Part shown: one piece after another, positions 1 through 64,000 of the stretch
Layout: every line of letters begins with the position of its first letter
Position numbering within the stretch: the first letter of the stretch is position 1
Source of the DNA: Tannerellaceae bacterium
GTDB lineage: Bacteria; Bacteroidota; Bacteroidia; Bacteroidales; Tannerellaceae
Direction of reading: 5' to 3'
Length of the DNA: 64,000 nucleotides
Assembly: GCA_021201295.1 (NCBI GenBank)
Contig: JAJQFE010000021.1
Coordinates: 8,208 to 72,207, forward strand
Position numbers and translations under genes: made by a program
Notes under the pieces: model-generated
What the model was told of the DNA's origin: nothing
Database searches by the model: none
The model's input: the letters and a program-made list of their open reading frames with translations, nothing else

Positions 1-333
1 ACCGGCATCAAAAGGGGTGGCTTTGACATGGATCTCCATCATGGCTGCCATGATGTCCCGGGAAACTAAGGAATAATTCATCCCGTCATGACCCTGGGCT
101 TCTCCGTCACAAATATCAGTTACATAATAATTTGCAGCTTTTCCACCGCCATCACTCACTCCTTTGTCGGCCTCTTCTACCAATCGGTTCAGATGGGCAC
201 TTCCCGGATGGCTATGGCCATAACTACTTTCAACAATGATCTGAGGTTTTTCCAGATCTTCTATACTCCATCCGCTTCCTAACCGGAGAGCGTCCAATTC
301 AGGGGCGACTTTACGTAACTGCTGGCTTTTCAT
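1..333 (-). CDS. IlvD/Edd-family (dihydroxy-acid / sugar-acid) dehydratase, N-terminal 111 codons; gene runs off the window start
   Basis: Own minus-strand translation from ATG 333..331 (absent from the ORF track because there is no stop in the window): MKSQQLRKVAPELDALRLGSGWSIEDLEKPQIIVESSYGHSHPGSAHLNRLVEEADKGVSDGGGKAANYYVTDICDGEAQGHDGMNYSLVSRDIMAAMMEIHVKATPFDAG. It resembles IlvD/Edd N-termini by recollection. Confidence 0.6.
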   Translation of the reverse strand, partial: MKSQQLRKVAPELDALRLGSGWSIEDLEKPQIIVESSYGHSHPGSAHLNRLVEEADKGVSDGGGKAANYYVTDICDGEAQGHDGMNYSLVSRDIMAAMMEIHVKATPFDAG

Positions 334-430
334 ATATACTAATTAATCGTGAATAATAGAACATTCACAAGTTAGAGTATTTTTTTGGATTCACCAAACA
401 TACGCCTTCATTCCCTCGATCTGTTCTTCA

Positions 431-994
431 TTAACTAAGCAGTGTATGTTCCAGTAATATTTTACAACTGATGGCAATCAGGATAATACCTCCGATCAGA
501 TCCAGTCTCAGGTTGACTTTTCCGCCAACCCGGTTCCCAAAATAGACACCCAGACCGGATAATCCGAAGGTAATAATACCGATCGTAGTTGCCTGTAGGA
601 AAATAGAGGAATCCAGCAAGGCCAGGGAAACTCCTACGGCAAGTGCATCAATACTGGTGGCTACGGCCAGACCCACTAACACTTTGTTATGAAGAGGATC
701 AGCCTTACATGCTTCTTCTTCTTTGCAAAAGCTGTCATAGACCATTTTACCTCCTAAATAGAGTAACAGGAAAAAAGCGATCCAGTGGTCAAATGCTTCT
801 ATATAACTGGCAAACCCCATCCCCGCCAGGTAGCCCAGGAGCGTCATACCTCCCTGAAAGGCTCCCATGACAGCAGCTATCTTGAAAATATTCCCGGCTG
901 TACATTTGTTAATAACAGCTCCGCCGGTAACAGAAACAGCCATGCTATCCATGGATAAGCTGATGGCTAATAGTATGATCTCTATAAATGACAT
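431..994 (-). CDS. mntP: manganese efflux pump MntP (DUF204-repeat membrane protein)
   Basis: 187-aa ORF, multi-TM. N-terminus MSFIEIILLAISLSMDSMAVS and internal repeat LAVATSIDALAVGVS are typical of MntP. Confidence 0.85.
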   Translation of the reverse strand: MSFIEIILLAISLSMDSMAVSVTGGAVINKCTAGNIFKIAAVMGAFQGGMTLLGYLAGMGFASYIEAFDHWIAFFLLLYLGGKMVYDSFCKEEEACKADPLHNKVLVGLAVATSIDALAVGVSLALLDSSIFLQATTIGIITFGLSGLGVYFGNRVGGKVNLRLDLIGGIILIAISCKILLEHTLLS

Positions 995-996
995 AG

Positions 997-1521
997 TCAG
1001 AATGTTTCCTTCCAGATGGTTTCCGCTAAAGGCTTCCGTTTTTTAGGGGTTTTTGTAAACAGGTCGGGGGAAGTAGGATAGCCGATAGGAATAATGGCCA
1101 GCGGCTCTATCTGTTCCGGTAACCGGAAATAGTTCCGGAATAAAGGAACATCAAAATTACAGACAATACAAGTCCCTAATCCTTCTTCGGTGGCTGCCAG
1201 ACAAATATGTTCCGTGACAATCCCCGCATCTATATCCAGATGGTCTTTCCTGTCGGAAGCCCGTTTCCAGGATTGGTCATGGTCTCCACAGACCACTATG
1301 AAAAGCGGTGCGGTGCGGATCCATTCCCGGGGATAGCATTCCACTACTTTTTTCCGGTTTTCTTCCTCTTCGATCACTAAAAAATACCAGGGTTGATAAT
1401 TCACTGCCGAAGGGGCTAACCGGGCAGCCTCCAGGATATACTCCACCTTTTCCTTTTCAACCGGAGTGGGTGAGTATTGTCGGATGGAACAACGCTTTTG
1501 AATAATATCAAGCAGTTTCAT
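997..1521 (-). CDS. nitroreductase-family flavoprotein
   Basis: 174-aa ORF. RCSIRQY and LEAARLAPSAVNYQPW motifs of the nitroreductase fold. Confidence 0.8.
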   Translation of the reverse strand: MKLLDIIQKRCSIRQYSPTPVEKEKVEYILEAARLAPSAVNYQPWYFLVIEEEENRKKVVECYPREWIRTAPLFIVVCGDHDQSWKRASDRKDHLDIDAGIVTEHICLAATEEGLGTCIVCNFDVPLFRNYFRLPEQIEPLAIIPIGYPTSPDLFTKTPKKRKPLAETIWKETF

Positions 1522-1680
1522 TCGAGTAAAAAGTTAATAGTATACTACCTGCCTGTCAGCCTTTCCGGTCTTGCTTCCCGGTTGACCTGGCCTGTCTTAT
1601 ACGGAATAAAGTACTATTGGTTGATTATGAGTGTGTAAAACAGTGCTATTGGTTATCTGCTGAAACTGTCTTACCGGGTT

Positions 1681-2634
1681 TCATAATTCTGATTCTATTT
1701 TATATTTATTTCTTTTAGGAGTATTCCGGCAAATCAATTCACCGATAAATCCGGCCAGAAATAGCTGCGTCCCCATGATCATTCCAGTCAGGGCAATGTA
1801 AAAATAGGGCGAACTGGTGACTAAGGGCCGCAGGTCTCCTCCTGATATCATAGAGGCTAATTTAGCCGACAAAACCACAATCAAAGCAATGAATCCTATG
1901 AAAAACATTGCACTTCCCAACAGTCCGAAAAAGTGCATCGGCTTTTTGCCAAATTTGGATGTAAACCACAGGGTGATCAGATCCAGATATCCGTTCACAA
2001 ACCGGTCCAGTCCGAATTTGGTAGTCCCATATTTACGTGCCTGGTGTTGTACCACTTTTTCACCGATTTTATTGAATCCGGCAATTTTGGCTAAATAGGG
2101 AATATACCGGTGCATATCATTATACACCTCAATATTTTTGATAACGATGTTTTTATAGGCTTTTAATCCACAATTGAAATCATGCAGGTTCCGGATACCG
2201 GAAAACTTCCGTGCCGTAGCGTTAAACAGTTTGGTCGGAAGGGTTTTGGAAAGGGGATCGTACCTTTTTTTCTTCCATCCGGATACTAAATCATATCCCT
2301 CTTCCGTGATCATCCGGTATAATTCCGGTATCTCATCCGGGCTGTCCTGCAGATCCGCATCCATCGTGATCACGACGTCTCCTTCCGCCCGTTCAAAGCC
2401 ACAATGCAATCCCGGCGATTTGCCATAATTCCGGCGGAATTTAATTGCTTTTATGCAAGAAGACCGTTCCCGTAAGCCTTCAATAATCTTCCAGGAATCA
2501 TCCGTGCTACCATCATCTACAAAGATCACTTCATAGGTGAAGTGGTTTTCATTCATTACCCGCTCAATCCATTCATAAAGTTCCGGAAGAGACTCTGCTT
2601 CATTGTATAAGGGAATAACTACAGAAATATCCAT
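1681..2634 (-). CDS. family-2 glycosyltransferase, polyprenyl-phosphate sugar transferase type (GtrB/ArnC/DPM1-like)
   Basis: 317-aa ORF. ISVVIPLYNE, VIFVDDGSTD and ITMDADLQD (DxD) motifs plus two C-terminal TM helices. Confidence 0.85.
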   Translation of the reverse strand: MDISVVIPLYNEAESLPELYEWIERVMNENHFTYEVIFVDDGSTDDSWKIIEGLRERSSCIKAIKFRRNYGKSPGLHCGFERAEGDVVITMDADLQDSPDEIPELYRMITEEGYDLVSGWKKKRYDPLSKTLPTKLFNATARKFSGIRNLHDFNCGLKAYKNIVIKNIEVYNDMHRYIPYLAKIAGFNKIGEKVVQHQARKYGTTKFGLDRFVNGYLDLITLWFTSKFGKKPMHFFGLLGSAMFFIGFIALIVVLSAKLASMISGGDLRPLVTSSPYFYIALTGMIMGTQLFLAGFIGELICRNTPKRNKYKIESEL

Positions 2635-2640
2635 GGTTTG

Positions 2641-3189
2641 TTAATTTTCCAGATGGTTGTTTTCATTTATGTTACCGGTCGCATTGTTCCTGCAGAGCAA
2701 AGCTGCCACAGGTATAGAAAAAATGATTCCGTAAAAAGTATTATTCAATATCCCCATCATCGCCATGCTGATAGGGGTAGGAACATCCATCCGTTCAATG
2801 GTTTCCACCATTTTAGGCCCCAGGTCTGCCTGTTTGAGCATTTTGACCGTAGCCTGTAAAGAATTAGCGATAAAGTCCGGGGGAGCCAGAAACCGGTAAA
2901 AGACAAATTGCTCTAAGGAGACAATGATTCCGGCAAACAGATACAACAGAATGCCGAATTGCCAGGCATGGAAAAAGCTGATCTTCCCGCCTATATCCAT
3001 CCGGTACCGTCTGGTAAAGATGTAGGCCAGTATAAGGGTTACCGGAGCCAATGCCTGGTGGAAGAGAAGGAAGAACGAGGAAGAGGTATAACCCAGGATA
3101 AAGAAAACATATTTAAAGGCCCAGAAGAGCCCTAACAGGAGCCCGTAGGACATGGCACTTTTGATGACTGAATTTTTGTTTTCTTCCAT
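2641..3189 (-). CDS. DUF4199-like small integral membrane protein
   Basis: ORF track gives 2641..3234. I prefer the internal ATG at 3189 (MEENKNSVIKSAMSYGLLLG...) because the upstream extension runs through a terminator hairpin. Several TM helices. From memory, this family usually neighbours the GT2 gene in Bacteroidetes. Confidence 0.55.
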   Translation of the reverse strand: MEENKNSVIKSAMSYGLLLGLFWAFKYVFFILGYTSSSFFLLFHQALAPVTLILAYIFTRRYRMDIGGKISFFHAWQFGILLYLFAGIIVSLEQFVFYRFLAPPDFIANSLQATVKMLKQADLGPKMVETIERMDVPTPISMAMMGILNNTFYGIIFSIPVAALLCRNNATGNINENNHLEN

Positions 3190-3215
3190 ATAGCGTATCC
3201 GGATTATACAAAAAA

Positions 3216-3269
3216 GACAATTGACAACCGACAATCTTTAGAATAAATAATTGTCAATTGTCAATTGTC
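3216..3269 (-). terminator. long hairpin built from ATTGTCA-type heptamers, downstream of tRNA-Thr
   Basis: gacaattgacaaccgacaat (3216..3235) pairs with attgtcaattgtcaattgtc (3250..3269) at 18 of 20 positions, with a 14-nt loop. It lies directly after the tRNA on the minus strand. Confidence 0.5.
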
Positions 3270-3287
3270 CTGTATCCATTTATGTTA

Positions 3288-3361
3288 AGCCTCTTGTCGG
3301 ATTCGAACCAACGACCCCGAAATTACAAATCACGTGCTCTGGCTAACTGAGCTAAAGAGGC
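3288..3361 (-). tRNA. tRNA-Thr (anticodon UGU)
   Basis: 74-nt cloverleaf on the minus strand: acceptor GCCTCTT/AAGAGGC, D-arm GCTCAGTTAGCCAGAGC, anticodon loop TTTGTAA (TGT), T-arm GTTGGTTCGAATCCGAC. One T:T mismatch in the anticodon stem. Confidence 0.8.
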
Positions 3362-3462
3362 AGGTGGGTAAGCTGACTACATCGCGCCGCTACAACCAAG
3401 TACCCTTGCTGCGGTCAAGCCCTGGGGGAGTTCCGAGGGAGCATGCCGTATAGGACTTACCC
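3362..3462 (-). ncRNA. ffs: probable signal recognition particle RNA (4.5S/ffs-like), ending directly next to tRNA-Thr
   Basis: ~100-nt non-coding stretch on the minus strand closed by GGGTAAG ... CTTACCC. The 3' half contains GCAGCAAGG and GATGTAG, which match the E. coli 4.5S RNA 3' half from memory. A TAccTTTG promoter box lies just upstream. I could not fold the helix-8 apex convincingly by hand. Confidence 0.5.
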
Positions 3463-3467
3463 GGGTG

Positions 3468-3475
3468 CAAAGGTA
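3468..3475 (-). promoter_or_regulatory. Bacteroidetes -7 promoter box (TAccTTTG) for the SRP-like RNA / tRNA-Thr transcript
   Basis: Plus-strand caaaggta is TACCTTTG on the minus strand and matches the TAnnTTTG consensus. The identical octamer precedes rplY at 16571..16578. Confidence 0.6.
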
Positions 3476-3600
3476 GATATATTTTCCATATCTCCAAATG
3501 TTTTTTTCAAAAAAATGTCTGCTTTCCGCTAATTTACTGGCTTCCTTGCTGTTTTAACGGTAATTTTACTAATGGCAAACGGAGTGGCTGCTTTAGAAAG

Positions 3601-3666
3601 GGTGCACCGGTTTTAGCCAACGGGTGCACCGTTTTCATAAAAACGGTGCACCGGATTTGCTTAGGA
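3601..3666. promoter_or_regulatory. three 22-bp tandem units, each starting with the palindrome GGTGCACC (candidate operator array)
   Basis: GGTGCACC at 3601..3608, 3623..3630 and 3645..3652, an exact 22-bp phasing. It lies in the divergent intergenic region between the SRP-like RNA and the purF-like gene. Confidence 0.5.
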
Positions 3667-3752
3667 TCCGAAGGGAATTTATTGGGGAAATGACCTTTAA
3701 AAAAGTTGGAAAAGGAATCCGGTATATGCTCTTTGGAATGCAAATAATATTA

Positions 3753-3760
3753 TATCTTTG
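3753..3760 (+). promoter_or_regulatory. -7 promoter box TAtcTTTG upstream of the purF-like gene
   Basis: tatctttg lies 32 nt upstream of ATG 3792. Confidence 0.55.
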
Positions 3761-3791
3761 TACCTCATTAAAATCAAAATAGACATAAATA

Positions 3792-5195
3792 ATGGGCGGT
3801 TTTTTTGGAACTATTTCTCATTCGGCTTGTAAAACCGATTTATTCTACGGAACAGATTGCAACTCTCACTTAGGCACCCGGAGGGGTGGGATGGCAACCC
3901 TTCATAATGGTACATTTAAACGATCGATTCATAATCTTGAAAACTCTTATTTCCAGACTTGTTTTGAAAGTCAGTTGGATAAGTTTGAAGGAAACTCGGG
4001 GATTGGTGTGATCAGTGATACGGATCCCCAGCCGATCTTCCTCCATTCCCATTTAGGGAAACATGCGATTGTTACAGTGGCCCGGATCAATAATATTGAG
4101 GCGCTGGAAAGAGGTCTGATCGCAAAGGGTTGTCACTTTACCGAACTAAGTTCCGGCCAGATCAATCAGACGGAATTAATCGCCCTGCTGATCTCGCAGG
4201 GAAAGAACTTTGTGGAAGGGATCGAAAATGTATACAACCAGATAGAAGGTTCCTGCTCCATGCTTATTCTTACTGAGCAGGGAATTATTGCTGCCAGAGA
4301 TAAGTACGGACGCACACCGATCCTGATCGGCCGGAAAGAGGATGCGTTTGCCGCCTCCAGTGAACCCTGTAGCTTTCCTAATCTGGGCTATGAACCTTAT
4401 TACGATGTAGGACCCGGAGAGATCGTAATGCTGACTGCGGATAAGATGACCCAGTTGAGGAAACCCAATGAAAAGATGAAGGTGTGTTCTTTCTTATGGG
4501 TATATTACGGGTATCCGGTTTCCGAATACGAAGGAGTCAATGTGGATGCCGTACGCCGGGAAAGTGGGGTCCGGATGGCACAGAAGGACCAGGTGGATGC
4601 TGATTTTGTTTTCGGTATACCGGATTCCGGTATTGGAATGGCGTTAGGGTATGCGGAAGGAAAACAGATCCCTTATCGCCGGGCTATTGTTAAATATACG
4701 CCTACCTGGCCCCGTAGTTTTACACCATCCAATTAGGATATCCGGGATCTGGTGGCTAAAATGAAACTGATCCCTAACCGTCATCTGCTGAAAGGGAAAC
4801 GGGTGGTTTTCTGTGATGACTCTATTGTCAGGGGTACCCAGTTAAGAGATAATGTAAATATTTTATATCGATATGATGCGAAAGAGGTGCATATGCGTAT
4901 TGCCTGTCCTCCGATTATGCACTCCTGTCCTTATTTGGGATTTTCAGCCTCTAAATCATCCCTGGAGCTGATTACCAGACGGATTATTAAAGAACTGGAA
5001 GGAAATGATTCGGTGGCGCTGGATAAATATGCTATGACAGATTCGGAGCAGTATACTAAAATGGTGGATTGTATTCGCCGTAAACTTAATATCACTACTT
5101 TGCGTTTTAATACCGTAGAGGATCTGGTGGCTTCCATCGGTCTGCCGAAAGCATGTGTATGTACGCATTGTTACGACGGAACGGGAAACGATTGA
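3792..5195 (+). pseudogene. amidophosphoribosyltransferase (PurF) paralogue lacking the N-terminal Cys nucleophile, interrupted by an in-frame TAG
   Basis: ORFs 3792..4736 and 4752..5195 are in the same frame, separated only by TAG 4734..4736. The context RSFTPSN*DIRDLVAKMKLIPN...GKRVVFCDDSIVRGTQ aligns with PurF RTFIxPxQxxR...DDSIVRGTT, so the stop replaces the conserved Gln. The N-terminus is MGGFFG rather than MCG. Confidence 0.75.
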
Positions 5196-5258
5196 TTAGA
5201 GGCTAAACCGGTCTTTCTTTGACAGTTGAATGTCGATAGTTCGTTTAAATGAGATAGT

Positions 5259-6485
5259 ATGAGATTAACAGAACGATTTCTGAAATATGTGACTTTTGAT
5301 ACGGAGTCTGATGAGGCATCCGGAGCAGCTCCCAGTACACCGGGACAACGGGTTTTTGCGGAGGAGTTAGTGAAAGAATTGCAGGAGTTGGGACTGGAAG
5401 ATATCACACTGGATGATAAGTGTTACCTGATGACTACTTTACCGGCTAATACGGATAAAAAGGTTCCGGTGATCGGCTTTATTGCGCATCTGGATACCAG
5501 TCCGGATCTGTGTGGTAAAGATGTCAAGCCCCGCAGGATTTCTTATGCGGGTGGTGATATTCTGTTATCGGATAAAGAACAGATTGTTTTGTCTCCGAAA
5601 ATGTTTCCGGAACTGAATGATTATATTGGCCAGGAGTTAATCGTAACGGATGGCACAACACTGTTGGGTGCGGATGATAAAGGCGGGATTGCGGCGATAA
5701 TTTCAGCTATGGAATATCTGAAAGAACATCCGGAGATCCCTCATGGAAAGATACGGATTGCTTTTACTCCGGATGAGGAGATCGGACAGGGTGCTGATTT
5801 CTTTGATGTAGAGAAATTCGGTGCTGAGTGGGGCTATACTATCGACGGTGGCCAGATCGGCGAGCTGGAGTATGAAAACTTTAATGCTGCAGCTGCCAAA
5901 GTACTTTTTAAGGGATTGAATGTTCATCCGGGAACTGCGAAGAATAAGATGGTCAATGCCTCTTTACTGGCTACTCAGTTTGCTGCCTGGTTACCTGCCA
6001 GTCAACGTCCAGAACACACTGCCGGGTATGAGGGCTTTTTCCATCTGATCGCTATGTCCGGTTCTGTGGAAGAGGCTTCCTTATCTTATATCATCCGGGA
6101 CCATGACCGGGCATTGTTTGAACAGAAAAAACAGTTGTTGGCTACCCTGGTGGCTACCATGAATGAGCTTTATCCCAATAGCACCCGTCTGGAAATCAGG
6201 GACCAGTATTATAATATGCGTGAGATTGTGGAACCCAAGAAGTTTATTATTGACCTGGCATTTGAGGCCATGACTGCCGTAGGCGTGACTCCTATCGTCA
6301 AGCCGATTCGTGGTGGTACGGATGGGGCACGTCTCTCTTTTATGGGATTACCTTGTCCCAATATTTTTGCCGGAGGCCATAATTTCCATGGACGGTATGA
6401 ATTCCTGCCGGTTGAATCCCTCCGGAAAAGTATGGAGACTATCGTAAAGATCTCAGAATTGTTGATGGATATGTGGAATCAGTAG
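5259..6485 (+). CDS. pepT: peptidase T (tripeptide aminopeptidase, M20B)
   Basis: 408-aa ORF. N-terminus [19 protein letters not shown], plus IAHLDTSPD and [11 protein letters not shown] motifs. Confidence 0.85.
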
Positions 6486-6567
6486 TTAGAGGAGTTACAG
6501 GAGTTAAGGAGTCAGGTAGAAAGAAAAAATATTTAGCTACTTAACTCCTTTGATTCCTTTGACTACT
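6481..6567. repeat. intergenic low-complexity hairpin repeat (AGTAGTTA / AAGGAGT word family), copy A
   Basis: Left arm agtagttagaggagttacaggagttaaggagtcaggtag, right arm ctacttaactcctttgattcctttgactact. It shares the exact 15-mer AGGAGTTAAGGAGTC with copy F (62392..62406). It begins at the pepT stop codon. Confidence 0.7.
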
Positions 6568-6579
6568 AAAAAATATAAC

Positions 6580-7665
6580 ATGAAAACAACCCCTTTTACT
6601 GATGTGCATATTGCTTTAGGTGCTAAGATGCATGAGTTTGCAGGCTATAATATGCCGATAGAATATTCCGGAATCATAGATGAGCACAATACAGTCTGTC
6701 ATGGTGTAGGTGTATTTGATGTATCCCATATGGGAGAATTCTGGGTGAAGGGCCCAAATGCGCTGCCTTTTCTCCAGAGCATTACTTCTAATGATGTCTC
6801 GGCACTGACAGTCGGTAAGGCACAATATACCTGTTTCCCTAATGAGGAAGGAGGAATAGTAGACGACTTATTGGTCTATTACTATGAAGCTGAAAAATAT
6901 TTACTGGTAGTCAATGCCAGCAATATAGAGAAAGACTGGAACTGGTGTGTAAGTCATAATACAGTCGGTGCTGAACTGGAAAATTCCTCTGATCGTACAG
7001 GGCAGTTAGCTGTGCAGGGTCCTAAGGCAACAGCCGTTTTACAGCGGTTAACTCCGGTAGATCTTTCAGCGATTCCCTATTATTCGTTTGTTACCGGTGA
7101 GTTTGCCGGTTGTAAGCATGTCATTATTTCCAATACCGGATATACAGGGGCAGGTGGGTTCGAACTTTATTTCTATCCGGAAGATGGCATGACGATCTGG
7201 AATGCTATTTTTGAAGCAGGTAAACCGGAAGGAATTAAACCGATCGGTCTGGGGGCACGTGATACGTTACGTCTGGAAATGGGATTCTGCCTCTATGGCA
7301 ATGATCTGGATGATACCACTTCTCCGATTGAAGCTGGTTTAGGATGGATCACTAAGTTTACGGATGGAAAAAACTTTACTAACCGTGTAGAACTGGAACG
7401 TCAGAAAAAGGAGGGAGTAACCCGTAAATTATGTGCGTTTGAGTTACAGGACAGAGGGATTCCCCGGCATGGTTATGAGATTGTGGATACAGAAGGAAAT
7501 GTCATAGGAGAAGTTACCTCCGGAACGATGTCTCCCACTACCAAAAAAGGAATTGGGATGGGATATGTAAAACCAGCGTATGCCAAAGTGGGTACGGAGA
7601 TCTTTATCCGGATCCGTAATAAGGATCTGAAAGCGCAGGTAGCCAAACCTCCTTTCCGTAAATAA
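6580..7665 (+). CDS. gcvT: glycine cleavage system aminomethyltransferase GcvT
   Basis: ORF track 6550..7665 (TTG start). I prefer ATG 6580 ([29 protein letters not shown]...). Full-length GcvT-like, 361 aa. Confidence 0.85.
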
Positions 7666-7672
7666 GATAGCG

Positions 7673-7694
7673 AGAGTGTCTTTTGGGACACTCT
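7673..7694 (+). terminator. short hairpin after gcvT
   Basis: agagtgtc tttt gg gacactct, an 8-bp stem. The U-tract is weak. Confidence 0.4.
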
Positions 7695-7696
7695 TT

Positions 7697-7823
7697 AGTA
7701 GTCAAAGGAGTTATCAGAAACTCCGTTTCTTAGTAGCAAGTAGTGAATAAATGGATTTATATATTTTACTCTTCTTTATTTACTCCTTTAACTACCAGCG
7801 AAGCGATAACTCCTTTGACTACT
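7697..7823. repeat. hairpin-repeat family copy B: perfect 19-bp inverted repeat with an 89-nt spacer
   Basis: agtagtcaaaggagttatc (7697..7715) is the exact reverse complement of gataactcctttgactact (7805..7823). The spacer holds further family words (tagtagcaagtagtg, tactcctttaactacc). Confidence 0.7.
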
Positions 7824-7917
7824 TTTATATCCAATCTGCCCGGATCCGGAAAGTAGCGTGATTCCTGAACTTAGGCTCAGAGAAAATAATTTAATAGTGC
7901 AATAAATAACGTTCAAT

Positions 7918-8943
7918 ATGAATACAGGAAAAGTACGTTTTGGGGTAGTCGGTACGAATTTTATTACGGATTGGGTCATAGCAGGAGCCAGACAGGATCC
8001 CCGGTTTGAACTGGTAGCGGTGTATTCACGTACACAGGAAACGGCTGATGCGTTTGCTGCAAAACATCAGATTCCCTATGCCTTTACTTCTCTGGAAGCA
8101 ATGGCTGCCAGTCCTTTGATTGATGCCGTATACATAGCGTCTCCTAATTTCCTGCATGCTTCCCAGAGTATACTTTGTATGCAATACGGGAAACATGTCC
8201 TGTGTGAAAAACCTTTTGCTTCCAATGCCCGTGAGGTACAGGAAATAATTGAGGCGGCTAAAAAATACCAGGTAACGCTGATGGAGGCGATGAAGCCTAC
8301 TTTGACACCGAATTTTTTAGCCGTAAAAAATAATCTGGCAAGGGTAGGGGTTGTCCGTCGGTACTTTGCCTGTTATTGCCAGTATTCTTCCCGGTATGAC
8401 AAATTTAAGGAAGGGATCGTCCTGAATGCTTTTAAGCCGGAGTTGTCTAATGGGGCCATGATGGATATCGGTATTTATACGGTATATCCTATGGTAGTTC
8501 TGTTTGGGAGACCTGCGAAGATAAATGCTTCAGGAGTGGTTTTATCATCAGGAGCAGATGGCCAGGGAGCTGTTAATCTGGAATATGACGGACTGAATGC
8601 CACCGTGCTTTATTCTAAAATAGCCAATTCTTCGTTACCCACTGAGATTCAGGGAGAAGATGGAAATATAACTCTGGATAAGATCAATGTTATTCGCACT
8701 GTTTCTTATATTCCCCGTTTACAGGCAGCATCCGGTAAAGGTCCGGAACCACTACCGGAAGATATAAGTGCAGTAACAGATAAAGATGAATACTTCTATG
8801 AAGTAGCGGAATTTATCAATCTGGTCCAGTCCGGTAAAAAACAGTCTGATATTAATAGCTGGGAAAATTCCCTGATCACCTTGGAGATCATAGATGAAGT
8901 ACGCCGCCAGTTAGGCATTGTATATTCGGCAGATAAAAAATAA
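7918..8943 (+). CDS. Gfo/Idh/MocA-family NAD(P)-dependent oxidoreductase
   Basis: 341-aa ORF. N-terminal Rossmann motif VRFGVVGTNFIT, plus the EKP motif (CEKPFA). Confidence 0.8.
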   Translation: MNTGKVRFGVVGTNFITDWVIAGARQDPRFELVAVYSRTQETADAFAAKHQIPYAFTSLEAMAASPLIDAVYIASPNFLHASQSILCMQYGKHVLCEKPFASNAREVQEIIEAAKKYQVTLMEAMKPTLTPNFLAVKNNLARVGVVRRYFACYCQYSSRYDKFKEGIVLNAFKPELSNGAMMDIGIYTVYPMVVLFGRPAKINASGVVLSSGADGQGAVNLEYDGLNATVLYSKIANSSLPTEIQGEDGNITLDKINVIRTVSYIPRLQAASGKGPEPLPEDISAVTDKDEYFYEVAEFINLVQSGKKQSDINSWENSLITLEIIDEVRRQLGIVYSADKK

Positions 8944-9299
8944 CTGGAAAAGTAGATTAAAAAGATAATATACAGTTCTCTCTGGCTTTTCACTTTTTGT
9001 TTTACCGGTTTATAAGTAGTTGTGTTTTCAATACTTTGCATGCTCTTTTAATAGGTAGCTGTGGTATCCGGATTAAAAGATTTTCATGAGTAAGAAGTAT
9101 CACAAAGATTGAAATAAGATTCAGAATATAACTTCTCATCAACCAATATTTTGATTCTTAACTGTTTAAGAAGTTTTTTGCTGGGTTATGAAATAAACTT
9201 GTCATATCTATTACCTGAAATGTGATACGTTCGACATCCAAATGAAATATGCTACTCCTATTTTTGCTTCCGATTAAAAGTAAGAAGCTAAAAACAGGA

Positions 9300-12093
9300 A
9301 TGACAAAGAAAAATCTGCCTATTAGAAGCAAAAAACTACTTATATTATTTATAAGTACTCTTTTCCCCTTTCCCTTGCTGCTCAGACAGGCGTTATCTGC
9401 GGAACAGTTATCGACGCAAAATATAATGAACCTTTGATCGGGGCGTCAGTCGTGATCGAAGGAACCACAGTAGGTGCAATCACGGATATAGACGGAAATT
9501 TTCGTATTGAAGGAGTGGCTCCCGGAACCTATACGCTTTCCGCTTCGTACGTGTCTGGTAAGACACGTACGATTCTGGATGTACCGGTTGTTGCCCGTCA
9601 GGAAGCTGTGATCCATATTGAACTTTCGGATGCAGACCTGCAATTACAGAATGTGGTAGTCATTGCCCAAAGAAGACTGGGAACAGAAATGGCTGTATTA
9701 AATACAGTACGGAAAAGTTTACCCGTAGTCAATGGTATTTCCTCCCAACAGATCAGTAAAACCCAGGATACGGATGCGGCGGAAGTCCTTCGACGTATTC
9801 CCGGTATTACTATTGTAGACGACCATTTTATTGTAGTACGCGGGTTGGCCCAACGGTATAATGGGGTATGGTTAAACAATGCTACTACTCCTTCCAGTGA
9901 AACAGACAGCCGTGCTTTCTCTTTTGATGTGCTGCCTTCATCACTGATCGATAATATGATGGTATATAAAAGTCCTTCTCCGGAACTGCCTGCAGATTTT
10001 ACCGGAGGTTTCGTAAAGGTGCTGATGAAAAATATTCCGGAAGGTAACCATTTTAGTATCTATTACCAGGCGGGATTTAATACCAATGCTTCTTTCCGTA
10101 AGTTCGAATTAACAGAAGGTACTGCAGGCGATTATTTTGGCTTCGGTGCGAAAGCCCGTATGTTACCCGATAACACACCGGCTAATCTGCGGGATGTAAC
10201 AGCGCAGGAAGCGGCTGAATTTACCCGAAAAGTGAATACAGGTTGGAAGGTAAAAAATTTCACGGCTATTCCGGAGCAGAAATTAAATATGATGTACCAG
10301 CGGACCTTTACCATTGGAGATATAAAGATCGGAAATATTTCAACGATTAATTATAGTACAGGCTATGATTATTACGAAAAGATAACCAACAACTTTGTAT
10401 CCTATGATATGAAAAACGACCAGTCCAACTACCGGTTCAGTTATGATGATATCCAATATAAAAATACAACGAAGTTAGGGGCTATGTTCAACTGGTCTTT
10501 GATGAAAGGACAAAATAAATACGAGTTCCGGAACTTTTTAACCAGCGGGGATCATCTGCATTTTCCAAACGGGAAGGAACAGATTATTATTCGGAAGAAT
10601 ATATCCGTAAATGGGAGTCTATTTATACCTCCCGGACTACTTATTCCGGGCAGTTGAGTGGAGATCATACGCTGAAAGAAGATAAAAATAAAGTAGATTG
10701 GATTGTAGGATATGGATATGCCGGATATAATGAACTGAACCGGAAAGTGGTGAAATCCATGCAGGATGAATTAAGCGAAGAGCTACGCTTCTATGTATCG
10801 GAACCTACCCGGTATTATCAACAATTAAAGGATCATAGTTTTTCTCTGGCTTCCAATTATGAACACAAATTTACCGTATCAGATCTCTTTACGCTGGTTT
10901 TTAACGGAGGCATCTATGGAGAATATAAAGATCGTGATTTCTCAGCTCGTCGTTTTCTCTATAATCTCCTGGGAAGTGGCTATGACCGTTTTGCCGACTG
11001 GGATTATACCCATGTGTTTTCGGATGAAAATATTTCAGCAGACAGGATCTATATGAGAGAAAGTACCAATAATAGTGACTCGTATACTTCCAATAGTTTG
11101 CTGGGTGCAGCGTATGTAGCCGCTAAACTGAACTACGGAGAAAGGCTGAATGCGAATATAGGAGTACGGATGGAGTACTATAAAATTACTCTGGATGGAT
11201 ATGAATCGGATGGCGTAAAACCTGTTTCTGTGGATCAGGATTTTACAGATTTATTTCCTTCTGTCAATGTGGCTTATAGTTTAAATGAATACCACCAGCT
11301 TCGTGTAGCCTATGGTCGTTCTATTAACCGGGCGAAGTTTCGTGAAATAGTGCCTTATGTTTATTATGATTTTGGATTAGAGGCCAATATTACCGGAAAT
11401 GCGGAATTGAAAAATTCCTATATCAATAGTTTTGATTTCCGTTATGAATTTTATCCGTCTCCGGGAGAAACCCTTTCTTTCGGATTATTCTATAAAAATT
11501 TTAATGATCCTATCGAGCAAACCTATGCGGAAACCGGTTCCGGATTACAGTATACGTTCCACAATGCGGACCGTGCCCGTGCCATGGGTATAGAAGTGGA
11601 TATAAAAAAGCAATTGGATTTTATCGGATTAAAAAATTTAAGCCTTGTATTTAACGGAGCCTTAATCGATAGTAAAGTCTTTTTCCCGGAAGAAACCTTT
11701 GAGCGTGACCGGCCTATGCATGGACAGTCTCCTTATCTGGTTAATACCGGTCTTTTCTATCAGCATGACGATAAAGGCATTTCCGGATCCGTTCTTTATA
11801 ACCGGATTGGAAAACGTATAGAGACTGTGGGAGTTCCCAAGCAGAATCCCAATGATGATATCCCGAATATCTATGAAATGCCAAGAAATTCATTAGATAT
11901 CACATTTGCTAAACGGGTAGGGAGATATGTAGAGATTAAAGGAGGGATCAAAGACCTGTTAAACTCTAAGATAGAGTATAAACAGTTTCTCGAACTGACA
12001 GAAGATTCAGGAGAAAAAAGGACTGTTGAGCAATTGATCAGTAGTTACCGCCCAGGGGTAGCGATCAATATAGGTGTTTCAGTAAAGTTTTAA
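9300..12093 (+). pseudogene. TonB-dependent receptor (CarboxypepD_reg-like + plug + barrel), split by two homopolymer frameshifts
   Basis: Three consecutive ORFs in frames 0, 2 and 1 (9249.., 9434.., 10654..). The signal peptide MTKKNLPIRSKKLLILFISTLF joins ...PLSLAAQTGVICGTVIDAKYNEPLIGASVV if one T is added in run 9361..9364. The second join, ...EFRNFFNQRGSSAFSKREGTDYYSEEYIRKWESIY..., needs one extra T in run 10535..10539. Confidence 0.8.
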
Positions 12094-12125
12094 TTGAAAA
12101 ATACATTCATTAAATTAGTTTTATT

Positions 12126-13739
12126 ATGAACAAGTTTTTATTAAAAGGAGTGGCAGCTTTATTATGCCTGACCACTGCATTTTTTACAGTGTCCTGTAGT
12201 GATGACGACGATGACACAAATCAATCAGTAAGTGTAACAGGTGTTACGTTGGATCGTGGTGCGTTTTCCATTGCACCGGGTAACTCGTATCAATTAACAG
12301 CTACCGTACAACCTACCAGTGCAACTAATCAATCGGTTAGCTGGAGTTCTTCAGATGAAAGTGTGGCAACAGTAGCCAATGATGGTACTGTAACGGCTGT
12401 GGAAGAAGGAACAGCAACTATTACTGTAACTACAGCAGAAGGTGGTTACACAGCAACCTGTACGGTAACTGTAGAGGATGGTGCGGAAACTCCGGGAGAG
12501 ACGATTTACATTGACGAGGCCATTACTGCTGATGTGACTTTCGAAGAAAAAAACATATATATTTTAAGAGGTTTCATCTACGTACGGGAGGGAGCTACCC
12601 TGACTATTGAACCGGGAACTATTATCAAAGGTGAAACAGCCAGTATGGGTGCTTTGATCATGGAACGCGGAGCTAAAATCATAGCCGAAGGAACCAAAGA
12701 AAAACCGATCGTCTTTACTTCAGAGAAAGCAAAAGGAGAACGTTCGTTTGGTGACTGGGGTGGATTGATCCTGTGTGGAAAAGCTCCTATCAACGCAAGT
12801 GACGGTGAAGCTCAGATTGAAGGCGGTCCTACCAGTTTTTATGGAGGAAATGATCCGGATGATAGTTCTGGTATTGTGAAATATGTACGTATTGAATTTG
12901 CCGGTTATCCGTTCCAACCGGATAAAGAGATTAACGGTTTGACCTGTGGTGGAGTAGGACGTGGAACTACGATTGAATATGTACAGGTTTCTTATTGTGG
13001 AGATGACTCTTATGAATGGTTTGGCGGCAATGTAAACTGTAAATATCTGATCGCTTATAAAGGATGGGATAATGATTTTGATACGGATAACGGATATAGT
13101 GGTAAATTACAGTTCCTGTTAAGTATTCGGGATCCTCAACATGCTGATACATCCAAATCAAACGGATTTGAATCAGATAACGATGGGGAAGGTTCAGGAA
13201 ATACTCCTCTGACTAATCCTGTTTTCTCCAATGTAACTATTATTGGTCCATTCTATGGCGAATCTTATGGTAAAGCAGATAGTGAAATTCTATATACCAC
13301 AGAAGATGCTGCTAACGGAGCAAAAGGTGGACAATTCCAGGCTGCTATGCATATCTGCCGTAACTCTTCACTGGAAGTCTATAACTCTGTATTTACAGGA
13401 TGGCCCTATGGTCTGTACTTCCAGAATGCAAATGAAGGAGCAGTGATCAAAAATGTCATTCTTGCAGGTATGTGGAAAGATTTCTATGATGAAACAAGCG
13501 AAGAATATTTCACCACCTCCAGCCTGAATAATACTATTTATGCATCTACAAATGAAGTGATTGCAACAAATGCTGATTATTCTTCCGTAGTGACTTCTGC
13601 TGTTGCCGGTGCTGATTTCTCCGATGCTTCTCTGAATGACAGCTTTTTTACTAAAGTAGATTATAAAGGTGCTTTTGACGGAACCAACGACTGGACAGAA
13701 GGTTGGGCTAATTTCGATCCTCAGAACACAGATTATTGA
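12126..13739 (+). CDS. surface lipoprotein with a Big_2 (Ig-like) domain, partner of the upstream TonB receptor
   Basis: 537-aa ORF. Lipobox FFTVSC followed by an acidic run DDDDD. The Big_2-like segment is VTGVTLDRGAFSIAPGNSYQLTATVQP...ATCTVTV. Confidence 0.65.
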   Translation: MNKFLLKGVAALLCLTTAFFTVSCSDDDDDTNQSVSVTGVTLDRGAFSIAPGNSYQLTATVQPTSATNQSVSWSSSDESVATVANDGTVTAVEEGTATITVTTAEGGYTATCTVTVEDGAETPGETIYIDEAITADVTFEEKNIYILRGFIYVREGATLTIEPGTIIKGETASMGALIMERGAKIIAEGTKEKPIVFTSEKAKGERSFGDWGGLILCGKAPINASDGEAQIEGGPTSFYGGNDPDDSSGIVKYVRIEFAGYPFQPDKEINGLTCGGVGRGTTIEYVQVSYCGDDSYEWFGGNVNCKYLIAYKGWDNDFDTDNGYSGKLQFLLSIRDPQHADTSKSNGFESDNDGEGSGNTPLTNPVFSNVTIIGPFYGESYGKADSEILYTTEDAANGAKGGQFQAAMHICRNSSLEVYNSVFTGWPYGLYFQNANEGAVIKNVILAGMWKDFYDETSEEYFTTSSLNNTIYASTNEVIATNADYSSVVTSAVAGADFSDASLNDSFFTKVDYKGAFDGTNDWTEGWANFDPQNTDY

Positions 13740-13771
13740 TTTGAAAGAGATCTTTTAATGAATTAAATAGC

Positions 13772-13815
13772 ATGCACAGCACTTACAGAGGATATATCCT
13801 CTGTAGTCTGTGCAT
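13772..13815 (+). terminator. long hairpin after the lipoprotein gene
   Basis: atgcacag cac ttacagagga tata tcctctgta gt ctgtgcat, a two-tier stem. Confidence 0.55.
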
Positions 13816-13862
13816 TCATTATACACACTTTTCTTTAAGGGAAAAGATTATCTCACGACATT

Positions 13863-14336
13863 ATGAAAAATAAATTTCTGCTTACCTCTCTTCTGGCAGT
13901 GGGTGCCGGACTTACTATCCAGGCACAGGATCTGGTGTTGAATGAAGGTCAGTATTATACCGATGAAACACAGACTCAATTATATACCGGACGCTACACG
14001 GAGTTTTATAATGACGGAATGCTTAAAATGGAACTATTTCTTCAGGATGGCCGCCCGTAAGGTACGTATGTGATTTATTATCCGAATGGAAAGACTGCGG
14101 AAGTGCGGGCCTATTATAAGGGTATATTCCACGAAGAATGGCGTACGTACAATGAAGAAGGTAATCTGACAGGGATTGCAAGCTACAAAGACGGACAGAA
14201 AGATGGTCCCTGGAAGATATGGAATGACAAAGGAATTTTGCTGTATGAAATGTATTATACCAGAGGCAGAAGATCTGGTATCTGGCGTACCTGGGACGAA
14301 AATGGAAATCTGTTGACGGAACAGGAACAAAAATAG
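13863..14336 (+). pseudogene. MORN-repeat / YwqK-family lipoprotein-like protein with an in-frame TAA
   Basis: ORFs 13863..14060 and 14070..14336 share one frame. TAA 14058..14060 sits inside a repeat unit (LFLQDGRP*GTYVIYYPNGK). Has a signal peptide MKNKFLLTSLLAVGAGLTIQAQ. Confidence 0.7.
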
Positions 14337-14552
14337 AGTTTACTTTAAGTTTTGAGAAGGTGTAGTAGTGATACTGCACCTTTTTATTTTTTGTAGATAC
14401 TTTGCCGGGTCTTTCCTGTCCGGGTAGATCCATTCTCTTAACAGATAAAGTAGCCAGCTCTGTATGCATCAAAAATCTGCATAAATCGTGATTCTCCTTA
14501 TAAAATAAGGATCTGTCTAATCTGGGTCGTCTGTGTGCTAAACTACTGACTA

Positions 14553-14978
14553 TTATTCTTCTTCCGAGTCAAAATCGAATTCAAAGTCAAACCCATCCGT
14601 AAATTCAGGATCGGTGAAATGCTCTAATTCGCGGCGATCTTTTTTCGTAGGACGTCCCAATCCTTTGGAACGGTTCACAAAACTGGAAATACGGTTCATC
14701 TCCAGGATTTCGTATTGATCCGGTGTCGTTACATTTTCCATATATTCCGGCACTAATTTGGCACCCATACGTCGTTCTGTAAGTCCTAATACCTTAAAAG
14801 AATAGGTAATCGGAGGTTTACGAACCTGTATAATATCCCCTAATTTAATCATCCGGGAAGGCTTTACATTTACACCTCCCACCATTACCCGGTTTTTTTT
14901 GCAGGCTTCCGCTGCAATCGTCCGGGTTTTAAATATGCGGGTCGCCCACATCCATTTATCTATACGGACTTCGTTCAT
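14553..14978 (-). CDS. hslR: S4-domain RNA-binding heat-shock protein Hsp15-like
   Basis: 141-aa ORF. VRIDKWMWATRIFKTRTIAAEACKKNRVMVGG is an S4 domain, followed by an acidic C-terminal tail. Confidence 0.75.
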   Translation of the reverse strand: MNEVRIDKWMWATRIFKTRTIAAEACKKNRVMVGGVNVKPSRMIKLGDIIQVRKPPITYSFKVLGLTERRMGAKLVPEYMENVTTPDQYEILEMNRISSFVNRSKGLGRPTKKDRRELEHFTDPEFTDGFDFEFDFDSEEE

Positions 14979-14986
14979 GTTTTTAA

Positions 14987-15085
14987 ATAGTTAAAGTAGT
15001 TAAGTAGTTAGAGGAGTTAAGTAGAATTTCTCCTTGACTCCTAATGAGCGGAGCAAATGATAACTCTTTTAACTCCTTAACTACT
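14987..15085. repeat. hairpin-repeat family copy C (overlaps the pth stop codon)
   Basis: Left arm atagttaaagtagttaagtagttagaggagttaagtag, right arm gataactcttttaactccttaactact. Confidence 0.65.
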
Positions 15086-15644
15086 TATTATTAAACTGAT
15101 TCATCGTAATTTGTATACCGGCTAAGCAAAAACTTTTCACTATATCAGTGGCCTGTTTCATCTTTTCCTGCATCCCAGATAATTCTTCCGGTTGGAAAGA
15201 ACCTAATACATAGTCCACCTGGCCACCCCGGGGAAAATCATTGCCAATCCCAAACCTTAGGCGTGCATATGCCTGTGTTCCGAGAATTTCCTGTATATTT
15301 CGTAATCCATTGTGCCCGGCATTACTTCCTTTTGGCTTTAAACGTAAAGTTCCGAATGGAAGGGCCAGGTCGTCTACTACCACTAACAGATTCTCCACCG
15401 GAATATTCTCTTTTTGCAGCCAGTAACGGATAGCAAGACCACTCAGGTTCATAAATGTGTTAGGTTTTAATAATACCACTTCCTTATTTTTCAGGCAAAA
15501 TTTGGAAACAGCTCCGTAACGGGCCTCTGTAAAAGGGGCACCCATATCTTCCGCCACTGCATTTACTACCCGGAATCCCACATTATGACGGGTCCCCAGA
15601 TATTCAGATCCTATATTTCCTAATCCAACGATCAGATATTTCAT
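15081..15644 (-). CDS. pth: peptidyl-tRNA hydrolase
   Basis: ORF track 15081..15704. I prefer ATG 15644 ([24 protein letters not shown]...) because the 20-codon extension is encoded by the GGTAGTT tandem repeat. Confidence 0.85.
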
Positions 15645-15650
15645 GTTTTT

Positions 15651-15756
15651 AAGTAGTTGGTAGTTGGTAGTTGGTAGTTGGTAGATAATAGTCTTCTTGT
15701 TCACTGTGCGAATGAAGTACTACTAACTACCAACCACCTTCTACTAACTACTATTA
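15651..15756. repeat. hairpin-repeat family copy D with four tandem TAGTTGG heptamers
   Basis: tagttgg x4 at 15654..15681. The opposing arm gtactactaactaccaaccaccttctactaactactatta is at 15717..15756. Confidence 0.7.
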
Positions 15757-15758
15757 TA

Positions 15759-15800
15759 TAAAAAAGGGAAAGACGTATTCGGTAGAACACTCTTTCCCTT
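15759..15800 (-). terminator. rho-independent terminator of rplY
   Basis: On the minus strand AGGGAAAGA-17 nt-TCTTTCCCT is followed by TTTTTT. Confidence 0.7.
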
Positions 15801-15834
15801 CTGTATGTTTGAAAGATAAATCTTTTATCTATTC

Positions 15835-16491
15835 TTATTTGTTTGCATTGGCAGCCATGGCACCACGGGCAGCACGTGTCAGCTTAACAGCACATACTAC
15901 GGCATTCTTGGCATTTACCAATTCCAGATTATCGAAGTGCAAAGAACCTACCTGGATGGTTTTACCTAATCCTAAGTTTGTAATATCGATATTTAATTTT
16001 TCAGGCACATCTTTATATAAAGCTTTTACTTTCAGTTTTCTCATTTCCAGGCTTAATTTACCCCCTGATTTCACCCCTTCCGCGTGTCCTGTCAGTGCAA
16101 CGGGAACTTCGATTACGATTGGTTTCTCAGCAAAGATTTCCTGGAAGTCAATGTGAAGGATCGCATCTGTTACCGGGTGGAACTGGATATCTTTTACGAT
16201 AGCCATTACTTTTTTGTTGTCTTTCAGGTCCAGTTCTACCAGAAATACTTCCGGAGTATAGATCAAACCACGAACAGATTCGATAGTAACAAGAAAATCA
16301 GTTACGATCACTCCTTTATTATCTCCTAAATCCACTAATTTATCACCAGCATTTAATGTGCCTGTGTATGGAAGAGCTACTGGTTCACTACCATATAATA
16401 CTGCAGGGATTTTACCCTCTTTACGAATAGCTTTAACAGCTTTTTTTCCGACTTCGGCTCTCGGAGTGCCTTCTAATTGAAACGTTTTCAT
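15835..16491 (-). CDS. rplY: 50S ribosomal protein L25 / general stress protein Ctc
   Basis: 218-aa ORF. MKTFQLEGTPRAEVGKKAVKAIRKEGKIPAVLYG is a typical L25/Ctc N-terminus. Confidence 0.85.
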   Translation of the reverse strand: MKTFQLEGTPRAEVGKKAVKAIRKEGKIPAVLYGSEPVALPYTGTLNAGDKLVDLGDNKGVIVTDFLVTIESVRGLIYTPEVFLVELDLKDNKKVMAIVKDIQFHPVTDAILHIDFQEIFAEKPIVIEVPVALTGHAEGVKSGGKLSLEMRKLKVKALYKDVPEKLNIDITNLGLGKTIQVGSLHFDNLELVNAKNAVVCAVKLTRAARGAMAANANK

Positions 16492-16570
16492 TTGTTTAAT
16501 TTTTTTGTGTTACTCAAAATTAGTTTGCTTCCTAATTTCCCATCACACGATGCTGGGTCAAAAAGCGGTG

Positions 16571-16578
16571 CAAAGGTA
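16571..16578 (-). promoter_or_regulatory. -7 promoter box TAccTTTG for rplY
   Basis: Plus-strand caaaggta lies ~80 nt upstream of the rplY ATG. Confidence 0.55.
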
Positions 16579-16688
16579 GGATTAATTATCGTGGATTGCA
16601 AATATCCATTGTTGAAAAACATATCATACAGAATAAAAGAATTCTCTCTTTTATACTCGTTTACCAGTAGAAAAAAAGAAGAGAATTT

Positions 16689-17383
16689 TTACATTTCCAT
16701 TAACTTATATCCTTTTCCATGGACATTCAGGATCGCAATTCCCGGATCCTGTTTCAGTAATTGCCTTAATTTTGTAATATAGACATCCATACTACGGGCA
16801 TTGAAATAGGTGTCATTACGTCAGATATTTTTCAGGATATCTTTGCGTTCTACCAATTGATTCATATGTTCACACATATATTTCAGAAGTTCACACTCTT
16901 TAGTCGTTACCTTCCGGGTTTCTCCTGCAATCGTTAAAGTCTGTTTATGAGAATCAAAGATGTATTTGCCGATATGATAGAGATTGGTCTCTTTTTCCCG
17001 GACGTTATGAGTCCGTCTCAGGATGGCATATATTCTGGCCTGTAATTCATCCAGATTAAACGGTTTTTTATAAAATCATCTGCAGCGTATAAGCTATACG
17101 CCTGTAGAATAATATTTTTAGCCGGATTATGGCATAAGAAAATCAGGACCGTATGGTTATTCATCGCCTTGATATCTTTTGCCAGGGTAAATTCCTCTTC
17201 TATGGTAGCCGGATCCAGATTAATAATACAGACCGGATATTCTCCGGTATTAAATTTATTCCGGGTCTCGTTTACATCAAAAGATACTTCTATATGAAAA
17301 TCTTCATTGGGCAGACATTCCTGTAATAAAGCTCCTACATTCGGATCTTTTTCTTTGATTAGGATGTTAAAGCGTTTTTCCAT
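16689..17383 (-). pseudogene. OmpR/PhoB-family response regulator with an atypical receiver, carrying one frameshift and one in-frame TGA
   Basis: ORF 17018..17383 gives the receiver up to ...YAADDFIK. Adding one A to the A6 run (plus-strand T run 17064..17069) restores KKPFNLDELQARIYAILRR... and the winged helix. TGA at 16823..16821 replaces the conserved Trp (ILKNI*RNDTYFNARSMDVYITKLR). The natural stop is at 16689..16691. Confidence 0.75.
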
Positions 17384-17399
17384 TTTCTTTTTGATTATT

Positions 17400-17966
17400 T
17401 TAAGAAGTAGACGGATGATTCATCCGGTAAGCTTCATACTTAGTAAAAACAGCACTTTTGAGCTCGTCAAATGTACAGTTCAGTGCTCTGTTAGAAAAAC
17501 AGATGGGAGAACCATAATATTGAAATCTTAATTCCAGAGACCGTTTTTTGCTCCGGTTGGGTTCCCTGTCAATATATTCATTCGGATTTACCACTTTAAG
17601 TACCAGATACTTTTGTTTCATATTACTGCTGATATCATCCATGACTTTGATGCTTTCCACATCCTTCCATAAGACAGTCCCGATCTGGTTGCCCGTGGAT
17701 TTATCAATCATACCTTCATCCGAAATATATATAGCTGCAAACTTTTCCTGCGCTAACAGATAATAGGCATAGATGCAGAAACAAGTGATAATAATTATAA
17801 ATATACCGATCAGCGACAGGATCAGTTTCCCACTTCCAAAGGGCAGGGAACGGGAGAACCAGATAATAGTCGCACCAAAAATGGCAGAGAAGATCGTTGT
17901 TAATAACAATCCTCTCTTTTTTTTATCACTTAATTTAAATGTGATTACAGAGTTGTTTCCGTTCAT
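17400..17966 (-). CDS. hypothetical membrane protein (two N-terminal TM helices plus a soluble C-terminal domain)
   Basis: 188-aa ORF with no motif I can name with confidence. Confidence 0.45.
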   Translation of the reverse strand: MNGNNSVITFKLSDKKKRGLLLTTIFSAIFGATIIWFSRSLPFGSGKLILSLIGIFIIIITCFCIYAYYLLAQEKFAAIYISDEGMIDKSTGNQIGTVLWKDVESIKVMDDISSNMKQKYLVLKVVNPNEYIDREPNRSKKRSLELRFQYYGSPICFSNRALNCTFDELKSAVFTKYEAYRMNHPSTS

Positions 17967-17968
17967 CT

Positions 17969-18262
17969 TTAAATTGTTTTTTCAACAGCCCATACAAAGG
18001 CACGTAAACCTAACGCTTCGGTTTGTTTATCCATTTTGTGAAGCAAATCCAGGAAATGATCTACTTTCTCATCTTCTATCATAGTGATAATAGCTGAGTT
18101 CAGCGTAGGCCAGGCGTGGCTGCCATAATGGGGTTCTCCAGTTTTACTTCCTCTTCCCTGAACCGTATCCCAGTAAGTGAATCCCCGGATATTGTTCCTG
18201 TCCATCACACCAAGCATCATCTCATAATATGCCTGATTGAATGATATAAATACTGCTTTCAT
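17969..18262 (-). CDS. small transporter-associated protein (PG0541-like, P-II-like fold family, by recollection)
   Basis: 97-aa ORF MKAVFISFNQAYYEMMLGVMDRNNIRGFTYWDTVQGRGS... directly downstream of the RND permease, the usual context for this family in Bacteroidetes. Confidence 0.55.
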   Translation of the reverse strand: MKAVFISFNQAYYEMMLGVMDRNNIRGFTYWDTVQGRGSKTGEPHYGSHAWPTLNSAIITMIEDEKVDHFLDLLHKMDKQTEALGLRAFVWAVEKTI

Positions 18263-18273
18263 ATGTAAATTTT

Positions 18274-18359
18274 TAGTAGTTGGTAGTTAGTAGATAGTAG
18301 TTAGCAGAATATGGATAAGTGGATAGGAAACTACCGACTGTTATCTACTACCTACTATC
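18274..18359. repeat. hairpin-repeat family copy E, between the RND permease and the PG0541-like gene
   Basis: tagtagttggtagttagtagatagtagttagc ... aaactaccgactgttatctactacctactatc, imperfectly complementary arms. Confidence 0.6.
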
Positions 18360-18371
18360 TTCTTTAAAATA

Positions 18372-21300
18372 TTACAATTGCTCTAATTGATGGAGCTTAG
18401 CCAATTTTCTACGTCTTCTTTTTACACCGTTTGCTGCGAACACACTATAAACAACAGGGACGATGACCAAAGTAATTAAAGTAGAAATGGAAAGACCCCA
18501 GGCAACTGTCATACCCATTGAACTCCATATCTCAGAACCTTCACCAGTACCTACCGCCATCGGTATCATACCTAATACAGTAGTCATGGTAGTCATTAAT
18601 ACCGGACGAAGACGGGATTTACCTGCTGTTACAGCAGCAGTAAGAATACTCATGCCTCTTTCACGACAGAGGATCATATAGTCAATCAGTACAATACCAT
18701 TCTTTACAACAATACCCATCAACATGATCAATCCGATAAAGGCCATTACACTTAAAGGCGTCTGTGTGACAAATAACCCTAAAATTACCCCGGTTACTGC
18801 AAATGGTACAGAGAACATAATCACAAACGGGTCTGTTAATGATTCAAACTGGGCAGCCATCACAATAAATACCAGAATGATGATCAAAGCCATTAAAATA
18901 CTTAATTCCTGGAAGGTATCCTGCTGGTCTTCATAGGTGCCACCGATGGACCAACTTATATCTGCCGGCAGATCCATTTGCCTGATCTCTGCCATAGAAC
19001 TATCCACAATTTCACTTAATGCTGCACCTCTACCTACCACTCCGGATACGGTAATCACACGTTCACGATTTTTACGTTCGATAGTAGGAGGAGTCATCCG
19101 TTCTACAACTGTTCCTAAGTCACGGACACGGATCCCTTCTCCGGTAGGTGTATAGATTAGGATGTTTTCCAGATCATCTACCGCCTGACGGAATTCAGGT
19201 GCATACCGTGCACGGATGTCATATTCTTCCCCATCTTCACGATAATAGGACGCTAATGAACCATTGACACGGTTACGCAGATAACCGGCTGCCGTACTTA
19301 CATTCAATCCATGCAATGCCAGTTTCTCACGGTCAAAGTCTACCTGATATTCCGGTACATAATCTTTACGGCTTATGTTTACCTGAGTACAACCTTTGAT
19401 CGTTAACATACGTCTCGCTAATTCTGCAGCCACAGCATCGGTCGTAGTAAAATCATGCCCGTAGATTTCTACATCTACCGTAGTTTCACCACTCATACCT
19501 CCACTTCCACCACCGGCTTGTACCTGGTATTCTTTAATCTCCGGATAAGCATTCAGGTCCTGACGCATCAGGTCACATATTTCTAAGAGTCCTCTTTCAC
19601 GATCTCCTATACTTACCAAACTGATATTCATAGAAATGATATGAGAACCATTTTCACTTAACTGGGCAAATGTGTTATCGGTGTCTGCCTGACCTTCACG
19701 GAAGTTCAATACATTGATCTCCGGATATTTCTCAGCAAATTCTTCACTCACCCGTAAAGCCAGGTCTCGGGTGATCTCCTGCCGGGTACCGATCGGTAAT
19801 TCGATCGTGATAGCAATACGGGCATTATCAGCGGTCGGAAAGAACTCCGTTTTAATCGTTGGCACTAACATCATGGATCCGGCGAATACCAGGAAGGCGA
19901 GACCAATCACAATCCATCTATGGCGAACCGCCCAGTTTAATAAGCGTCCGTAACCTACATCTAACTTATGTAAGGCCTTTTCGATGAGAGTAAAGAATAA
20001 AACATACAATCTTCCCTTTTTAGGATCCAGTCTCAGCATCTGTGAACAAAGCATCGGAGTCAGTGTCAAAGCTCCTGTCGTGGAGATGGTCATAATAATA
20101 CTTACGATCCATCCTAACTGTTCAAACAAAACACCTGCCAGACCGGTAACCATTGTTAACGGAAGGAATACGGCTAACATGGTAAGAGTAGAGGCAATTA
20201 CAGAGATTGCTACCTCATTGGTCGCATATACAGCCGCCTGCTTCGGTTGACTCCCTTGTTCAATATGGGTCGTAATATTTTCGAGTACCACAATTGCATC
20301 ATCCACCACCATACCAATGGCAATAGAAAGCGAACTCAGAGAGATAATATTTAACGTGTTTCCTGATGCCAACAAATAAGCAAAGGCAGCAATCAGAGAG
20401 ATCGGGATAGTCAGGATAATAATGAAAGTGGCTCTCCAGCGTCCCAGGAAAATAAATACTACTAACATAACGATCGCAAAAGTGATCATAATCGTTTCCA
20501 CCAAACTGTCAATCGTATTCAAAATGTTGGTAGAAGTATCCACGATAATGCCTAATTCAACGTCAGAAGGCAAACTGGCTTGAATATCCGGTAATATCTG
20601 TTTTACCAGTTTAGAAATATTTACAGAGTTCGCTCCGGATTGTTTCTGGATGATAATCATGCCCCCTTTTACCCCATTATTATAGGTTTCCTGGGCACGT
20701 TCTTCCACTGTATCTTCCACACGGGCTACATCCCGCAGATAAACGGTTCTTCCGTTTGAATGGCCTACTACCAGATCCAGCATTTCAGAAGCATCATCAA
20801 ATTCTCCTTCCACACGTAAAGCATACGTATTAGAACCTATATCTATATTACCTCCCGGAATATTCTGGTTTTCCTGTGCAATTACAGCCGAAATAGTTTC
20901 AATACTTACTCCATAGGCTTCCAGCTTGTAAGGGTCACAATAGATCTGGATCTCACGTTGGGGAACTCCGGAAATGGATACTTCACCCACTCCTTTGATA
21001 CGTGCCAACGGGTTAGCTACCCGGTCATCCAGGATTTTATATAACCCATTTAAACTTTCTGCTGCATTTATATACAACAGAAGGATCGGAATATCATCCG
21101 TACCGAATTTGAAAATGATCGGATTATCTGCTTCATCCGGTAAAGAACTCTGTGCCATATCTAATTTGTCACGCACATCGTTCGTCGCGACATCAATGTC
21201 GGTTCCATATTCAAACTCAAGCGAGATGATCGATATATTTTCTTTGGACTGTGACGTGATATTCTTCAGGTTACTCACACTATTCAGTACGTTCTCCAAA

Positions 21301-21497
21301 GGCTTGGTCAGGTTCATTTCAATATCTGCTCCACTTGCACCCTGATATGCGGTCATAACAAGGATCGTATTGGATTCAATATCTGGATATAAGTCAACAG
21401 ATAGCCTGGTTAGGGAAAAAAGTCCGAGAATCACGACAGCCACAAAGACAAGGACAGTGGTCACGGGCTTTTTTACTGCGGTTGCATATATACTCAT
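18372..21497 (-). CDS. RND (HAE1/AcrB-type) efflux permease
   Basis: 1041-aa ORF with 12-TM AcrB architecture. Confidence 0.9.
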   Translation of the reverse strand: MSIYATAVKKPVTTVLVFVAVVILGLFSLTRLSVDLYPDIESNTILVMTAYQGASGADIEMNLTKPLENVLNSVSNLKNITSQSKENISIISLEFEYGTDIDVATNDVRDKLDMAQSSLPDEADNPIIFKFGTDDIPILLLYINAAESLNGLYKILDDRVANPLARIKGVGEVSISGVPQREIQIYCDPYKLEAYGVSIETISAVIAQENQNIPGGNIDIGSNTYALRVEGEFDDASEMLDLVVGHSNGRTVYLRDVARVEDTVEERAQETYNNGVKGGMIIIQKQSGANSVNISKLVKQILPDIQASLPSDVELGIIVDTSTNILNTIDSLVETIMITFAIVMLVVFIFLGRWRATFIIILTIPISLIAAFAYLLASGNTLNIISLSSLSIAIGMVVDDAIVVLENITTHIEQGSQPKQAAVYATNEVAISVIASTLTMLAVFLPLTMVTGLAGVLFEQLGWIVSIIMTISTTGALTLTPMLCSQMLRLDPKKGRLYVLFFTLIEKALHKLDVGYGRLLNWAVRHRWIVIGLAFLVFAGSMMLVPTIKTEFFPTADNARIAITIELPIGTRQEITRDLALRVSEEFAEKYPEINVLNFREGQADTDNTFAQLSENGSHIISMNISLVSIGDRERGLLEICDLMRQDLNAYPEIKEYQVQAGGGSGGMSGETTVDVEIYGHDFTTTDAVAAELARRMLTIKGCTQVNISRKDYVPEYQVDFDREKLALHGLNVSTAAGYLRNRVNGSLASYYREDGEEYDIRARYAPEFRQAVDDLENILIYTPTGEGIRVRDLGTVVERMTPPTIERKNRERVITVSGVVGRGAALSEIVDSSMAEIRQMDLPADISWSIGGTYEDQQDTFQELSILMALIIILVFIVMAAQFESLTDPFVIMFSVPFAVTGVILGLFVTQTPLSVMAFIGLIMLMGIVVKNGIVLIDYMILCRERGMSILTAAVTAGKSRLRPVLMTTMTTVLGMIPMAVGTGEGSEIWSSMGMTVAWGLSISTLITLVIVPVVYSVFAANGVKRRRRKLAKLHQLEQL

Positions 21498-21513
21498 AAC
21501 TTAAATTGTTTTC

Positions 21514-22533
21514 TTACTTAACGATTTCTACTTCCATTCCATTAGTTATACGGTTGTGACCGGTCACCAATACCTGGGCTCCGTCACTAACACCCGAAAT
21601 CACTTCGCAGCGGTTACCCATACGGCGGCCCAATTCTACTAAGTGGAATACCACATGACCGTTTTCATACACATACACAAAACGTTCACCGGAACCGGTC
21701 TGCTTTACAATCGCCTGATCCGGAATCACTACACGATTTTCTGTACCAAAGTTCATGGTTACCCGGGCAAACATACCCGGACGTATCCGTTCATTGGTAT
21801 TCGGGATGTAAATCTCCACAGAGAAGGTGCGGGTAGAAGCATCAATCGTAGGATGAATCAGATGGATCTTACCCTGAAAAACTTCATCTCCGTATACATC
21901 CAGTCGTACATTCACATTGTCACCTTTTTTTATTCTGGTAAAGTAACTTTCGGATACATGTACGATCAGCTTAACCGGCTGGATCTGTTCGACTACATAC
22001 ACCGGATTGCTGTCATATACGTCTCCACTGTCATAATTACGGGCAGTCACAATACCAGAGATAGGGCTTAATAATTGGGTGTTTTCTATCAGGTTGTCAT
22101 ACGAAGTGCGAGCCACATCCAGCGATGTTTTTCTGGCATCCCAGTCTGATTTGGAAGCACCTCCGATTTTATAAAGTTCGTCAATACGATTAAATTCTAC
22201 TTCCAGGTTGTCCAGTTGGATTTTAGCCTGTACCAGGTTCGCATTATCCATTTCTGCTAATTTCTGTCCCTGTCTTACACGGTCTCCCACTTCTACAAGC
22301 ACTTTTTTTATACGGATACCTGCCGTCTGAGGAGCTATATTATTGGTAATATTAGCTTCTACAGTAGCCGTAAATTCCTGGATCTGGTCTACATCCTGTG
22401 TATGTACAGTCTCTACTCTTACCTGGGGTTTCTCAACCACTTCAACAGTTTCCTGTTTCTTACCTCCTGAACATGATGCTAGAATTGCGAAAGCTGTGAT
22501 CGGCAATATTGTCAAAAGTCTACTTGTATTCAT
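21514..22533 (-). CDS. RND efflux periplasmic adaptor (membrane fusion protein), lipoprotein
   Basis: 339-aa ORF. Lipobox ILASC, coiled-coil hairpin and beta-barrel regions. Confidence 0.85.
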   Translation of the reverse strand: MNTSRLLTILPITAFAILASCSGGKKQETVEVVEKPQVRVETVHTQDVDQIQEFTATVEANITNNIAPQTAGIRIKKVLVEVGDRVRQGQKLAEMDNANLVQAKIQLDNLEVEFNRIDELYKIGGASKSDWDARKTSLDVARTSYDNLIENTQLLSPISGIVTARNYDSGDVYDSNPVYVVEQIQPVKLIVHVSESYFTRIKKGDNVNVRLDVYGDEVFQGKIHLIHPTIDASTRTFSVEIYIPNTNERIRPGMFARVTMNFGTENRVVIPDQAIVKQTGSGERFVYVYENGHVVFHLVELGRRMGNRCEVISGVSDGAQVLVTGHNRITNGMEVEIVK

Positions 22534-22577
22534 CTTATCGTATGATTTTTATTTATTATTCTTTACTTAGTTAGTTT

Positions 22578-23906
22578 TTAAAATTGTCTTCCCAGAGTTT
22601 TATCCAGGTCTGCTTTCGCTACCATATAATCATAGATAGCCTGGTTGAAGTTTAATTTAGCCTGCGTCATCGCGAGTTCGGCATCGTTTACTTCCAGCAG
22701 GGTCCCGGCACCGGTATCATATCTTTTCTGAGCGATCAGATAGCCGCGTTCCGATTGATCCACTGCTTTTCTGGCAGCCTCCAACTGTTTGATATTGGTA
22801 GCCATATTATCCCGGTATTGTTTTACAGCCAGTTCCAGGTTCCGTTCCGTATCTTCCCGCTGTAATTTGATTTGATTAATAGTTACACGGGTCTGCCGGA
22901 TGTTATTGTATTTACTGCCTCCGGAAAAAATAGGAACAGCCAAAGTAACACCCACCACCGAGTAAGGATTCCAGACATAATCTTTGAATTTGAAATTATC
23001 ATTCATAGAGGTCCATTGATAATTAGTAGTCAACGAAAGAGTGGGTATATATTCATATTTCTGCATTTTCAGTGTTTCCTGGAGCTGTTCAGTCTGGATA
23101 TCCATCTGAACCAATGAGGAGTTTTCTACCAGATTCGTATCCGAACTGACATAATCCGTATACATATCCGTTTCGTAATCCGTTAACTCTCCCTGACACT
23201 CGATATTCAGGTTCAGGTCTACCGCCATCAATGCTTTGAGCTGCCATTTGGCTAAGGCCAACGCATTTTCAGCCTGAAATACATTTGGCTCTGTATTTTT
23301 AACGGTTACATCTGCCCGGATCAGATCATATTCTGCTATCAGTCCCTGATTATATTTCCGTTCAATATCCAGATAGTTTTCCATCGCATTATGATAGCTT
23401 TCCAGAAATACTTCGTAAGAATCCTTAGCAAGCAGTACAGCAAAAAAACTTTTCTTTACCTGATTTACCATATCAATTTTAGAGGAACGAGCCTGTTCAA
23501 CCGCTAGTTCCACATCTAATGCGGAAATATCCAGACTTTTCCACAATTGAGCGTTAACAAGAGGCATGGCCGCAGAGAATCCCAGACTATAATTATTATC
23601 TGTACCTACAGGGACACTTTGATTGTCAAAATACATCACCTGTTTTTTAATGGTTCTGTCATAAGAAGCACTAAAATCTATTTGCGGGAATAAAGCAGCG
23701 TAGGCGCCTTTTCTGGCATACTCTGTTTTTTCAATCTCCTGTTCCGCTACCTTCACGGTCGGATTTTCACTCAATGCAATCTCCAAAGCCTGTTCCAGGG
23801 TCAGCACGAGAGGTGCCTCTTGCGCCTGTCCCGGAAGAAAGCTCAAGGCCGATAGCAGAGTACCTACTATCAACATCATCTTTTTGCTCATTGATACTCG
23901 TTTCAT
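22578..23906 (-). CDS. TolC-family outer membrane efflux protein
   Basis: 442-aa ORF with a signal peptide and two TolC repeats. Confidence 0.85.
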   Translation of the reverse strand: MKRVSMSKKMMLIVGTLLSALSFLPGQAQEAPLVLTLEQALEIALSENPTVKVAEQEIEKTEYARKGAYAALFPQIDFSASYDRTIKKQVMYFDNQSVPVGTDNNYSLGFSAAMPLVNAQLWKSLDISALDVELAVEQARSSKIDMVNQVKKSFFAVLLAKDSYEVFLESYHNAMENYLDIERKYNQGLIAEYDLIRADVTVKNTEPNVFQAENALALAKWQLKALMAVDLNLNIECQGELTDYETDMYTDYVSSDTNLVENSSLVQMDIQTEQLQETLKMQKYEYIPTLSLTTNYQWTSMNDNFKFKDYVWNPYSVVGVTLAVPIFSGGSKYNNIRQTRVTINQIKLQREDTERNLELAVKQYRDNMATNIKQLEAARKAVDQSERGYLIAQKRYDTGAGTLLEVNDAELAMTQAKLNFNQAIYDYMVAKADLDKTLGRQF

Positions 23907-24119
23907 TTAAAGACTAATTTGAGTTTGTGTTAAAATCTATTATCTATTTTTACTTGCTTCAGTTTTCGTTTTTACTTCTCCGGATTTTTCATTCCTCTCT
24001 TCCTTATCTCTAGTAAGTTGTTGTAAAAATACCCTTCTTTTATAGGGTGTACAATATTTTATAGATAACCAGCATACATTTATTGACGAATGAGGGATAT
24101 TATCCGATAAAAAATCCCG

Positions 24120-24725
24120 CTATTTCAGGTCATACGATAATTTAATCGCATATCTGTTCAAAATCTTACTTCCTTCATCTGCACATACACCCCGCATAAA
24201 TGTAAATAACACGGTGTTGTAGACTTCCGTATTGGAATGATTACAGAAGGATTTGGAAGGATGAAGCATTTTGGCCTGCTCCTTGGCCAGTAAGGCAACA
24301 ATTTCGAAATTTATATCATCCCGAAGCACGCCTTCCTTTACTCCCCGGGCAAATAACCGTTTACATCTGGAGATAAATTTGTTTTTTTCATCCTCTTTTT
24401 GCTGAAGAGCCTTCGGATATTTTTTCAGATCCTCATAAAAACGTGGATGATACCAGCGGGGCCGTTTCATTAATTCCATATAGGCCAGTAATATGATATC
24501 TATCGCTGTAGGAGAGGTTTTCTCCAGTTTGGTTAATAATGCATGTAACCAGTCCTGATTGTATAAAATCCCTTCGATCAGTAATGTCTCTTTATCACTG
24601 AAGAATTCATACAAAGTCCGTTTAGAGATACTCACAGCACGTGCAATGTCATCCATGCTTACGCTCTTGATCCCATGCTGGGAAAACAGATCCATTACTG
24701 TCACTATGATGCGTTCTTTTACCAC
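24120..24725 (-). CDS. TetR/AcrR-family transcriptional regulator
   Basis: 201-aa ORF. N-terminal HTH FSQHGIKSVSMDDIARAVSISKRTLYEFF. Confidence 0.85.
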   Translation of the reverse strand: MVKERIIVTVMDLFSQHGIKSVSMDDIARAVSISKRTLYEFFSDKETLLIEGILYNQDWLHALLTKLEKTSPTAIDIILLAYMELMKRPRWYHPRFYEDLKKYPKALQQKEDEKNKFISRCKRLFARGVKEGVLRDDINFEIVALLAKEQAKMLHPSKSFCNHSNTEVYNTVLFTFMRGVCADEGSKILNRYAIKLSYDLK

Positions 24726-24924
24726 TTATTAAAAAACTCAACTAATACCTGTTAATATATATTTTTGTGCTTATAAAGATCGGTTGTATTTGAAAAACTA
24801 AAAAGGTTTATTCCGTTACATGACTGGCCATAAATGAAAGAATCCTTTCATATTTGTTTGGTTTTAGGGCTGAATGGTATTTGAATTGGTCAAAAATAAA
24901 AATAGAAGGTTTCAAAAATTATAT

Positions 24925-24932
24925 TATCTTTG
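24925..24932 (+). promoter_or_regulatory. -7 promoter box TAtcTTTG upstream of the AraC-family gene
   Basis: tatctttg lies 30 nt upstream of ATG 24962. Confidence 0.5.
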
Positions 24933-24961
24933 CTCGCAAAAATATATAAAATAATTGGAAT

Positions 24962-25873
24962 ATGGATAAGCTGCCTTTTGTAGAAATTAAGGAGTTGAAT
25001 AAAAGTGTCTCCTCATGCGATAGTTATCAGGATATATTCAGCATAGTGGATCTGGATGGAAGTTTGTCTATAGGAGAAAAAAGAGACCTGGAAGAGTATT
25101 CTTTTCCTGTCCGGATAAATGCTTTTTTGGTTGTCCTCATATTGGACGGAAGTGCAGATATAAAAATAGATTATATCACATATAAAATAGAACAAAACTG
25201 TTTTCTTACTATTACACCTACACATATTATTCAGGCTGCCTCTGTTTCTAAGGATTTTAAGGCGAAAATGCTGGTAGTAGACAGAAGTTTTCTGGAAGAG
25301 TGCTATTCGAAATTCAGGAGCCCCTCTATGAATAATTATATGCAGATCTGGAAGAGTCCATATACGGTTTTTGCTCCGAAAGAGACTTTTTATCTGAAAA
25401 TGTGTTTTGAGCAACTCCGGGAAAAGATAAACAATCAGTCCCATTTCTTCTATAAAGAAGTGCTGCAAAACTCATTTATCGTATTTTTATTGGAGATGGC
25501 TAATATCCTGATGGGTAAGAAGGATGGTTTAGTGGCAGTTCCCATCCCATCCCGGAAAGGAGAACTTTTGAATCAGTTCCTCCAACTCTTATTAGTGCAT
25601 TACAAAGAACAGCATGGGGTGACTTTTTATGCAGAGAAAATGTTTATTACTTCGCAATACCTGTCTTTAGTCCTAAAAGAATTGACGGGAAGATCCGCTA
25701 ATAAATGGATTGATGATGCATTGATGGTAAAAGCAAAGATTTTGTTAAAAATGCCTCAGACTACTGTGCAACAGGTAGCCGATGAACTAAATTTTTCCGA
25801 CCAGTCCACTTTCGGAAAGTTTTTTAAGAAACATATGGGTATGTCTCCGATGAAATACCGGAAAAATTCATAA
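24962..25873 (+). CDS. AraC-family transcriptional regulator
   Basis: 303-aa ORF. C-terminal double HTH (...VQQVADELNFSDQSTFGKFFKKHMGMSPMKYR). Confidence 0.85.
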   Translation: MDKLPFVEIKELNKSVSSCDSYQDIFSIVDLDGSLSIGEKRDLEEYSFPVRINAFLVVLILDGSADIKIDYITYKIEQNCFLTITPTHIIQAASVSKDFKAKMLVVDRSFLEECYSKFRSPSMNNYMQIWKSPYTVFAPKETFYLKMCFEQLREKINNQSHFFYKEVLQNSFIVFLLEMANILMGKKDGLVAVPIPSRKGELLNQFLQLLLVHYKEQHGVTFYAEKMFITSQYLSLVLKELTGRSANKWIDDALMVKAKILLKMPQTTVQQVADELNFSDQSTFGKFFKKHMGMSPMKYRKNS

Positions 25874-26392
25874 TTCCTCCGGACTTTCCGGACGGAATTT
25901 ATACCAGTTGACCAGTTCACAAACCCCGTAAAAAAGAATGGCAATACCAAATACCATAAAGGTATGGGTAGCCGTTTCAAACGGATAAGTTAAAATCATA
26001 ATCCCGGTAATGAAGATCAGGACAGGTACAATAAAAAATCCCCAGGGAATCATATGCCATTTACGGGCAAGAATCAGTAAGGCTATTTGTTGAATTCCGG
26101 CTACTAACAGGACAGCCCCTAATAAATACATCAGGATATGGACGAATGAAACAGGGGTACAAACCAGCAGGAGTCCTAACAAAATACTTCCTGCGGCGGC
26201 TAAAGGAAAAGCGGAGGAGATACTCTTATCACGCAAAAAATAACTGATCAGGGAATATAAACCGGGAATAATAAAAAAGATACCAATAAGGATCACCAGA
26301 TAGGTCACAGCCACTTCCGGCCATACAATCAGGACTAATCCCAGAACAATCCCTAAAATACTACGCAAAATAGAATTATTAATCGCTTTCAT
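25868..26392 (-). CDS. HdeD/DUF308-family membrane protein
   Basis: ORF track 25868..26422. The likely start is MKAINNSILRSILGIVLGLVLIVWP at 26392. Six TM helices. Confidence 0.6.
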   Translation of the reverse strand: MKAINNSILRSILGIVLGLVLIVWPEVAVTYLVILIGIFFIIPGLYSLISYFLRDKSISSAFPLAAAGSILLGLLLVCTPVSFVHILMYLLGAVLLVAGIQQIALLILARKWHMIPWGFFIVPVLIFITGIMILTYPFETATHTFMVFGIAILFYGVCELVNWYKFRPESPEEL

Positions 26393-26504
26393 GTCTGTTT
26401 CCGTTTGTATGAAATAAAACACAACGTAAAAGAAAGAAGTTTAACTGGCCAACTACAGAATCTTCCCGGGGCACTAACCCGGGAAGATAGGATTTTCTGT
26501 ATGC

Positions 26505-27461
26505 TTATTTAACAAAAGAGGCTTGAAGCAAATAATCTGCACAGCCTTTTACTCCTTCAAACTGAGTCCGGTTATCCGGCATCTTTTCCAGTTCTACAAA
26601 ATAATCTGAAATGTCATTTGCATATGCCTGTTTAAAGATCTGTTCAAAATTCATCATACCTGACTGCCCCAATATCGCCCTGTCTTTGATGTGTAATACC
26701 CGGATACGTTGCGAGTATTTCTTCATATATTCCACCGGGTCATTCTGTCCCATCACCGTCCAGTAGACATCTAATTCAAAAAATACCAGAGAAGGATCTG
26801 TTTGCCGTACAAATGCATCATAAATTACTTCTGCGTCTTTAGGCATTTCCCGTCCGAATCCATGACGTCCGAAAACAGATGCAGATCCCCCGGGAATCAC
26901 ACGGGCAAATTCCATCTCATGATTATGGTATCCCCAGGAGAGGCCGGCTGCCTGGGTAATCTTTCCTGCTTCATTAAACACTTCACACACATAGGAAACC
27001 TCTTCGGCACTCCGGGTAGAAGGTTGTCCCGGCTGGATCAGGTATTTTACACCTAATTTAGCATGGTCATCAGCCGTCTTTTTCCAGTATTCATTGATCT
27101 GGTTACGGTTATCCGGTGTATATTCCCGTACCGGAGGATTCACATGGGAACTGGTTATTTTCAATCCGGCATCCTCTGCCATTTTTTTAAATTCCATCAT
27201 ATCTATATCACTGATCTTTCCATCCCGGTAACCAGCCAGTTCCAGATTGGTATAACCCATATCTTTCACCCGCTTGAGTCCTGCGGGTACATCCTCATAT
27301 AGTTCCCTAAACAGAGAATAGATCTGTAAACTGATTGTTTTGTTGGCTGTAGGGGTAGGTGCCACATGATTTGCAGCATAAAGCTGACCGGATTTACCAG
27401 CCAGTAAACCTCCTGCTGTCAGCAGGGAAGCACTTTTTAAAAAATCTCTTCTGTTTGCCAT
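26505..27461 (-). CDS. sugar phosphate isomerase/epimerase (xylose-isomerase-like TIM barrel) with a Tat signal
   Basis: 318-aa ORF. Twin-arginine leader MANRRDFLKSASLLTAGGLLAG. Confidence 0.75.
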   Translation of the reverse strand: MANRRDFLKSASLLTAGGLLAGKSGQLYAANHVAPTPTANKTISLQIYSLFRELYEDVPAGLKRVKDMGYTNLELAGYRDGKISDIDMMEFKKMAEDAGLKITSSHVNPPVREYTPDNRNQINEYWKKTADDHAKLGVKYLIQPGQPSTRSAEEVSYVCEVFNEAGKITQAAGLSWGYHNHEMEFARVIPGGSASVFGRHGFGREMPKDAEVIYDAFVRQTDPSLVFFELDVYWTVMGQNDPVEYMKKYSQRIRVLHIKDRAILGQSGMMNFEQIFKQAYANDISDYFVELEKMPDNRTQFEGVKGCADYLLQASFVK

Positions 27462-27712
27462 CGTATTATATTTAAAGTTATAAATAAGGATATAGTTAGC
27501 TTAATTTTTTGTAAGGTAATCCAAACACATCAAACTCTCAAATGATTAATGTTAAATAAAATTAGCAGGAAGTTTTTTATAATTCTGATTCCGGCTTTTA
27601 TTTATCAAAAAAGAGATTCTTTTTTATAATAGTTTTTCATATTTTATTCTTGATCTTTAATCCTCAAACGGTTTTTCTTTTACTCTCTCTTATTATCCTA
27701 CCTGCCGGGAAT

Positions 27713-27748
27713 TACTATACTTATTAAGACTTCCTAATAAGTATAGTA
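27713..27748. repeat. 14-bp perfect inverted repeat in a 540-bp AT-rich intergenic region
   Basis: tactatacttatta (27713..27726) and taataagtatagta (27735..27748), with an 8-nt loop. Confidence 0.6.
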
Positions 27749-28003
27749 TTCTTCCATAATATATTTATTATTAAATAAAAGGTATCCTATTTCGATGTTG
27801 TATAAGAAATTCTCAGCAAGCGATCCGGAATTTTCTTTGGCTACATAGATATTTTTACAAGCATTTAGAAGATTGTCAGACATTTGGTTTAAGTAAAAAA
27901 TATGTAGCAGCATAAGGAAAGGAACTTTTAGGAAGTAAAACCACGGGTTCTTTTCCGGAAATTCTTATTTTTGTTTCCGTATTATTAACTTTAATAAATA
28001 ATA

Positions 28004-30027
28004 ATGAGACAAAGACAATTGTATCAACCGAATGTCTATTGCTTTAAGAGATTTATGCGAAAAGGCTATGGCGCATTTGCCAGTTTGCGCAGGGTGGTAA
28101 ACATTGGAGTGGTTGGAGGCGCTGTGCTAACTTGTATGCCTGTGTCGACTACATCTGCCCAACAGGTTACCGGAAAAGAACAACCAAAAGTAATGGAACA
28201 GGAGCTGGATGAAGTGATGGTGACTGCTTCCCGAATAGAGACTCCTGTGAATCAAACGGCCAGGTTGGTCACGGTGATTACCAAAGAACAGATTGAGCAG
28301 GCGCCCGTCCGGAGTATTCAGGATCTGTTAGTATATGTTGCTAACATAGATGTCATCCAGCGCGGAGGACATGGCGTGCAAGCCGATATTTCGATCCGTG
28401 GAGGATCTTTTGACCAGAACGCAGTACTACTAAACGGAGTTAACCTTTCCAATTCCCACACAGGCCACTACAGTTTTGACATTCCCGTCAATCTTTCCGA
28501 CATTGAACGTATAGAAATTATTCACGGACCTTCCGCATTAATTTACGGAGCCAGTGCATTTTCCGGAGGAATTCATATTATTACTAAAAAAATGTGGATA
28601 ACCGGTTGTATGCAAATATAGAAGCTGGTATGCATAATCTCCGGGGTGTTGAGGTGCGCGGAGCGGCCGGAATAGGTAAAACCACACATACACTTTCTGC
28701 AGGATACAACTCATCGGAAGGTTATATAGCCAACAGTGATTATGATATTTATAACCTGTTCTGGCAAACTCGTTTGCAGCTAAATGAAACTGATAAACTG
28801 GATCTGAACCTGAGGTTTAATGATAAGAACTATGGAGCGAATACCTTTTATTCTGCTATATATCCGGAACAATATGAACAAACCAGCAGCTATGTGGGCA
28901 CTTTGAAAGGAGAGTTCGAAAAGCGGTTTAAAATGATCCCGATCCTCTATTGGAACTGCCATCATGATCAATTTGACCTGGTCCGGGGAACAGATTTCGG
29001 ACGGAACTTTCACCGGAATGATATGTATGGAGCCAATCTGATCTTTACTTATCCGTCTGTTCTGGGTATCACCAGTCTGGGAGGAGAAATCCGCAAAGAA
29101 GATATCATGAGTAGTGTCCTGGGGAAACCCATGGCAGAACCTCACCGGAAATATGTGATGTACGATGACCGGATCAATACCAGTGTAGCTTTGGAGCATA
29201 CGGTTACCTGGAATCGGTGGATCGCTTCTGCCGGTATCCTGATGAATCACAACACCATATTAAAGGGAACCTATAAATTTTATCCCTCTGTTAATCTAAG
29301 CTACCGCCCGGCAGATGAGGTAAAATTCTACACTTCCTGGAGTCGGTCTACTCGTATGCCTACTTTTACAGATCTTTATTATACCACAGAAACACACCAT
29401 GGAAATGACGGATTACGACCGGAAAGGTCTGAGTCCTGGGATGTGGGAGTGAAATATAATTCCCGGTTAGTAACTGCCTACCTGGCCGGATTTCTTTTAT
29501 GGGGAAGGGATATTATTGACTGGGTCAAGGAAACACCGGAGGCTACCAAATGGGCCTCCTGGAATATGACGAAGATCAATACCCGAGGAATAGAAGCCGG
29601 TGTCAAATTCCGCCTTGGGGAGTTGGTTCCCCTGTTAGGAGAGCCTGCCTCCTTGGCGTTGGATTACGCCCGTATGCATCAATCATGTGACACACAGGAT
29701 CTGATCTCTGTATACAGCCTCAATTACCTGCGGGATAAATTCACCATGAAGTTCAATCACCGCATATGGAATGGTTTCTCTGCGGACTGGTATTTCCGCT
29801 TCCAGAAACGGATGGGATCTTATGAAAAATATGAAGCGCTGAAAAAAGTAGGGGATGAACCGTACCCGGCTTTTTCCACGCTGGATCTGAAGTTGAATTA
29901 TCAATACCAGGAGATCACCTTTCATCTGACTTTTAATAACCTGTACAATACTCACTATTTCGACCGGGGGAATATTCCCCAGCCTAGCTTTTGGCTGATA
30001 GGTAGGATTAGCTATGTGATTAAGTGA
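28004..30027 (+). pseudogene. TonB-dependent receptor (plug + barrel) split by a frameshift in an A7 tract
   Basis: ORFs 28004..28621 and 28594..30027. ...GGIHIITKK joins NVDNRLYANIEAG... if run 28586..28592 has 8 A instead of 7. Plug motifs DEVMVTASR, IERIEIIHGPSALIYGA. The true start is possibly MRKGYGAF at 28055. Confidence 0.8.
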
Positions 30028-30081
30028 TACTATAGGATTGATAGTAAATAAAAGCTAAGATATTTATTTTTATTTATGATT

Positions 30082-30124
30082 AAAAAAACACCTTAGACTA
30101 ATCCATTTTAGTCTAAGGTGTTTA
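30082..30124. terminator. bidirectional rho-independent terminator
   Basis: AAAAAAA-acaccttagacta-atccattt-tagtctaaggtgt-TTT, a 13-bp perfect stem. It serves the convergent TonB receptor and precursor-peptide genes. Confidence 0.8.
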
Positions 30125-30163
30125 GAATTAGGGAAAGTAATTGTTTTTCCCCTTTTGGCTCAT

Positions 30164-30319
30164 TTAGAAGGTTCTTCCAATAGTACCTCCTGCCGGATTG
30201 ATTTTAAAAGAGTTATTACCATAAGTATAACCTCCTTTTAATTCACTTTGCTCTTGCTCAGTTAGTGTATCCAGCTCTTTCAGTTTGTCTTGGATACTAA
30301 TTTTCTTAAGCTTTTTCAT
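30164..30319 (-). CDS. 51-aa putative RiPP precursor with a double-glycine (GG) leader
   Basis: Own translation (below the 60-aa ORF-track cut-off): MKKLKKISIQDKLKELDTLTEQEQSELKGGYTYGNNSFKINPAGGTIGRTF*. It is the last gene of the minus-strand operon, 57 nt after the protease gene, and is followed by the strong terminator. Confidence 0.7.
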   Translation of the reverse strand: MKKLKKISIQDKLKELDTLTEQEQSELKGGYTYGNNSFKINPAGGTIGRTF

Positions 30320-30376
30320 GCAAATTAAATTTTAAATTAGTAATTGAAAACCGATCACCCAAAAGAGTGATATTCA

Positions 30377-31741
30377 TTAATTGAATTTTATCCACATATC
30401 ACGAAAATTAAATGTGATTTTATCACTTTTTCTTATAATTATGTCTCCTAACATCCCATCACAATGCTGATTAGCTATTATTATATCGTTCTCTGCATCA
30501 GTGTTAATTATGGACTGCGAAGAAAAGAAATCGAGCTGGTTAAATTCGACATAGATATTTTGTGGTTTAAACACCCAGGATTGTTTAATCCCTTGTAGCA
30601 TTAACATATTAAATTTTTCTTTTTGATTTTCATGAAAAGAAAATTTATCACTTTGTTCATAATACCTGTAATTTATATAGAAGTCCTGATTACTTCCTGT
30701 GTCCAGCCAACCAATGAAGTTCGTACTTTCTAATTTGCATTTTAATAACAATTGGTTATCAGCAATAGTAATTAAATTTATATTCTCAGTTATAGGAGAC
30801 GATTGGGAAGGTATCAATAATTTGTTTTGATTAAAATCGAATTGAAATTCATCAATCATCTTCATGATTGAAATACCTAATATTAATCCCAGGCTATCCA
30901 TAAAGTGAGTTGCATTTTCAAATTTTTCTTTTGAATTTTCATTCAGATCCGGAACATTTAGAAAAGAACAAGAAACTATAGAATCAACAGGTACCCAGAC
31001 AGGTACATTATAAATTGTTATATGACCGATTTTTAAACTATCGATCATTCCTTTTTTTGCTTTTAATTCTTTATTATTCACCATTATAGTGTCATGAGAT
31101 GCATATTTAACCCTTATAGAGCTTGCTAATTGCTGGTTTATAAAACATTCTGTTGCACCTGTATCAAAAATGGCTTTTAACTTTGTTTCATTACTAATTA
31201 CTTCAAAATTTAAACCTTCTGTTTTAGGATCGGCAATCAGGTCTAATAGAATATCCTGTTCCGGGGAAGGATTAGTGAGATAGGTTTTAGGTTGCAAATC
31301 GAAAGTGTTCATTTCATCTTTCAGATATAAAAATACAGCTTTCATTTCATCTCCTAATTCAAATTTGTCAGCCAAATGAAATAATATGTCACATATGTCA
31401 GATGCCTTTTTATAGTTCTGAATCTCAATATAATTATTTAGATTTAATCCATACCATTCAATACAATTAGATCCCATAGATTCACCGAACTCTGTAATTA
31501 TCTGGTTGGTTACATCTATTGCTTTAGCTGGTTGATTTGTATAGGTATATATATACGCTTCAGCAGCTAAATTTTCATAACCTGTAATATTGTTTTTGTT
31601 CTTGTCATAATACTCCCTTAATTCTATCCATCTGCGTTCTGAAATAAATTTTAATACTATTTGTTCTGTGAGGTTACCTTGACAAAGTAAAAAACTGCTG
31701 CAAAAAATGCATAAAGTAAATATAAACTTTTTCATGCTCAT
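30377..31741 (-). CDS. secreted two-lobed retropepsin-like aspartic protease with an N-terminal helical domain
   Basis: 454-aa ORF. Signal peptide MSMKKFIFTLCIFCSSFLLCQG. Two catalytic-type motifs, FDTGATECFIN and WLDTGSNQDFYI, each followed by an ILG/MLG segment. Its start overlaps the rSAM stop (TAATG). Confidence 0.65.
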   Translation of the reverse strand: MSMKKFIFTLCIFCSSFLLCQGNLTEQIVLKFISERRWIELREYYDKNKNNITGYENLAAEAYIYTYTNQPAKAIDVTNQIITEFGESMGSNCIEWYGLNLNNYIEIQNYKKASDICDILFHLADKFELGDEMKAVFLYLKDEMNTFDLQPKTYLTNPSPEQDILLDLIADPKTEGLNFEVISNETKLKAIFDTGATECFINQQLASSIRVKYASHDTIMVNNKELKAKKGMIDSLKIGHITIYNVPVWVPVDSIVSCSFLNVPDLNENSKEKFENATHFMDSLGLILGISIMKMIDEFQFDFNQNKLLIPSQSSPITENINLITIADNQLLLKCKLESTNFIGWLDTGSNQDFYINYRYYEQSDKFSFHENQKEKFNMLMLQGIKQSWVFKPQNIYVEFNQLDFFSSQSIINTDAENDIIIANQHCDGMLGDIIIRKSDKITFNFRDMWIKFN

Positions 31742-33586
31742 TATATTAATATGTTTGTGTTAATTATAGATACAATCTCTGTATAATCTTTATTTATATA
31801 AATAAGTCTTTCTTTTTTCAATTCATTCAATATATCTATTATTTCTTCCTGCGGTTTACCAAAAAGGTTTGTTAGATTTTGTAATGAGACTACTTTATTA
31901 TTTGCTTCATCTAATATCTTCCATTCAATAGAATGAGTTTCAAATTCTAATTCGTTGATCATTCTTTCATTATAATATTCTTTATAACGAACAGACTTAT
32001 TATCTATTAAAATTAACTTGTATTCATATTTACTTTTTAAATAATAAGATTCGATTCGTTGAAATTCATACCACAAAGGATGTTCATAACATTTGAACGC
32101 TTCAAGAATATTGAATTCAGGATCTCCTTTTGGTAGATAAGAATCGGATAAATGACTTTTAAAAGGATGACGTTTACTCCAGAGAATTTCATTTTCTCCT
32201 TTTATAAGTTTATAATATCGGCTGGCTTTGGTGACTCCCAGCTCTGAATAATTATGTTCAAACAACTCTTTATGTAAAAAGAACCTGAGGTTATGTAAGT
32301 TTTCAATACTTTCCAAAATATCAGCCTCTGTTTCTTCCAATAAATTTTTAATGATATTTGCACCTCCTACATATATCTGGAATAGGATAGCATATTTAAT
32401 GAAAAGTAAATTACTTGCAAAGCTATTTTTTTTCTCAATTTTTTTGAGTAATGTATCACTGGCAGACTCATATCCTATTTGTATGTGGACAAAGCCTGCT
32501 AATGACATTTTTTTATGAAGTCAAAAGTTATGTCTTTTGTAATTATTTCTGCTAACATAATTTTGAAATCTGGATATTTCTCTTTTAGTTGGATTAATAA
32601 ATTAAGTAGTTTATCAAATCTTTCCAAATCCTTACCAATTACATCGTTATCCAAAAAATGAAAGTTAGAAATATGATAGGTTTTTATCATATATTCCATC
32701 TCTTCTACAATAATTTCAGGAGGTTTTACTCTAAATCGGTAACCCGTATTCAAATAACAGAAATGGCATTTTTCCCAATGACAGCCTCTTCCTCCTTCTA
32801 TAGGGATACCAATGGTTTGAGGATCTATGTTAATCTGATTAAAATAATCGCTATAATCAGGTCTGATTTTTAAAGAAGACATAGAAATATAATTATTATT
32901 ATGGATACCAGTTGTTATAATAATGTTATTTTTTCGATATGCCATATTGGATATTGTATTATAATCTGATGACTTTTCTATACTTTTTGTGAGTAGAAGT
33001 AATGCATTTTCTCCTTCTCCCCATAATGCTATGTCAAATTGGTCAAAATTAGTGAGATAAGCTTTCGCGGCGTCTTTAGTTCTGATTCCCCCTATAACTA
33101 TTGGAATGCCAGGATTGAGTTCTTTTATTTTTTTAGCAATAATACTGGAAAATACCCATTGATATAAATTCACTGATAAACCTATATACAAAAGATCTTC
33201 ATAATTTATACTCTTGATGGTTTCATCTATGAAATTTTTTGTCTTTATATAGTATTCATTCATATGCTCTTTAAAAAAATCCGGATGCATATTAAGGTAT
33301 TGAGGTTTCAGTGTGATGAGAGAGGCTTTAATATTATTAAAGGCTACTTCATCCTTATCTTCATGTGCCAAATAGTTGAAAAACAGGTTTAGAGCATATC
33401 TATTTTGTCAATATTATTTAGACCCCAAACAAATTTTGATTGTAAATCCGAGAATAGAATATTCCAATAAAGAATATCAACCTGATAACCTTCACTTACC
33501 ATAAATGCTTTTAATACAGACATTGGCGGAGATGGGATTTCTATCATGGAAGGAGGAACCCAATTTAATAATATGCGTGTTTTCAT
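31741..33586 (-). pseudogene. B12-binding-domain (class B) radical SAM enzyme, split in three by two homopolymer frameshifts as assembled
   Basis: ORFs 33389..33586, 32499..33371 and 31741..32508. The N-terminus is B12-domain-like (KTRILLNWVPP..., LYIGLSVNLYQW...IPIVIGGI). The Cys motif is GGRGCHWEKCHFCYLN. The joins are restored by one extra A in the coding-strand A4 (plus-strand T 33403..33406: ...NNIDKNRYALNLFFNYLAHED...) and in the A7 (plus-strand T 32508..32514: ...DFIKKMSLAGFVHIQIGYES...). Confidence 0.7.
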
Positions 33587-34356
33587 AAGCTATTTTTGTG
33601 AGATTGATTTAATTCCATACAAGAACTTTTATAAGTTCTGTTTAATTCGTTTTTGGAAATATATACTTGTAGTTCATTACAATAAGTGCTGTTTTCATTC
33701 CTTGGATGTGAAAGATGATATAGAATATTTTTACTTCTATAAATTATGAATTTACGGTTTCTAAATTGATGAAAACGATTGAAATCTTCATCTCCCCATC
33801 CGTAAAAAAGTTCATTTTCTAATCCTGCTTCAATGTATTTTTCTTTATTCATAATGACTGCTCCTCCTACCAGAGATCTATGATGTAAGATTTCCATTCT
33901 CTCCTTATATTTATATAGAATTTTTATCTTTTTCTTTTTTATAAAAAGTTCTCTTACAGGAATGGATGTATTTAAACATACTCCATTATAAGGTATTCCC
34001 ATATCAGCTTTATTCTCTCGCAGCCGTTTAACACATTCAAGTATATATTTTTTCTCAGCAATAATATCGGCATCCCAAATAGCTATAAATTTAGTATTGA
34101 CTTTATTAGCCATTTGATTATAATATTTTGTTTTATGTAATATATAATCTTCATCTTCTACAAATTGATACCGGATCTTTTTCTTCAGTGTTTTCTGTAG
34201 TATATGATTGCAATATTTGTCTGCTTCATATATGTATATATGAGTATGAAAATTATCCATCAGATAGTTCGTGACTAGCAAAATATTTTCAAGTCTTTCA
34301 ATAGAATCTATTCTTACTAACAGAATGAATGTAACATCTGATAAATCTGTTTTCAT
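33583..34356 (-). CDS. GT-A fold glycosyltransferase (GT2 / Glyco_transf_7C-like)
   Basis: 257-aa ORF. VTFILLVRIDS, WDADI (DxD) and the GWGDEDFN motif, which resembles the galactosyltransferase C-terminal family. ATGA overlaps at both ends. Confidence 0.6.
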   Translation of the reverse strand: MKTDLSDVTFILLVRIDSIERLENILLVTNYLMDNFHTHIYIYEADKYCNHILQKTLKKKIRYQFVEDEDYILHKTKYYNQMANKVNTKFIAIWDADIIAEKKYILECVKRLRENKADMGIPYNGVCLNTSIPVRELFIKKKKIKILYKYKERMEILHHRSLVGGAVIMNKEKYIEAGLENELFYGWGDEDFNRFHQFRNRKFIIYRSKNILYHLSHPRNENSTYCNELQVYISKNELNRTYKSSCMELNQSHKNSL

Positions 34357-35375
34357 AATGTATTTTTATAATAGTTGTAAAACAATACTGATCCCAAACC
34401 TCCTTCCATAAGATCCATAAGTTTACTTGACGGTAAATGGAAAATTAGGTTCTCCAATTCCTCTGAATTTTCAATTCTTCTTAATATGTATTTCTTTACC
34501 TGAGGAATATCCTCAGGAATATGATCTTTTAATCGGGATAATAATAAAAAGATACTGATTAATCCGTCCTTTAAATAAATATCTTTATCTCTTAATTCAT
34601 TGTGTATAAGTGTAGTTAGATTTAACTCCTGTTTTCTTTTATAGAAATACTCTTTCCACTCACAATCCTTAAAAATGTAAGAAATATTTAATATTGCCCA
34701 TAAAAGATATAAAAGGTTTCCTTGATTGACGGGTATATATCTTGTAATAGGTAACTTATATTGATTCAGTATTTTCCCTATTCTTTCTCCGAATTTTTCT
34801 GTATTTCCAAGTTTGCTTAAAATGTATAAAAAGAGAGGGACTATGTAGTCTATAGAATAAATAGGAGGCTCTTTAAAAAAGAGAATATCTATTTTTTTGT
34901 GTAATTGATCAAGTATAAGAGAAATGGTTCGATTAAAAAAATATTTATCATCAGAACCTACAGGCTGTTGTTTAACTCGGATTTCCAGATAAAATAATAT
35001 ATGAATTAATGTCTTTATTGGGATTTTCGACAGACTATCAGAATAAGTTACTTGTTTTAATATAATATCATCCATATCTGATAATATAAGATTCTCGTTT
35101 CCCTTAATGAATTCGGCCTTTAGTAAATAATGGATTCCCAGCCCTATGCCAGTCCAACCTGTTTCCATATCTAAAGATAAAGCGGGAGTCAGTTCAAGTG
35201 TTATTTCTTCAAAAAGAATAGTAGCTTTTCTTCTATATTCTTTATCGTCATTTATTTCTCCCATTAGAAAGAAGTAAATACATACACCCATTTTTCCATG
35301 AAATAATCCCAGAGGTAAATTGTGAGTACTGGTACTAAGTATTTTTTCTTCTAATATTTTCCATCTGTCATTCAT
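34353..35375 (-). CDS. hypothetical alpha-helical repeat protein with weak LanC-like Gly-rich helix-start motifs and no Zn ligands
   Basis: 340-aa ORF. GLFHGKMGVCIYFF, GWTGIGLGIHYLL and GGLGSVLFY motifs. No WCxG/CHG motifs. Paralogous to the 35623..36423 product. Confidence 0.35.
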   Translation of the reverse strand: MNDRWKILEEKILSTSTHNLPLGLFHGKMGVCIYFFLMGEINDDKEYRRKATILFEEITLELTPALSLDMETGWTGIGLGIHYLLKAEFIKGNENLILSDMDDIILKQVTYSDSLSKIPIKTLIHILFYLEIRVKQQPVGSDDKYFFNRTISLILDQLHKKIDILFFKEPPIYSIDYIVPLFLYILSKLGNTEKFGERIGKILNQYKLPITRYIPVNQGNLLYLLWAILNISYIFKDCEWKEYFYKRKQELNLTTLIHNELRDKDIYLKDGLISIFLLLSRLKDHIPEDIPQVKKYILRRIENSEELENLIFHLPSSKLMDLMEGGLGSVLFYNYYKNTL

Positions 35376-35622
35376 AATTTGATTTATTATTACAGAAGTG
35401 GTTTATCATAAATAAAATTGTTTGTAAGTTAATAAATTAAAATCTAATTTGAAGCTTATGTTGTGATAAATTAACTAAATGAGTAAATTAAATGATTTGG
35501 ATAATTATTTTCTAAACTATAATAGTTTATGTATTATAATTAATTAATAAATATTATTTTTTTAATTGATAGAGAGATTTTTATATCTTTAGTAACTTTT
35601 TATTTTAAACCGGAATTGTTTT

Positions 35623-36423
35623 ATGAATTACTTACCTCAAATCTCTGAATCTCATTATACTAAAGAATTTAGTATGAGGTCAGGATTAGCCGGGTTATTG
35701 GTATTTTATTTTTATAGTGCAAAATATACTCAACAGGAGTTATATGAGAAGAAAGGATATGATACTTTAGATATCATATTAGAAAGAGTGGCAAAGGGGA
35801 ATTTTACTAATCTTTATATTTTAGTAGAAATAGGGGTAGTTCTCAATTTCCTTGTGCGGGAAGGTTTTTTGGAAGAAGATGATCAATCTATATGGAGTGA
35901 TTTGGATATCAATATATATAAAGAATTATTCCATACATTATATTTTAATTTCGGATTTGAGAACGGTTTATTGAAATTTTACCGTTATTATTTGCAACGA
36001 TCTTCTGCTTATTCAGAAATAGGTCTGAAAATAATTTTGAATCATTTGTTTGGCTGTTTTCGTATTTCAGGGTATAATTCTCATCCAGTTGATGCACTTT
36101 ATCTTTTACCTTCAGATATAATTGAGGATATAAAAATTTTTATTCTGGAATTAGAGAGTAGAAACCTCTTTTATAAAGAAACTACTTTGCTGAAAGAGCT
36201 TTTAAACGAATTTGAAAATAGACAACAGCCTTTACAAACAAATTATCCAGAGTATGAAATTCTTCAAAAATTAAGGAAAACAAAATTTTCTTTACATAGT
36301 ACTATAGAAGTAAAGAAATGGATAGAAATTCTTATTGGCCTTTCTGAGGAGGAAATAATTCGTGGGTTAGCTACTATGAAAATGAATCAACCTCATTTAC
36401 CTGATATTTGGGAATTGCTCTAA
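35623..36423 (+). CDS. hypothetical alpha-helical protein, paralogue of the 34353..35375 product
   Basis: 266-aa ORF. SGLAGLLVFYFY and IGVVLNFLVREGFLEEDDQSIWSDLDINIYKEL align with GKMGVCIYFF and IGLGIHYLLKAEFIKGNENLILSDMDDIILKQV in the paralogue. Confidence 0.35.
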   Translation: MNYLPQISESHYTKEFSMRSGLAGLLVFYFYSAKYTQQELYEKKGYDTLDIILERVAKGNFTNLYILVEIGVVLNFLVREGFLEEDDQSIWSDLDINIYKELFHTLYFNFGFENGLLKFYRYYLQRSSAYSEIGLKIILNHLFGCFRISGYNSHPVDALYLLPSDIIEDIKIFILELESRNLFYKETTLLKELLNEFENRQQPLQTNYPEYEILQKLRKTKFSLHSTIEVKKWIEILIGLSEEEIIRGLATMKMNQPHLPDIWELL

Positions 36424-36433
36424 AACAGAATAA

Positions 36434-37322
36434 ATGCTTATGATACCTGAAATATCTGTTATTATTTCAGTCTATAATGCTGAATCTTATATAGAGGAGT
36501 GTTTAAATTCTGTTATGACTCAAACATTTCGGAATATTGAAGTGGTGCTTATTGATGACGGATCTGAAGATCTTTCAAATGAGATCATGCAGTCTTTTTG
36601 TATAAAAGATAAACGTTTTAAATTATTCAGTCAACCGAATGCCGGAGTATCAGCTGAAAGAAATGAAGGAATAAAAAGATCGACTGGTAGGTATATATTT
36701 TTTCTGGATAGTGATGATACACTTATTTCAACCACATTTGAAGAACTATCTATTCGTACTCATAAAACAGATGCTGATATTATAATGGGAAATATTCTCT
36801 TTTGTACACCGGATGGTAAACAGACAATGCCTTATGAGAGAGAAGAGCCATTTAAGGATGTATTAGAAATTAAGGGAGATATCTGTTATCTGGAACTTAT
36901 GAGAATGAATTCATTTCCTCCTTTAGTTGGTGTATATCTGATTAAAAGATCTTTTCTGTTTAATAATCAATTCTTTTTTTAGGGAGGGAGTAATACATGA
37001 AGATGAGTTATGGTGCATGAACGTTTTGATATTAGCTGATAAAGTTTCTCTTTTGGATTTAATCTATTATTTATACAAACAGAATAGAGAGGAATCTTTG
37101 ATGAATACCAATAATAAAGAATTTCGTATCCATTCACTGGTAGAAATTTCGCAAGAGATTTATTCTTTGGCAAATTCTTTATATAAGCAGAACGTAATTA
37201 ATAAGAATGCAGTAGGTTATGTTTATGCCAGAATATTTCTTCTGTATCATGAAATAGCCAGATTAATAATTGATTTGCCGGGAAAAAAATGTTTAATCTA
37301 TCCATTTTTGACCATATACTAA
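36434..37322 (+). pseudogene. family-2 glycosyltransferase, frameshifted in a T7 tract as assembled
   Basis: ORFs 36434..36982 and 37017..37322. ISVIISVYNAESYIEECLNSV, VLIDDGSED, GVSAERNEGI and FLDSDD motifs. ...NNQFFF joins REGVIHEDELWCMNVLI... if run 36974..36980 has 6 T instead of 7. Confidence 0.75.
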
Positions 37323-37445
37323 AGTGTTCTTATAGTAAATTAAATTATAAACAACAAAAATATGTTTTAAATATCTATTGTTTAGCTACTTATCTTATGA
37401 AATGTTTTAATTAACTGTAAAAGTATGACTTTCTAACAATAGTAC

Positions 37446-37453
37446 TATCTTTG
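37446..37453 (+). promoter_or_regulatory. -7 promoter box TAtcTTTG upstream of the YiiX-like gene
   Basis: tatctttg lies 33 nt upstream of ATG 37486. Confidence 0.5.
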
Positions 37454-37485
37454 TATAGTTTAATGAATATGCTTTGAAAGAAATT

Positions 37486-38136
37486 ATGTATGGATTATTA
37501 TTTTTGATAATTACTTTTTTTCCTCAAACCGAGATCCCCTTTACTCTTTAAACCGGGGACCTGATCTTTCAGGAATCCTGTCCGGAGGAGCCGGATGACA
37601 GGATCAAAGAGGTCACAAATAGTATTGGAGAGTACCACTTTACGCATGTGGGGATTGTCTGGATAGATGAACAGGAGAATCCTTTTGTGATTGAAGTGAC
37701 TATTCCCCGGGTGGTTGTTATGCCTTTGAAAGCTTATCTTTATCCAGAAGATAAAAAGGAATGCTATCCGATCTCAGTGGTTGAGCGATTGAAGGAAGAA
37801 TGGCAACCTTTGATTCCGGATGCGATCCGGGAAGCTTTTACTCATGTAGGTAAAGCATATGATCATGGATATATATTAAATAATGATACGTATTATTGTT
37901 CGGAACTTATTTATGAGATTCTGCTCAGGGCTAACCAGGGAGAAGCTGTGTTCCCTTTGAATGAAATGACCTTCAGGTCTCCGGTGACCGGGGAGTTTAC
38001 AGAGGGCTGGATCCGGCATTTTGAGGAGTTGGGAATGCCTGTTCCGGAAGGAGAACCCGGAATTAATCCCGGAGCCATGTCCCGTTCGGAAGTAATTGAT
38101 ATGGAACTATATGTTTTTCCTATATCACCTTACTAA
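37486..38136 (+). pseudogene. YiiX-family permuted papain-like (NlpC/P60-type) hydrolase with an in-frame TAA
   Basis: ATG 37486 is in frame with ORF 37648..38136. MYGLLFLIITFFPQTEIPFTL*TGDLIFQESCPEE... has TAA at 37549..37551, where YiiX proteins have Gln (PQTGDIIFQ, from memory). Confidence 0.65.
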
Positions 38137-38413
38137 TCAGGAAATGTATCCGACACAGAGAAGGTAAATTTTCATAAATAGAAGTATGATTTAGGAATGG
38201 GGGTTTGTTATGTCCAAAATAAAAAATCGTTAGCTTTTCATCTGTATTTAACTTATTTTCTTATCTGCAGAAGTCTATGTGATTTGCATGATCCTGTGCT
38301 CTAATTATTTTAGTGTCAGATGCATTGCCTTCCTGATTTTATTCTTCGGCAGATTTTCTTTTTTATGACTCTTTTAACCGTAGATTTCATCTAAAATGTT
38401 CATCTTTGTAAAG

Positions 38414-39679
38414 ATGAAAGAAGGAATTCTGGATAAGTTGAAAATCCTGGCGGAGTCGGCCAAATATGATGTTTCCTGTGCTTCCAGTGGTACAACCCAG
38501 AAGAGTCAGAAGGGAGGAATCGGTAGTGCACATGGCTGGGGTATCTGTCATTCGTTTACCGAAGACGGGCGCTGTGTATCATTGCTTAAGATCATGATGA
38601 CCAACTATTGTATGTTTGATTGTGCTTATTGTGTGAACAGGCGAAGCAATGATATTCCCCGTGCGACGATGACAGTCCGTGAATTGGTGGAACTGACCAT
38701 TGAATTCTACCGGAGAAATTATATTGAAGGATTGTTTCTGAGTTCCGGGGTAATCCATAGTTCGGATCATACGATGGAACGTATGGTACGGGTTTTAAAA
38801 GAGCTGCGTACTATCCATAAATATAATGGGTATATTCATATGAAAAGTATTCCCGGAGCGAGCCGGGAACTGGTGAATGAAGCCGGACTTTATGCCGATC
38901 GTCTGAGTGTAAATCTGGAGATTGCCAGAGAGGATAATCTCAAATTGCTGGCTCCGGAAAAAGACCACCAGAGTATTTACCAGCCAATGGCCTATATTTA
39001 TCAGGGTGTCCTGGCCAGCCTGGAGGAACGAAAACACTTTAAACATGCCCCTCGGTTTGCTCCGGCAGGACAAAGTACTCAGATGATCATTGGAGCTACG
39101 AGTGAAACGGACCGGGAGATACTCCAATTGTCTACTGCTTTATATAGAAGGCCCAGTATTAAACGGGTCTATTATTCCGGATATATTCCAGTGAACTCTT
39201 ATGATGCCCGCCTGCCGGCTTTGAAGCAAGCTCCCTTAGTCAGGGAGAACCGCTTATACCAGGCGGACTGGCTTATGCGTTTTTATGGTTTTCAGGAAAA
39301 TGAGATCGTAGATGATTCCTATCCGAATTTAGATCTGGAAGTGGACCCCAAACTGGCATGGGCACTTCGGCATCCGGATAAATTTCCGGTGGATCTGAAT
39401 AAGGCAGAGTATGCCATGATCCTGCGGGTTCCCGGTATTGGTATAAAGTCGGCTAAACTGATCATTGCTACCCGGCGGTATGGTAAGATCACAGCCTCTA
39501 CTTTGAAAAAAATAGGTGTAGTGATGAAAAAGGCGCAGTTTTTCATCACTTGTCATGAGTTACCCCGGGTTACGGTCCATGAAGCTCATCCGGAGTATGT
39601 TCGTCAATTCCTTACCCAAAAGAAAAGTGCTAAAAAAGAATCGGACCAGCGACAATTGTCTATTCTGTTTCCGGATTAA
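38414..39679 (+). CDS. putative DNA modification/repair radical SAM protein (TIGR03916-like)
   Basis: ORF track 38396..39679; the likely start is MKEGILDKLKIL at 38414. It has a CMFDCAYCVNR CxxxCxxC motif and a C-terminal helix-hairpin-helix-like region. Confidence 0.7.
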   Translation: MKEGILDKLKILAESAKYDVSCASSGTTQKSQKGGIGSAHGWGICHSFTEDGRCVSLLKIMMTNYCMFDCAYCVNRRSNDIPRATMTVRELVELTIEFYRRNYIEGLFLSSGVIHSSDHTMERMVRVLKELRTIHKYNGYIHMKSIPGASRELVNEAGLYADRLSVNLEIAREDNLKLLAPEKDHQSIYQPMAYIYQGVLASLEERKHFKHAPRFAPAGQSTQMIIGATSETDREILQLSTALYRRPSIKRVYYSGYIPVNSYDARLPALKQAPLVRENRLYQADWLMRFYGFQENEIVDDSYPNLDLEVDPKLAWALRHPDKFPVDLNKAEYAMILRVPGIGIKSAKLIIATRRYGKITASTLKKIGVVMKKAQFFITCHELPRVTVHEAHPEYVRQFLTQKKSAKKESDQRQLSILFPD

Positions 39680-39685
39680 ACGACT

Positions 39686-40447
39686 ATGTTGATATTTATT
39701 TATGATAAAACATTTGAAGGGTTATTGACAGCTGTTTTTGATGCCTATAACCGGAGGATGTTTCCTGATAAACTGATAGGAGAAGGCGAACCGGAACCTT
39801 TGTTTACTCAGGAGGTTCACCGGGTGATCAATGACCCGGAGAAATCCAACCGGGTCTGGAGTGGAGTACAACAGAAAATCTCTAAGCATGCCTGTAATAT
39901 GTTGTTATGTGTCTGGTTGTCTGAGTTGCCGGGGTGTGATGAATTAATTTTGAGGTATGTCCGGAAAGTATTTGACAGGTCCTATTCTATTGAGATGAAT
40001 TTTGCCGATGATGATGTTCTGGAGGTAACTAAAATTGCCCGGAAAGTAGGGAAAGAAAAGCACTATCTGATGGAGTTTGTCCGCTTTCAGAAGGCATCGG
40101 ATGATGTTTTTTTTGCTCCGGTTTCTCCTCTGTATAATGCACTTCCATTAGCGATCTCTTTTTTTAAAGACCGTTTCTCTTATCAGAAGTGGATCATTTA
40201 TGATATCAAGCGAAAGTATGGCTATTATTATGACCTGAAAACCGTGGAGGAAATCATGTTATCGGATGATACCCATTTATTAACCGGAAAGCTGAATGAA
40301 GATCTGATGGCACAGGATGAGAAACTATTTCAGGATCTATGGAAAAACTACTTTGGTGCTTTGACGATCCGGGAACGAATTAATCCTAAACTTCAACGTC
40401 AGCATATGCCCCGGCGTTTCTGGAAATTCCTGACGGAGAAGCAATAA
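39686..40447 (+). CDS. DUF4130 / TIGR03915-like putative DNA metabolism protein (partner of the radical SAM gene)
   Basis: 253-aa ORF MLIFIYDKTFEGLLTAVFDAYNRR... 6 nt downstream of the rSAM gene. From memory, this is a conserved gene pair. Confidence 0.65.
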   Translation: MLIFIYDKTFEGLLTAVFDAYNRRMFPDKLIGEGEPEPLFTQEVHRVINDPEKSNRVWSGVQQKISKHACNMLLCVWLSELPGCDELILRYVRKVFDRSYSIEMNFADDDVLEVTKIARKVGKEKHYLMEFVRFQKASDDVFFAPVSPLYNALPLAISFFKDRFSYQKWIIYDIKRKYGYYYDLKTVEEIMLSDDTHLLTGKLNEDLMAQDEKLFQDLWKNYFGALTIRERINPKLQRQHMPRRFWKFLTEKQ

Positions 40448-40596
40448 ATTAGCCATAAGGATATGGCACATAAATAATCACAGATGAAACACGGATTTAC
40501 AGATATAAAATCAATATTTACAAATTAGTAAGCATACTGTCAGAAGTTTACTACAAAAAATTATGTCTATCCGGTTTTATTTATTAGAGTATATAT

Positions 40597-40632
40597 AAAA
40601 ACTGTCTGGCACCATAGTATCAGACAGTTTTT
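40597..40632. terminator. bidirectional terminator between the DUF4130 gene and the GH20 gene
   Basis: aaaaactgtctg-12 nt-cagacagttttt. Confidence 0.75.
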
Positions 40633-40656
40633 ATAATTAATGGAGTACGATTCCGG

Positions 40657-43011
40657 TTAATGGAATAGCATATTTCCTGTAATTTTTTGAAATTCTTCGG
40701 CTGATTCATGACGTAGGGCTACATGACCATCACTCCAGATAGTGGGCCATCCGCCGATGATATGACCTAAAAATACAATTTTGATCTCATGCATACCTTG
40801 GGCTAAAGCTATGGATCTGTCTTTGCGGGAGAAGCGTTTGACTTCACCTCCGTTGTTAATCACTAACTTTCCATCTATCCAAACCTCTTCATGGTCTGAA
40901 GACACATAGTAGACACCATCTTCCGGAATATGTACGTATCCGGTAGCAATGGCTCCGTAAGGACGGAATTCACGTACGGAAATTCCCCAGTCAACCGGTC
41001 CCTGGGTCGGGATTTCTATCAATTCTTCTATGATTGAACTGTTCCAGTTAGTGATGTCTTTGGTCTGGGAAGATTCCAGAAAATAGCCATCTGCTATGTC
41101 CATTTTCAGTCCTGGTTTTACGTGTGCGACTTCCTTTGCCGGAGCTAACGTTTGTTTCTCTACAGTAATGGTACGGACTTTACTCATTTTACCCGAAGGT
41201 AATACCGAGCGGATCTGAATGGTTCCGGATTCTGTGAATGTTAACGGAGATTCATAAATAGCAGATTGTTGAGTAGGTTCAGTCCCGTCTAAAGTATATA
41301 TCATTTTCATGGGACGGGAGGTTTTGAACTCAACAGATACCTGATCTGTAAAAGCAACAAAGTCACATGATCCGAATGGCTGTTCCGGAAGTGGAATATA
41401 GTGATTGATATCATGTCCGTCTAGACGTACCAACCCATTATCCAGCCTACGCTCAAAATCTTTGTAGTCTTTCTTGTCCAGTACGGTCCATCCGATCTCG
41501 GAAAGAGCCAGAATACGGGGATATACTTTATATTCACGTAAAGCATGTTCATACATGTATTCTGCCCATATATTACACTGTACTCCTAAAATATGATTGT
41601 CTTTATTGATTTTCACTAATGTATCAGGAGTCGGATTGTAATGATATACTTTTTCTATGGTGGTATATCCACCGATCGTTACAGGATCTATTTTGTAATC
41701 TCCTTCGTATTGATCCAGATACATTCCATTACTTCCAGGGGTCATGATCGCATCATGTCCCATACTGGCTGCGGCAATACCTCCCTGTTCTCCCTGCCAG
41801 GACATAACGATAGCTGTAGGTGCCAGTCCACCTTCGAGGATCTCATCCCAACCAATCATTTTTTTACCGTGTTTATTGACAATCTTTTCAATGCGCTGAA
41901 CAAAATAGCTTTGGAGACCCTCTTCTGCTGAATATTCTTTAGTGGCCTTAATTCCTTCTTCACGAATCCGTTTCTGGCAAAGCGGACATTTCTCCCAGCT
42001 TCTTTTCGGACATTCATCCCCTCCGATATGGAAGTATTCCCCGGGAAATAAGGGAACCACTTCTGCAATGACATCTTCAAAGAAATTGAAGACTTCATCT
42101 TTTCCTGCACATAACACAATATCTTCTACACCCCATACGATACGAGGAGTAGTGGGTTCACCGGTACAGGATAGTTCTGGATAGGCTGCGATAGCTGCCA
42201 GTTCATGTCCGGGAACCTCTATTTCCGGTATGACAGTAATAAAGCGGTCTGCTGCATATTGTACCACTTCTTTTATTTCTTCCTGTGTATAGAAGAATGG
42301 ACCATATTCAAATCCTTCTCCTTCGATACGTCTGGAGCCTACTTCTGTCAGCTTCGGATATTTTTTGATCTCAATTCGCCAGCCCTGGTCGTCTGTCAGG
42401 TGCCAATGCATAATGTTAATCTTAAACAGGGCTAACACATCTAACTGCTTTTTGATCTCATCTACTGTCATAAAGTGACGGCATATATCAAACATAATAC
42501 CCCGGTATCCGAAACGGGGTTCATCCTGAATGGAGACAGCAGGCGCATTCCAGGCAATTCCGTTTACTTTCGATGGACTTTCCACTTCTGCCGGAAGTAA
42601 TTGCATGAAAGATTGCATACCATAAAAAAGACCTTGAGGTGTATTAGCTTTGACTACTACCTGACGGTCATTTACCTCTAATGTATATCCTTCTTGATTC
42701 AGATCTAATGCATGGTCTAATAGCAGGGAAATAGTATTGTTTCCCTCTTGGTCTGTTGTTTTCAGACTATAGCCCGTCGAGCGGTTCAGTTTGGCGGCAA
42801 AAAAATCTGCTATTGTTTTTGCTTCAGCAGCAGGAGCATAAAATGCTGTGCTTTTGTTTAGTATAAAAGCCCCTTTATGTTGTACCAGGCTTTTTGGCGC
42901 GGGAATAATGTTAATGCCCTCATTATAAGGCATCTGTTTGGCCGGCTCTTTCTGACAGGAAGTAAAGAGGACCAGTGCAATAACTGCACATTGTAAAAAG
43001 AAATTTTTCAT
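40657..43011 (-). CDS. GH20 beta-N-acetylhexosaminidase lipoprotein with a C-terminal PA14-like domain
   Basis: ORF track 40657..43044; the likely start is MKNFFLQCAVIALVLFTSC at 43011. GH20 catalytic region HWHLTDDQGWR ... HIGGDE. Confidence 0.85.
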   Translation of the reverse strand: MKNFFLQCAVIALVLFTSCQKEPAKQMPYNEGINIIPAPKSLVQHKGAFILNKSTAFYAPAAEAKTIADFFAAKLNRSTGYSLKTTDQEGNNTISLLLDHALDLNQEGYTLEVNDRQVVVKANTPQGLFYGMQSFMQLLPAEVESPSKVNGIAWNAPAVSIQDEPRFGYRGIMFDICRHFMTVDEIKKQLDVLALFKINIMHWHLTDDQGWRIEIKKYPKLTEVGSRRIEGEGFEYGPFFYTQEEIKEVVQYAADRFITVIPEIEVPGHELAAIAAYPELSCTGEPTTPRIVWGVEDIVLCAGKDEVFNFFEDVIAEVVPLFPGEYFHIGGDECPKRSWEKCPLCQKRIREEGIKATKEYSAEEGLQSYFVQRIEKIVNKHGKKMIGWDEILEGGLAPTAIVMSWQGEQGGIAAASMGHDAIMTPGSNGMYLDQYEGDYKIDPVTIGGYTTIEKVYHYNPTPDTLVKINKDNHILGVQCNIWAEYMYEHALREYKVYPRILALSEIGWTVLDKKDYKDFERRLDNGLVRLDGHDINHYIPLPEQPFGSCDFVAFTDQVSVEFKTSRPMKMIYTLDGTEPTQQSAIYESPLTFTESGTIQIRSVLPSGKMSKVRTITVEKQTLAPAKEVAHVKPGLKMDIADGYFLESSQTKDITNWNSSIIEELIEIPTQGPVDWGISVREFRPYGAIATGYVHIPEDGVYYVSSDHEEVWIDGKLVINNGGEVKRFSRKDRSIALAQGMHEIKIVFLGHIIGGWPTIWSDGHVALRHESAEEFQKITGNMLFH

Positions 43012-43150
43012 GTTCAGAGATTTTATATAATAGAATGTATACACTTATAGAAGTCTGTAATGACCGGTTAAAAATATCCCCTTCTGAAAGAGCAGGAGGC
43101 AATTTTGTAAAAAGCCTTTTATTCTCAGAAGGGGATAAGGGAAGCCTTAA

Positions 43151-44431
43151 TTACCAGGCGAACAGGGGATATTCTTTCATGATGCTGTTTACTTTTTCGC
43201 GGACAACAGCAATGGTTTGTTCGTTTTCAGGAGCGGATAATACCGTATCCATCAATTCTACGATCTCTCCCATCAATAGCTCTTTTGCACCACGGGTTGT
43301 AATGGCCGGAGTTCCTACGCGGATACCCGAGGTCTGAAAAGCAGAACGGCTGTCAAAGGGAACCATATTTTTGTTTACTGTAATATCGGCTGCTACCAAG
43401 GCTTTTTCTGCTACTTTTCCTGTCAGATCAGGGAATTTTGTCCGTAGGTCGATCAGCATACTGTGATTGTCCGTACCGTCGGAGATAATTTTATAGCCTT
43501 TATCAATAAAAGCCTGTGCCAGAGCTGCGGCATTTGTTTTTACCTGGGCCTGATAGGTTTTATACTCCGGTTCCAATGCCTCTCCGAACGAAACCGCTTT
43601 AGCGGCAATCACATGTTCTAATGGTCCGCCCTGGATACCAGGAAATACGGCAGAATCCAATAATTGGGACATCTTTTTGATCTCTCCTTTCGGGGTGGTT
43701 TTACCCCAGGGATTTTCAAAATCTTTTCCTAACAGGATGATACCTCCCCGTGGTCCACGCAGCGTTTTATGTGTGGTAGAAGTCACGATGTGTGCATATT
43801 CAAGCGGATTGTTCAGTAGACCGGCAGCTACTAAACCGGCGGGGTGTGCCATATCTACCATTAGCAGAGCACCTACTTTATCGGCAATTTCACGCATCCG
43901 TTTGTAATCCCAGTCACGGGAATAGGCAGATCCTCCTCCTACAATCAGTTTCGGACGTTCACGAAGTGCTACTTCTTTCATCTGATCGTAATCTACGCGA
44001 CCTGTATCTTCTTTTACATTATATTCAGTTGCTTTATAAAGTATGCCGGAACTATTTACAGGAGATCCATGAGAAAGATGTCCACCATGTGCCAGATTCA
44101 ATCCTAAAAAGGTATCACCCGGATTCAGTACCGCCAAAAATACGGCTGCGTTTGCCTGTGCTCCTGAGTGAGGTTGTACGTTTGCCCATTCTGCATGAAA
44201 GATTTGTTTCAGACGGTCTATAGCAATGGATTCACTCTGGTCCACCACTTCGCAACCTCCGTAATAGCGTTTCCCGGGATATCCTTCTGCGTATTTGTTA
44301 GTCAAACAACTACCCATGGCTTCCATTACCTGGTCACTTACGAAGTTTTCCGAAGCAATCAGTTCAATACCTTTTAACTGGCGTTGCTTCTCTTTCTCAA
44401 TAATGTCAAAAATAATGTTGTCTTTTTTCAT
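43151..44431 (-). CDS. glyA: serine hydroxymethyltransferase
   Basis: 426-aa ORF. The PLP-site motif [14 protein letters not shown] is present. Confidence 0.9.
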
Positions 44432-44500
44432 TACCTGTAAAATTGGTTATTGCTGAAAATCTTTAGATATTCCGGATGAGGAAATATCTGAAAACCCTTG

Positions 44501-44508
44501 CAAATTTA
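44501..44508 (-). promoter_or_regulatory. -7 promoter box TAaaTTTG for glyA
   Basis: Plus-strand caaattta lies ~70 nt upstream of the glyA ATG. Confidence 0.5.
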
Positions 44509-44888
44509 CTATATTTTTCCTACATATAAGAGGATATGGTCTAAGTTTTGTCTATTCCATGAAAGTATGATAAAATTACTCTCTTTTTCATAAAGCTGTA
44601 AAGTGTTTTCCGAAAGCTGGAAATTTTTTAGAACATCGCAGATAATATACTATTATATAGGATAGCTTATATTTGCTTAACGGCTTTGAAATACCATGTT
44701 TGGCGTATTTTTGTAGTAGGCAACGTGGTAGATTGAGTACTAAAGTGTATACCAATTATTTGGTATATTAAGGGTTTGGGTTTGTTTTTTATTAAAATAT
44801 CGGGGAAAAGTGGTTAACTTGCCCTCTGAATAGAGTAGAAATAGGCAAAGGATCATTAAAAGATAGTCAAATTTTCAATTGTCGATTC

Positions 44889-44904
44889 TAACTTTGTATA
44901 TTTG
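44889..44904 (+). promoter_or_regulatory. two adjacent -7 boxes (TAacTTTG, TAtaTTTG) upstream of cysQ
   Basis: taactttg at 44889..44896 and tatatttg at 44897..44904, 25-40 nt upstream of ATG 44929. Confidence 0.5.
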
Positions 44905-44928
44905 CCTATTTAAATTAAATCAACTATA

Positions 44929-45744
44929 ATGACTGATTATTCTAATTACCTGTATATTGCAATCCGTTCTGCTGTAGATGCAGGACAGGCTATTATGGAT
45001 ATCTATACTGATCCGGATGCTGATTTTGAAGTGGAGCGTAAAGCGGATAACTCTCCTTTGACGATCGCTGACCGGGCTGCTCATCAGTTACTATTCTCTG
45101 CTTTATCTCTCACTAATTTCCCTATTCTGAGTGAAGAAGGAAAAGAGATCCCTTATAAACAACGAGCCAAATGGAAAACCTTTTGGCTCCTGGACCCCTT
45201 GGATGGAACTAAAGAGTTTATCAAAAAAAATGGAGAATTTACGGTCAATATTGCTTTAATCCATAAAGGAGTTCCTGTTTTAGGCGTTATTTATGTTCCT
45301 GTCCGGAAAGAACTCTATTTTGCAGAGGGAACCACCGGAGCATATAAGCTGACAGAGATGGACAGTGCCAGCCAGCCAGCAATCAATGATATTCGTAAAA
45401 ATGCCATGCGTCTGCCTTTAACTATGGGACATCAGGGGATAGTCGTAGTAGCTTCCCGCTCTCATCAGACGGAGGAAACGACTACCTTTATCGAAGGGCT
45501 GCGCAAACAGGGACAACCTGTGACACTGATCAGTAGTAGCAGTAGTCTGAAAATTTGCCTGATTGCTGAGGGATCGGCAGATATTTATCCCCGTTTTGCT
45601 CCTACGATGGAATGGGATACAGCGGCCGGACATGCTATCGCACGTGCTGCCGGGTGTGAGATCTACCATCTGGATGAAAAAACCCCTTTACGGTATAACA
45701 AAGAAAATTTAGTGAATCCCTGGTTTATAGCGAAACCGGTTTAG
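44929..45744 (+). CDS. cysQ: 3'(2'),5'-bisphosphate nucleotidase
   Basis: 271-aa ORF. WLLDPLDGTKEF and WDTAAGHA motifs of the inositol monophosphatase/CysQ family. Confidence 0.8.
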   Translation: MTDYSNYLYIAIRSAVDAGQAIMDIYTDPDADFEVERKADNSPLTIADRAAHQLLFSALSLTNFPILSEEGKEIPYKQRAKWKTFWLLDPLDGTKEFIKKNGEFTVNIALIHKGVPVLGVIYVPVRKELYFAEGTTGAYKLTEMDSASQPAINDIRKNAMRLPLTMGHQGIVVVASRSHQTEETTTFIEGLRKQGQPVTLISSSSSLKICLIAEGSADIYPRFAPTMEWDTAAGHAIARAAGCEIYHLDEKTPLRYNKENLVNPWFIAKPV

Positions 45745-45875
45745 TTCCGTTTACGGAATTTTCTGGTTTATTTTTCTTATAATGCTTTGTCATGTTGATT
45801 CGGACGGCTATGAAATGAGAATCTTATTAATTTTGTAACTTCTTACACTTAAATCAATAAAGAACTTAAGGACGC

Positions 45876-47432
45876 ATGAATTTTGAAATGTTATTTGTGT
45901 TGCTGGCTTTGGCCGGGATGGTTGCTGCGCTGGTTTGGGATCAAATGCGTCCCGGGATGGTTCTGTTAACTGTGGTTGTGCTGTTTCTTTGTGCCGGCAT
46001 TCTGACTCCTAAGGAGATGTTGGAAGGATTTAGTAATAAAGGAATGATCACTGTAGGGTTATTATTTCTGGTGAGTGAAGGGGTATGGCAAAGCGGTGTA
46101 TTAGGGGAATTGATCAAAAAGCTATTACCGCAAAAGAAAACTACTATTTTCAGGGCACAGGTAAGAATGTTACCAACTATCTCCTTTATTTCTGCTTTTT
46201 TAAATAATACACCGGTAGTGGTTATTTTTGCCCCTATTATTAAGCGATGGGCGAAGTCTGTGAAACTACCGGCTACCAAATTTCTGATCCCTCTTTCGTA
46301 TGCCACTATTTTAGGAGGAATCTGTACTCTGATCGGAACATCTACTAATCTGGTGATCCATGGAATGATTTTAGAGGCCGGATATGAAGGACTCAGTATG
46401 TTTGAACTGGGCAAGGTCGGTATTTTTATTGCTATTGCCGGGCTGATTTATCTGTTTGCTTTCTCCAGTAAATTGTTACTGGATTCCCGAAGTGAGAATT
46501 ACTCAGAGGAAAGTGAGGAAGAAGCCCCCGGTAATCTGCATATTGTAGAAGTTGTTTTGGGTTCACGGTTTCCGGGTATTAATAAAACCTTAGGAGACTT
46601 TAATTTTACCCGCCACTATGGGGCAATCGTGAAGGAGGTAAAAAGTGGAGGACAGCGTTACACGACTAATTTAGATCATGTCAAACTAAATGAAGGGGAC
46701 ACATTGGTACTTTGGGCGGATGATACCTTTATTCCTACCTGGGGTGAATCCAGTGTCTTTCTGCTGTTGGCAAACGGGAGTGATGAGAGTAGTAATCCGG
46801 CTCCTAACAGGAAAAAATGGCTGGCTCTGGGATTATTGGTCTTTATGATCACGGGTGCTACATTAGGAGAACTTCCTTTTATGCAGGAAATGTTCCCGGA
46901 CGTGAAGCTGGATATGTTTTTCTTTGTCTGCATTACTACTATTATTATGGCCTGGACCAAGATATTTCCTCCTAAAAAATATACCAAATATATATCCTGG
47001 GATATCCTTATCACCATTGCCTGTGCCTTTGCCATCAGTAAAGCGATGGAAAATTCCGGCTTTGCTGCGTTGACTGCCCGTTATATCATTGATATGGCAG
47101 ATAGCCTGGGACCATATGCATTGCTGGCTGTGATCTTTATCATTACCAATATTTTTACGGAGTTAATCACTAATAATGCGGCTGCCGCTTTGAGCTTTCC
47201 GATCGGACTCTCTGTGGCCACTCAGTTAGGAGTAAATCCTATGCCCTTTTTTGTAGTAACCTGTATGGCTGCTTCGGCCAGTTTCAGTTCTCCGATTGGT
47301 TACCAGACTAACCTGATCGTACAGGGTATCGGAGGATATAAATTTACTGATTTTGTGAGGGTCGGATTACCATTAAATATTATTGCCTTCCTGATTTCTA
47401 TATTTATGATTCCTATGATATGGCAGTTTTAA
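45876..47432 (+). CDS. SLC13/DASS-family anion permease with central TrkA-C-like domains
   Basis: 518-aa ORF. Multi-TM halves flank a soluble ~180-aa insert. Confidence 0.75.
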   Translation: MNFEMLFVLLALAGMVAALVWDQMRPGMVLLTVVVLFLCAGILTPKEMLEGFSNKGMITVGLLFLVSEGVWQSGVLGELIKKLLPQKKTTIFRAQVRMLPTISFISAFLNNTPVVVIFAPIIKRWAKSVKLPATKFLIPLSYATILGGICTLIGTSTNLVIHGMILEAGYEGLSMFELGKVGIFIAIAGLIYLFAFSSKLLLDSRSENYSEESEEEAPGNLHIVEVVLGSRFPGINKTLGDFNFTRHYGAIVKEVKSGGQRYTTNLDHVKLNEGDTLVLWADDTFIPTWGESSVFLLLANGSDESSNPAPNRKKWLALGLLVFMITGATLGELPFMQEMFPDVKLDMFFFVCITTIIMAWTKIFPPKKYTKYISWDILITIACAFAISKAMENSGFAALTARYIIDMADSLGPYALLAVIFIITNIFTELITNNAAAALSFPIGLSVATQLGVNPMPFFVVTCMAASASFSSPIGYQTNLIVQGIGGYKFTDFVRVGLPLNIIAFLISIFMIPMIWQF

Positions 47433-47478
47433 ATATGGGATGGAAAGTGAGGTTTTTTAGAAATTGATTATATATTAA

Positions 47479-48129
47479 ATGACAAACAAAAATATGGAGG
47501 ACTATACTCTTCCTCTTGTGGAAGGTGAGTGCCGGGAAAGAAATGTGTATCCTATCTTTGACCGGATGATGAACCGGGAAGACAAAGAGCAATTATTGAA
47601 GCAACATAGTGTGCTGGTTTGGCTTACCGGTCTGAGTGGCTCTGGTAAAAGTACATTGGCTATTGCCTTGGAGCGTGAGTTGCATCAACGGGGATTTTTA
47701 TGCCGTATTCTGGATGGGGATAATATCCGTAGTGGAATTAATAATAACCTAGGCTTTTCAGCAACGGATAGAATTGAAAATATACGCCGGATTGCTGAAG
47801 TGGGGAAACTGTTTATAGAGAGTGGAATTATTACTATCGCTGCCTTTATCAGCCCGAATGATTATATCCGTCAATTAGTTTCCTCTATTATCGGGAAGGA
47901 AAATTTTCTGGAAGTTTATCTGAGTACTTCTTTGGAAGAATGTGAGAAGAGAGATGTGAAAGGGTTATATGCCAAAGCCCGCCGTGGAGAAATTAAAGAT
48001 TTTACAGGTATTTCTGCTCCTTTTGAAGCTCCGGTGAATCCGGACCTGGCGATTGATACTTCGGTACTGAGTGTAGAAGAGGCTGTATATCAGTTACTGG
48101 ACCTGATATTGCTGAAAATAAAAAAATAA
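47479..48129 (+). CDS. cysC: adenylyl-sulfate (APS) kinase
   Basis: 216-aa ORF. P-loop LTGLSGSGKSTLA and the LDGDNIR motif. Confidence 0.9.
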   Translation: MTNKNMEDYTLPLVEGECRERNVYPIFDRMMNREDKEQLLKQHSVLVWLTGLSGSGKSTLAIALERELHQRGFLCRILDGDNIRSGINNNLGFSATDRIENIRRIAEVGKLFIESGIITIAAFISPNDYIRQLVSSIIGKENFLEVYLSTSLEECEKRDVKGLYAKARRGEIKDFTGISAPFEAPVNPDLAIDTSVLSVEEAVYQLLDLILLKIKK

Positions 48130-48168
48130 TTGATTAAAGATCATATATACATAATATAGAAAATAGGT

Positions 48169-49077
48169 ATGGACAAAAAGAGATTAAGCCACTTACAGGA
48201 ACTGGAAGCTGAATCAATTCATATTATTCGTGAAGTTGCTGCTGAGTTTGAAAATCCTGTTATGTTGTATTCTATCGGAAAAGATTCATCGGTGATGGTT
48301 CGTCTAGCGGAAAAAGCATTTGCTCCGGGCAAGGTCCCTTTTCCCTTAATGCATATTGACTCGATGTGGAAATTTCGTGAAATGGTGGAGTTTCGTGATA
48401 ATTATGCCAAAGAGTTCGGATGGAATCTGATTGTGGAATATAACCGGAAAGCCTATGAAGCTGGAGTAGGACCTTTTACACACGGGAGTAAAGTGCATAC
48501 AGATTTGATGAAAACCCAGGCTTTATTGCAGGCACTGGATAAATATAAATTTGATGCGGCTTTTGGCGGAGCCCGAAGGGATGAAGAGAAAAGCCGTGCT
48601 AAAGAACGGATCTTTTCTTTTCGTGATAAATTCCATCAATGGGATCCGAAAAACCAACGTCCGGAGTTGTGGGATACGTATAATGCCCGGGTACATAAAG
48701 GAGAGAGTATCCGTGTATTCCCCATCTCTAACTGGACTGAGTTAGATGTCTGGCAATATATTCGCCTGGAAAATATTCCTATTGTTCCTTTATATTATGC
48801 CAAAGAACGCCCGATCGTTAATATGGATGGAAGCCTGATTATGGTGGATGATGACCGTATGCCGGAAGAATTGAGTAGTAAAGTTGAAATGATGATGGTT
48901 CGTTTCCGTACTCTGGGATGTTATCCATTAACAGGTGCTGTGGAAAGTGAGGCTGATACGATTGAAAAAATCGTGGAAGAAATGATGACCACTACCAAGA
49001 GTGAACGTACGACCCGGGTGATCGATTTTGACCAGGAGGCCAGTATGGAACAGAAAAAACGGGAAGGCTATTTTTAA
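48169..49077 (+). CDS. cysD: sulfate adenylyltransferase subunit 2
   Basis: 302-aa [35 protein letters not shown] (PP-loop). Confidence 0.9.
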
Positions 49078-49107
49078 TAATGATCAGCAAAATAACAGAC
49101 GACAGAA

Positions 49108-50565
49108 ATGGAAACATTAAATATAAAAGAATTTCTTGATAAGGATGAAAAGAAAGATCTCCTTCGCTTTTTAACAGCTGGTTCTGTGGATGATGGCAAG
49201 TCCACTCTGATTGGACGTTTACTCTTTGATAGTAAAAAGATCTATGAAGATCAGTTGGATGCGCTGGAACGGGATAGTAAACGCATGGGAAATGCCGGAG
49301 ACCATATTGATTATGCGCTACTGACTGACGGATTAAAAGCGGAACGTGAACAAGGTATTACTATTGATGTGGCTTATCGTTATTTCAGTACCAATAACCG
49401 TAAGTTTATTATCGGGGATACACCAGGACATGAGCAATACACCCGTAATATGATTACAGGTGGTTCTACAGCTAATTTAGCCATTATTTTAGTGGATGCC
49501 CGTACGGGAGTGATCACGCAGACCTGCAGACATACCTATCTGGTTTCTTTATTAGGCATTAAACACGTAGTGCTGGCGGTAAATAAAATGGACCTGATGG
49601 ATTTCAGTGAAGAGGTTTATAATAAGATCGTTGCTGATTATAAAGAGTTTGTTTCTTCTTTACATATTCCGGATATTACCTGTATTCCTTTATCGGCTTT
49701 GGAAGGAGATAATGTAGTAGAGAAGAGTAAACGTACTCCCTGGTATGAAGGAACTTGTTTATTAGAGTTTCTGGAAACTGTACCTATTGATCAGGATCGG
49801 AATTTTGATGATTTCCGGTATCCGGTGCAGTATGTCTTACGGCCGAATCTGGACTTCCGGGGTTTTTCCGGGAAAGTAGCCAGTGGGATTGTCCGGAAGG
49901 GGGATACGGTGATGGCGTTGCCTTCCGGTAAAACATCTAAGGTGAAAAGTATTGTTACCTATGAAGGAGAGTTAGAGTATGCCTTTCCTCCACAATGTGT
50001 AACGATTACGCTGGAAGATGAAATTGATATTTCCCGTGGGGACATGTTGGTACATCCGGATAATCAGCCTGTACAGGACCGTAATTTTGAGGCTATGTTA
50101 GTATGGATGGATGAAGAACCTATGGATATCACTAAACAATTCTTCCTTAAGCATACGACTAATACAACCCGGGCCCGTATGGAGGGTATTCAATATAAAG
50201 TAAATGTGAATACTATGGAACAGTTAACCCTGGAAAATGGGAAGCTGACCCCGGAAACACTGCCTATGAAATTGAATGAAATTGGGAATGTGGTCTTTAC
50301 AACCGGGAAAGAATTATTTTTTGATCCTTATACGAAAAATAAACAGACCGGAGCGTTTATCCTGATCGATCCTATTACTAATAATACTTCTGCAGTAGGA
50401 ATGATTATTGACCGTGTGGATGCAAATCAGTTCGGCATAGTGGATAGTGAAGAATTAATTGTAAATTTGCAGGACTTAGGAATAGCCTTTTCTCATTATG
50501 AAGCGATAGAGAAGGTATGTGAGGAGTTGAGAAAAAATGAAATTAAAATAAAATTAGTAAAATAA
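49108..50565 (+). CDS. cysN: sulfate adenylyltransferase subunit 1 (GTPase)
   Basis: 485-aa ORF. GTPase motifs [18 protein letters not shown]. Confidence 0.9.
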
Positions 50566-50641
50566 TAAAAGCCGGCATAAGATGGTAATAGAGTGAGTCG
50601 ATTATGGTTCAGTCTGTTACCATTTTTGTCGTTTAGGGTAT

Positions 50642-51745
50642 ATGGGATTACTGGAATTTGATAAGCTACCTATTAATACATTAGTGGGAGCAAACTGGAA
50701 AACATTTAAAGAGGTAACAGCCAATCGGAGAATTGATAAAGGGTTTCGGCAAAAATATATTCTGACCAAATCGGTCTGCCGTTTACTTAGTACACTTCAA
50801 CCCTTGGAGGATGCCCGGTTCAGAAAGCTGGCTCAAACTCCGCTGGAGATGGATCCGGTATTTATTCTGGGGCATTGGCGCAGTGGGACAACTTTTGTAC
50901 ATAATGTCTTTTCCTGTGATAAACACTTTGGATATAATACTACTTACCAGACTGTGTTCCCTAATTTAATGCTTTTGGGACAGCCTTTCTTTAAGAAAAA
51001 CATGTCTTTCCTGATGCCGGATAGACGTCCGACTGATAATATGGAACTTAAAGTAGACCTGCCACAGGAAGAGGAATTTGCTTTGGCCAATATGATGCCT
51101 TATACGTATTACAATTTCTGGTTTTTTCCTAAACATATGCTGGAGTATTGTGACCGCTATCTTTTGTTTAATGAGATTACTCCGGAGGAATTGAATATCT
51201 TTAAAGAAACTTTCCTGAAGTTGATCAAAATTTCTTTATGGAATACAAAAGGAATCCAGTTTCTGAGTAAAAATCCTCCGCACACCGGACGCTTGGAGGC
51301 ATTGGTAGAGATGTTCCCAGATGCCAAGTTTATTTATCTGAAAAGAAATCCTTATACAGTGTTTGAAAGTACACGTAGTTTTTTTACAAATACGATTCAG
51401 CCCCTTCGCTTGCAAGATATTACCAATGAGCAGATTGAAGAGAATCTGATAGAGGTGTACCGTCGTCTTTTTTACAAGTTTGAAGAGACGAAAAAGTTGA
51501 TTCCGGAAGGTAACCTCATAGAGGTTAAGTTTGAAGATTTTGAAAAGGATGCGTATGCAATAACAGAGGAAATATACCGTTCTTTACATATTCCGGGATT
51601 TGAGGAATCCAAAAATGAGATTGAAAAGTATCTGGGTAAGAAAAAAGGGTATAAGAAAAACCAGTATACGTATGATGACCGTACGGTGAAGATCGTGGAA
51701 GAGAACTGGGGAATGGCACTGAAGAAATGGGGATATTCTATTTAA
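50642..51745 (+). CDS. PAPS-dependent sulfotransferase
   Basis: 367-aa ORF. 5'-PSB-type loop ILGHWRSGTTFVHN. Directly follows cysDN. Confidence 0.75.
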   Translation: MGLLEFDKLPINTLVGANWKTFKEVTANRRIDKGFRQKYILTKSVCRLLSTLQPLEDARFRKLAQTPLEMDPVFILGHWRSGTTFVHNVFSCDKHFGYNTTYQTVFPNLMLLGQPFFKKNMSFLMPDRRPTDNMELKVDLPQEEEFALANMMPYTYYNFWFFPKHMLEYCDRYLLFNEITPEELNIFKETFLKLIKISLWNTKGIQFLSKNPPHTGRLEALVEMFPDAKFIYLKRNPYTVFESTRSFFTNTIQPLRLQDITNEQIEENLIEVYRRLFYKFEETKKLIPEGNLIEVKFEDFEKDAYAITEEIYRSLHIPGFEESKNEIEKYLGKKKGYKKNQYTYDDRTVKIVEENWGMALKKWGYSI

Positions 51746-51842
51746 TTGAAAAATAAAAATAGAATCAGTAATTCGTGTTTCTGTTAATTTTTTATTGTGA
51801 TTATTTAATGGCTTTTTGTGTAGCATTGTTGTTATAAGATAT

Positions 51843-52820
51843 ATGGATCAGAAATATAAGTGTTTGTATCATACGAAATCGAGTTGGCTCTTTTTCTTAT
51901 TTCTCAGTTGGCAGTTTTCAATTGCCAATTCCCAGATTATTGAGCCTATTCTGTATGGCGATATGGATCAGTGGATCGTGAGACAGATTAAAGAATCCGG
52001 AGTGATTGGGGGAAATACTAAATTACTTTATGAATTAGGTCCACGGGATACGATAGAGGGAGCTGCCGCTTATAGTAATCAGGGAGATTCCCCGTGGGCC
52101 AGTTCAAATGTACTGGCTAAAGTTGCCGGTGTGGTGAAAACCAATACTTCTGTTTTCCCGGAACAGCGTGGAGAGGGTTGGTGTGCCCGTCTGGAAACCC
52201 GTTTTGAGAGTGTAAAAGTGATGGGATTGATAGATATTGAAGTAATTGCTGCGGGATCTCTGTTTTTTGGAGAAATGCTGGAACCTATCAAAGGAACGAA
52301 AAATCCAATGGCGATGTTGAATAGTGGGATTCCTTTTGATAGAAAACCAAAAGCACTTATTTTTGATTATAAACTGAAACTGGCGCCGGAACCTCACCGG
52401 ACACGAAGTACCGGTTTCAGCCGTAAGTCAACCGTTGAAGGCAAAGATGAGGCTGTTGCTATTCTTCTGCTTCAAAAGCGCTGGGAGGATAAAGATGGGA
52501 AAATATATGCGAAACGTGTGGGGACCATGGTACGACGGTTTACAGAAGATACGGATTGGGTGAATGGAGGTTCGTATGATATCTTATATGGAGATATCAG
52601 TAATAAGTCTGTTTATCAGCCTTATATGAAGATTCAGGATGAAGAGCGGTATGCTGTAAACAGTAAAGGTAAAAACGTACTTATACAGGAGATTGGCTGG
52701 GCAGAAGAAGATGAAGCTCCGACCCATATCCTGTTACAATTTGCCTCCAGCCACGGTGGAGCTTATATAGGTTCTCCGGGAAATACGTTTTGGGTGGATA
52801 ATGTCAAATTGGCGTATTAA
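51843..52820 (+). CDS. PCMD-domain-like secreted protein (putative carbohydrate metabolism domain)
   Basis: ORF track 51816..52820; the likely start is MDQKYKCLYHTKSSWLFFLFLSWQFSIANSQ at 51843. The family call is from memory only. Confidence 0.45.
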   Translation: MDQKYKCLYHTKSSWLFFLFLSWQFSIANSQIIEPILYGDMDQWIVRQIKESGVIGGNTKLLYELGPRDTIEGAAAYSNQGDSPWASSNVLAKVAGVVKTNTSVFPEQRGEGWCARLETRFESVKVMGLIDIEVIAAGSLFFGEMLEPIKGTKNPMAMLNSGIPFDRKPKALIFDYKLKLAPEPHRTRSTGFSRKSTVEGKDEAVAILLLQKRWEDKDGKIYAKRVGTMVRRFTEDTDWVNGGSYDILYGDISNKSVYQPYMKIQDEERYAVNSKGKNVLIQEIGWAEEDEAPTHILLQFASSHGGAYIGSPGNTFWVDNVKLAY

Positions 52821-52844
52821 CAGAAAAAGATTAGCCAGATTTAA

Positions 52845-55372
<2,528 letters not shown>

Positions 55373-55424
55373 TATAATTTCTTTATTTTTGCAGGCAAAA
55401 TAACAAAACGGAATATTTCCCCTC

Positions 55425-56318
55425 ATGGCTGATATTAATTTAAAAGGAATGGGTGTTGCTTTGGTGACTCCATTCAGACAAGATGAAAATGTCGATTTCG
55501 AAGCGTTAGGAAAACTGGTGAATTACCAGTTACAAAACGGAACGGATTATCTCGTTGTATTAGGTACTACTGCTGAAACTCCCACCCTGACGGAAGAAGA
55601 AAAAAAACAGGTAGTCGATTTAGTCGTAAGTAAGGTCCGGGGACGGATTCCTATTGTACTGGGAGTTGGTGGAAATTGTACACGCGCCATAGTGGAAAAA
55701 CTAAAAAACGATAATTTTGAGGGAATAGATGCAATCCTGACGGTAGTGCCTTACTACAATAAACCTTCTCAGGAAGGCATTTATCAACATTATAAAGCCG
55801 TAGCGGAAGCTACTACCTTGCCTATTGTTTTATACAATGTCCCGGGGCGTACGGGAGTTAATATGACAGCAGCTACTACACTGCGGATAGCCCGTGAGTT
55901 TAATAATGTAGTGGCTGTTAAAGAAGCATCCGGAAATATTACTCAAATGGATGATATTATCAAAAATAAACCGGCTAACTTTCATGTGATCTCCGGGGAT
56001 GATGGGATTACTTTTCCACTGATCACTTTAGGGGCGGTAGGAGTAATTTCTGTGATAGGAAATGTTTTTCCGAAAGAATTTAGTCGTATGATCCGGCTGG
56101 CCTTATCCGGAGACTATCATAGTGCCCGTACGATCCATCATAATTTTACGGAACTTTTTGACTTATTATTTGTGGACGGGAATCCGGCTGGTGTAAAAAG
56201 TATGCTTCATATGATGGGATTTATGGAGAATAAACTTCGTTTACCATTGGTACCGACCCGGATCACTACTTTTGAAAAGATACGTGACGTATTACGACAA
56301 TTAAGTATATGTTGTTAA
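55425..56318 (+). CDS. dapA: 4-hydroxy-tetrahydrodipicolinate synthase
   Basis: 297-aa ORF. GVALVTPF, GTTAETPTL and YNVPGRT motifs, with an active-site Lys in VAVKEASG. Confidence 0.9.
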   Translation: MADINLKGMGVALVTPFRQDENVDFEALGKLVNYQLQNGTDYLVVLGTTAETPTLTEEEKKQVVDLVVSKVRGRIPIVLGVGGNCTRAIVEKLKNDNFEGIDAILTVVPYYNKPSQEGIYQHYKAVAEATTLPIVLYNVPGRTGVNMTAATTLRIAREFNNVVAVKEASGNITQMDDIIKNKPANFHVISGDDGITFPLITLGAVGVISVIGNVFPKEFSRMIRLALSGDYHSARTIHHNFTELFDLLFVDGNPAGVKSMLHMMGFMENKLRLPLVPTRITTFEKIRDVLRQLSICC

Positions 56319-56492
56319 TAAGAACCTGATAACGTACATTCTACTTTATAAAAAAAGTAGCTTTAAGAAAAGTTTTTCAAAACTTTTTTAAATGTTGTTT
56401 GTTTTATACATACAGCGTGTTTTTAATTAGGTATTAGGTTTAAGGTTAAATGAGTAAATAGTTCTATCCCTTTTCAAGGAGAACTATAAAAG

Positions 56493-56540
56493 AAACCAGA
56501 CCGGAAAGGATCATTGTATTCATTTCCGGTCTGGTTTTTT
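56493..56540. terminator. bidirectional terminator between dapA and ndk
   Basis: aaaccagaccggaaa-15 nt-tttccggtctggttt followed by TTTT. Confidence 0.75.
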
Positions 56541-56542
56541 TC

Positions 56543-57004
56543 TTAGATTTCATCATTTGCATAAAAACTCCAGAGATTATTTAGCGGATAATCATATATT
56601 TCCGATTCATCAAAAAAGCGTTTTAATTCAATCTCAGCTGTTTCCGGCGAATCGGAAGCATGGACTATGTTTTCCTGGACACTCATGCTATAATCACCGC
56701 GAATAGTACCCGGAGCCGCATTACGTCCGTTGGTTTTTCCTGCCATTTCCCGTACTACCCGTATCGCTTCCAGTCCTTCCCAGCAACAAATAACTACCGG
56801 GCAGGTTCTCATGGCATCTTTTACCCGTTGAAAAAATGATTTTTCTTTCAGGTGGGCATAGTGTTCACTAAGGGTTTCATCTGAAAGCCATACCATTTTC
56901 ATTCCGGCCAGACGAAGACCTTTTCTTTCAAATCGGTTAATGATCTCTCCCATAAGTCCTCTCTGGACTGTGCAGGGTTTTAAAATTACAAGTGTTTTTT
57001 CCAT
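56543..57004 (-). CDS. ndk: nucleoside-diphosphate kinase
   Basis: 153-aa ORF. EKTLVILKP..., NIVHASDS with the active-site His. Confidence 0.9.
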   Translation of the reverse strand: MEKTLVILKPCTVQRGLMGEIINRFERKGLRLAGMKMVWLSDETLSEHYAHLKEKSFFQRVKDAMRTCPVVICCWEGLEAIRVVREMAGKTNGRNAAPGTIRGDYSMSVQENIVHASDSPETAEIELKRFFDESEIYDYPLNNLWSFYANDEI

Positions 57005-57100
57005 CTGAACTGTCTTTTGTATTTATATATACGTGTCTGTTCAAATGTAAACATTATAATTTAAACCTCCGGAATTTAGCTTATAAAATTGGCTGGTTTT

Positions 57101-57736
57101 TTAATAAGTCTTTTCTCCGGTTTCTTCTTCCGTAATAAAAATATCCGGATTGTTTCGCATATAGGTACGAAGGGTTTGTCGGTTGATCCCTAGTTTTTTA
57201 CTGATATAAATCTTGGATTTTTTCTCCTGCAACAATTTTTTGATTAGTTCATCTTTACCAACTAGTTTTTTGTAGGTAGATTTCCTGCCTTTAGGCCAGC
57301 CTAAAACAATTCCTTCTATTTTTTTACGTGCCAGCGCTTCTTTGGTACGCTGGGAGATCAGATTACGTTCTATCTCCGCACTTAAACTGAAGGCAAAAGC
57401 CAGGATTTTACTGTTTATATTATTTCCTAACTCATATCGTTCCTTTACGGTAAGTACAACAATATTTTTTTCCATGCAGAGGTGCAGAAAACTCATTACC
57501 TGCATGAGATTACAACCAAGCCGGGATAGTTCCGTAGTAATTAATATATCCCCTTTTTTTACCCGTTTCAGTAACCTGCCTAATTGCCTGTCATTCACAT
57601 GAATGGTCCCACTGATCGTCTCTTTTACCCAGTGGTCAATCGTGAAATTCTTTTCCTCAGCAAATTTTTTTATTTCAAACTTTTGGTTCTCCGTGTTTTG
57701 CTTGTCTGTACTGACTCTTAAATATCCGTATATCAT
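57101..57736 (-). CDS. serine-type site-specific recombinase (resolvase/invertase; Mpi-like)
   Basis: 211-aa ORF. MIYGYLRVSTDKQNTENQ contains the catalytic Ser. C-terminal HTH ISKKLGINRQTLRTYM. Confidence 0.8.
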   Translation of the reverse strand: MIYGYLRVSTDKQNTENQKFEIKKFAEEKNFTIDHWVKETISGTIHVNDRQLGRLLKRVKKGDILITTELSRLGCNLMQVMSFLHLCMEKNIVVLTVKERYELGNNINSKILAFAFSLSAEIERNLISQRTKEALARKKIEGIVLGWPKGRKSTYKKLVGKDELIKKLLQEKKSKIYISKKLGINRQTLRTYMRNNPDIFITEEETGEKTY

Positions 57737-58084
57737 AGTATTTTAGATAAAATAAAAAACGTAAGCATCCGGGATGCTGAGGAGCAAAAAGGATAGGGTA
57801 CTATTGTCCTATCAAATACTTTCATAATTTAAAAACGCTTACAAAATTGCTTCTCATAACAAAGGTGGCCATAAATTTCCATAATTAAGTCAACTGTAAC
57901 ATTCTTTGGTTTTATTTGTAAATTACTAAATTTTAGCGCTTTAAATAAAATTTACCTTTGTTGATTAAAAACAATTCACTATTAATACTAAAATTATACT
58001 GATTCAGATATTTATACCGGTACTAAAATTATAACATTATTTTAAAATTCTAAAAAAAGAAAAGAATAAAATCTTAAAGATTAC

Positions 58085-58092
58085 TATATTTG
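58085..58092 (+). promoter_or_regulatory. -7 promoter box TAtaTTTG upstream of the DUF418 gene
   Basis: tatatttg lies ~100 nt upstream of ATG 58196. Confidence 0.45.
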
Positions 58093-58195
58093 CGCCTCAA
58101 TTGTTAAAATGGACTGGAAAAGAAGAGGTAAGATTTTTCATTCTTTTTACCGGTAGTTAGCTTAGCTATATGTAGCGTACACTCATAAATACCAC

Positions 58196-59383
58196 ATGAA
58201 AAATAATCTGATAAATCGACATGCCCGTATAGATGTGGCAGATATATTAAGAGGGTTTTCCGTAATGGGCATTATCCTTTTGCATAGTATTGAGCATTTT
58301 AATTTTTATTCTTATCCGGATACCTCACAGCAGAGTTTGTTTTTGAATTTCACAGATAAAGTCATCTGGGATTCTTTATTCTTTACATTTGGTGGAAAAG
58401 CTTACGCCATATTTGCCCTTTTGTTTGGTTTTAGCTTTTTTATCCAGGATGATAACCAGAAGAAAAGGGGAGCGGACTTTCGCCTGCGTTTTATGTGGCG
58501 TCTGGTACTCTTATTTATCATAGGAAATTTGAATGCTGCATTTTTTACAGGGGAGATATTAGTCATGTATTCTTTATTAGGATTTATCCTGGTAGGGGTG
58601 TGCCGTCTACCTGATAAAGTGGTTTTCTGGCTGGCTGTCTTGTTTTTACTTCGACCCCTGGAGTGGGGAAAAGCCATATATGCTTTGATGAATCCGGAAT
58701 ATGTTCTGGCAAAAAGTCTGGTTGGTTATTATTTTGGTCGTGCAGGTGAGGTGCAGAGTGGAGGTACTTTTTCGGAAACCCTCCGGGTTAATTTATGGGA
58801 AGGACAATTAGCTAGTCTGACCTGGGCTTGGGAGTATGGACGGATCTTTCAGACAGTGGCTTTATTTATTTTTGGTATGCTTTTAGGAAGAAAGGAATGG
58901 CTGATCTATTCAAAGAAGCATGCCAGGATCTGGTTGATCCTGCTGGCTGGTGCTCTTATTGCTTATTTCCCTTTAATCGGTTTGAAAAACCTATTACCGG
59001 ATTTTATGGAAAACCGGTTTGCACTGGCTTCTTTTCAAATGATTTTTCAGTCATTGGCGAACGTGGCTTTTATGATCCTGTTGGTAACAGGGATCTGGTT
59101 TGCTTTTTATAGTACACGTCTAAAGAATTTGCTTAGCAAGTTGACCCCGTATGGAAAAATGAGTCTGACTAATTATATCACCCAATCCATCGTGGGATCT
59201 ATGCTGTTTTATAACTGGGGATTTGGTTTGTACCGTTATCTGGGAATTACCGCCAGTTTAGGAGTAGGTATTCTCCTTTTCATCCTGCAACTAAGTTTTT
59301 GCAACTGGTGGCTTCGTTCCCATTCCCACGGTCCGTTTGAATACTTCTGGAAGAAAGCTACCTGGATAGGGAAAAAGGCATAA
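58196..59383 (+). CDS. DUF418 (YeiB-like) polytopic membrane protein
   Basis: 395-aa ORF. RIDVADILRGFSVMGIILLHSIEHF N-terminus and the C-terminal GPFEYFWK motif. Confidence 0.6.
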   Translation: MKNNLINRHARIDVADILRGFSVMGIILLHSIEHFNFYSYPDTSQQSLFLNFTDKVIWDSLFFTFGGKAYAIFALLFGFSFFIQDDNQKKRGADFRLRFMWRLVLLFIIGNLNAAFFTGEILVMYSLLGFILVGVCRLPDKVVFWLAVLFLLRPLEWGKAIYALMNPEYVLAKSLVGYYFGRAGEVQSGGTFSETLRVNLWEGQLASLTWAWEYGRIFQTVALFIFGMLLGRKEWLIYSKKHARIWLILLAGALIAYFPLIGLKNLLPDFMENRFALASFQMIFQSLANVAFMILLVTGIWFAFYSTRLKNLLSKLTPYGKMSLTNYITQSIVGSMLFYNWGFGLYRYLGITASLGVGILLFILQLSFCNWWLRSHSHGPFEYFWKKATWIGKKA

Positions 59384-59449
59384 AGGGATTCCGGACAATT
59401 TTTATATCTTTATGCCGGAAAAATACATAATACTATTATAAATAATATC

Positions 59450-61333
59450 ATGAAATTACAACTAATTGACATTCTCATCATAGCACTTTATCTGGTCGCT
59501 ATGATTGTGATCGGTCTGATGCTGAAAAAGAAAGCATCGAAAAACTTAGACTCCTATTTTCTGGGAGGAAAAACCCTGCCTTTTTATATGCTGGGACTGT
59601 CCAATGCTTCCGGAATGTTTGATATTTCGGGAACTATGTGGATGGTATATCTTTCTTTTGTCTATGGTTTGAAATCCCTATGGATTCCCTGGTTATGGCC
59701 GGTGTTCAATCAGATTTTCCTGATGATTTATCTTTCTATCTGGTTACGTCGTTCCAATGTACTGACCGGAGCCGAATGGATACGGACCCGCTTCGGATAT
59801 GGGAAAGGGGCTAATCTATCCCATACTATTGTCATTTTATATGCTGTAGTTGGAGTACTGGGTTTCCTGAGTTACGGGTTTATAGGGATCGGTAAATTTA
59901 TGGAGATCTTTTTCCCGTGGGAGATCGTCTCACAGTATGTGCCTTTTGATGTAGCTCCTGAATATGTTCCCCATGTCTATGGCATTTTCTTTACGACTAT
60001 TGCCACCTTTTATGTGATGCTGGGGGGGTTACTGAGTATTGTGTGGACAGATGTGGTCCAGTTTCTGATTATGACGGTAGCAGGAGTGGTAATTGCCGTT
60101 ATTGCTATGACAAAAGTAAGCCCGGATATGCTGGCAGCACGTGTACCGGATGGCTGGAATAGTCCTTTCTTTGGCTGGCATCTGGATCTGGACTGGAGCG
60201 GGCTGATTCCGTCCGTAATGGACAAAATGGCTGCTGATCAGTATGGCTTGTTTACGATTGTGGTGATGATGATGCTTTTCAAAGGAATTTTCCTGAGTAT
60301 GGCAGGTCCTGCTCCTAACTATGATATGCAGAAAATCCTGGCTTGTAAAAGCCCGAAAGAGGCAGCTCTGATGAGCGGCTCGGTACCGGTGATTCTGTTG
60401 ATCCCCAGATACCTGATGATCATGGGGTTTGCTGTGCTGGCCATCGTGTTCTTTAGTGATGATTTCGTGGCTATGGGAGCGGACATAGATTTTGAGACAA
60501 TTCTTCCGAGAGCTATCGGGGAGTTTGTTCCGGTAGGGTTAGCCGGTCTGTTGCTGGCTGGTCTGTTAGCTGCTTTTATGTCTACATTTGCTTCTACTGT
60601 CAATGCAGCTCCTGCTTATCTGGTGAATGATGTCTATCTGAAATATATCAATCCGGGTGCACCTGCTAAAGTGCAGATCCGTGCCAGTTATCTGGTTTCA
60701 GTATTAGTTGTGGTGATCAGTACAGTGATCGGATTTTTTGTGGAAAATATTAATTCCGTATTGCAGTGGATCGTATCCGCTTTGTATGGTGGCTATATTG
60801 CTGCTAACCTTCTGAAATGGCATTGGTGGCGCTTTAATGGATACGGATATTTCTGGGGCATGTTAGTCGGTATTCTGGCTGCTATGATCGTACCGCAATT
60901 CTTCCCGGGTACTATTCCATTGTATTATTTCCCCTTGCTCATGTTTGTTTCCCTGATCGGATGTATTGTAGGGACCTTAATGACAGATCCGATGGATGAA
61001 GATACACTCATCAGGTTTTATGTCCGTGTCCGTCCATGGGGTTTCTGGAAACCTATTGAAAAGAAAGCAATAGAACGGTATCCTCAGGTCAGACGGAATA
61101 CTAACTTCAAACGGGATATGTTTAATGTAGCGGTCGGTATTGTCTGGCAGTTATGTCTGACGATTATCCCGATGTATATTGTGATTAAAGAAGGCTTCCC
61201 GTTAGTTACTTCTATTATTATCCTGGGGATTACCACACTGATATTGAAGAAGAGCTGGTATGATAAGATGAACCGGGAGGAAAAAGAGTACAATGCCTTG
61301 ATGGATGAGTTGAAATTGGAAGAAAAGAAATAA
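59450..61333 (+). CDS. sodium:solute symporter (SSS) family transporter
   Basis: 627-aa ORF with 13-14 TM helices. Confidence 0.75.
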   Translation: MKLQLIDILIIALYLVAMIVIGLMLKKKASKNLDSYFLGGKTLPFYMLGLSNASGMFDISGTMWMVYLSFVYGLKSLWIPWLWPVFNQIFLMIYLSIWLRRSNVLTGAEWIRTRFGYGKGANLSHTIVILYAVVGVLGFLSYGFIGIGKFMEIFFPWEIVSQYVPFDVAPEYVPHVYGIFFTTIATFYVMLGGLLSIVWTDVVQFLIMTVAGVVIAVIAMTKVSPDMLAARVPDGWNSPFFGWHLDLDWSGLIPSVMDKMAADQYGLFTIVVMMMLFKGIFLSMAGPAPNYDMQKILACKSPKEAALMSGSVPVILLIPRYLMIMGFAVLAIVFFSDDFVAMGADIDFETILPRAIGEFVPVGLAGLLLAGLLAAFMSTFASTVNAAPAYLVNDVYLKYINPGAPAKVQIRASYLVSVLVVVISTVIGFFVENINSVLQWIVSALYGGYIAANLLKWHWWRFNGYGYFWGMLVGILAAMIVPQFFPGTIPLYYFPLLMFVSLIGCIVGTLMTDPMDEDTLIRFYVRVRPWGFWKPIEKKAIERYPQVRRNTNFKRDMFNVAVGIVWQLCLTIIPMYIVIKEGFPLVTSIIILGITTLILKKSWYDKMNREEKEYNALMDELKLEEKK

Positions 61334-61378
61334 CTTTGCACTGAAAAACAAAACGTCTACATAAGAGCAAAGAACAAC

Positions 61379-62377
61379 ATGAATGAATTAAAAATTTCAG
61401 GTAATCCATTGCCCGGTATGCCCTGGGAAGATCGCCCGGAGGGTTGTCAGAACGTCATGTGGCGGTTTTCAAAAAATCCGGTCATACCGCGTGATATTTT
61501 ACCTACCTCCAATAGTGTATTTAACAGTGCGGTGGTTCCTTTTAACGGGGGGTATGCAGGTGTGTTCCGTTGTGATGATACGAATCGCCGGATGCGTTTG
61601 CATGTAGGATTTAGTGAGGATGCTGTTCACTGGCAAATTTCAGAGACCAGACTGGAGTTTACGTGTGAAGATAAAGAAATTGGAGAATTTGTTTATGCAT
61701 ACGATCCCCGGGTCTGTTTTATTGAAGACCGGTACTATGTCACCTGGTGTAACGGATATCACGGGCCAACGATTGGAGTGGCTTATACGTTTGATTTCCA
61801 GACTTTCTATCAACTGGAAAATGCCTATTTACCCTTTAACCGGAATGGAGTGATGTTTCCACGGAAGATCCATGGGAATTATGCCATGCTGAGCCGTCCG
61901 AGTGACAACGGTCATACTCCTTTTGGGGATATTTTCTATAGTGAGTCACCGGATCTGTGTTTCTGGGGCAAACACCGGCACGTGATGTCGCCGGCTAAAT
62001 TTGAAGATAGTGCATGGCAATGTATGAAGATCGGAGCAGGACCGATTCCTATTGAAACCTCAGCAGGGTGGTTGTTGATCTATCATGGTGTCCTTCAGTC
62101 CTGTAACGGATATGTATATAGTTTCGGCTCAGCTATTCTGGATCTGGAACAGCCCTGGAAAGTAAAGTACCGGTCAGGTCCTTATCTATTGTCTCCACAG
62201 AAAGAATATGAATGTGTGGGAGACGTTCCGAATGTGGTTTTTCCCTGCACAGCTCTTCATGATCCGGAAACCCGCCGTATAGCAGTCTATTACGGATGTG
62301 CAGATACCGTGACCGGCTTGGCATTCGGTTATATCGATGAGATCCTTGAATTTACCAAGAATCATTCGATTGTATAG
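61379..62377 (+). CDS. GH130 glycoside phosphorylase (beta-1,4-mannosyl-GlcNAc / mannoside phosphorylase-like)
   Basis: 332-aa [16 protein letters not shown]...[19 protein letters not shown] and VFPCTAL...YYGCADT are typical of GH130. It ends in three consecutive stops, TAG TAG TAA. Confidence 0.75.
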
Positions 62378-62458
62378 TAGTAAAGAAGTCAAGGAGTTAA
62401 GGAGTCCAGTAGAAAAAATCTACTTAACTACTTTGATTCCTTGACTCCTTTAACTACT
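62375..62458. repeat. hairpin-repeat family copy F (starts at the GH130 triple stop)
   Basis: tagtagtaaagaagtcaaggagttaaggagtccagtag ... ctacttaactactttgattccttgactcctttaactact. Confidence 0.7.
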
Positions 62459-62470
62459 AATCTGCTTCCT

Positions 62471-62519
62471 GAAAAATTGCCTGTCCAGGCGACCACACCC
62501 CGTGCCTGATCAGGCAATT
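62471..62519 (-). terminator. rho-independent terminator for the minus-strand small gene / structured 3' region
   Basis: On the minus strand, AATTGCCTG-ATCAGGC-13 nt-GCCTGGA-CAGGCAATT is followed by TTTTT. Confidence 0.7.
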
Positions 62520-62529
62520 AGTTTATAAT

Positions 62530-62615
62530 TGAAGAAGGGTCCCGTGTTTCCACGGTCACACTACCCCTACTGGGACAGCATGTATACGACCCGGACTGTC
62601 AATTATAGGTTTTCT
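62530..62615 (-). ncRNA. candidate structured RNA (3'UTR element or sRNA) of unknown family
   Basis: On the minus strand there are nested helices GACAG...CTGTC and GGGTC...GACCC, plus CCGTG-GAAA-CACGG (a GNRA tetraloop). It lies between the stop of the 72-aa ORF and the terminator. Confidence 0.25.
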
Positions 62616-62632
62616 TCTATTCTGTCTTTCCC

Positions 62633-62851
62633 CTAATGGAACTTTTCCTTTACGTCGTCAGCCAGTTCCTCACTTTTTTCCTTTACCTTATTCACTGCAT
62701 GTTCAGACTTTTCTTTTACATTATCTGCCCAGTCTTCTGTTTCTACTTTTGCCTTGTCAGCTTCATACCGTGTTTTATCTTTTCCTACCTGAGCTTTGTC
62801 ATCCCAATGCTCGTTAGTCGTATTCTGGATATTATTCAAATCATTCATCAC
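62633..62851 (-). CDS. small hydrophilic Lys/Glu/Asp-rich protein (stress-protein-like)
   Basis: 72-aa ORF with repeated VKEKSE-type units. The antisense 75-aa ORF 62636..62863 is rejected. Confidence 0.5.
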   Translation of the reverse strand: MMNDLNNIQNTTNEHWDDKAQVGKDKTRYEADKAKVETEDWADNVKEKSEHAVNKVKEKSEELADDVKEKFH

Positions 62852-62949
62852 GCAACTTTTTAATTGTATTACTTAGTACAAATTGCTCCGGTAAAAAGTT
62901 TTGTAATTAAAAAGTTTTTTATCTTTACACACCTAATTTAAGAAAGTGT

Positions 62950-63350
62950 ATGTCAATAAAGCGTTTTGGAGTATCGTTAGAAGATGAGATCCTGGAATCA
63001 TTAGATCAGTATGTGATTGATAATGGGTTTGCCAACCGTTCCCAGACCATACGCTTTCTTATCGAAAAAATGTAGCTGAACAAAAATGGCAATGTGACCA
63101 TATTGTCGCCGAAACTATTATTGTAATGTACGACCAGGATAAAAAAGAGATTGCCTCTAAAATTACCGGTATCCAACAACATTATACAGATGTTATCCTT
63201 TCTTCTTCTCAATATTATATTAATAAGAATTTTTGTTTGCATATCGTAACTGTTTTAGGAACTGCTTTCCGTTTAACTGAACTCTCGGATAAACTGACTA
63301 CTATCAAAGGAATTAAGCATGAAAAACTCGTCATGAGCCGCGCCGATTAA
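62950..63350 (+). pseudogene. nikR: NikR-family (ribbon-helix-helix + ACT-like) regulator, frameshifted in an A6 tract
   Basis: ATG 62950 gives MSIKRFGVSLEDEILESLDQYVIDNGFANRSQTIRFLIEK. One extra A in run 63065..63070 joins NVAEQKWQCDHIVAETIIVMYDQDKKE...KGIKHEKLVMSRAD (ORF 63126..63350). Confidence 0.65.
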
Positions 63351-63514
63351 TTTTTTCTCCGTATAGTAGCATACAATCAAAAAAACGTGTTACTTTGTCT
63401 TCTATCCGGTAGAAAAAATACCCACACTGTGATACAGGTAAAAATATTTATTATAAGTGGATTAAATATAATGTTCGGCTGATATAGGTTTAGGAATTGG
63501 TCAGACGTTTATAG

Positions 63515-63548
63515 AACGGGAAAGTATAGTAGACTTTCCCGTTTTTTT
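63515..63548 (+). terminator. rho-independent terminator
   Basis: aacgggaaagt-7 nt-actttcccgtt followed by TTTTT. It lies 165 nt after the nikR-like stop. Confidence 0.65.
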
Positions 63549-63691
63549 ATGTGGGTTATGGAACTTGTCATAAGCATTTTATATTCATATTTTTGAATAT
63601 ATAATCTTTAAATATTTAAATTTGTAAGTATATTTCCTTGGATTAATAAATAAATTAATATAACATAGCATTTAATAATAAAATGAATAGT

Positions 63692-64000
63692 ATGAAAAAA
63701 CTAAGTATGTTGTTTGTTGTGCTTTTTACTGTCACTAACCTAATTCAGGCACAGCACTATCCGTTTAATGGATTGGATATGAATATGGGCAACCTGTCTA
63801 AGTTGTCGAATGCGAAAACCCGTTCTATCAGTCCAGAAAATTTTACCGGTGAGAAGGGGAAAGGCGGCATGGCCGATCCGGTAAAAGACAAAGACATCCT
63901 TAATCAGGCGAATGCCTGGGAAGCTGCGGCAGATCTTGGCAAAGGATGGAAAGTTAATCCGTATATCATTGTTAAACCTGGCGAAACGATTACGATTGCA
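63692..64000 (+). CDS. DUF2961 (GH172-family) protein, N-terminal part; runs off the window end
   Basis: Own translation, an open frame to the window edge: MKKLSMLFVVLFTVTNLIQAQHYPFNGLDMNMGNLSKLSNAKTRSISPENFTGEKGKGGMADP... The RSISPEN..GEKGKGG segment matches DUF2961 N-termini from memory. An alternative ATG lies at 63683. Confidence 0.6.
   Translation, partial: MKKLSMLFVVLFTVTNLIQAQHYPFNGLDMNMGNLSKLSNAKTRSISPENFTGEKGKGGMADPVKDKDILNQANAWEAAADLGKGWKVNPYIIVKPGETITIA

Follow-up and report, generated by a model that had tools for sequence, protein, structure and literature searches.

Radical SAM (rSAM) systems of the GG-Bacteroidales type pair TIGR04149 precursors with a TIGR04148 SPASM rSAM enzyme and a pseudo-rSAM, and clusters combining an rSAM with a non-canonical LanC protein, with or without a glycosyltransferase (GT), have been mined by Fernandez-Cantos et al. 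(2023; PMC10352776), where B12 and aspartic proteases both go unmentioned. Further points of comparison are the RiPP-maturation rSAM C-methyltransferases of TIGR03975 (rSAM_ocin_1), the glycocins and glycosylated lanthipeptides, and darobactin, dynobactin and L-type pyocin C-terminal peptides, which block BamA as mimics of the β-signal. In a window of 64,000 nucleotides (64 kb) from a Tannerellaceae metagenome-assembled genome (MAG), we examined an AT-rich island whose gene set corresponds to no described RiPP class that we found in the literature. The preliminary description of this DNA had likewise failed to match the gene combination to a known class, but the locus is no one-off: it belongs to a family of ~44 rSAM clusters drawn from the genomes of Bacteroidales and from gut metagenomes. 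We consider it probable that the island holds a copy of this recurrent, uncharacterised Bacteroidales RiPP cluster that arrived by horizontal transfer, was recently inactivated and is now in early decay.

Results

An AT-rich island of probable horizontal origin

All seven genes and the terminator lie, with their overlaps, where the preliminary description had placed them (Table 1). Its by-eye estimate of a sharp drop in G+C, to ~25–30% from ~40–45%, agrees with the computed values of 28.6% inside the island and 40.9% over the remainder of the window; GC is 0.25–0.32 in each 500-nt interval across 30000–37500, and 0.40–0.47 in both flanks. The left edge is set by GC alone, the right also by identity to a second lineage, that of L036, which steps down from 0.94–1.00 (~97%) within the island to 0.74–0.76 (~75%) at 37620–38120. 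This step indicates, independently of base composition, that the island was acquired by horizontal transfer, as had been proposed, and the cluster is AT-rich relative to the far flanks in all 21 of the 21 hosts checked. One relative sits on a mobilizable element; the flanks of the island itself yielded neither direct repeats nor a tRNA or integrase. A sigma-70 promoter scan returned 50 sites against 52 expected and confirmed no promoter motif, and the TAnnTTTG −7 motif does not occur in the divergent intergenic region.

Table 1. Features of the island, in window coordinates
Feature	Position	Strand	Size and state	Basis or remark
AT-rich island	30028..37500	.		GC; right edge also identity step against L036 lineage
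Intrinsic terminator	30086..30123	-		Closes minus-strand operon directly 3' of precursor gene
Precursor peptide	30164..30319	-	51 aa	Leader HMM match; homologs in related clusters
Secreted aspartic protease	30377..31741	-	454 aa, intact	PF13650; D[T/S]G motifs
Class-B (cobalamin-type) rSAM	31741..33586	-	~615 aa when repaired; three frames as assembled
GT-A fold glycosyltransferase, GT7-like	33583..34356	-	257 aa, intact	Glyco_transf_7C; motifs
LanC-fold protein A	34353..35375	-	340 aa, intact	AF2 model; Foldseek
Divergent intergenic region between operons	35376..35622	.		GC 0.16; presumed promoter region
LanC-like protein B	35623..36423	+	266 aa	Distant, shorter paralog of A; paired with GT2
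GT2 glycosyltransferase	36434..37322	+	~290 aa when repaired; two frames as assembled

A GG-leader precursor and its associated enzymes

Among the 562 ATG-started small ORFs of the window, the precursor is the sole match to the leader HMM (E = 1.3e-15; runner-up E = 1.8). It consists of the leader MKKLKKISIQDKLKELDTLTEQEQSELKGG and the core YTYGNNSFKINPAGGTIGRTF, from which Cys is absent, and its gene has a dN/dS of 0.13 against L036. The proposal of a TIGR04149-like precursor thus holds for the GG leader, while the score against TIGR04149 itself falls just under the cutoff (23.6 bits; cutoff 25). The strong terminator reported after this 51-codon ORF consists of a perfect stem of 16 bp and then T7, with a predicted RNA fold of −29.3 kcal/mol (z = −5.76) equalled by none of 200 shuffles.

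The rSAM gene overlaps the GT-A gene by 4 nt and the protease gene by 1 nt (TAATG), and its product carries the cluster motif CHWEKCHFC. Its earlier assignment as a B12-domain rSAM is upheld by a Radical_SAM domain above cutoff (46.5 bits) and by TIGR03975 as the best family, but both the TIGR03975 score (172.6 bits; cutoff 281.85; alignment limited to residues 5–423) and that of the B12-binding domain (26 bits; cutoff 32.1) lie below their cutoffs, the former ranging over 160–173 bits and the latter sub-threshold in every member tested. Because the TIGR03975 match is sub-cutoff and partial, the enzyme could perform a chemistry other than C-methylation. The closest PDB sequences are OxsB, CysS and TokK, and lipid and hopanoid B12-rSAM families match weakly as well. 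The C-terminal domain (~110 aa) is probably a winged helix; its AF2 model (pLDDT 38) and its winged-helix and CteB matches, all sub-threshold, do not demonstrate that it is a RiPP recognition element (RRE).

For LanC-like protein A, an AF2 model (pLDDT 91.5, pTM 0.90) retrieved LanC-type cyclases or LanC-like proteins as all of the top 12 Foldseek hits in the PDB (best MadC, E = 1e-5, TM 0.65). The protein is without the Zn ligands and acid-base residues, and the family alignment holds no conserved Cys or His. Protein B, 19% identical to A (alignment A3), matches PF05147 weakly (E = 2.3e-3), and the homolog of A in L019 also matches B (E = 2e-5); the non-catalytic LanC-like pair of the preliminary description is supported in fold, modelled for A and weakly matched for B, and in its missing zinc ligands.

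The GT-A enzyme scores 24.3 bits against Glyco_transf_7C (cutoff 23), shares the conserved motifs WDxD, ENxxFxGWGxED and LYHLxHPR, and finds its closest PDB sequences in beta4GalT7 (E = 5e-6), chondroitin synthase and beta4GalT1; GT2 matches PF00535 (E = 5e-33) and resembles generic exopolysaccharide GT2s. The genes for LanC-like A and GT-A overlap by 4 nt, and the pair recurs with an identical overlap in other RiPP cluster types; a true lanthipeptide cluster and one whose rSAM is non-B12 are examples, both with the same leader type. We propose that LanC-like A is the peptide-binding partner of GT-A.

In the protease, a signal peptide and a helical N-terminal region precede two retropepsin-type domains, with DTG motifs at residues 193 and 347. 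It too is as first described, matching PF13650 at 45.1 bits (cutoff 24.3), and in 25 family members both D[T/S]G motifs and the N-terminal signal peptide are conserved; an exhaustive search for the family returned 265 representatives. HMM support was thus found for the enzyme assignments.

A recurrent cluster family in Bacteroidales

Homologs of the rSAM at 35–51% identity were found at 20 loci in genomes and 80 in metagenomes, and those in other clusters are intact (608–669 aa). The ~44 clusters of the family include at least 15 with a precursor, 12 with the protease gene 3' of the rSAM, 6 with the LanC-like/GT-A pair and 15 with a C39-ABC exporter; a precursor was recognised in about one-third, many contigs being too short to judge. 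L016, L019 and L033 have LanC-like, GT-A, rSAM and protease in the order of the window. The 51-codon ORF is borne out as a GG-leader peptide conserved beside the rSAM in many genera: homologous Cys-poor GG-leader precursors adjoin the rSAM or the protease in the clusters that have one, 3–27 nt past the rSAM where the protease is absent and otherwise just past the protease. The 14 distinct GG-leader peptides recovered have Cys-poor cores of 21–61 aa, rich in Pro, Gly, Ser, Thr and Ile, whose conserved terminal tail is hydrophobic and approximates G-x-x-hydrophobic-x-F/I/L/W; C-terminal F occurs in 10/14, against 5.3% of background small ORFs.

Rather than recurring in polysaccharide loci devoid of a peptide gene, the enzymes have relatives accompanied by peptide exporters, namely PCAT (C39-ABC), HlyD and OEP (TolC-like) genes. 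None of these lies within the 64-kb window. The absence of a C39 peptidase/ABC exporter noted earlier is accordingly real for the window but is not a family trait; by sequence comparison it is a peculiarity of this copy, the fuller relatives carrying an exporter, although one might be encoded beyond the window.

Frameshifts and the state of the window copy

In all four sampled alleles the rSAM gene is broken, partly at different tracts. In the window it has lost its frame through −1 slips within A4 (~33407) and A7 (~32515), where other alleles have in-frame A5 and A8, and GT2 has slipped by +1 within T7 (~36980), where L036 has T6 and an intact 286-aa ORF; the breaks at 32515 and 36980 are thus in frame in other alleles, that at 33407 is common to the window, L008 and L009, and one at 33135 is common to L036 and L085, which come from a separate project. 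Private breaks are added on top of the shared rSAM breaks. Indels between alleles are all ±1 in A/T runs or ±2 in TA repeats. Frameshifts number 3–7 per allele, a count that does not scale with divergence, which also fits reversible slippage or homopolymer consensus errors. An A7 tract likewise splits the neighbouring TonB receptor gene, whose GC is normal.

The picture of an intact pathway therefore survives for the precursor, the protease, GT-A and both LanC-like genes and fails for the rSAM (two sites) and GT2 (one site), and the island as assembled probably makes no mature product. Since the repaired genes are free of stops and dN/dS is 0.09–0.33 in 6/7 of them (rSAM 0.09; LanC-like B 0.64), inactivation looks recent. 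Together, the missing exporter, the out-of-frame rSAM and GT2 and the history of slips lead us to read the window copy as recently inactivated and in early decay; the rSAM would have been struck first, by separate events in two clades of the Tannerellaceae population, with more slips later.

Alternatively, the cluster might be phase-variable, its A/T tracts acting as contingency switches or being bypassed by transcriptional slippage, so that sub-populations make the peptide and selection persists. This would account for lesions that across four alleles are all of the reversible-slippage type, without nonsense substitutions or larger deletions, for a tract at 34898 whose length differs among three alleles (A6, A7 or A8) and another at 32433 altered twice independently, for the low long-term dN/dS and the lack of scaling with divergence, and for A/T runs of ≥7 that are 2.4-fold denser inside the island than elsewhere. 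Yet 28% GC alone accounts for the dense runs, the tracts are spread along the genes instead of clustering near 5' ends, the lesions nest as decay predicts, a shared rSAM break preceding private ones, and with 3–7 simultaneous breaks per allele in several genes a full ON state would take many concurrent reversions; we hold this explanation to be unlikely.

Somewhat harder to sustain is the suggestion that the frameshifts are homopolymer consensus errors of metagenome assembly and that the true cluster is intact and functional. Every break does fall in an A/T homopolymer or TA repeat, the source is a MAG, the frames, once repaired, are clean and show purifying selection, and the split in the TonB receptor gene is of the same kind; but systematic error predicts equal length at a given tract in all samples, whereas two distinct lesion patterns are each exactly reproduced in independent read sets (one in L001 and L002, the other in at least four runs, L008–L011), and L036 and L085 have one break in common and differ in the others. 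It is very improbable that the GTs and rSAM serve polysaccharide or lipid modification beside a chance 51-codon ORF, as the GT2 and rSAM resemblances given above might suggest, against which stand the leader and tail conserved beside the rSAM across genera, the C39-peptidase exporters accompanying it in 15 clusters, the LanC-like/GT-A cassette of a canonical lanthipeptide cluster, and the absence of flippase, polymerase and sugar-nucleotide genes from the island.

Discussion

The reading we favour, a decaying copy of a RiPP cluster, implies a pathway that is best framed for the intact relatives; sequence supports its first step, and we infer the other four, including both modifications of the glycosylated and/or C-methylated peptide first suggested. 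A small precursor would combine the Bacteroidota-type GG leader with a Cys-poor core and hydrophobic tail. The class-B rSAM would then modify unactivated core carbons, most likely by C-methylation on analogy with the nearest annotated family, its winged-helix-like C-terminal domain probably holding the leader. One or two LanC-fold/glycosyltransferase cassettes may glycosylate core Ser or Thr, the LanC-fold protein, its catalytic residues lost, binding the peptide for its glycosyltransferase. Cleavage after GG and export of the product would fall to a C39-peptidase ABC transporter together with HlyD and a TolC-like component, and the secreted two-domain aspartic protease would cut again outside the cytoplasm.

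Darobactin, dynobactin and the L-type pyocin peptides are, like the predicted products, rSAM-modified or secreted, with C-termini resembling the OMP β-signal GXXΦXΦ, and family tails such as GITYRF and GHTHRF recall the ...SYRF end of dynobactin. The motif is matched strictly by 2/14 family tails and in relaxed form by 6/14; the window tail, TIGRTF, does not fit it, and none of the β-barrel proteins of the same loci ends in the tail motif. Unlike in darobactin and dynobactin, the rSAM is class B and not a DarE-type SPASM enzyme, and the predicted cores have 21–61 aa against 7–10 aa.

With TIGR03975 systems the locus shares a radical SAM core preceded by a class-B N-terminal domain, and an rSAM gene beside a small precursor gene. 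Here, by contrast, the last ~190 residues are specific to this rSAM family, the nearest annotated plasmid-borne members (Streptomyces, Sinorhizobium) are 21–26% identical, and the leader is of the Bacteroidota GG type. Glycocins and glycosylated lanthipeptides also have dedicated GT-A transferases beside a GG-leader precursor, and the LanC-like/GT-A cassette occurs in the class I lanthipeptide cluster L120; but this GT-A is GT7-like and coupled to a LanC-fold partner, and there is neither a SunS-type enzyme (TIGR04195, E = 7e-6, 25 bits; cutoff 350) nor any thiol-disulfide gene or core Cys. The GG-Bacteroidales and PMC10352776 clusters resemble the family in their Bacteroidota GG leader, LanC-like proteins without the C-gap-CH zinc triad, accessory glycosyltransferases and PCAT export, PCAT being absent from some of both kinds. 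What sets the present family apart from them is a class-B in place of a SPASM rSAM with no pseudo-rSAM, Cys-poor cores with a conserved hydrophobic C-terminal tail, and a secreted two-domain aspartic protease.

A recurrent cluster type in Bacteroidales

The AT-rich island of the Tannerellaceae window is a member of a recurrent and apparently undescribed variant of the Bacteroidales radical SAM (rSAM) RiPP clusters, represented here by a copy that has no exporter and whose core enzyme is frameshifted. Locus scans with an alignment of the rSAM turned up 20 loci in genomes of Bacteroidales species and 80 in metagenomes, which, grouped at roughly 85% identity, form about 44 clusters. Hosts include Mediterranea, Alistipes, Bacteroides, Prevotella/Segatella, Duncaniella, Paraprevotella, Limibacterium, Muribaculaceae and Lentimicrobiaceae, and the rSAM genes of these relatives are mostly intact (608–669 aa). 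The gene combination had been described as matching no RiPP class; our reading of the literature likewise found none, but the combination is far from singular, recurring as it does across these Bacteroidales clusters. An impression of extreme rarity given by word-indexed searches (three protease and six rSAM-fragment matches) was a sensitivity artefact with these AT-rich, divergent proteins, the family being recovered by pattern-based locus scans and an exhaustive HMMER search. On Bacteroidales plasmids the rSAM family was not found; plasmid matches were confined to TIGR03975-type genes of 21–26% identity in Streptomyces and Sinorhizobium.

Three of these loci (L016, L019 and L033) carry the LanC-like, GT-A, rSAM and protease genes in window order, and in four others (L017, L020, L025 and L030) the rSAM gene is followed by the protease gene. 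A C39-peptidase ABC transporter (PCAT) occurs in 15 clusters; fuller relatives also have its partners, HlyD and a TolC-like OEP. Some of them add a GT2, others either a further rSAM of the SPASM type or an OMP_b-brl_3/Plug protein. No PCAT or HlyD lies within the 64-kb window, which upholds the reported absence of an exporter from the island and sets it apart from these relatives. One version, comprising an intact rSAM (625 aa), a protease (436 aa) and a precursor ending in GTVGHTHRF, was found on about 37 contigs, mostly from human-gut metagenome assemblies (L020 and L026, on contig QAKH01000079.1, and L039–L074). Its GTDB representative, in which a single contig bears a pair of paralogous rSAM loci, is labelled a 'Clostridiales bacterium' MAG, perhaps through mis-binning. 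Clusters of the L033, L017 and L020 types are intact and directly expressible.

Core enzyme, protease and precursors

Once its frame is repaired, the window rSAM passes the Radical_SAM threshold (PF04055, 46.5 bits; cutoff 29.5) and contains the cluster motif CHWEKCHFC, kept in homologs as GCHWxxCxFC. Its significant NCBIfam matches are all B12-rSAM families; among PDB sequences, three cobalamin enzymes alone match significantly, namely OxsB (E 1.7e-9, over the N-terminal domain plus core), CysS and TokK. The best-scoring family, TIGR03975 (rSAM_ocin_1), named 'RiPP maturation radical SAM C-methyltransferase' in NCBIfam, aligns only over about residues 5–440, in the window enzyme over 5–423, and the repaired window enzyme (172.6 bits) and its intact relatives in L016 (167.9 bits) and L033 (159.3 bits) all score below the curated cutoff of 281.85. 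The B12-binding domain (PF02310) reaches 21–26 bits in all members tested, against a cutoff of 32.1. With its radical SAM core and its matches to B12-rSAM families and cobalamin enzymes, and with both of these last two models below cutoff, we describe the protein as an rSAM of class-B type that belongs to no curated family and is predicted to use cobalamin. The C-terminal domain was examined as a candidate RiPP recognition element (RRE): across 31 members, PqqD was absent from its Pfam matches, which were weak and fell on various winged-helix domains; a PDB profile search returned sub-threshold matches only, and a structure model from a three-sequence alignment was unusable (pLDDT 38).

The next gene had been read as a double-DTG aspartic protease with a signal peptide, and it scores well above the cutoff for PF13650 (Asp_protease_2; 45.1 bits against 24.3). 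The signal peptide is kept throughout 25 protease relatives, as are two D[T/S]G motifs, save for one DMG in L025; together these features indicate a secreted pepsin-like pseudo-dimer. P0002 and P0003, distant relatives at about 20% identity, lie in unrelated genomic contexts, which shows that members of the protease family also exist outside RiPP clusters, and our literature search found no RiPP pathway with a retropepsin-type protease. We infer the role of the protease, as we do the chemistry of the product and the biological activity of the cluster.

The 51-aa ORF is the sole GG-leader ORF within the window. Its identification as a TIGR04149-like RiPP precursor is borne out by this leader and by its conservation beside the rSAM gene, but against TIGR04149 (GG_sam_targ_CFB) it scores 23.6 bits (E 3.5e-5), short of the cutoff of 25, and precursors of the relatives score 17–20 bits or do not match. 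The leader, aligned over 10 seed precursors, is of the Bacteroidota type with a terminal GG, and its gene neighbours that of a radical SAM enzyme; all 14 distinct precursors found beside an rSAM or protease gene have the leader MKK...L..L...GG, 12 of them with a Cys-free core. The precursor gene is located shortly after the protease gene or, in clusters that have no protease, starts 3–27 nt past the rSAM gene; where good flanks were available but no precursor had been detected, a simple filter brought up no missed ones. Pro, Gly, Ser, Ile and Thr abound in the cores, which are 21–61 aa long and divergent apart from a kept C-terminal tail (for instance GITYRF, GHTHRF, GATVKF, GGGITF and GSIYF, and IGRTF in the window).

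The RiPP interpretation of the island is sound, and the family can be defined as one that ties a class-B rSAM to a GG-leader, Cys-poor precursor whose hydrophobic C-terminal tail is conserved and to an unusual aspartic protease, secreted and of two domains. Bacteroidales are dominant in the human gut, and to our knowledge almost none of their predicted RiPPs has been characterised.

A LanC-fold protein paired with a glycosyltransferase

The preliminary description had also recognised a non-catalytic LanC-like pair and two glycosyltransferases, and these assignments hold. An AlphaFold2 model of LanC-like A (pLDDT 91.5) retrieved LanC-type cyclases or LanC-like proteins as all of its top 12 Foldseek matches in the PDB (TM 0.44–0.65), other toroid folds having E > 0.09; by sequence, PF05147 scores of 17.5 and 17.0 bits stay under the gathering cutoff of 23.2. 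No Cys or His position is conserved in the seven-member family alignment, the Zn-binding Cys-Cys-His triad and the catalytic His are missing, and the window precursor core contains no Cys to cyclise. By its model, LanC-like A has the alpha/alpha-toroid LanC fold without LanC chemistry; LanC-like B is a shorter, distant paralog. GT-A passes the cutoff for PF02709 (Glyco_transf_7C; 24.3 bits against 23), has a DxD metal site and, in all four members aligned, invariant WDxD, GWGxED and HLxH motifs, its closest PDB sequences being beta4GalT7 (E 5e-6), chondroitin synthase and beta4GalT1. The GT2 match to PF00535 is strong yet generic.

In other cluster types, homologs of LanC-like A (27–37% identity) are again followed, with a 4-nt overlap, by a GT7-like GT-A. 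In three human-gut loci (L117–L119) the pair is accompanied by a PCAT and several large GTs, together with a regulator of LuxR type, an rSAM not of the B12 kind and a GG precursor rich in Cys. In L120 it is found within a canonical class I lanthipeptide set, which has LanB and a true LanC as well as two Lant_leader precursors. All clusters holding the pair have the same leader type, and its presence across cluster types with one leader type indicates that the LanC-fold/GT pair is a module moving between RiPP chemistries. This mobility is the best evidence that the pair would glycosylate the peptide, the LanC-fold protein perhaps serving as the peptide-binding partner of the glycosyltransferase. 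The catalytically dead LanC-fold protein and its GT are portable as a pair over at least three RiPP chemistries, which points to general leader-guided peptide glycosylation. The large GTs of L117 (Table) suggest a blood-group-like oligosaccharide built on the peptide. Elsewhere, a LanC-like homolog (P0012; 494 aa) is fused to a Peptidase_M15_4 domain.

Table. Positions of features in the window and in related loci
Feature	Sequence	Position (nt)	Strand	Details
Small SRP RNA, Bacteroidales	window	3288-3469	-	RF04183, 116.5 bits; adjoins tRNA-Thr(TGT)
TonB-dependent receptor	window	28004-30027	+	Normal GC; in two pieces (205 and 477 aa) through a break at an A7 tract near 28590; same break in L001, L002 and L008, which carry island alleles
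End of L036 and L085 contigs	window	29742		Both contigs stop here
Island	window	30028-37500		
Junction with L009	window	about 31656		Within the protease gene; one sibling sample; unrelated DNA beyond
rSAM break	window	32515		In-frame A8 in all alleles but the window
rSAM Fe-S motif	window	about 32770		Residues about 270-280; C-x4-C-x2-C in this family, not the canonical C-x3-C-x2-C
rSAM break	window	33135		Common to L036 and L085
rSAM break	window	33407		Common to window and L008 type; in-frame A5 in L036 and L085
'Putative DNA modification/repair radical SAM protein' and DUF4130 protein	window	38396-40447	+	Paired; first protein 427 aa; just right of the island, 3' of the C92-peptidase (YiiX-like) gene
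Mobilizable element	L007	1-7100		Also bears AbiH, AbiEii, ParA, DUF3408 and a Fic protein
Unrelated DNA beyond the junction	L009	3912-11305		DUF2188; AAA_21/AAA_15 + RloB pair; CBASS-like set of patatin, SMODS/DncV-like CD-NTase, E1/E2 fusion and JAB protein
Large multi-domain GTs (RiPP-like cluster)	L117	1793-8981		GT6+GT11, GT2+GT10, GT2+GT7C; adjoin the LanC-like/GT-A pair and Cys-rich GG precursor

Horizontal origin and state of the window copy

The sharp drop in G+C first noticed by eye is confirmed by computation: in steps of 500 nt, GC is 0.25–0.32 throughout 30000–37500, against 0.40–0.47 in both flanks (0.286 for the island overall and 0.409 for the remainder of the window). ORF calls reproduced the gene boundaries of the preliminary description together with their 4-nt and 1-nt overlaps, and the strong terminator proposed to close the minus-strand operon is present as a 16-bp stem followed by T7 (z = -5.8). 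A sigma-70 promoter scan gave no excess over shuffles, the Bacteroidetes -7 motif is absent from the divergent intergenic region, and an Rfam search of the island found neither a cobalamin riboswitch nor any other family. The small SRP RNA elsewhere in the window confirms the taxon as Bacteroidales.

The suggested horizontal acquisition gains support from comparison with L036, a locus with another allele of the island: identity is 0.94–1.00 over the island but only 0.74–0.76 in YiiX, the neighbouring gene (dS about 2.9), the step at this right edge lying exactly at the boundary of the deviating GC. In all 21 genomes checked, GC of the rSAM gene is 4–29 points under that of the far flanks. The left edge was not captured, both the L036 and the L085 contig stopping at window position 29742, and the 3' end of the TonB-dependent receptor (99% identity to L036) may, on this likeness, belong to the transferred segment. 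A search of the island ends found no integrase, no tRNA and no direct repeats. A more distant relative (L007; 47% identity) sits on a mobilizable element with RteC, relaxase and MobC. The junction with L009 within the protease gene (Table) is a variable hotspot in the population.

In the window, whose host is an uncultured Tannerellaceae MAG, the rSAM gene is split over three frames and GT2 over two, with all breaks in A/T homopolymers. Logan contigs from two runs match the window at 100% identity and have the same breaks, contigs from at least four other runs contain a 99.4% allele with more breaks, and the IMG contigs L036 and L085 carry a 95–97% allele at the same chromosomal site with different breaks. 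Indels between alleles are all ±1 in A/T runs or ±2 in TA repeats, the GT2 break corresponds to an in-frame T6 in L036, and no sampled allele has an intact rSAM. To the nested breaks at 33407 and 33135 are added private breaks in other genes, a pattern indicating that the rSAM was hit first, independently in two clades. Repair of the slips alone leaves all seven genes stop-free, and dN/dS against L036 is lowest in rSAM (0.09), followed by the precursor (0.13), the protease and GT-A (both 0.20), LanC-like A and GT2 (0.31–0.33) and LanC-like B (0.64), which together argue for purifying selection over most of the divergence and a recent inactivation. Phase variation of the island genes is a possible account of these frameshifts, as is consensus error; of the three, we favour early decay of the window copy. 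The window copy would then exemplify island loss, with transfer into a Tannerellaceae lineage followed by homopolymer slippage in the core enzyme, independently in two clades. The L007 rSAM is split as well, at a poly-A tract (in the region ...LLRKMEKKK...), where its L012 homolog is broken too.

Comparison with known systems

The precursor tails resemble both the OMP beta-signal, for which we took the consensus GXXPhiXPhi from PMC13067283, and the ...SYRF end of dynobactin (PMC13067283), and killing by C-terminal peptides that mimic the beta-signal is an established mechanism. Counts in the 14 tails exceed those in background ORFs for a C-terminal F (10, against 5.3% of 3,915 background small ORFs), the strict motif (2, against 0.15%) and a relaxed one (6, against 0.59%), figures that overstate independence because the peptides are related. 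For the present family the case is weak: few tails fit the strict motif, the window tail does not match, and beta-barrel proteins of the same loci gave no support for the idea. Were the tails to act in this way, the aspartic protease would trim a cobalamin-rSAM-modified, sometimes glycosylated peptide, exposing or releasing a G-x-x-hydrophobic-x-F tail that would dock on strand beta1 of BamA in competing Gram-negative gut bacteria, a docking proposed by likeness to darobactin, dynobactin and L-type pyocins. Darobactin and dynobactin, however, are made with DarE/DynA-type rSAM-SPASM maturases, whereas the core enzyme of the island is of class B and has no SPASM domain. We hold it very improbable that the family is a new RiPP class whose mature products are OMP beta-signal mimics, and in which LanC-fold/GT pairs form a general module for leader-guided glycosylation that Bacteroidota RiPP classes have in common.

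Among enzyme families TIGR03975 comes closest, but the window rSAM does not reach its membership cutoff. In the literature searched, which left subscription journals mostly outside, no RiPP system of Bacteroidota with a B12-rSAM and an aspartic protease was found. The closest described systems are the GG-Bacteroidales SPASM-rSAM clusters and the clusters of an rSAM with a non-canonical LanC, some with a GT (Fernandez-Cantos et al., PMC10352776), a paper that mentions neither B12 nor aspartic proteases. These two systems share with the island family the leader type, dead LanC-like proteins, GTs and PCAT export, but differ from it in having a different rSAM class and Cys-containing cores.

Follow-up and report, generated by a model that had tools for sequence, protein, structure and literature searches.

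Double-glycine (GG)-leader RiPPs with radical SAM (rSAM) maturases are already well known, as are B12-dependent rSAM methyltransferases, and family TIGR03975 comprises the B12-rSAM C-methyltransferases of the PoyB/PoyC type (proteusins/polytheonamide). In Bacteroidales, the 'GG-Bacteroidales' precursors of TIGR04149 go with a SPASM rSAM (TIGR04148) and a pseudo-rSAM (TIGR04150) (PMC4573289), and mining with BAGEL4 found Bacteroidales areas of the type 'rSAM + LanC + GlyS', 25 of them in Tannerellaceae (PMC10352776). For lanthipeptides, leader removal in two steps is established: a PCAT makes the first cut and an extracellular protease the second, LicT/LicP and CylB/CylA being the class II examples (PMC10885120). 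Finally, darobactin and dynobactin are rSAM-made mimics of the β-signal (consensus GXXΦXΦ) which block BamA (PMC13067283).

In a window of 64,000 nucleotides of Tannerellaceae DNA, the whole stretch that was analysed, a 51-codon ORF is likely to be the RiPP precursor gene of an uncatalogued Bacteroidales family, with the maturation route proposed below, in a pathway that is probably off or dying in this strain. It resembles TIGR04149 in coming from Bacteroidales, in the many Lys residues of its N-terminus, in a Gly-Gly-terminated leader of about 30 residues and in having an rSAM partner; however, the partner is of the cobalamin type instead of a SPASM/pseudo-rSAM pair, the cores are Cys-poor and Phe-terminated, and the TIGR04149 scores were below the cutoff. 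As in proteusins, which have the nearest enzyme family by HMM, a class B rSAM would act on a ribosomal peptide with a core rich in β-branched residues, but the leader here is a short GG leader of 30 residues, NCBIfam found no NHLP/Nif11 leader, and the rSAM is sub-cutoff on TIGR03975 and has its own C-terminal domain. With class II lanthipeptides this system shares the GG leader, an exported protease beside the precursor and, in 44 of the 71 related loci that hold a peptide, a PCAT, but the protease here is aspartic and theirs are serine or metallo enzymes, the core is free of Cys and lanthionine, and a PCAT is missing from the window. Moreover, the LanC-like proteins p340 and p266 scored below the cutoff of LANC_like and lack C…CH ligands, and the LanM/LanKC models gave only matches of E≈0.01. 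The areas reported in PMC10352776 come from the same bacterial order and show zinc-ligand-free LanC-like proteins, a GT, GG-type precursors and a PCAT that is sometimes missing, whereas the curated clusters there have a TIGR04150-type pseudo-rSAM, and B12 and aspartic proteases do not figure in the paper. Like darobactin and dynobactin, the peptide would be a radical-SAM-matured RiPP of a Gram-negative producer; the enzyme is of class B, unlike the SPASM enzyme DarE of darobactin, and the peptides are much longer than darobactin and dynobactin and devoid of a Trp crosslink motif. What sets this system apart is the combination of its parts: a short GG leader and a core that lacks Cys and ends in Phe go with a class B rSAM whose C-terminal domain is its own, and with either a secreted aspartic protease or a Plug/barrel outer-membrane protein. 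A literature search for the enzyme/peptide/protease combination, which covered papers other than subscription-only ones, found nothing specific.

The precursor gene is located on the minus strand at 30164..30319, with its ATG at 30319-30317 and its TAA at 30166-30164, and no in-frame start codon was found farther upstream of this ATG. Coordinates and translation were identical to those of the original prediction, and translation confirmed what it had claimed about the product, namely a 30-residue leader (residues 1-30, 30230-30319) with LKGG at residues 27-30, followed by a Cys-free core of 21 residues (residues 31-51, 30167-30229; YTYGNNSFKINPAGGTIGRTF) with PAGGT inside and RTF at its end. 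The ORF is absent from the ORF track because of the usual 60-aa threshold. Its product is identical to the hypothetical protein LUG96_05250 in a Tannerellaceae MAG, and a word-indexed homologue search with the peptide returned the identical protein only.

A profile of 42 related peptides, from which the window peptide and its orthologue in locus L104 had been left out, was run against 377 small ORFs of the window. The peptide ORF matched with 46.2 bits (E=7.4e-14), the runner-up had an E-value of 0.69, and no second precursor was found among the small ORFs of the window with the family profile. With a leader-only profile, positions 1-30 aligned to residues 1-30 of the peptide (E=2e-9) and the Gly-Gly was in register, so that both searches support the double-glycine-leader RiPP precursor that had been predicted. 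As for the "second GG" (PAGGT) pointed out in the prediction, it lies within the conserved C-terminal motif of the family (compare KPGGGGTINGTITF of B. fragilis) and is therefore not a second cleavage site. Selection was estimated with L104, a locus retrieved via its rSAM, independently of the peptide. The L104 orthologue differs by one residue (S37T), with two synonymous changes and one nonsynonymous change (dN/dS 0.13). The changes of the peptide gene in L005-L013, synonymous throughout, were not counted towards selection, since exact peptide identity had been the criterion by which those loci were retrieved. As judged from sequence, the ORF of 51 codons is genuine and encodes the precursor of a peptide that is modified.

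Among 119 rSAM-anchored loci, 71 contained altogether 44 unique peptides of this family, distributed over many genera; the family occurs in prominent taxa of the human gut (among them B. fragilis, Prevotella/Segatella and Alistipes/Tidjanibacter) and on dozens of human-gut metagenome contigs. No peptide was detected in the other 48 loci, some of which are on truncated contigs and others in differing contexts, e.g. Odoribacter. The leaders of about 30 residues have the consensus MKKKKIFSLKELLKLIDRLTNDELNQIKGG and end in GG. Cys is rare in the cores (3 of 42 have it), which abound in Pro, Ile, Thr, Gly, Ser and Val and for the most part terminate in Phe (25 of 42, against a background of 6.5%), and their conserved C-terminus reads …T-[IV]-G-x-T-[YHV]-[RK]-F. 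A Φ-x-aromatic end was present in 22 of the 42 cores; the window core, which ends in G-R-T-F, has Arg at -3 in place of the hydrophobic residue common in the family. In B. fragilis the genes run rSAM-GT2-Asp protease-peptide, and the peptide, encoded by a 73-aa ORF, clearly belongs to the family. An Asp protease, or a Plug/barrel protein replacing it, was found in 62 of the 71 peptide loci; glycosyltransferases are also frequent neighbours, and often there is a C39-ABC exporter plus an HlyD-like protein. Similar to the family C-terminus are the final strands of the Plug/barrel proteins encoded alongside (…LTFIWRF, …SFVYRF).

The original prediction had asked whether similar ORFs always neighbour homologues of the rSAM, protease and GT genes; the counts above show a genomic coupling to the rSAM and to the protease or barrel protein, and the window-type GT/p340 pair occurs in a minority of 6-7 loci. 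The prediction that the peptide is the substrate of the adjacent rSAM gains support from the coupling of the family to rSAM homologues, but in this genome the rSAM is frameshifted. Neither the window peptide nor any of four relatives could be assigned to a Pfam family, PF14406 included, and no Pfam or NCBIfam model was found that captures the family. By these sequence comparisons, the peptide is a member of a family that is widespread among gut Bacteroidales and new to the databases and to the literature searched.

The operon p340-GT-rSAM-protease-peptide is located on a horizontally acquired low-GC island (30080..37400; 27-30% GC vs 40-46% in the flanks), which delimits the gene cluster. At its edge the divergence between the window and locus L012, about 2% for the protease and the peptide, rises to 13.7% for the TonB receptor. 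Genes of the operon overlap by their start and stop codons at 34353-34356, 33583-33586 and 31741, and the gap of 57 nt between the protease ORF and the peptide ORF was as originally described. The first gene, p340 (34353..35375, minus strand), encodes an all-alpha protein with 17.5 bits on LANC_like (cutoff 23.2). A six-sequence alignment showed neither a CH motif nor a conserved Cys as zinc ligands, PDB sequences gave no match, and the AF2 single-sequence model had a pLDDT of 53.6. The GT gene (33583..34356, minus strand) encodes a GT-A-type glycosyltransferase of 257 aa with a DAD motif, which matched Glyco_transf_7C with 24.3 bits (cutoff 23) and Glycos_transf_2 with 19.4 bits, below cutoff. 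Homologues of the GT and p340 were found at the rSAM in L020, L022, L024, L052, L061, L100 and L104. Divergently oriented on the plus strand, and also within the island, are p266 (35623..36423), a distant p340 paralogue with a weak LanC-like N-terminus, and a GT2-family glycosyltransferase gene (36434..37322; Pfam Glycos_transf_2, 114.8 bits), which an extra A near 36980 splits into ORFs of 182 and 101 aa; in L104 it is one ORF of 286 aa. No PCAT or HlyD (by tblastn) and no barrel gene were found in the 64-kb window. Matches to σ70-type promoters were not enriched (37 vs 40.5 expected), the Bacteroides-type motif TAnnTTTG was absent from the p340/p266 intergenic region, the protease-peptide spacer and the 3' end of the protease gene, and no Rfam family, cobalamin riboswitch included, was found within 26000-39000.

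The gene between the rSAM and the peptide (30377..31741, minus strand) encodes a secreted aspartic protease of 454 aa (Pfam Asp_protease_2, 45.1 bits). At its N-terminus it has a lipoprotein-type signal (…SSFLLC|QGN) and a helical domain, and its two retropepsin-like lobes hold the motifs FDTGAT and LDTGSN; in 11 homologues neither D[TS]G motif varied. The idea that this adjacent protease is the GG-leader peptidase had to be given up, since the signal peptide and the two DTG motifs indicate an extracytoplasmic aspartic enzyme and not a C39 peptidase. The protease adjoins the rSAM in 54 of the 119 loci, and in L028 and L055 it is fused to a Plug domain and an OMP barrel. Its family counts 265 representatives among 1.84 billion proteins, and a word-indexed search returned two distant relatives only, whose contexts (CAT/AraC and GH28) are unrelated. 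The protease alignment was too divergent to serve as seed for a metagenome scan.

The rSAM gene (31741..33586, minus strand) lies one gene (the protease) upstream of the peptide in the same operon. It is broken up into three ORFs (33389-33586, 32499-33371 and 31741-32508), each break being due to the loss of 1 nt in an A-run, near 33406 and near 32514. The corrected product of 616 aa aligned end to end, with about 50% identity, with hundreds of intact proteins of about 625 aa. Its best model was TIGR03975 (171.5 bits vs a cutoff of 281.85), on which intact homologues also stayed below cutoff (153.6-191.5 bits); the match spans only about 430 of 606 positions, and the family has a C-terminal domain of its own. 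Pfam detected B12-binding and Radical_SAM on the 290-aa middle fragment, both under gathering cutoffs, and C273, C278 and C281 were invariant. An AF2 model of the homologue P0005 (pLDDT 88.9) had TsrM, OxsB, TokK, MgmA and CysS as top Foldseek matches, and a β3-α3 topology at its C-terminus. As its partner enzyme the peptide has a class B radical SAM that is akin to TIGR03975 without belonging to it, and by secondary-structure topology the modelled C-terminal module of this enzyme, in a domain of residues ~526-620, looks like a RiPP recognition element (RRE). The only other rSAM of the window, at 38396-39679, was considered as the partner and rejected, as it scored 646.8 bits on TIGR03916 and belongs to a TIGR03916/03915 DNA-repair pair.

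For the intact pathway we propose that the leader would dock on the rSAM via the putative RRE-like C-terminal β3-α3 module, after which the enzyme would alkylate, most likely C-methylate, the core residues Ile, Val or Thr at unactivated carbons. C-methylation is suggested because the nearest rSAM family is TIGR03975 (PoyB/PoyC type). Subsequently, the GT would glycosylate a side chain with a hydroxyl or an amide group, and it is family resemblance that points to both the methylation and the glycosylation. A C39-ABC exporter, not encoded in the island, would then cut after Gly-Gly and export the peptide, and the extracytoplasmic aspartic protease would finally trim the variable N-terminal part of the core, freeing the conserved C-terminal segment. 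This role of the protease is a guess, because an aspartic protease is without precedent in the review of RiPP proteases, where such enzymes have no mention (PMC10885120). If these steps were true, β-strand peptides would be the substrate of a new kind of radical alkylation, RiPP maturation would have its first aspartic protease and, possibly, gut Bacteroidales would compete by an outer-membrane-targeted activity.

Since the rSAM is split by two frameshifts, the modification is probably not made in this genome, and with the rSAM frameshifted twice, the GT2 gene split and the exporter absent, the pathway of this strain is probably crippled or switched off. That the precursor gene stays intact only by virtue of being short, in a cluster already non-functional in this lineage and with no mature product, we rate slightly below an even chance. 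In agreement with such a remnant, the rSAM carries two frameshifts in the window, three in L006 and one, at a different site, in L104, and p340, the GT and the protease are also broken in sister strains; the split GT2 gene and the missing exporter likewise fit, and indels of L006 amount to about 1 per kb in the island compared to 0.3-0.4 per kb in the flanks. However, dN/dS versus L104, over about 4% divergence, is 0-0.15 in the rSAM and 0.20 in both the protease and the GT, which indicates that selection acted until very recently, and the peptide, protease and GT genes are free of indels in both the window and L104. Furthermore, all rSAM lesions and most others are in A/T homopolymers, which also fits reversible slippage or sequencing error, and one p340 run has n-1, n and n+1 alleles. 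Given the low dN/dS of the rSAM, the pathway may not be dead after all, should the A-run indels revert, be rescued or come from errors of the assembly.

Slipped-strand events at the A-runs could also be reversible, as in phase variation, or the frameshifts bypassed by transcriptional slippage, so that the population stays functional. Strong purifying selection although every sampled lineage is frameshifted would be explained in this way, as would the restriction of lesions to A/T runs of 5-8, the three length alleles at the 34898 run and the crowding of homopolymers in the island, where they are two to three times as dense as in the flanks (A/T homopolymers of at least 7: 1.64 per kb vs 0.57-0.79 outside). 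We nevertheless regard such a switch as unlikely, given that reversion is improbable with two or three lesions at once in one gene and that the same kind of indel occurs in genes outside the island (TetR, TonB receptor), which therefore argues for a general homopolymer-mutator or pseudogene-rich lineage instead of a dedicated switch. Runs of 7-8 A are also short for efficient transcriptional slippage. The window copy would chiefly serve as a natural example of a recently selected cluster that is losing its function, or is switched on and off, through changes in its poly-A runs.

What the RiPP family would do in intact hosts is a more speculative matter. Its products might be outer-membrane-directed β-strand peptides that dock on BamA or another barrel of rival Bacteroidales, an idea in which we place little confidence; B12-rSAM alkylation would stiffen the peptide and the secreted aspartic protease would release it. 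To the same small degree we credit, as part of that reading, that the conserved family C-terminus mimics the C-terminal β-signal of Bacteroidota OMPs. Family C-termini such as GITYRF and GHTHRF are similar to that of dynobactin (...SYRF) and to the GXXΦXΦ β-signal, and the relaxed end G-x-x-Φ-x-aromatic was present in 9 of 42 members vs a background of 0.64%; the GRTF end of the window core is two residues short of GXXΦXΦ and does not fit. If the β-signal reading were true, gut commensals would have in this family a counterpart to darobactin that comes from another class of enzyme.

Less probable still is an unmodified double-glycine bacteriocin or signalling peptide, with a PCAT encoded elsewhere and unrelated neighbouring enzymes. 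The GG leader and the broken rSAM of the window would suit it, and a few relatives weakly matched class II bacteriocin and ComC leader models, below threshold, but the synteny with the rSAM is kept across genera, the peptide gene is the last of an operon on a single island, and neither an immunity gene nor a PCAT is nearby. The window peptide itself matched none of the generic GG-leader models TIGR01847, PF10439 and ComC (NCBIfam E≤1; Pfam E≤10), the bacteriocin-type comparison for which the original prediction had called. Very improbable indeed is an ordinary TIGR04149 member, the substrate of a TIGR04148 SPASM rSAM with a TIGR04150 pseudo-rSAM partner. TIGR04149, by which the original prediction had proposed to judge the leader, was the best database match of the peptide (E=3.5e-5, residues 1-34), but its 23.6 bits fell narrowly short of the 25-bit cutoff, none of 10 relatives passed (20 bits at most, or no match), no SPASM or pseudo-rSAM gene was found in the window, and the partner enzyme is of class B.

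That the ORF is a chance one, short as it is and within AT-rich DNA of 29% GC, can be dismissed for practical purposes, being refuted by the leave-out profile match, by conservation of the peptide across genera at the protein level and by the presence of its own terminator. This intrinsic terminator (30086..30123, minus strand), the operon end, begins 40 nt past the stop codon and has a 6-nt loop, a T7 run and a stem of 13 perfect pairs, as had been predicted, or of 16 with the A/U extension. In L104, L005, L006 and L012 the stem was invariant and the loop variable.

The 51-aa peptide ORF encodes a genuine RiPP precursor, whose uncatalogued family is coupled to a class B radical SAM enzyme (rSAM). 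This bears out the original prediction as an observation, and its interpretation in part; the key enzyme of the cluster, the rSAM, is frameshifted in this genome. Retranslation of the minus-strand ORF, from ATG 30319 to TAA 30166-30164, returned the predicted product (MKKLKKISIQDKLKELDTLTEQEQSELKGGYTYGNNSFKINPAGGTIGRTF) at the predicted coordinates, 57 nt from the upstream 454-aa ORF (30377-31741). Also as described, a hairpin begins 40 nt past the peptide stop; in this terminator (30123-30086, minus strand), a stem of 13 perfect pairs, or 16 once its A/U extension is counted, encloses a loop of 6 nt, and there is a T7 run. The ORF is indeed absent from the ORF track, but the same protein sequence already has an entry as a hypothetical protein from a Tannerellaceae MAG, so the absence reflects no more than a length threshold.

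A word-indexed protein search with the peptide gave no match beyond this identical sequence, and the hunt for homologues was therefore anchored on the neighbouring genes. GTDB genomes and metagenomes were scanned with an alignment of intact rSAM homologues of ~625 aa, yielding 119 loci, 71 of which carried family small ORFs beside the rSAM gene (44 unique sequences). When the 377 small ORFs of the window were searched with a profile of 42 family peptides, from which the window peptide and its orthologue were withheld, the peptide ORF scored 46.2 bits (E=7.4e-14) and the runner-up reached E=0.69. With a leader-only profile, residues 1-30 matched residues 1-30 with the Gly-Gly in register. These results identify the ORF as a genuine and conserved gene whose leader/core boundary is at G30, and bear out its assignment as a double-glycine-leader precursor.

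The family has the leader consensus MKKKKIFSLKELLKLIDRLTNDELNQIKGG and cores of 12-61 residues, in which Pro, Ile, Thr, Gly, Ser and Val are abundant and Cys is present in just 3 of 42. Phe is the last residue in 25 of 42 cores vs 6.5% of background small ORFs; typical C-termini are …SPGTVGHTHRF, …KPGIIGITYRF, …QITVGATVKF and …GTVTIAVSF, and the B. fragilis peptide ends in …KPGGGGTINGTITF. What had been noted as a second GG in the window core (NPAGGTIGRTF) belongs to this conserved C-terminal motif and does not mark a cleavage site. In the proposed TIGR04149 check, the window peptide scored 23.6 bits, under the cutoff of 25, and its relatives at most 20 bits; a Pfam search gave no match. The family thus lies outside every curated model. 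Some loci (L058:9486-9939; L117:6138-6919; L037:568-1034) show a second sub-architecture, in which two or three precursors lie in tandem upstream of rSAM. Their cores are very short (12-22 aa, e.g. KVSGTVTIAVSF), and they are followed by a Plug/barrel protein, to which L037 and L058 add a C39-ABC exporter (PCAT) and an HlyD-like gene.

One cobalamin-type radical SAM gene is spread over the three ORFs that lie upstream of the protease gene. Its frameshift-corrected 616-aa product shows ~50% identity end to end with intact Bacteroidales proteins of ~625 aa, which number in the hundreds. Its best model, TIGR03975 (RiPP C-methyltransferases), scored under cutoff and covered only ~430 of 606 positions. 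The AF2 model of the homologue P0005 (pLDDT 88.9) had only cobalamin-dependent rSAM structures as top fold matches (TsrM, OxsB, TokK, MgmA, CysS), and its C-terminal ~95 residues, modelled as β-β-β-α-α-α, may form a module resembling a RiPP recognition element. In Odoribacter splanchnicus (L139), a homologue with 44% identity (P0124; 551 member sequences) adjoins another radical SAM gene, of 345 aa, in a neighbourhood where no GG-leader peptide was seen; the rSAM family therefore occurs in other contexts too.

In the minus-strand operon, start and stop codons overlap from p340 (34353-35375), an all-alpha protein gene, through the glycosyltransferase gene GT (33583-34356) and the disrupted rSAM (31741-33586) to the protease (30377-31741), followed by the 57-nt spacer, the peptide and the terminator. 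Divergent from it lie p266 and then a GT2 gene, split in the window, with a 1-nt A-run indel at 36980. Both p340 and p266 are weakly LanC-like and without zinc ligands, traits that agree with the published description of Bacteroidales LanC-like proteins (PMC10352776). A signal peptide of the lipoprotein type and a pair of D[TS]G motifs, unchanged across 11 homologues, make the protease an exported, pepsin-like pseudo-dimer. Its family is small (265 representatives among 1.84 billion proteins). In two Prevotella MAGs, next to rSAM, it is fused to a Plug and an OMP_b-brl_3 barrel (1019 aa; L028:13135-16194 and L055:10165-13224), which links the protease physically to the outer membrane, and other loci have a free ~680-aa Plug/barrel protein in its position. 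The Asp protease or Plug/barrel was found in 62 of the 71 peptide loci, PCAT in 44 and an HlyD-like protein in 29; the 64-kb window has none of PCAT, HlyD and the barrel.

The data show a family of precursors that is coupled to the class B rSAM, an aspartic protease that is exported, and how the operon is laid out. Beyond these, a pathway can be proposed in which the leader would dock on rSAM, which would alkylate, probably C-methylate, β-branched core residues; GT would attach a sugar to the core, a PCAT encoded elsewhere would cut after GG and export the peptide, and the aspartic protease would trim it outside the cytoplasm. Such PCAT cleavage plus trimming resembles the two-step leader removal of lanthipeptides, for which a review mentions no aspartic protease (PMC10885120). 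The literature search, which covered papers outside subscription-only access, found no description of this enzyme, peptide and protease combination. The family C-terminus is also like the OMP β-signal GXXΦXΦ (PMC13067283), the final strands of the barrels encoded alongside it and dynobactin (WNSNVHSYRF). A relaxed β-signal motif fits 9 of 42 family peptides vs 0.64% of background, and the window peptide, ending in GRTF, does not fit it; a function as β-signal mimics is considered improbable.

The rSAM gene of the window lacks one A in each of the runs near 33406 and 32514. The L104 locus (95.3% identity to the window) is in frame at both and has a lesion at 33134 only, and L006-type strains (about 99% identity) have lesions at 33406, 32685 and 32433 and are in frame at 32514. 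The ancestral rSAM was therefore intact, each sampled lineage having broken it in its own way. The p340 A-run at 34898 has n-1, n and n+1 alleles among lineages, and protease, GT and p340, unbroken in the window, are broken in some sister strains. Between window and L104, dN/dS was 0-0.15 for rSAM segments, 0.20 for the protease, 0.20 for GT and 0.13 for the peptide (two synonymous changes and one nonsynonymous, S37T), which indicates that selection was active until very recently. Across the cluster genes at 31741-37322 (window, L104, L005-L011), 1-nt A/T-run indels differ per lineage and dN/dS is 0-0.4. Very recent parallel decay of the cluster genes may explain the lesions, the frameshifts may be rescued by transcriptional slippage, or the indels may be homopolymer assembly errors. 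They could also reflect reversible slippage that switches the genes, but comparable homopolymer indels outside the island, in a TetR and a TonB receptor gene, speak for a lineage-wide tendency rather than a dedicated switch.

The TetR-family regulator (24120-24725, minus strand), upstream of RND efflux genes, is an unbroken 201-aa ORF in the window; in L005, L008 and L009 it carries a frameshift in a T7 run near 24382. In the window and in every sister strain, the convergent TonB-dependent receptor (28004-30027, plus strand) is divided at an A7 run near 28585 into two ORFs, one for the Plug (205 aa) and one for the barrel (477 aa); relative to the window, the sister strains have two nearby indels (28585, 28563) and the gene is still split.

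The cluster forms an island of low GC with sharp edges (about 30080-37400; 27-30% GC vs 40-46% in the flanks) and was horizontally acquired. Over 28594-30376, the window and L012 (GCA_020860305) diverge by ~2% in protease and peptide vs 13.7% in the neighbouring TonB receptor barrel, a jump that marks the island edge as a boundary of recombination or horizontal transfer. Immediately outside the island, a TIGR03916 radical SAM gene (38396-39679) and its TIGR03915 partner, a putative DNA modification/repair pair (38396-40447, plus strand), could be mistaken for a RiPP cluster member.

The terminator stem is identical among strains. In L012 its loop (window 30102-30107) has changed from AATGGA to TCCATT, the exact reverse complement and thus a hairpin-loop inversion, and the L104 loop differs from both. 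Within the spacer between protease and peptide (30320-30376, minus strand), a small hairpin, AUCACUC…GGGUGAU, precedes CGGUUUUC and could be a weak attenuator tuning the enzyme-to-precursor transcript ratio.

Follow-up and report, generated by a model that had tools for sequence, protein, structure and literature searches.

The interval 31741..33586 on the minus strand of the window (the entire 64,000-nucleotide stretch of Tannerellaceae DNA that was analysed) is probably a young pseudogene, in which the gene for a cobalamin-dependent radical SAM enzyme, a RiPP maturase yet to be characterised, has been inactivated only recently. All features given with coordinates below lie on the same strand. 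The locus consists of three collinear pieces in three frames, encoding 65 (33586..33389), 290 (33371..32499), and 255 aa (32508..31741). The first frame change takes place within an 18-nt span bounded by TGA at 33410..33408 and TAA at 33391..33389, where an A4 run (33403..33406) is the sole homopolymer, and the second is located at an A7 run (32508..32514). Each is a −1 shift, and adding one A to each run yields a stop-free frame of 615 codons. Thus, the open reading frames and the repaired frame agree with the preliminary description, according to which the gene is cut at these two runs, regains about 615 aa with one A at each, and is inactive as assembled, the frame being broken at both. The three pieces match the TIGR03975 family model collinearly (profile positions 1–43, 97–340, and 359–425) and therefore represent a single gene rather than three chance open reading frames. 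Short overlaps join the gene to both neighbours: ATGA contains its start and the stop of the glycosyltransferase gene upstream, and TAATG contains its stop and the start of the protease gene.

Over its full length, the 615-aa read-through protein can be aligned with hundreds of intact Bacteroidales proteins of 610–635 aa (43–53% identity, 96–100% coverage). In total, 430 homologues were found, and almost all of the 120 listed are full-length; their NCBI name is only "radical SAM protein". Regarding the three profiles that the preliminary description proposed to run, PF04055 is passed by the read-through protein with 46.5 bits versus the 29.5 gathering threshold (its separate pieces, with 21.9 and 16.7 bits, are under it), whereas TIGR03975 and PF02310 stay below their cut-offs (172.6 versus 281.85 bits and 26.0 versus 32.1 bits, respectively). 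Intact homologues behave in the same way, having 22–29 bits for PF02310 and 148–192 bits for TIGR03975, with all 10 tested below 281.85.

TIGR03975 (rSAM_ocin_1), the "RiPP maturation radical SAM C-methyltransferase" family of PoyB/PoyC type, is nevertheless the best family model by >100 bits, followed by BchE (66 bits) and by lipid and hopanoid enzymes (50–56 bits). Because these models score far below it, the clustering with lipid or cofactor methylases that was earlier set out as the opposing outcome is absent. The protein was also described as a relative of TIGR03975 type; the kinship holds, but membership does not, since only positions 1–419 of the 606 in the profile are aligned. These positions span the common N-terminal domain, cobalamin domain, and radical SAM barrel, and the C-terminal third remains unaligned; the 10 intact homologues tested behave alike. 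No TIGR03975 members above the cut-off were found in 300 Bacteroidota genomes or in control genomes. The maturase family is a sister family of TIGR03975, without a model of its own. As in TIGR03975 systems, the gene shares an operon with a leader-bearing peptide; its partners here, however, are a retropepsin-like protease, glycosyltransferases, and LanC-like proteins.

As for the predicted fold, the predicted cobalamin-binding Rossmann region, matched by PF02310 below its cut-off, occupies 33009..33182 (GLSVN, IVIGG, and WGEGE), and its G-x-S-x-N, GG, and GE motifs are conserved among homologues. The AlphaFold model of P0001, an intact homologue (53% identical), has a pLDDT of 91.9 and matches every solved cobalamin-dependent radical SAM enzyme, including TsrM (E 2.8e-17), OxsB (2e-14), TokK, MgmA, and CysS. 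These matches range from E 3e-17 to 9e-11 with TM about 0.5, and describe the model of the homologue, not the broken protein. A PDB search with the single sequence gave no match, and the best sequence match in a PDB profile search is OxsB (E 3.4e-11). The fold matches, together with the conserved motifs, bear out the initial view of a cobalamin-type (class B) radical SAM enzyme.

The C-terminal domain (113 aa, 31744..32082) comprises a helix, a three-stranded sheet, and a winged helix, and is modelled with a pLDDT of 94.6. This arrangement of three strands, three helices, and a wing gives generic winged-helix matches only (E 0.04–0.15), and no Pfam family was matched. The domain may bind the leader peptide. 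An RRE (PqqD-like) assignment was considered for it and is unsupported beyond topology.

The [4Fe-4S] cluster motif (C-H-W-E-K-C-H-F-C, 32757..32783), preceded by G, reads C269-x4-C274-x2-C277. Thus, the canonical three-Cys motif C-x3-C-x2-C occurs in the maturase as a C-x4-C-x2-C variant, exactly as had been read from the translation. All three cysteines, as well as H270, W271, and F276, are invariant in sets of 14 and 51 homologues. The E of the motif, which replaces G, is private to this strain, and so is the R of GGIRTKD, which stands in place of a nearly invariant G (G169R at 33083, inside the Rossmann region). The maturase motif aligns with RGCDYSRCTFC of OxsB, a C-x4-C-x2-C variant described in PMC9204698. 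It may, as first suggested, be a shortened relative of the expanded TIGR03975 motif, but its spacing is already found in OxsB, an enzyme of known structure.

OxsB (PDB 5UL2–5UL4), the cobalamin-dependent radical SAM enzyme of oxetanocin A biosynthesis, shares with the maturase this spacing, the G-x-S-x-N motif, whose Asn is nearest to cobalt in OxsB, and an extra N-terminal domain. In contrast, OxsB has a nucleotide substrate and an HD-domain partner, OxsA, and is not a methylase, whereas no OxsA-like neighbour is present at this locus; the two proteins share no more than about 14% identity and have different C-terminal domains.

Downstream of the maturase are an intact gene for a retropepsin-like aspartic protease (30377..31741, 454 aa, PF13650 and PF13975) and an intact gene for a 51-aa precursor peptide (30164..30319), whose leader is of the double-glycine type and whose core ends in ..GGTIGRTF. 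The operon ends at a terminator-like hairpin followed by a T run (30086..30123), which lies beyond the precursor gene. Upstream, the gene for a Glyco_transf_7C-like glycosyltransferase (33583..34356, 257 aa) is intact here and broken in sister strains L014 and L027. The same neighbours surround intact homologues, namely a retropepsin-like protease, a leader-bearing peptide homologous to the 51-aa precursor, glycosyltransferases, and sometimes a C39-ABC exporter. Thus, in L051, L052, and L053 the radical SAM gene is accompanied by the protease and a peptide of 62–81 aa that has a leader of the form MKK..GG and ends in (T/R)F. This recurrence supports the proposal that the gene belongs with a double-glycine-leader peptide operon.

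The operon resembles the GG-Bacteroidales RiPP system (TIGR04149 precursor, TIGR04148 SPASM radical SAM enzyme, and TIGR04150) in host group, in the leader style MKK..L..GG, and in its precursor being near the TIGR04149 cut-off (23.6 bits, cut-off 25). However, the maturase here is of the cobalamin type rather than SPASM, the core is free of Cys, and the operon has no TIGR04148 or TIGR04150 genes.

Intact, the enzyme would be a protein of about 615 aa with a conserved N-terminal domain, a Rossmann-type cobalamin domain, a radical SAM barrel, and a C-terminal winged-helix domain, its barrel cluster presumably held by the OxsB-type C-x4-C-x2-C motif. By analogy with other radical SAM enzymes, SAM would be cleaved at the cluster to give a 5'-deoxyadenosyl radical, which would then attack the core of the adjacent double-glycine-leader peptide and remove a hydrogen. 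Methyl transfer from methylcobalamin to an unactivated carbon would be the likeliest result, with slightly better than even chances, and some other radical chemistry is a serious alternative a little short of an even chance. In the intact operon the peptide would probably also be glycosylated, cut by the retropepsin-like protease, and exported. A bolder reading has a modest chance of being correct: the intact family may represent an undescribed class of glycosylated Bacteroidales peptides, whose enzyme rearranges or cross-links rather than methylates, with the A7/A8 runs being accidental switches. Rearrangement or cross-linking may be the chemistry because the cluster loop and the Asn-facing cobalt site are as in OxsB.

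Two one-base poly(A) deletions probably left the pseudogene in three frames, and with the frame split in this way no full-length enzyme would be produced. According to the Logan assembly of run SRR15221314 (L015), which is 100% identical to the window over 9529 bases with the A7 run included, the breaks are reproduced by two assemblers. The A4 state also occurs in L014 and L027, both obtained from other runs, so that the first break appears in several runs; the 65-aa cut-off product is found on at least 14 contigs. Sister strains supply exactly the repaired states, A5 at break 1 in L024, L025, and L026, which read through at this site, and A8 at break 2 in every other strain, where the run codes for the conserved I-K-K-M.

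The A7 state at break 2 is private to one sample and could be a consensus error, if the gene were intact in the cell and the short A runs were sequencing or assembly artefacts of the MAG. Such an artefact, which appears quite unlikely, would fit with the fact that nearly all frameshifts of the window need a base addition, as with under-called homopolymers, and that private substitutions are GC-to-AT in 26 of 27 cases (96%, one dense tract left out) and apparently unselected. It does not fit with the identical sequence obtained from two assemblers, the recurrence of the A4 state in contigs of other runs, or the separate JGI sample, in which this island has homopolymer frameshifts of its own.

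The genome-wide distribution of lesions also argues against random sequencing error. About 18% of genes are affected, conserved genes less so, and lesion density drops 5.5-fold with conservation, being 0.277 per kb where conservation is poor and 0.050 per kb where it is high (328 genes), a dependence unexpected from random error. Moreover, lesions concentrate in particular genes, such as those of the cobalamin pathway and mutS, which is a pseudogene with two stops, one frameshift, and one internal loss. The preliminary description left it to the reads whether the frameshifts are real and the gene dead; the indirect evidence points to a dead gene. The breaks probably belong to a wave of homopolymer indels and GC-to-AT changes that has affected the whole genome of this lineage, in which mutS is a pseudogene.

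Three other sources of the genome-wide pattern were considered. An altered genetic code is ruled out, as TAA, TAG, and TGA are all in-frame stops across the genome. Loss of uracil glycosylase behind the GC-to-AT excess is likewise ruled out by an intact ung, and the signature of a deaminase toxin is contradicted by the lack of strong sequence context, with only a mild CpG excess. Library damage would give the same GC-to-AT pattern.

Sister strains are 95–99% identical, and all indels between them fall into homopolymers, at six sites. The A4 state groups the window with L014 and L027, and the A7 state at 32433 groups L014, L027, and L024; these tract states conflict with any single tree, and the tracts have therefore changed repeatedly. 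In L027, moreover, a −1 and a +1 change 26 nt apart compensate each other. On the corrected frame no in-frame stops are present in any strain and dN/dS between the two clades equals 0.09, despite every haplotype being broken (5 of 5), a combination that is odd under simple decay.

This combination leaves room for hypermutable on/off switching, in which the A7/A8 runs of a repair-deficient lineage flip as in a contingency-like locus, and the repeated tract changes and the compensating pair in L027 are in line with it. Partial rescue belongs to the same explanation: RNA polymerase slippage or −1 ribosomal frameshifting could give some full-length reading, as A_AAA_AAA at the A7 run forms a perfect slippery heptamer with a stable hairpin directly on its 3' side (32440..32507, −22.5 kcal/mol, z = −5.0, with 0 of 200 shuffles equally stable). 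This hairpin is unchanged in all sister strains, and insertions during transcription rise exponentially with A/T run length (PMC5574713). Switching or rescue nevertheless seems unlikely: no intact haplotype was found among the five, the A4 break, which has no slippery site, would need bypass too, the hairpin is missing from distant homologues, and frame restoration by transcription error was not seen in PMC5574713. Furthermore, private missense changes affect conserved residues, and the same kind of damage is seen in other genes, in the island and elsewhere in the genome.

Programmed frameshifting, with the two shifts as a conserved decoding feature, could account for both being −1 and for the second lying on a canonical heptamer beside a hairpin. 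It is extremely improbable, however, since the sister strains are in frame at both sites and broken elsewhere, and the distant homologues are all single open frames, so that the shift site is not conserved in relatives.

As for the age of the pseudogene, the breaks appear to have arisen recently, as the low dN/dS of 0.09 and the lack of in-frame stops in every strain suggest, and no same-genus orthologues exist that could date them. Private changes of the window in the maturase amount to 5 nonsynonymous versus 3 synonymous, including conserved residues. Private substitutions look neutral even in apparently intact genes, where 17 of 24 are nonsynonymous.

The surrounding island is AT-rich (27–30% G+C), and runs of at least 7 are about five times as dense as in the genome, which makes it an easy target for homopolymer indels. 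Similar poly(A)-tract frameshifts in AT-rich, repair-poor genomes such as Buchnera and Blochmannia have been reviewed (PMC5009743) and measured (PMC5574713). In common with them, the locus has gene-killing one-base indels in A/T runs, a pseudogene-rich lineage, and, in principle, possible rescue by slippage. In contrast, the host has a 3.7-Mb Bacteroidales genome rather than that of a reduced endosymbiont, and one of the runs is only 4 bases long. This copy illustrates the rapid collapse of an AT-rich biosynthetic island after the loss of mismatch repair.

No paper was found on the maturase family or on these samples. The family, which has no curated model or structure, occurs widely among gut Bacteroidales (Bacteroides fragilis, Prevotellaceae, and Mediterranea among them) and is a reasonable target for a new peptide modification of the gut microbiome. 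The copy in the window is itself unsuited for such study because it is dead, and annotation pipelines would call three unrelated small proteins at this locus.

The radical SAM gene on the minus strand (33586-31741) is present as three pieces in three different frames, namely an N-terminal ORF of 65 aa (33586..33389), a middle ORF of 290 aa (33371..32499), and a C-terminal ORF of 255 aa (32508..31741), all on this strand. The first frame change is confined to 18 nt, from TGA at 33410..33408 to TAA at 33391..33389, with A4 at 33403..33406 as the sole homopolymer in this interval, and the second is located at A7 (32508..32514). Both changes are −1 in direction, and one additional A at each run gives 615 stop-free codons. 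The preliminary description of a three-piece gene cut at A4 and A7, in which one A each restores ~615 aa, is correct in every detail. The cluster motif at 32783..32757, C-H-W-E-K-C-H-F-C, can be read directly as C-x4-C-x2-C rather than CX3CX2C, as had been stated there.

TIGR03975, the NCBIfam model of RiPP maturation radical SAM C-methyltransferases, is matched collinearly by the three pieces (profile positions 1-43, 97-340, and 359-425). A homologue search with the read-through protein found 430 relatives, whose named sources include Bacteroides fragilis, Mediterranea, and Prevotellaceae; among the 120 matches listed, nearly all have 609-646 aa (one has 565 aa), with identity of 42-53% and coverage of 90-100%. 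According to alignments of 14 and 51 sequences, break 1 (A4) is flanked on either side by conserved blocks, break 2 (A7) falls within the conserved I-K-K-M-(A/S)-L-A-G, and C269, H270, W271, C274, F276, and C277 are invariant. Since the motif residues are invariant in homologues, the Cys spacing is a property of the family and not a by-product of translation. A same-family genome (G032:C34:108944-110733) has three copies of this family, one of them split into adjacent pieces of 231 and 431 aa.

Regarding the enzyme class, the repaired protein passes PF04055 with 46.5 bits (cut-off 29.5) and remains just under the threshold of PF02310 (B12-binding; 26 bits vs 32.1). The kinship to TIGR03975 proposed earlier holds in part: it is the best NCBIfam model (172.6 bits), followed by BchE (66), ApyD (61), the ladderane lipid enzyme (56), and HpnJ (50), but the score is under the 281.85-bit cut-off. 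The alignment covers only profile positions 1-419 of 606, and ten intact homologues score 148-192 bits. Given this partial match below the cut-off, found also in these ten, the family is a sister of TIGR03975 without a model of its own. As for known structures, OxsB, a solved cobalamin-dependent radical SAM enzyme, is the top match in a profile search of PDB sequences (E 3.4e-11), and its C-D-Y-S-R-C-T-F-C and G-L-S-V-N are aligned with C-H-W-x-K-C-H-F-C and G-M-S-V-N of the family, respectively. The OxsB motif is C-x4-C-x2-C, and Asn186 of its G-L-S-V-N loop is the residue nearest cobalt (review, PMC9204698). The AlphaFold model of P0001, an intact homologue with 53% identity, has pLDDT 91.9 and pTM 0.90 and matches TsrM, OxsB, TokK, MgmA, and CysS (E 3e-17 to 9e-11). 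Fold and motifs thus support a predicted class B enzyme, and the cluster loop of this uncharacterised Bacteroidales family is OxsB-type. The C-terminal 113 aa of the window protein are predicted to form a helix, a three-stranded sheet, and a winged helix (pLDDT 94.6). The topology resembles a leader-binding domain, with structural matches that are weak and restricted to generic winged-helix proteins, and no Pfam family is matched by this domain.

On the minus strand, the gene is part of an operon in which stops overlap the starts of neighbouring genes; the operon consists of genes for a LanC-like protein (35375..34353) and a Glyco_transf_7C-like glycosyltransferase (34356..33583), the radical SAM gene, genes for a retropepsin-like protease (31741..30377) and a 51-aa peptide (30319..30164), and finally a terminator-like hairpin (30123..30086). 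The radical SAM, protease, and small-peptide genes form a core that recurs at three intact-homologue loci from unrelated samples; GT2 or GT7C transferases accompany it there, as does a C39-ABC exporter at 2 of the 3. Peptides at these loci share an MKK..L..GG leader and have a Cys-free, Gly/Ser/Thr-rich core ending with ..G.I..(T/R)F. The conserved neighbourhood supports a role of the family in peptide maturation and does not reveal its chemistry; the likeliest candidate reaction of the intact enzyme would be to C-methylate the core of the peptide.

The 90% clusters of the pieces, retrieved by exact look-up, contain many fragments of differing lengths from NCBI, JGI, and Logan. Among five haplotypes of the gene, aligned with the use of contigs from other assemblies, length differences are found only in homopolymers, at six sites. 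At 33403, the window and sister-strain contigs L014 and L027 have A4 instead of the in-frame A5, and at 32508 the window has A7 instead of A8, so the proposed repairs are exactly the in-frame states seen in relatives. The remaining frameshifted states are A8 instead of A7 at 33135 (L025, L026), A4 instead of A5 at 32685 (L014, L027), T7 instead of T6 at 32659 (L027, offsetting its own loss at 32685), and A7 instead of A8 at 32433 (L014, L027, L024, L016, L021). None of the five aligned haplotypes is intact, the sole break being 32433 in L024 and 33135 in L025/L026. Programmed frameshifting is ruled out, as relatives are in frame at both sites. At least 14 contigs encode the 65-aa product of break 1; this break is replicated across runs, and an artefact is unlikely here. 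Break 2 is replicated across assemblers only, with the Logan assembly of run SRR15221314 identical to the window across 9529 bases, and for this break an artefact is possible.

Rescue of the gene by tract switching or slippage has some support: tract states fit no single tree, L027 carries a compensating indel pair, and the A7 run is a perfect A_AAA_AAA heptamer with a hairpin directly 3' of it (32440-32507, minus strand; −22.5 kcal/mol, z = −5.0). However, slippage provides no way past the A4 break, the hairpin is not found in distant homologues, and no case of frame restoration by transcription error was seen in PMC5574713. On the plus strand, the same hairpin is followed by T7 and resembles an antisense terminator within the gene.

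Inactivation appears to be recent. In the corrected frame, divergence between the window clade and the L025/L026 clade amounts to dS 0.16-0.17 and dN 0.013-0.015 (dN/dS 0.09), and no strain compared has an in-frame stop. Purifying selection on the gene was thus strong during almost the whole of the clade divergence. All 8 window-private substitutions in the gene are GC-to-AT and 5 are nonsynonymous, including G169R in the conserved GGIGT motif and Pro-to-Ser in the conserved IPN, which fits drift after inactivation. The gene is judged to encode a peptide maturase of the cobalamin-type radical SAM class and to have become a pseudogene only recently; experiments are worthwhile for the family, not for the window's copy.

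Decay affects the whole operon, independently in each lineage. Other island genes (window 30377-35375 vs L014, L024, L025, and L027) have their own homopolymer or TA-repeat indels in each sister strain, at 31052 and 31547 (protease), 34249 (GT7C-like), and 34892, 34935, and 35865 (LanC-like genes). The adjoining TonB-dependent receptor (28004-30027) is split at a T/A run and intact (674 aa) in L024, and the island GT2 gene (36434-37322) is broken at T7 (36974..36980), with T6 and an intact gene in L025 and L026.

Genome-wide, 1.2 Mb of the complete relative G030 was translated and 328 orthologues (genes ≥200 aa) were compared, of which 58 (about 18%) have a frameshift or in-frame stop in the genome studied here. 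Lesion density is 0.050 per kb at ≥80% identity vs 0.277 per kb at 40-50%, a 5.5-fold difference. Random consensus error would be indifferent to conservation, so the lesions are for the most part genuine mutations that selection has filtered. Split or stop-bearing SusC paralogues are numerous, and no core information-processing genes are among the broken conserved genes read by eye. Mismatch repair loss is known to increase transitions and one-base homopolymer indels, and the spectrum of this genome is the same. The mutS gene, located outside the window (contig C27:19099-21419), has decayed to a pseudogene that contains two in-frame stops and one frameshift and lacks ~70 profile positions, while mutL and ung are intact; among 3 congeners having mutS, it is split in 2 and intact in 1.

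Window positions 23164-35450 (12.3 kb) carry 98 substitutions that only the lineage of this sample has, 93 of them transitions. With a dense tract (24.4-25.7 kb) set aside, GC-to-AT changes account for 26 of 27; of the 24 in coding sequence, 17 are nonsynonymous, a share that looks neutral. CpG sites are slightly over-represented among the private substitutions of this region and no deaminase context stands out; the source may be either true mutagenesis or damage to the library of this single sample. The G+C content is 27-30% in the island vs 42% in the genome, and runs of ≥7 reach 2.7 per kb in the radical SAM gene vs 0.57 genome-wide. Several cobalamin-biosynthesis genes (cbiG/cobJ-, cobM-, and cbiD/cobK-like; contigs C43 and others, orthologues of G030 r68, r40, and r47) are also broken by frameshifts, and the organism probably relies on imported cobalamin.
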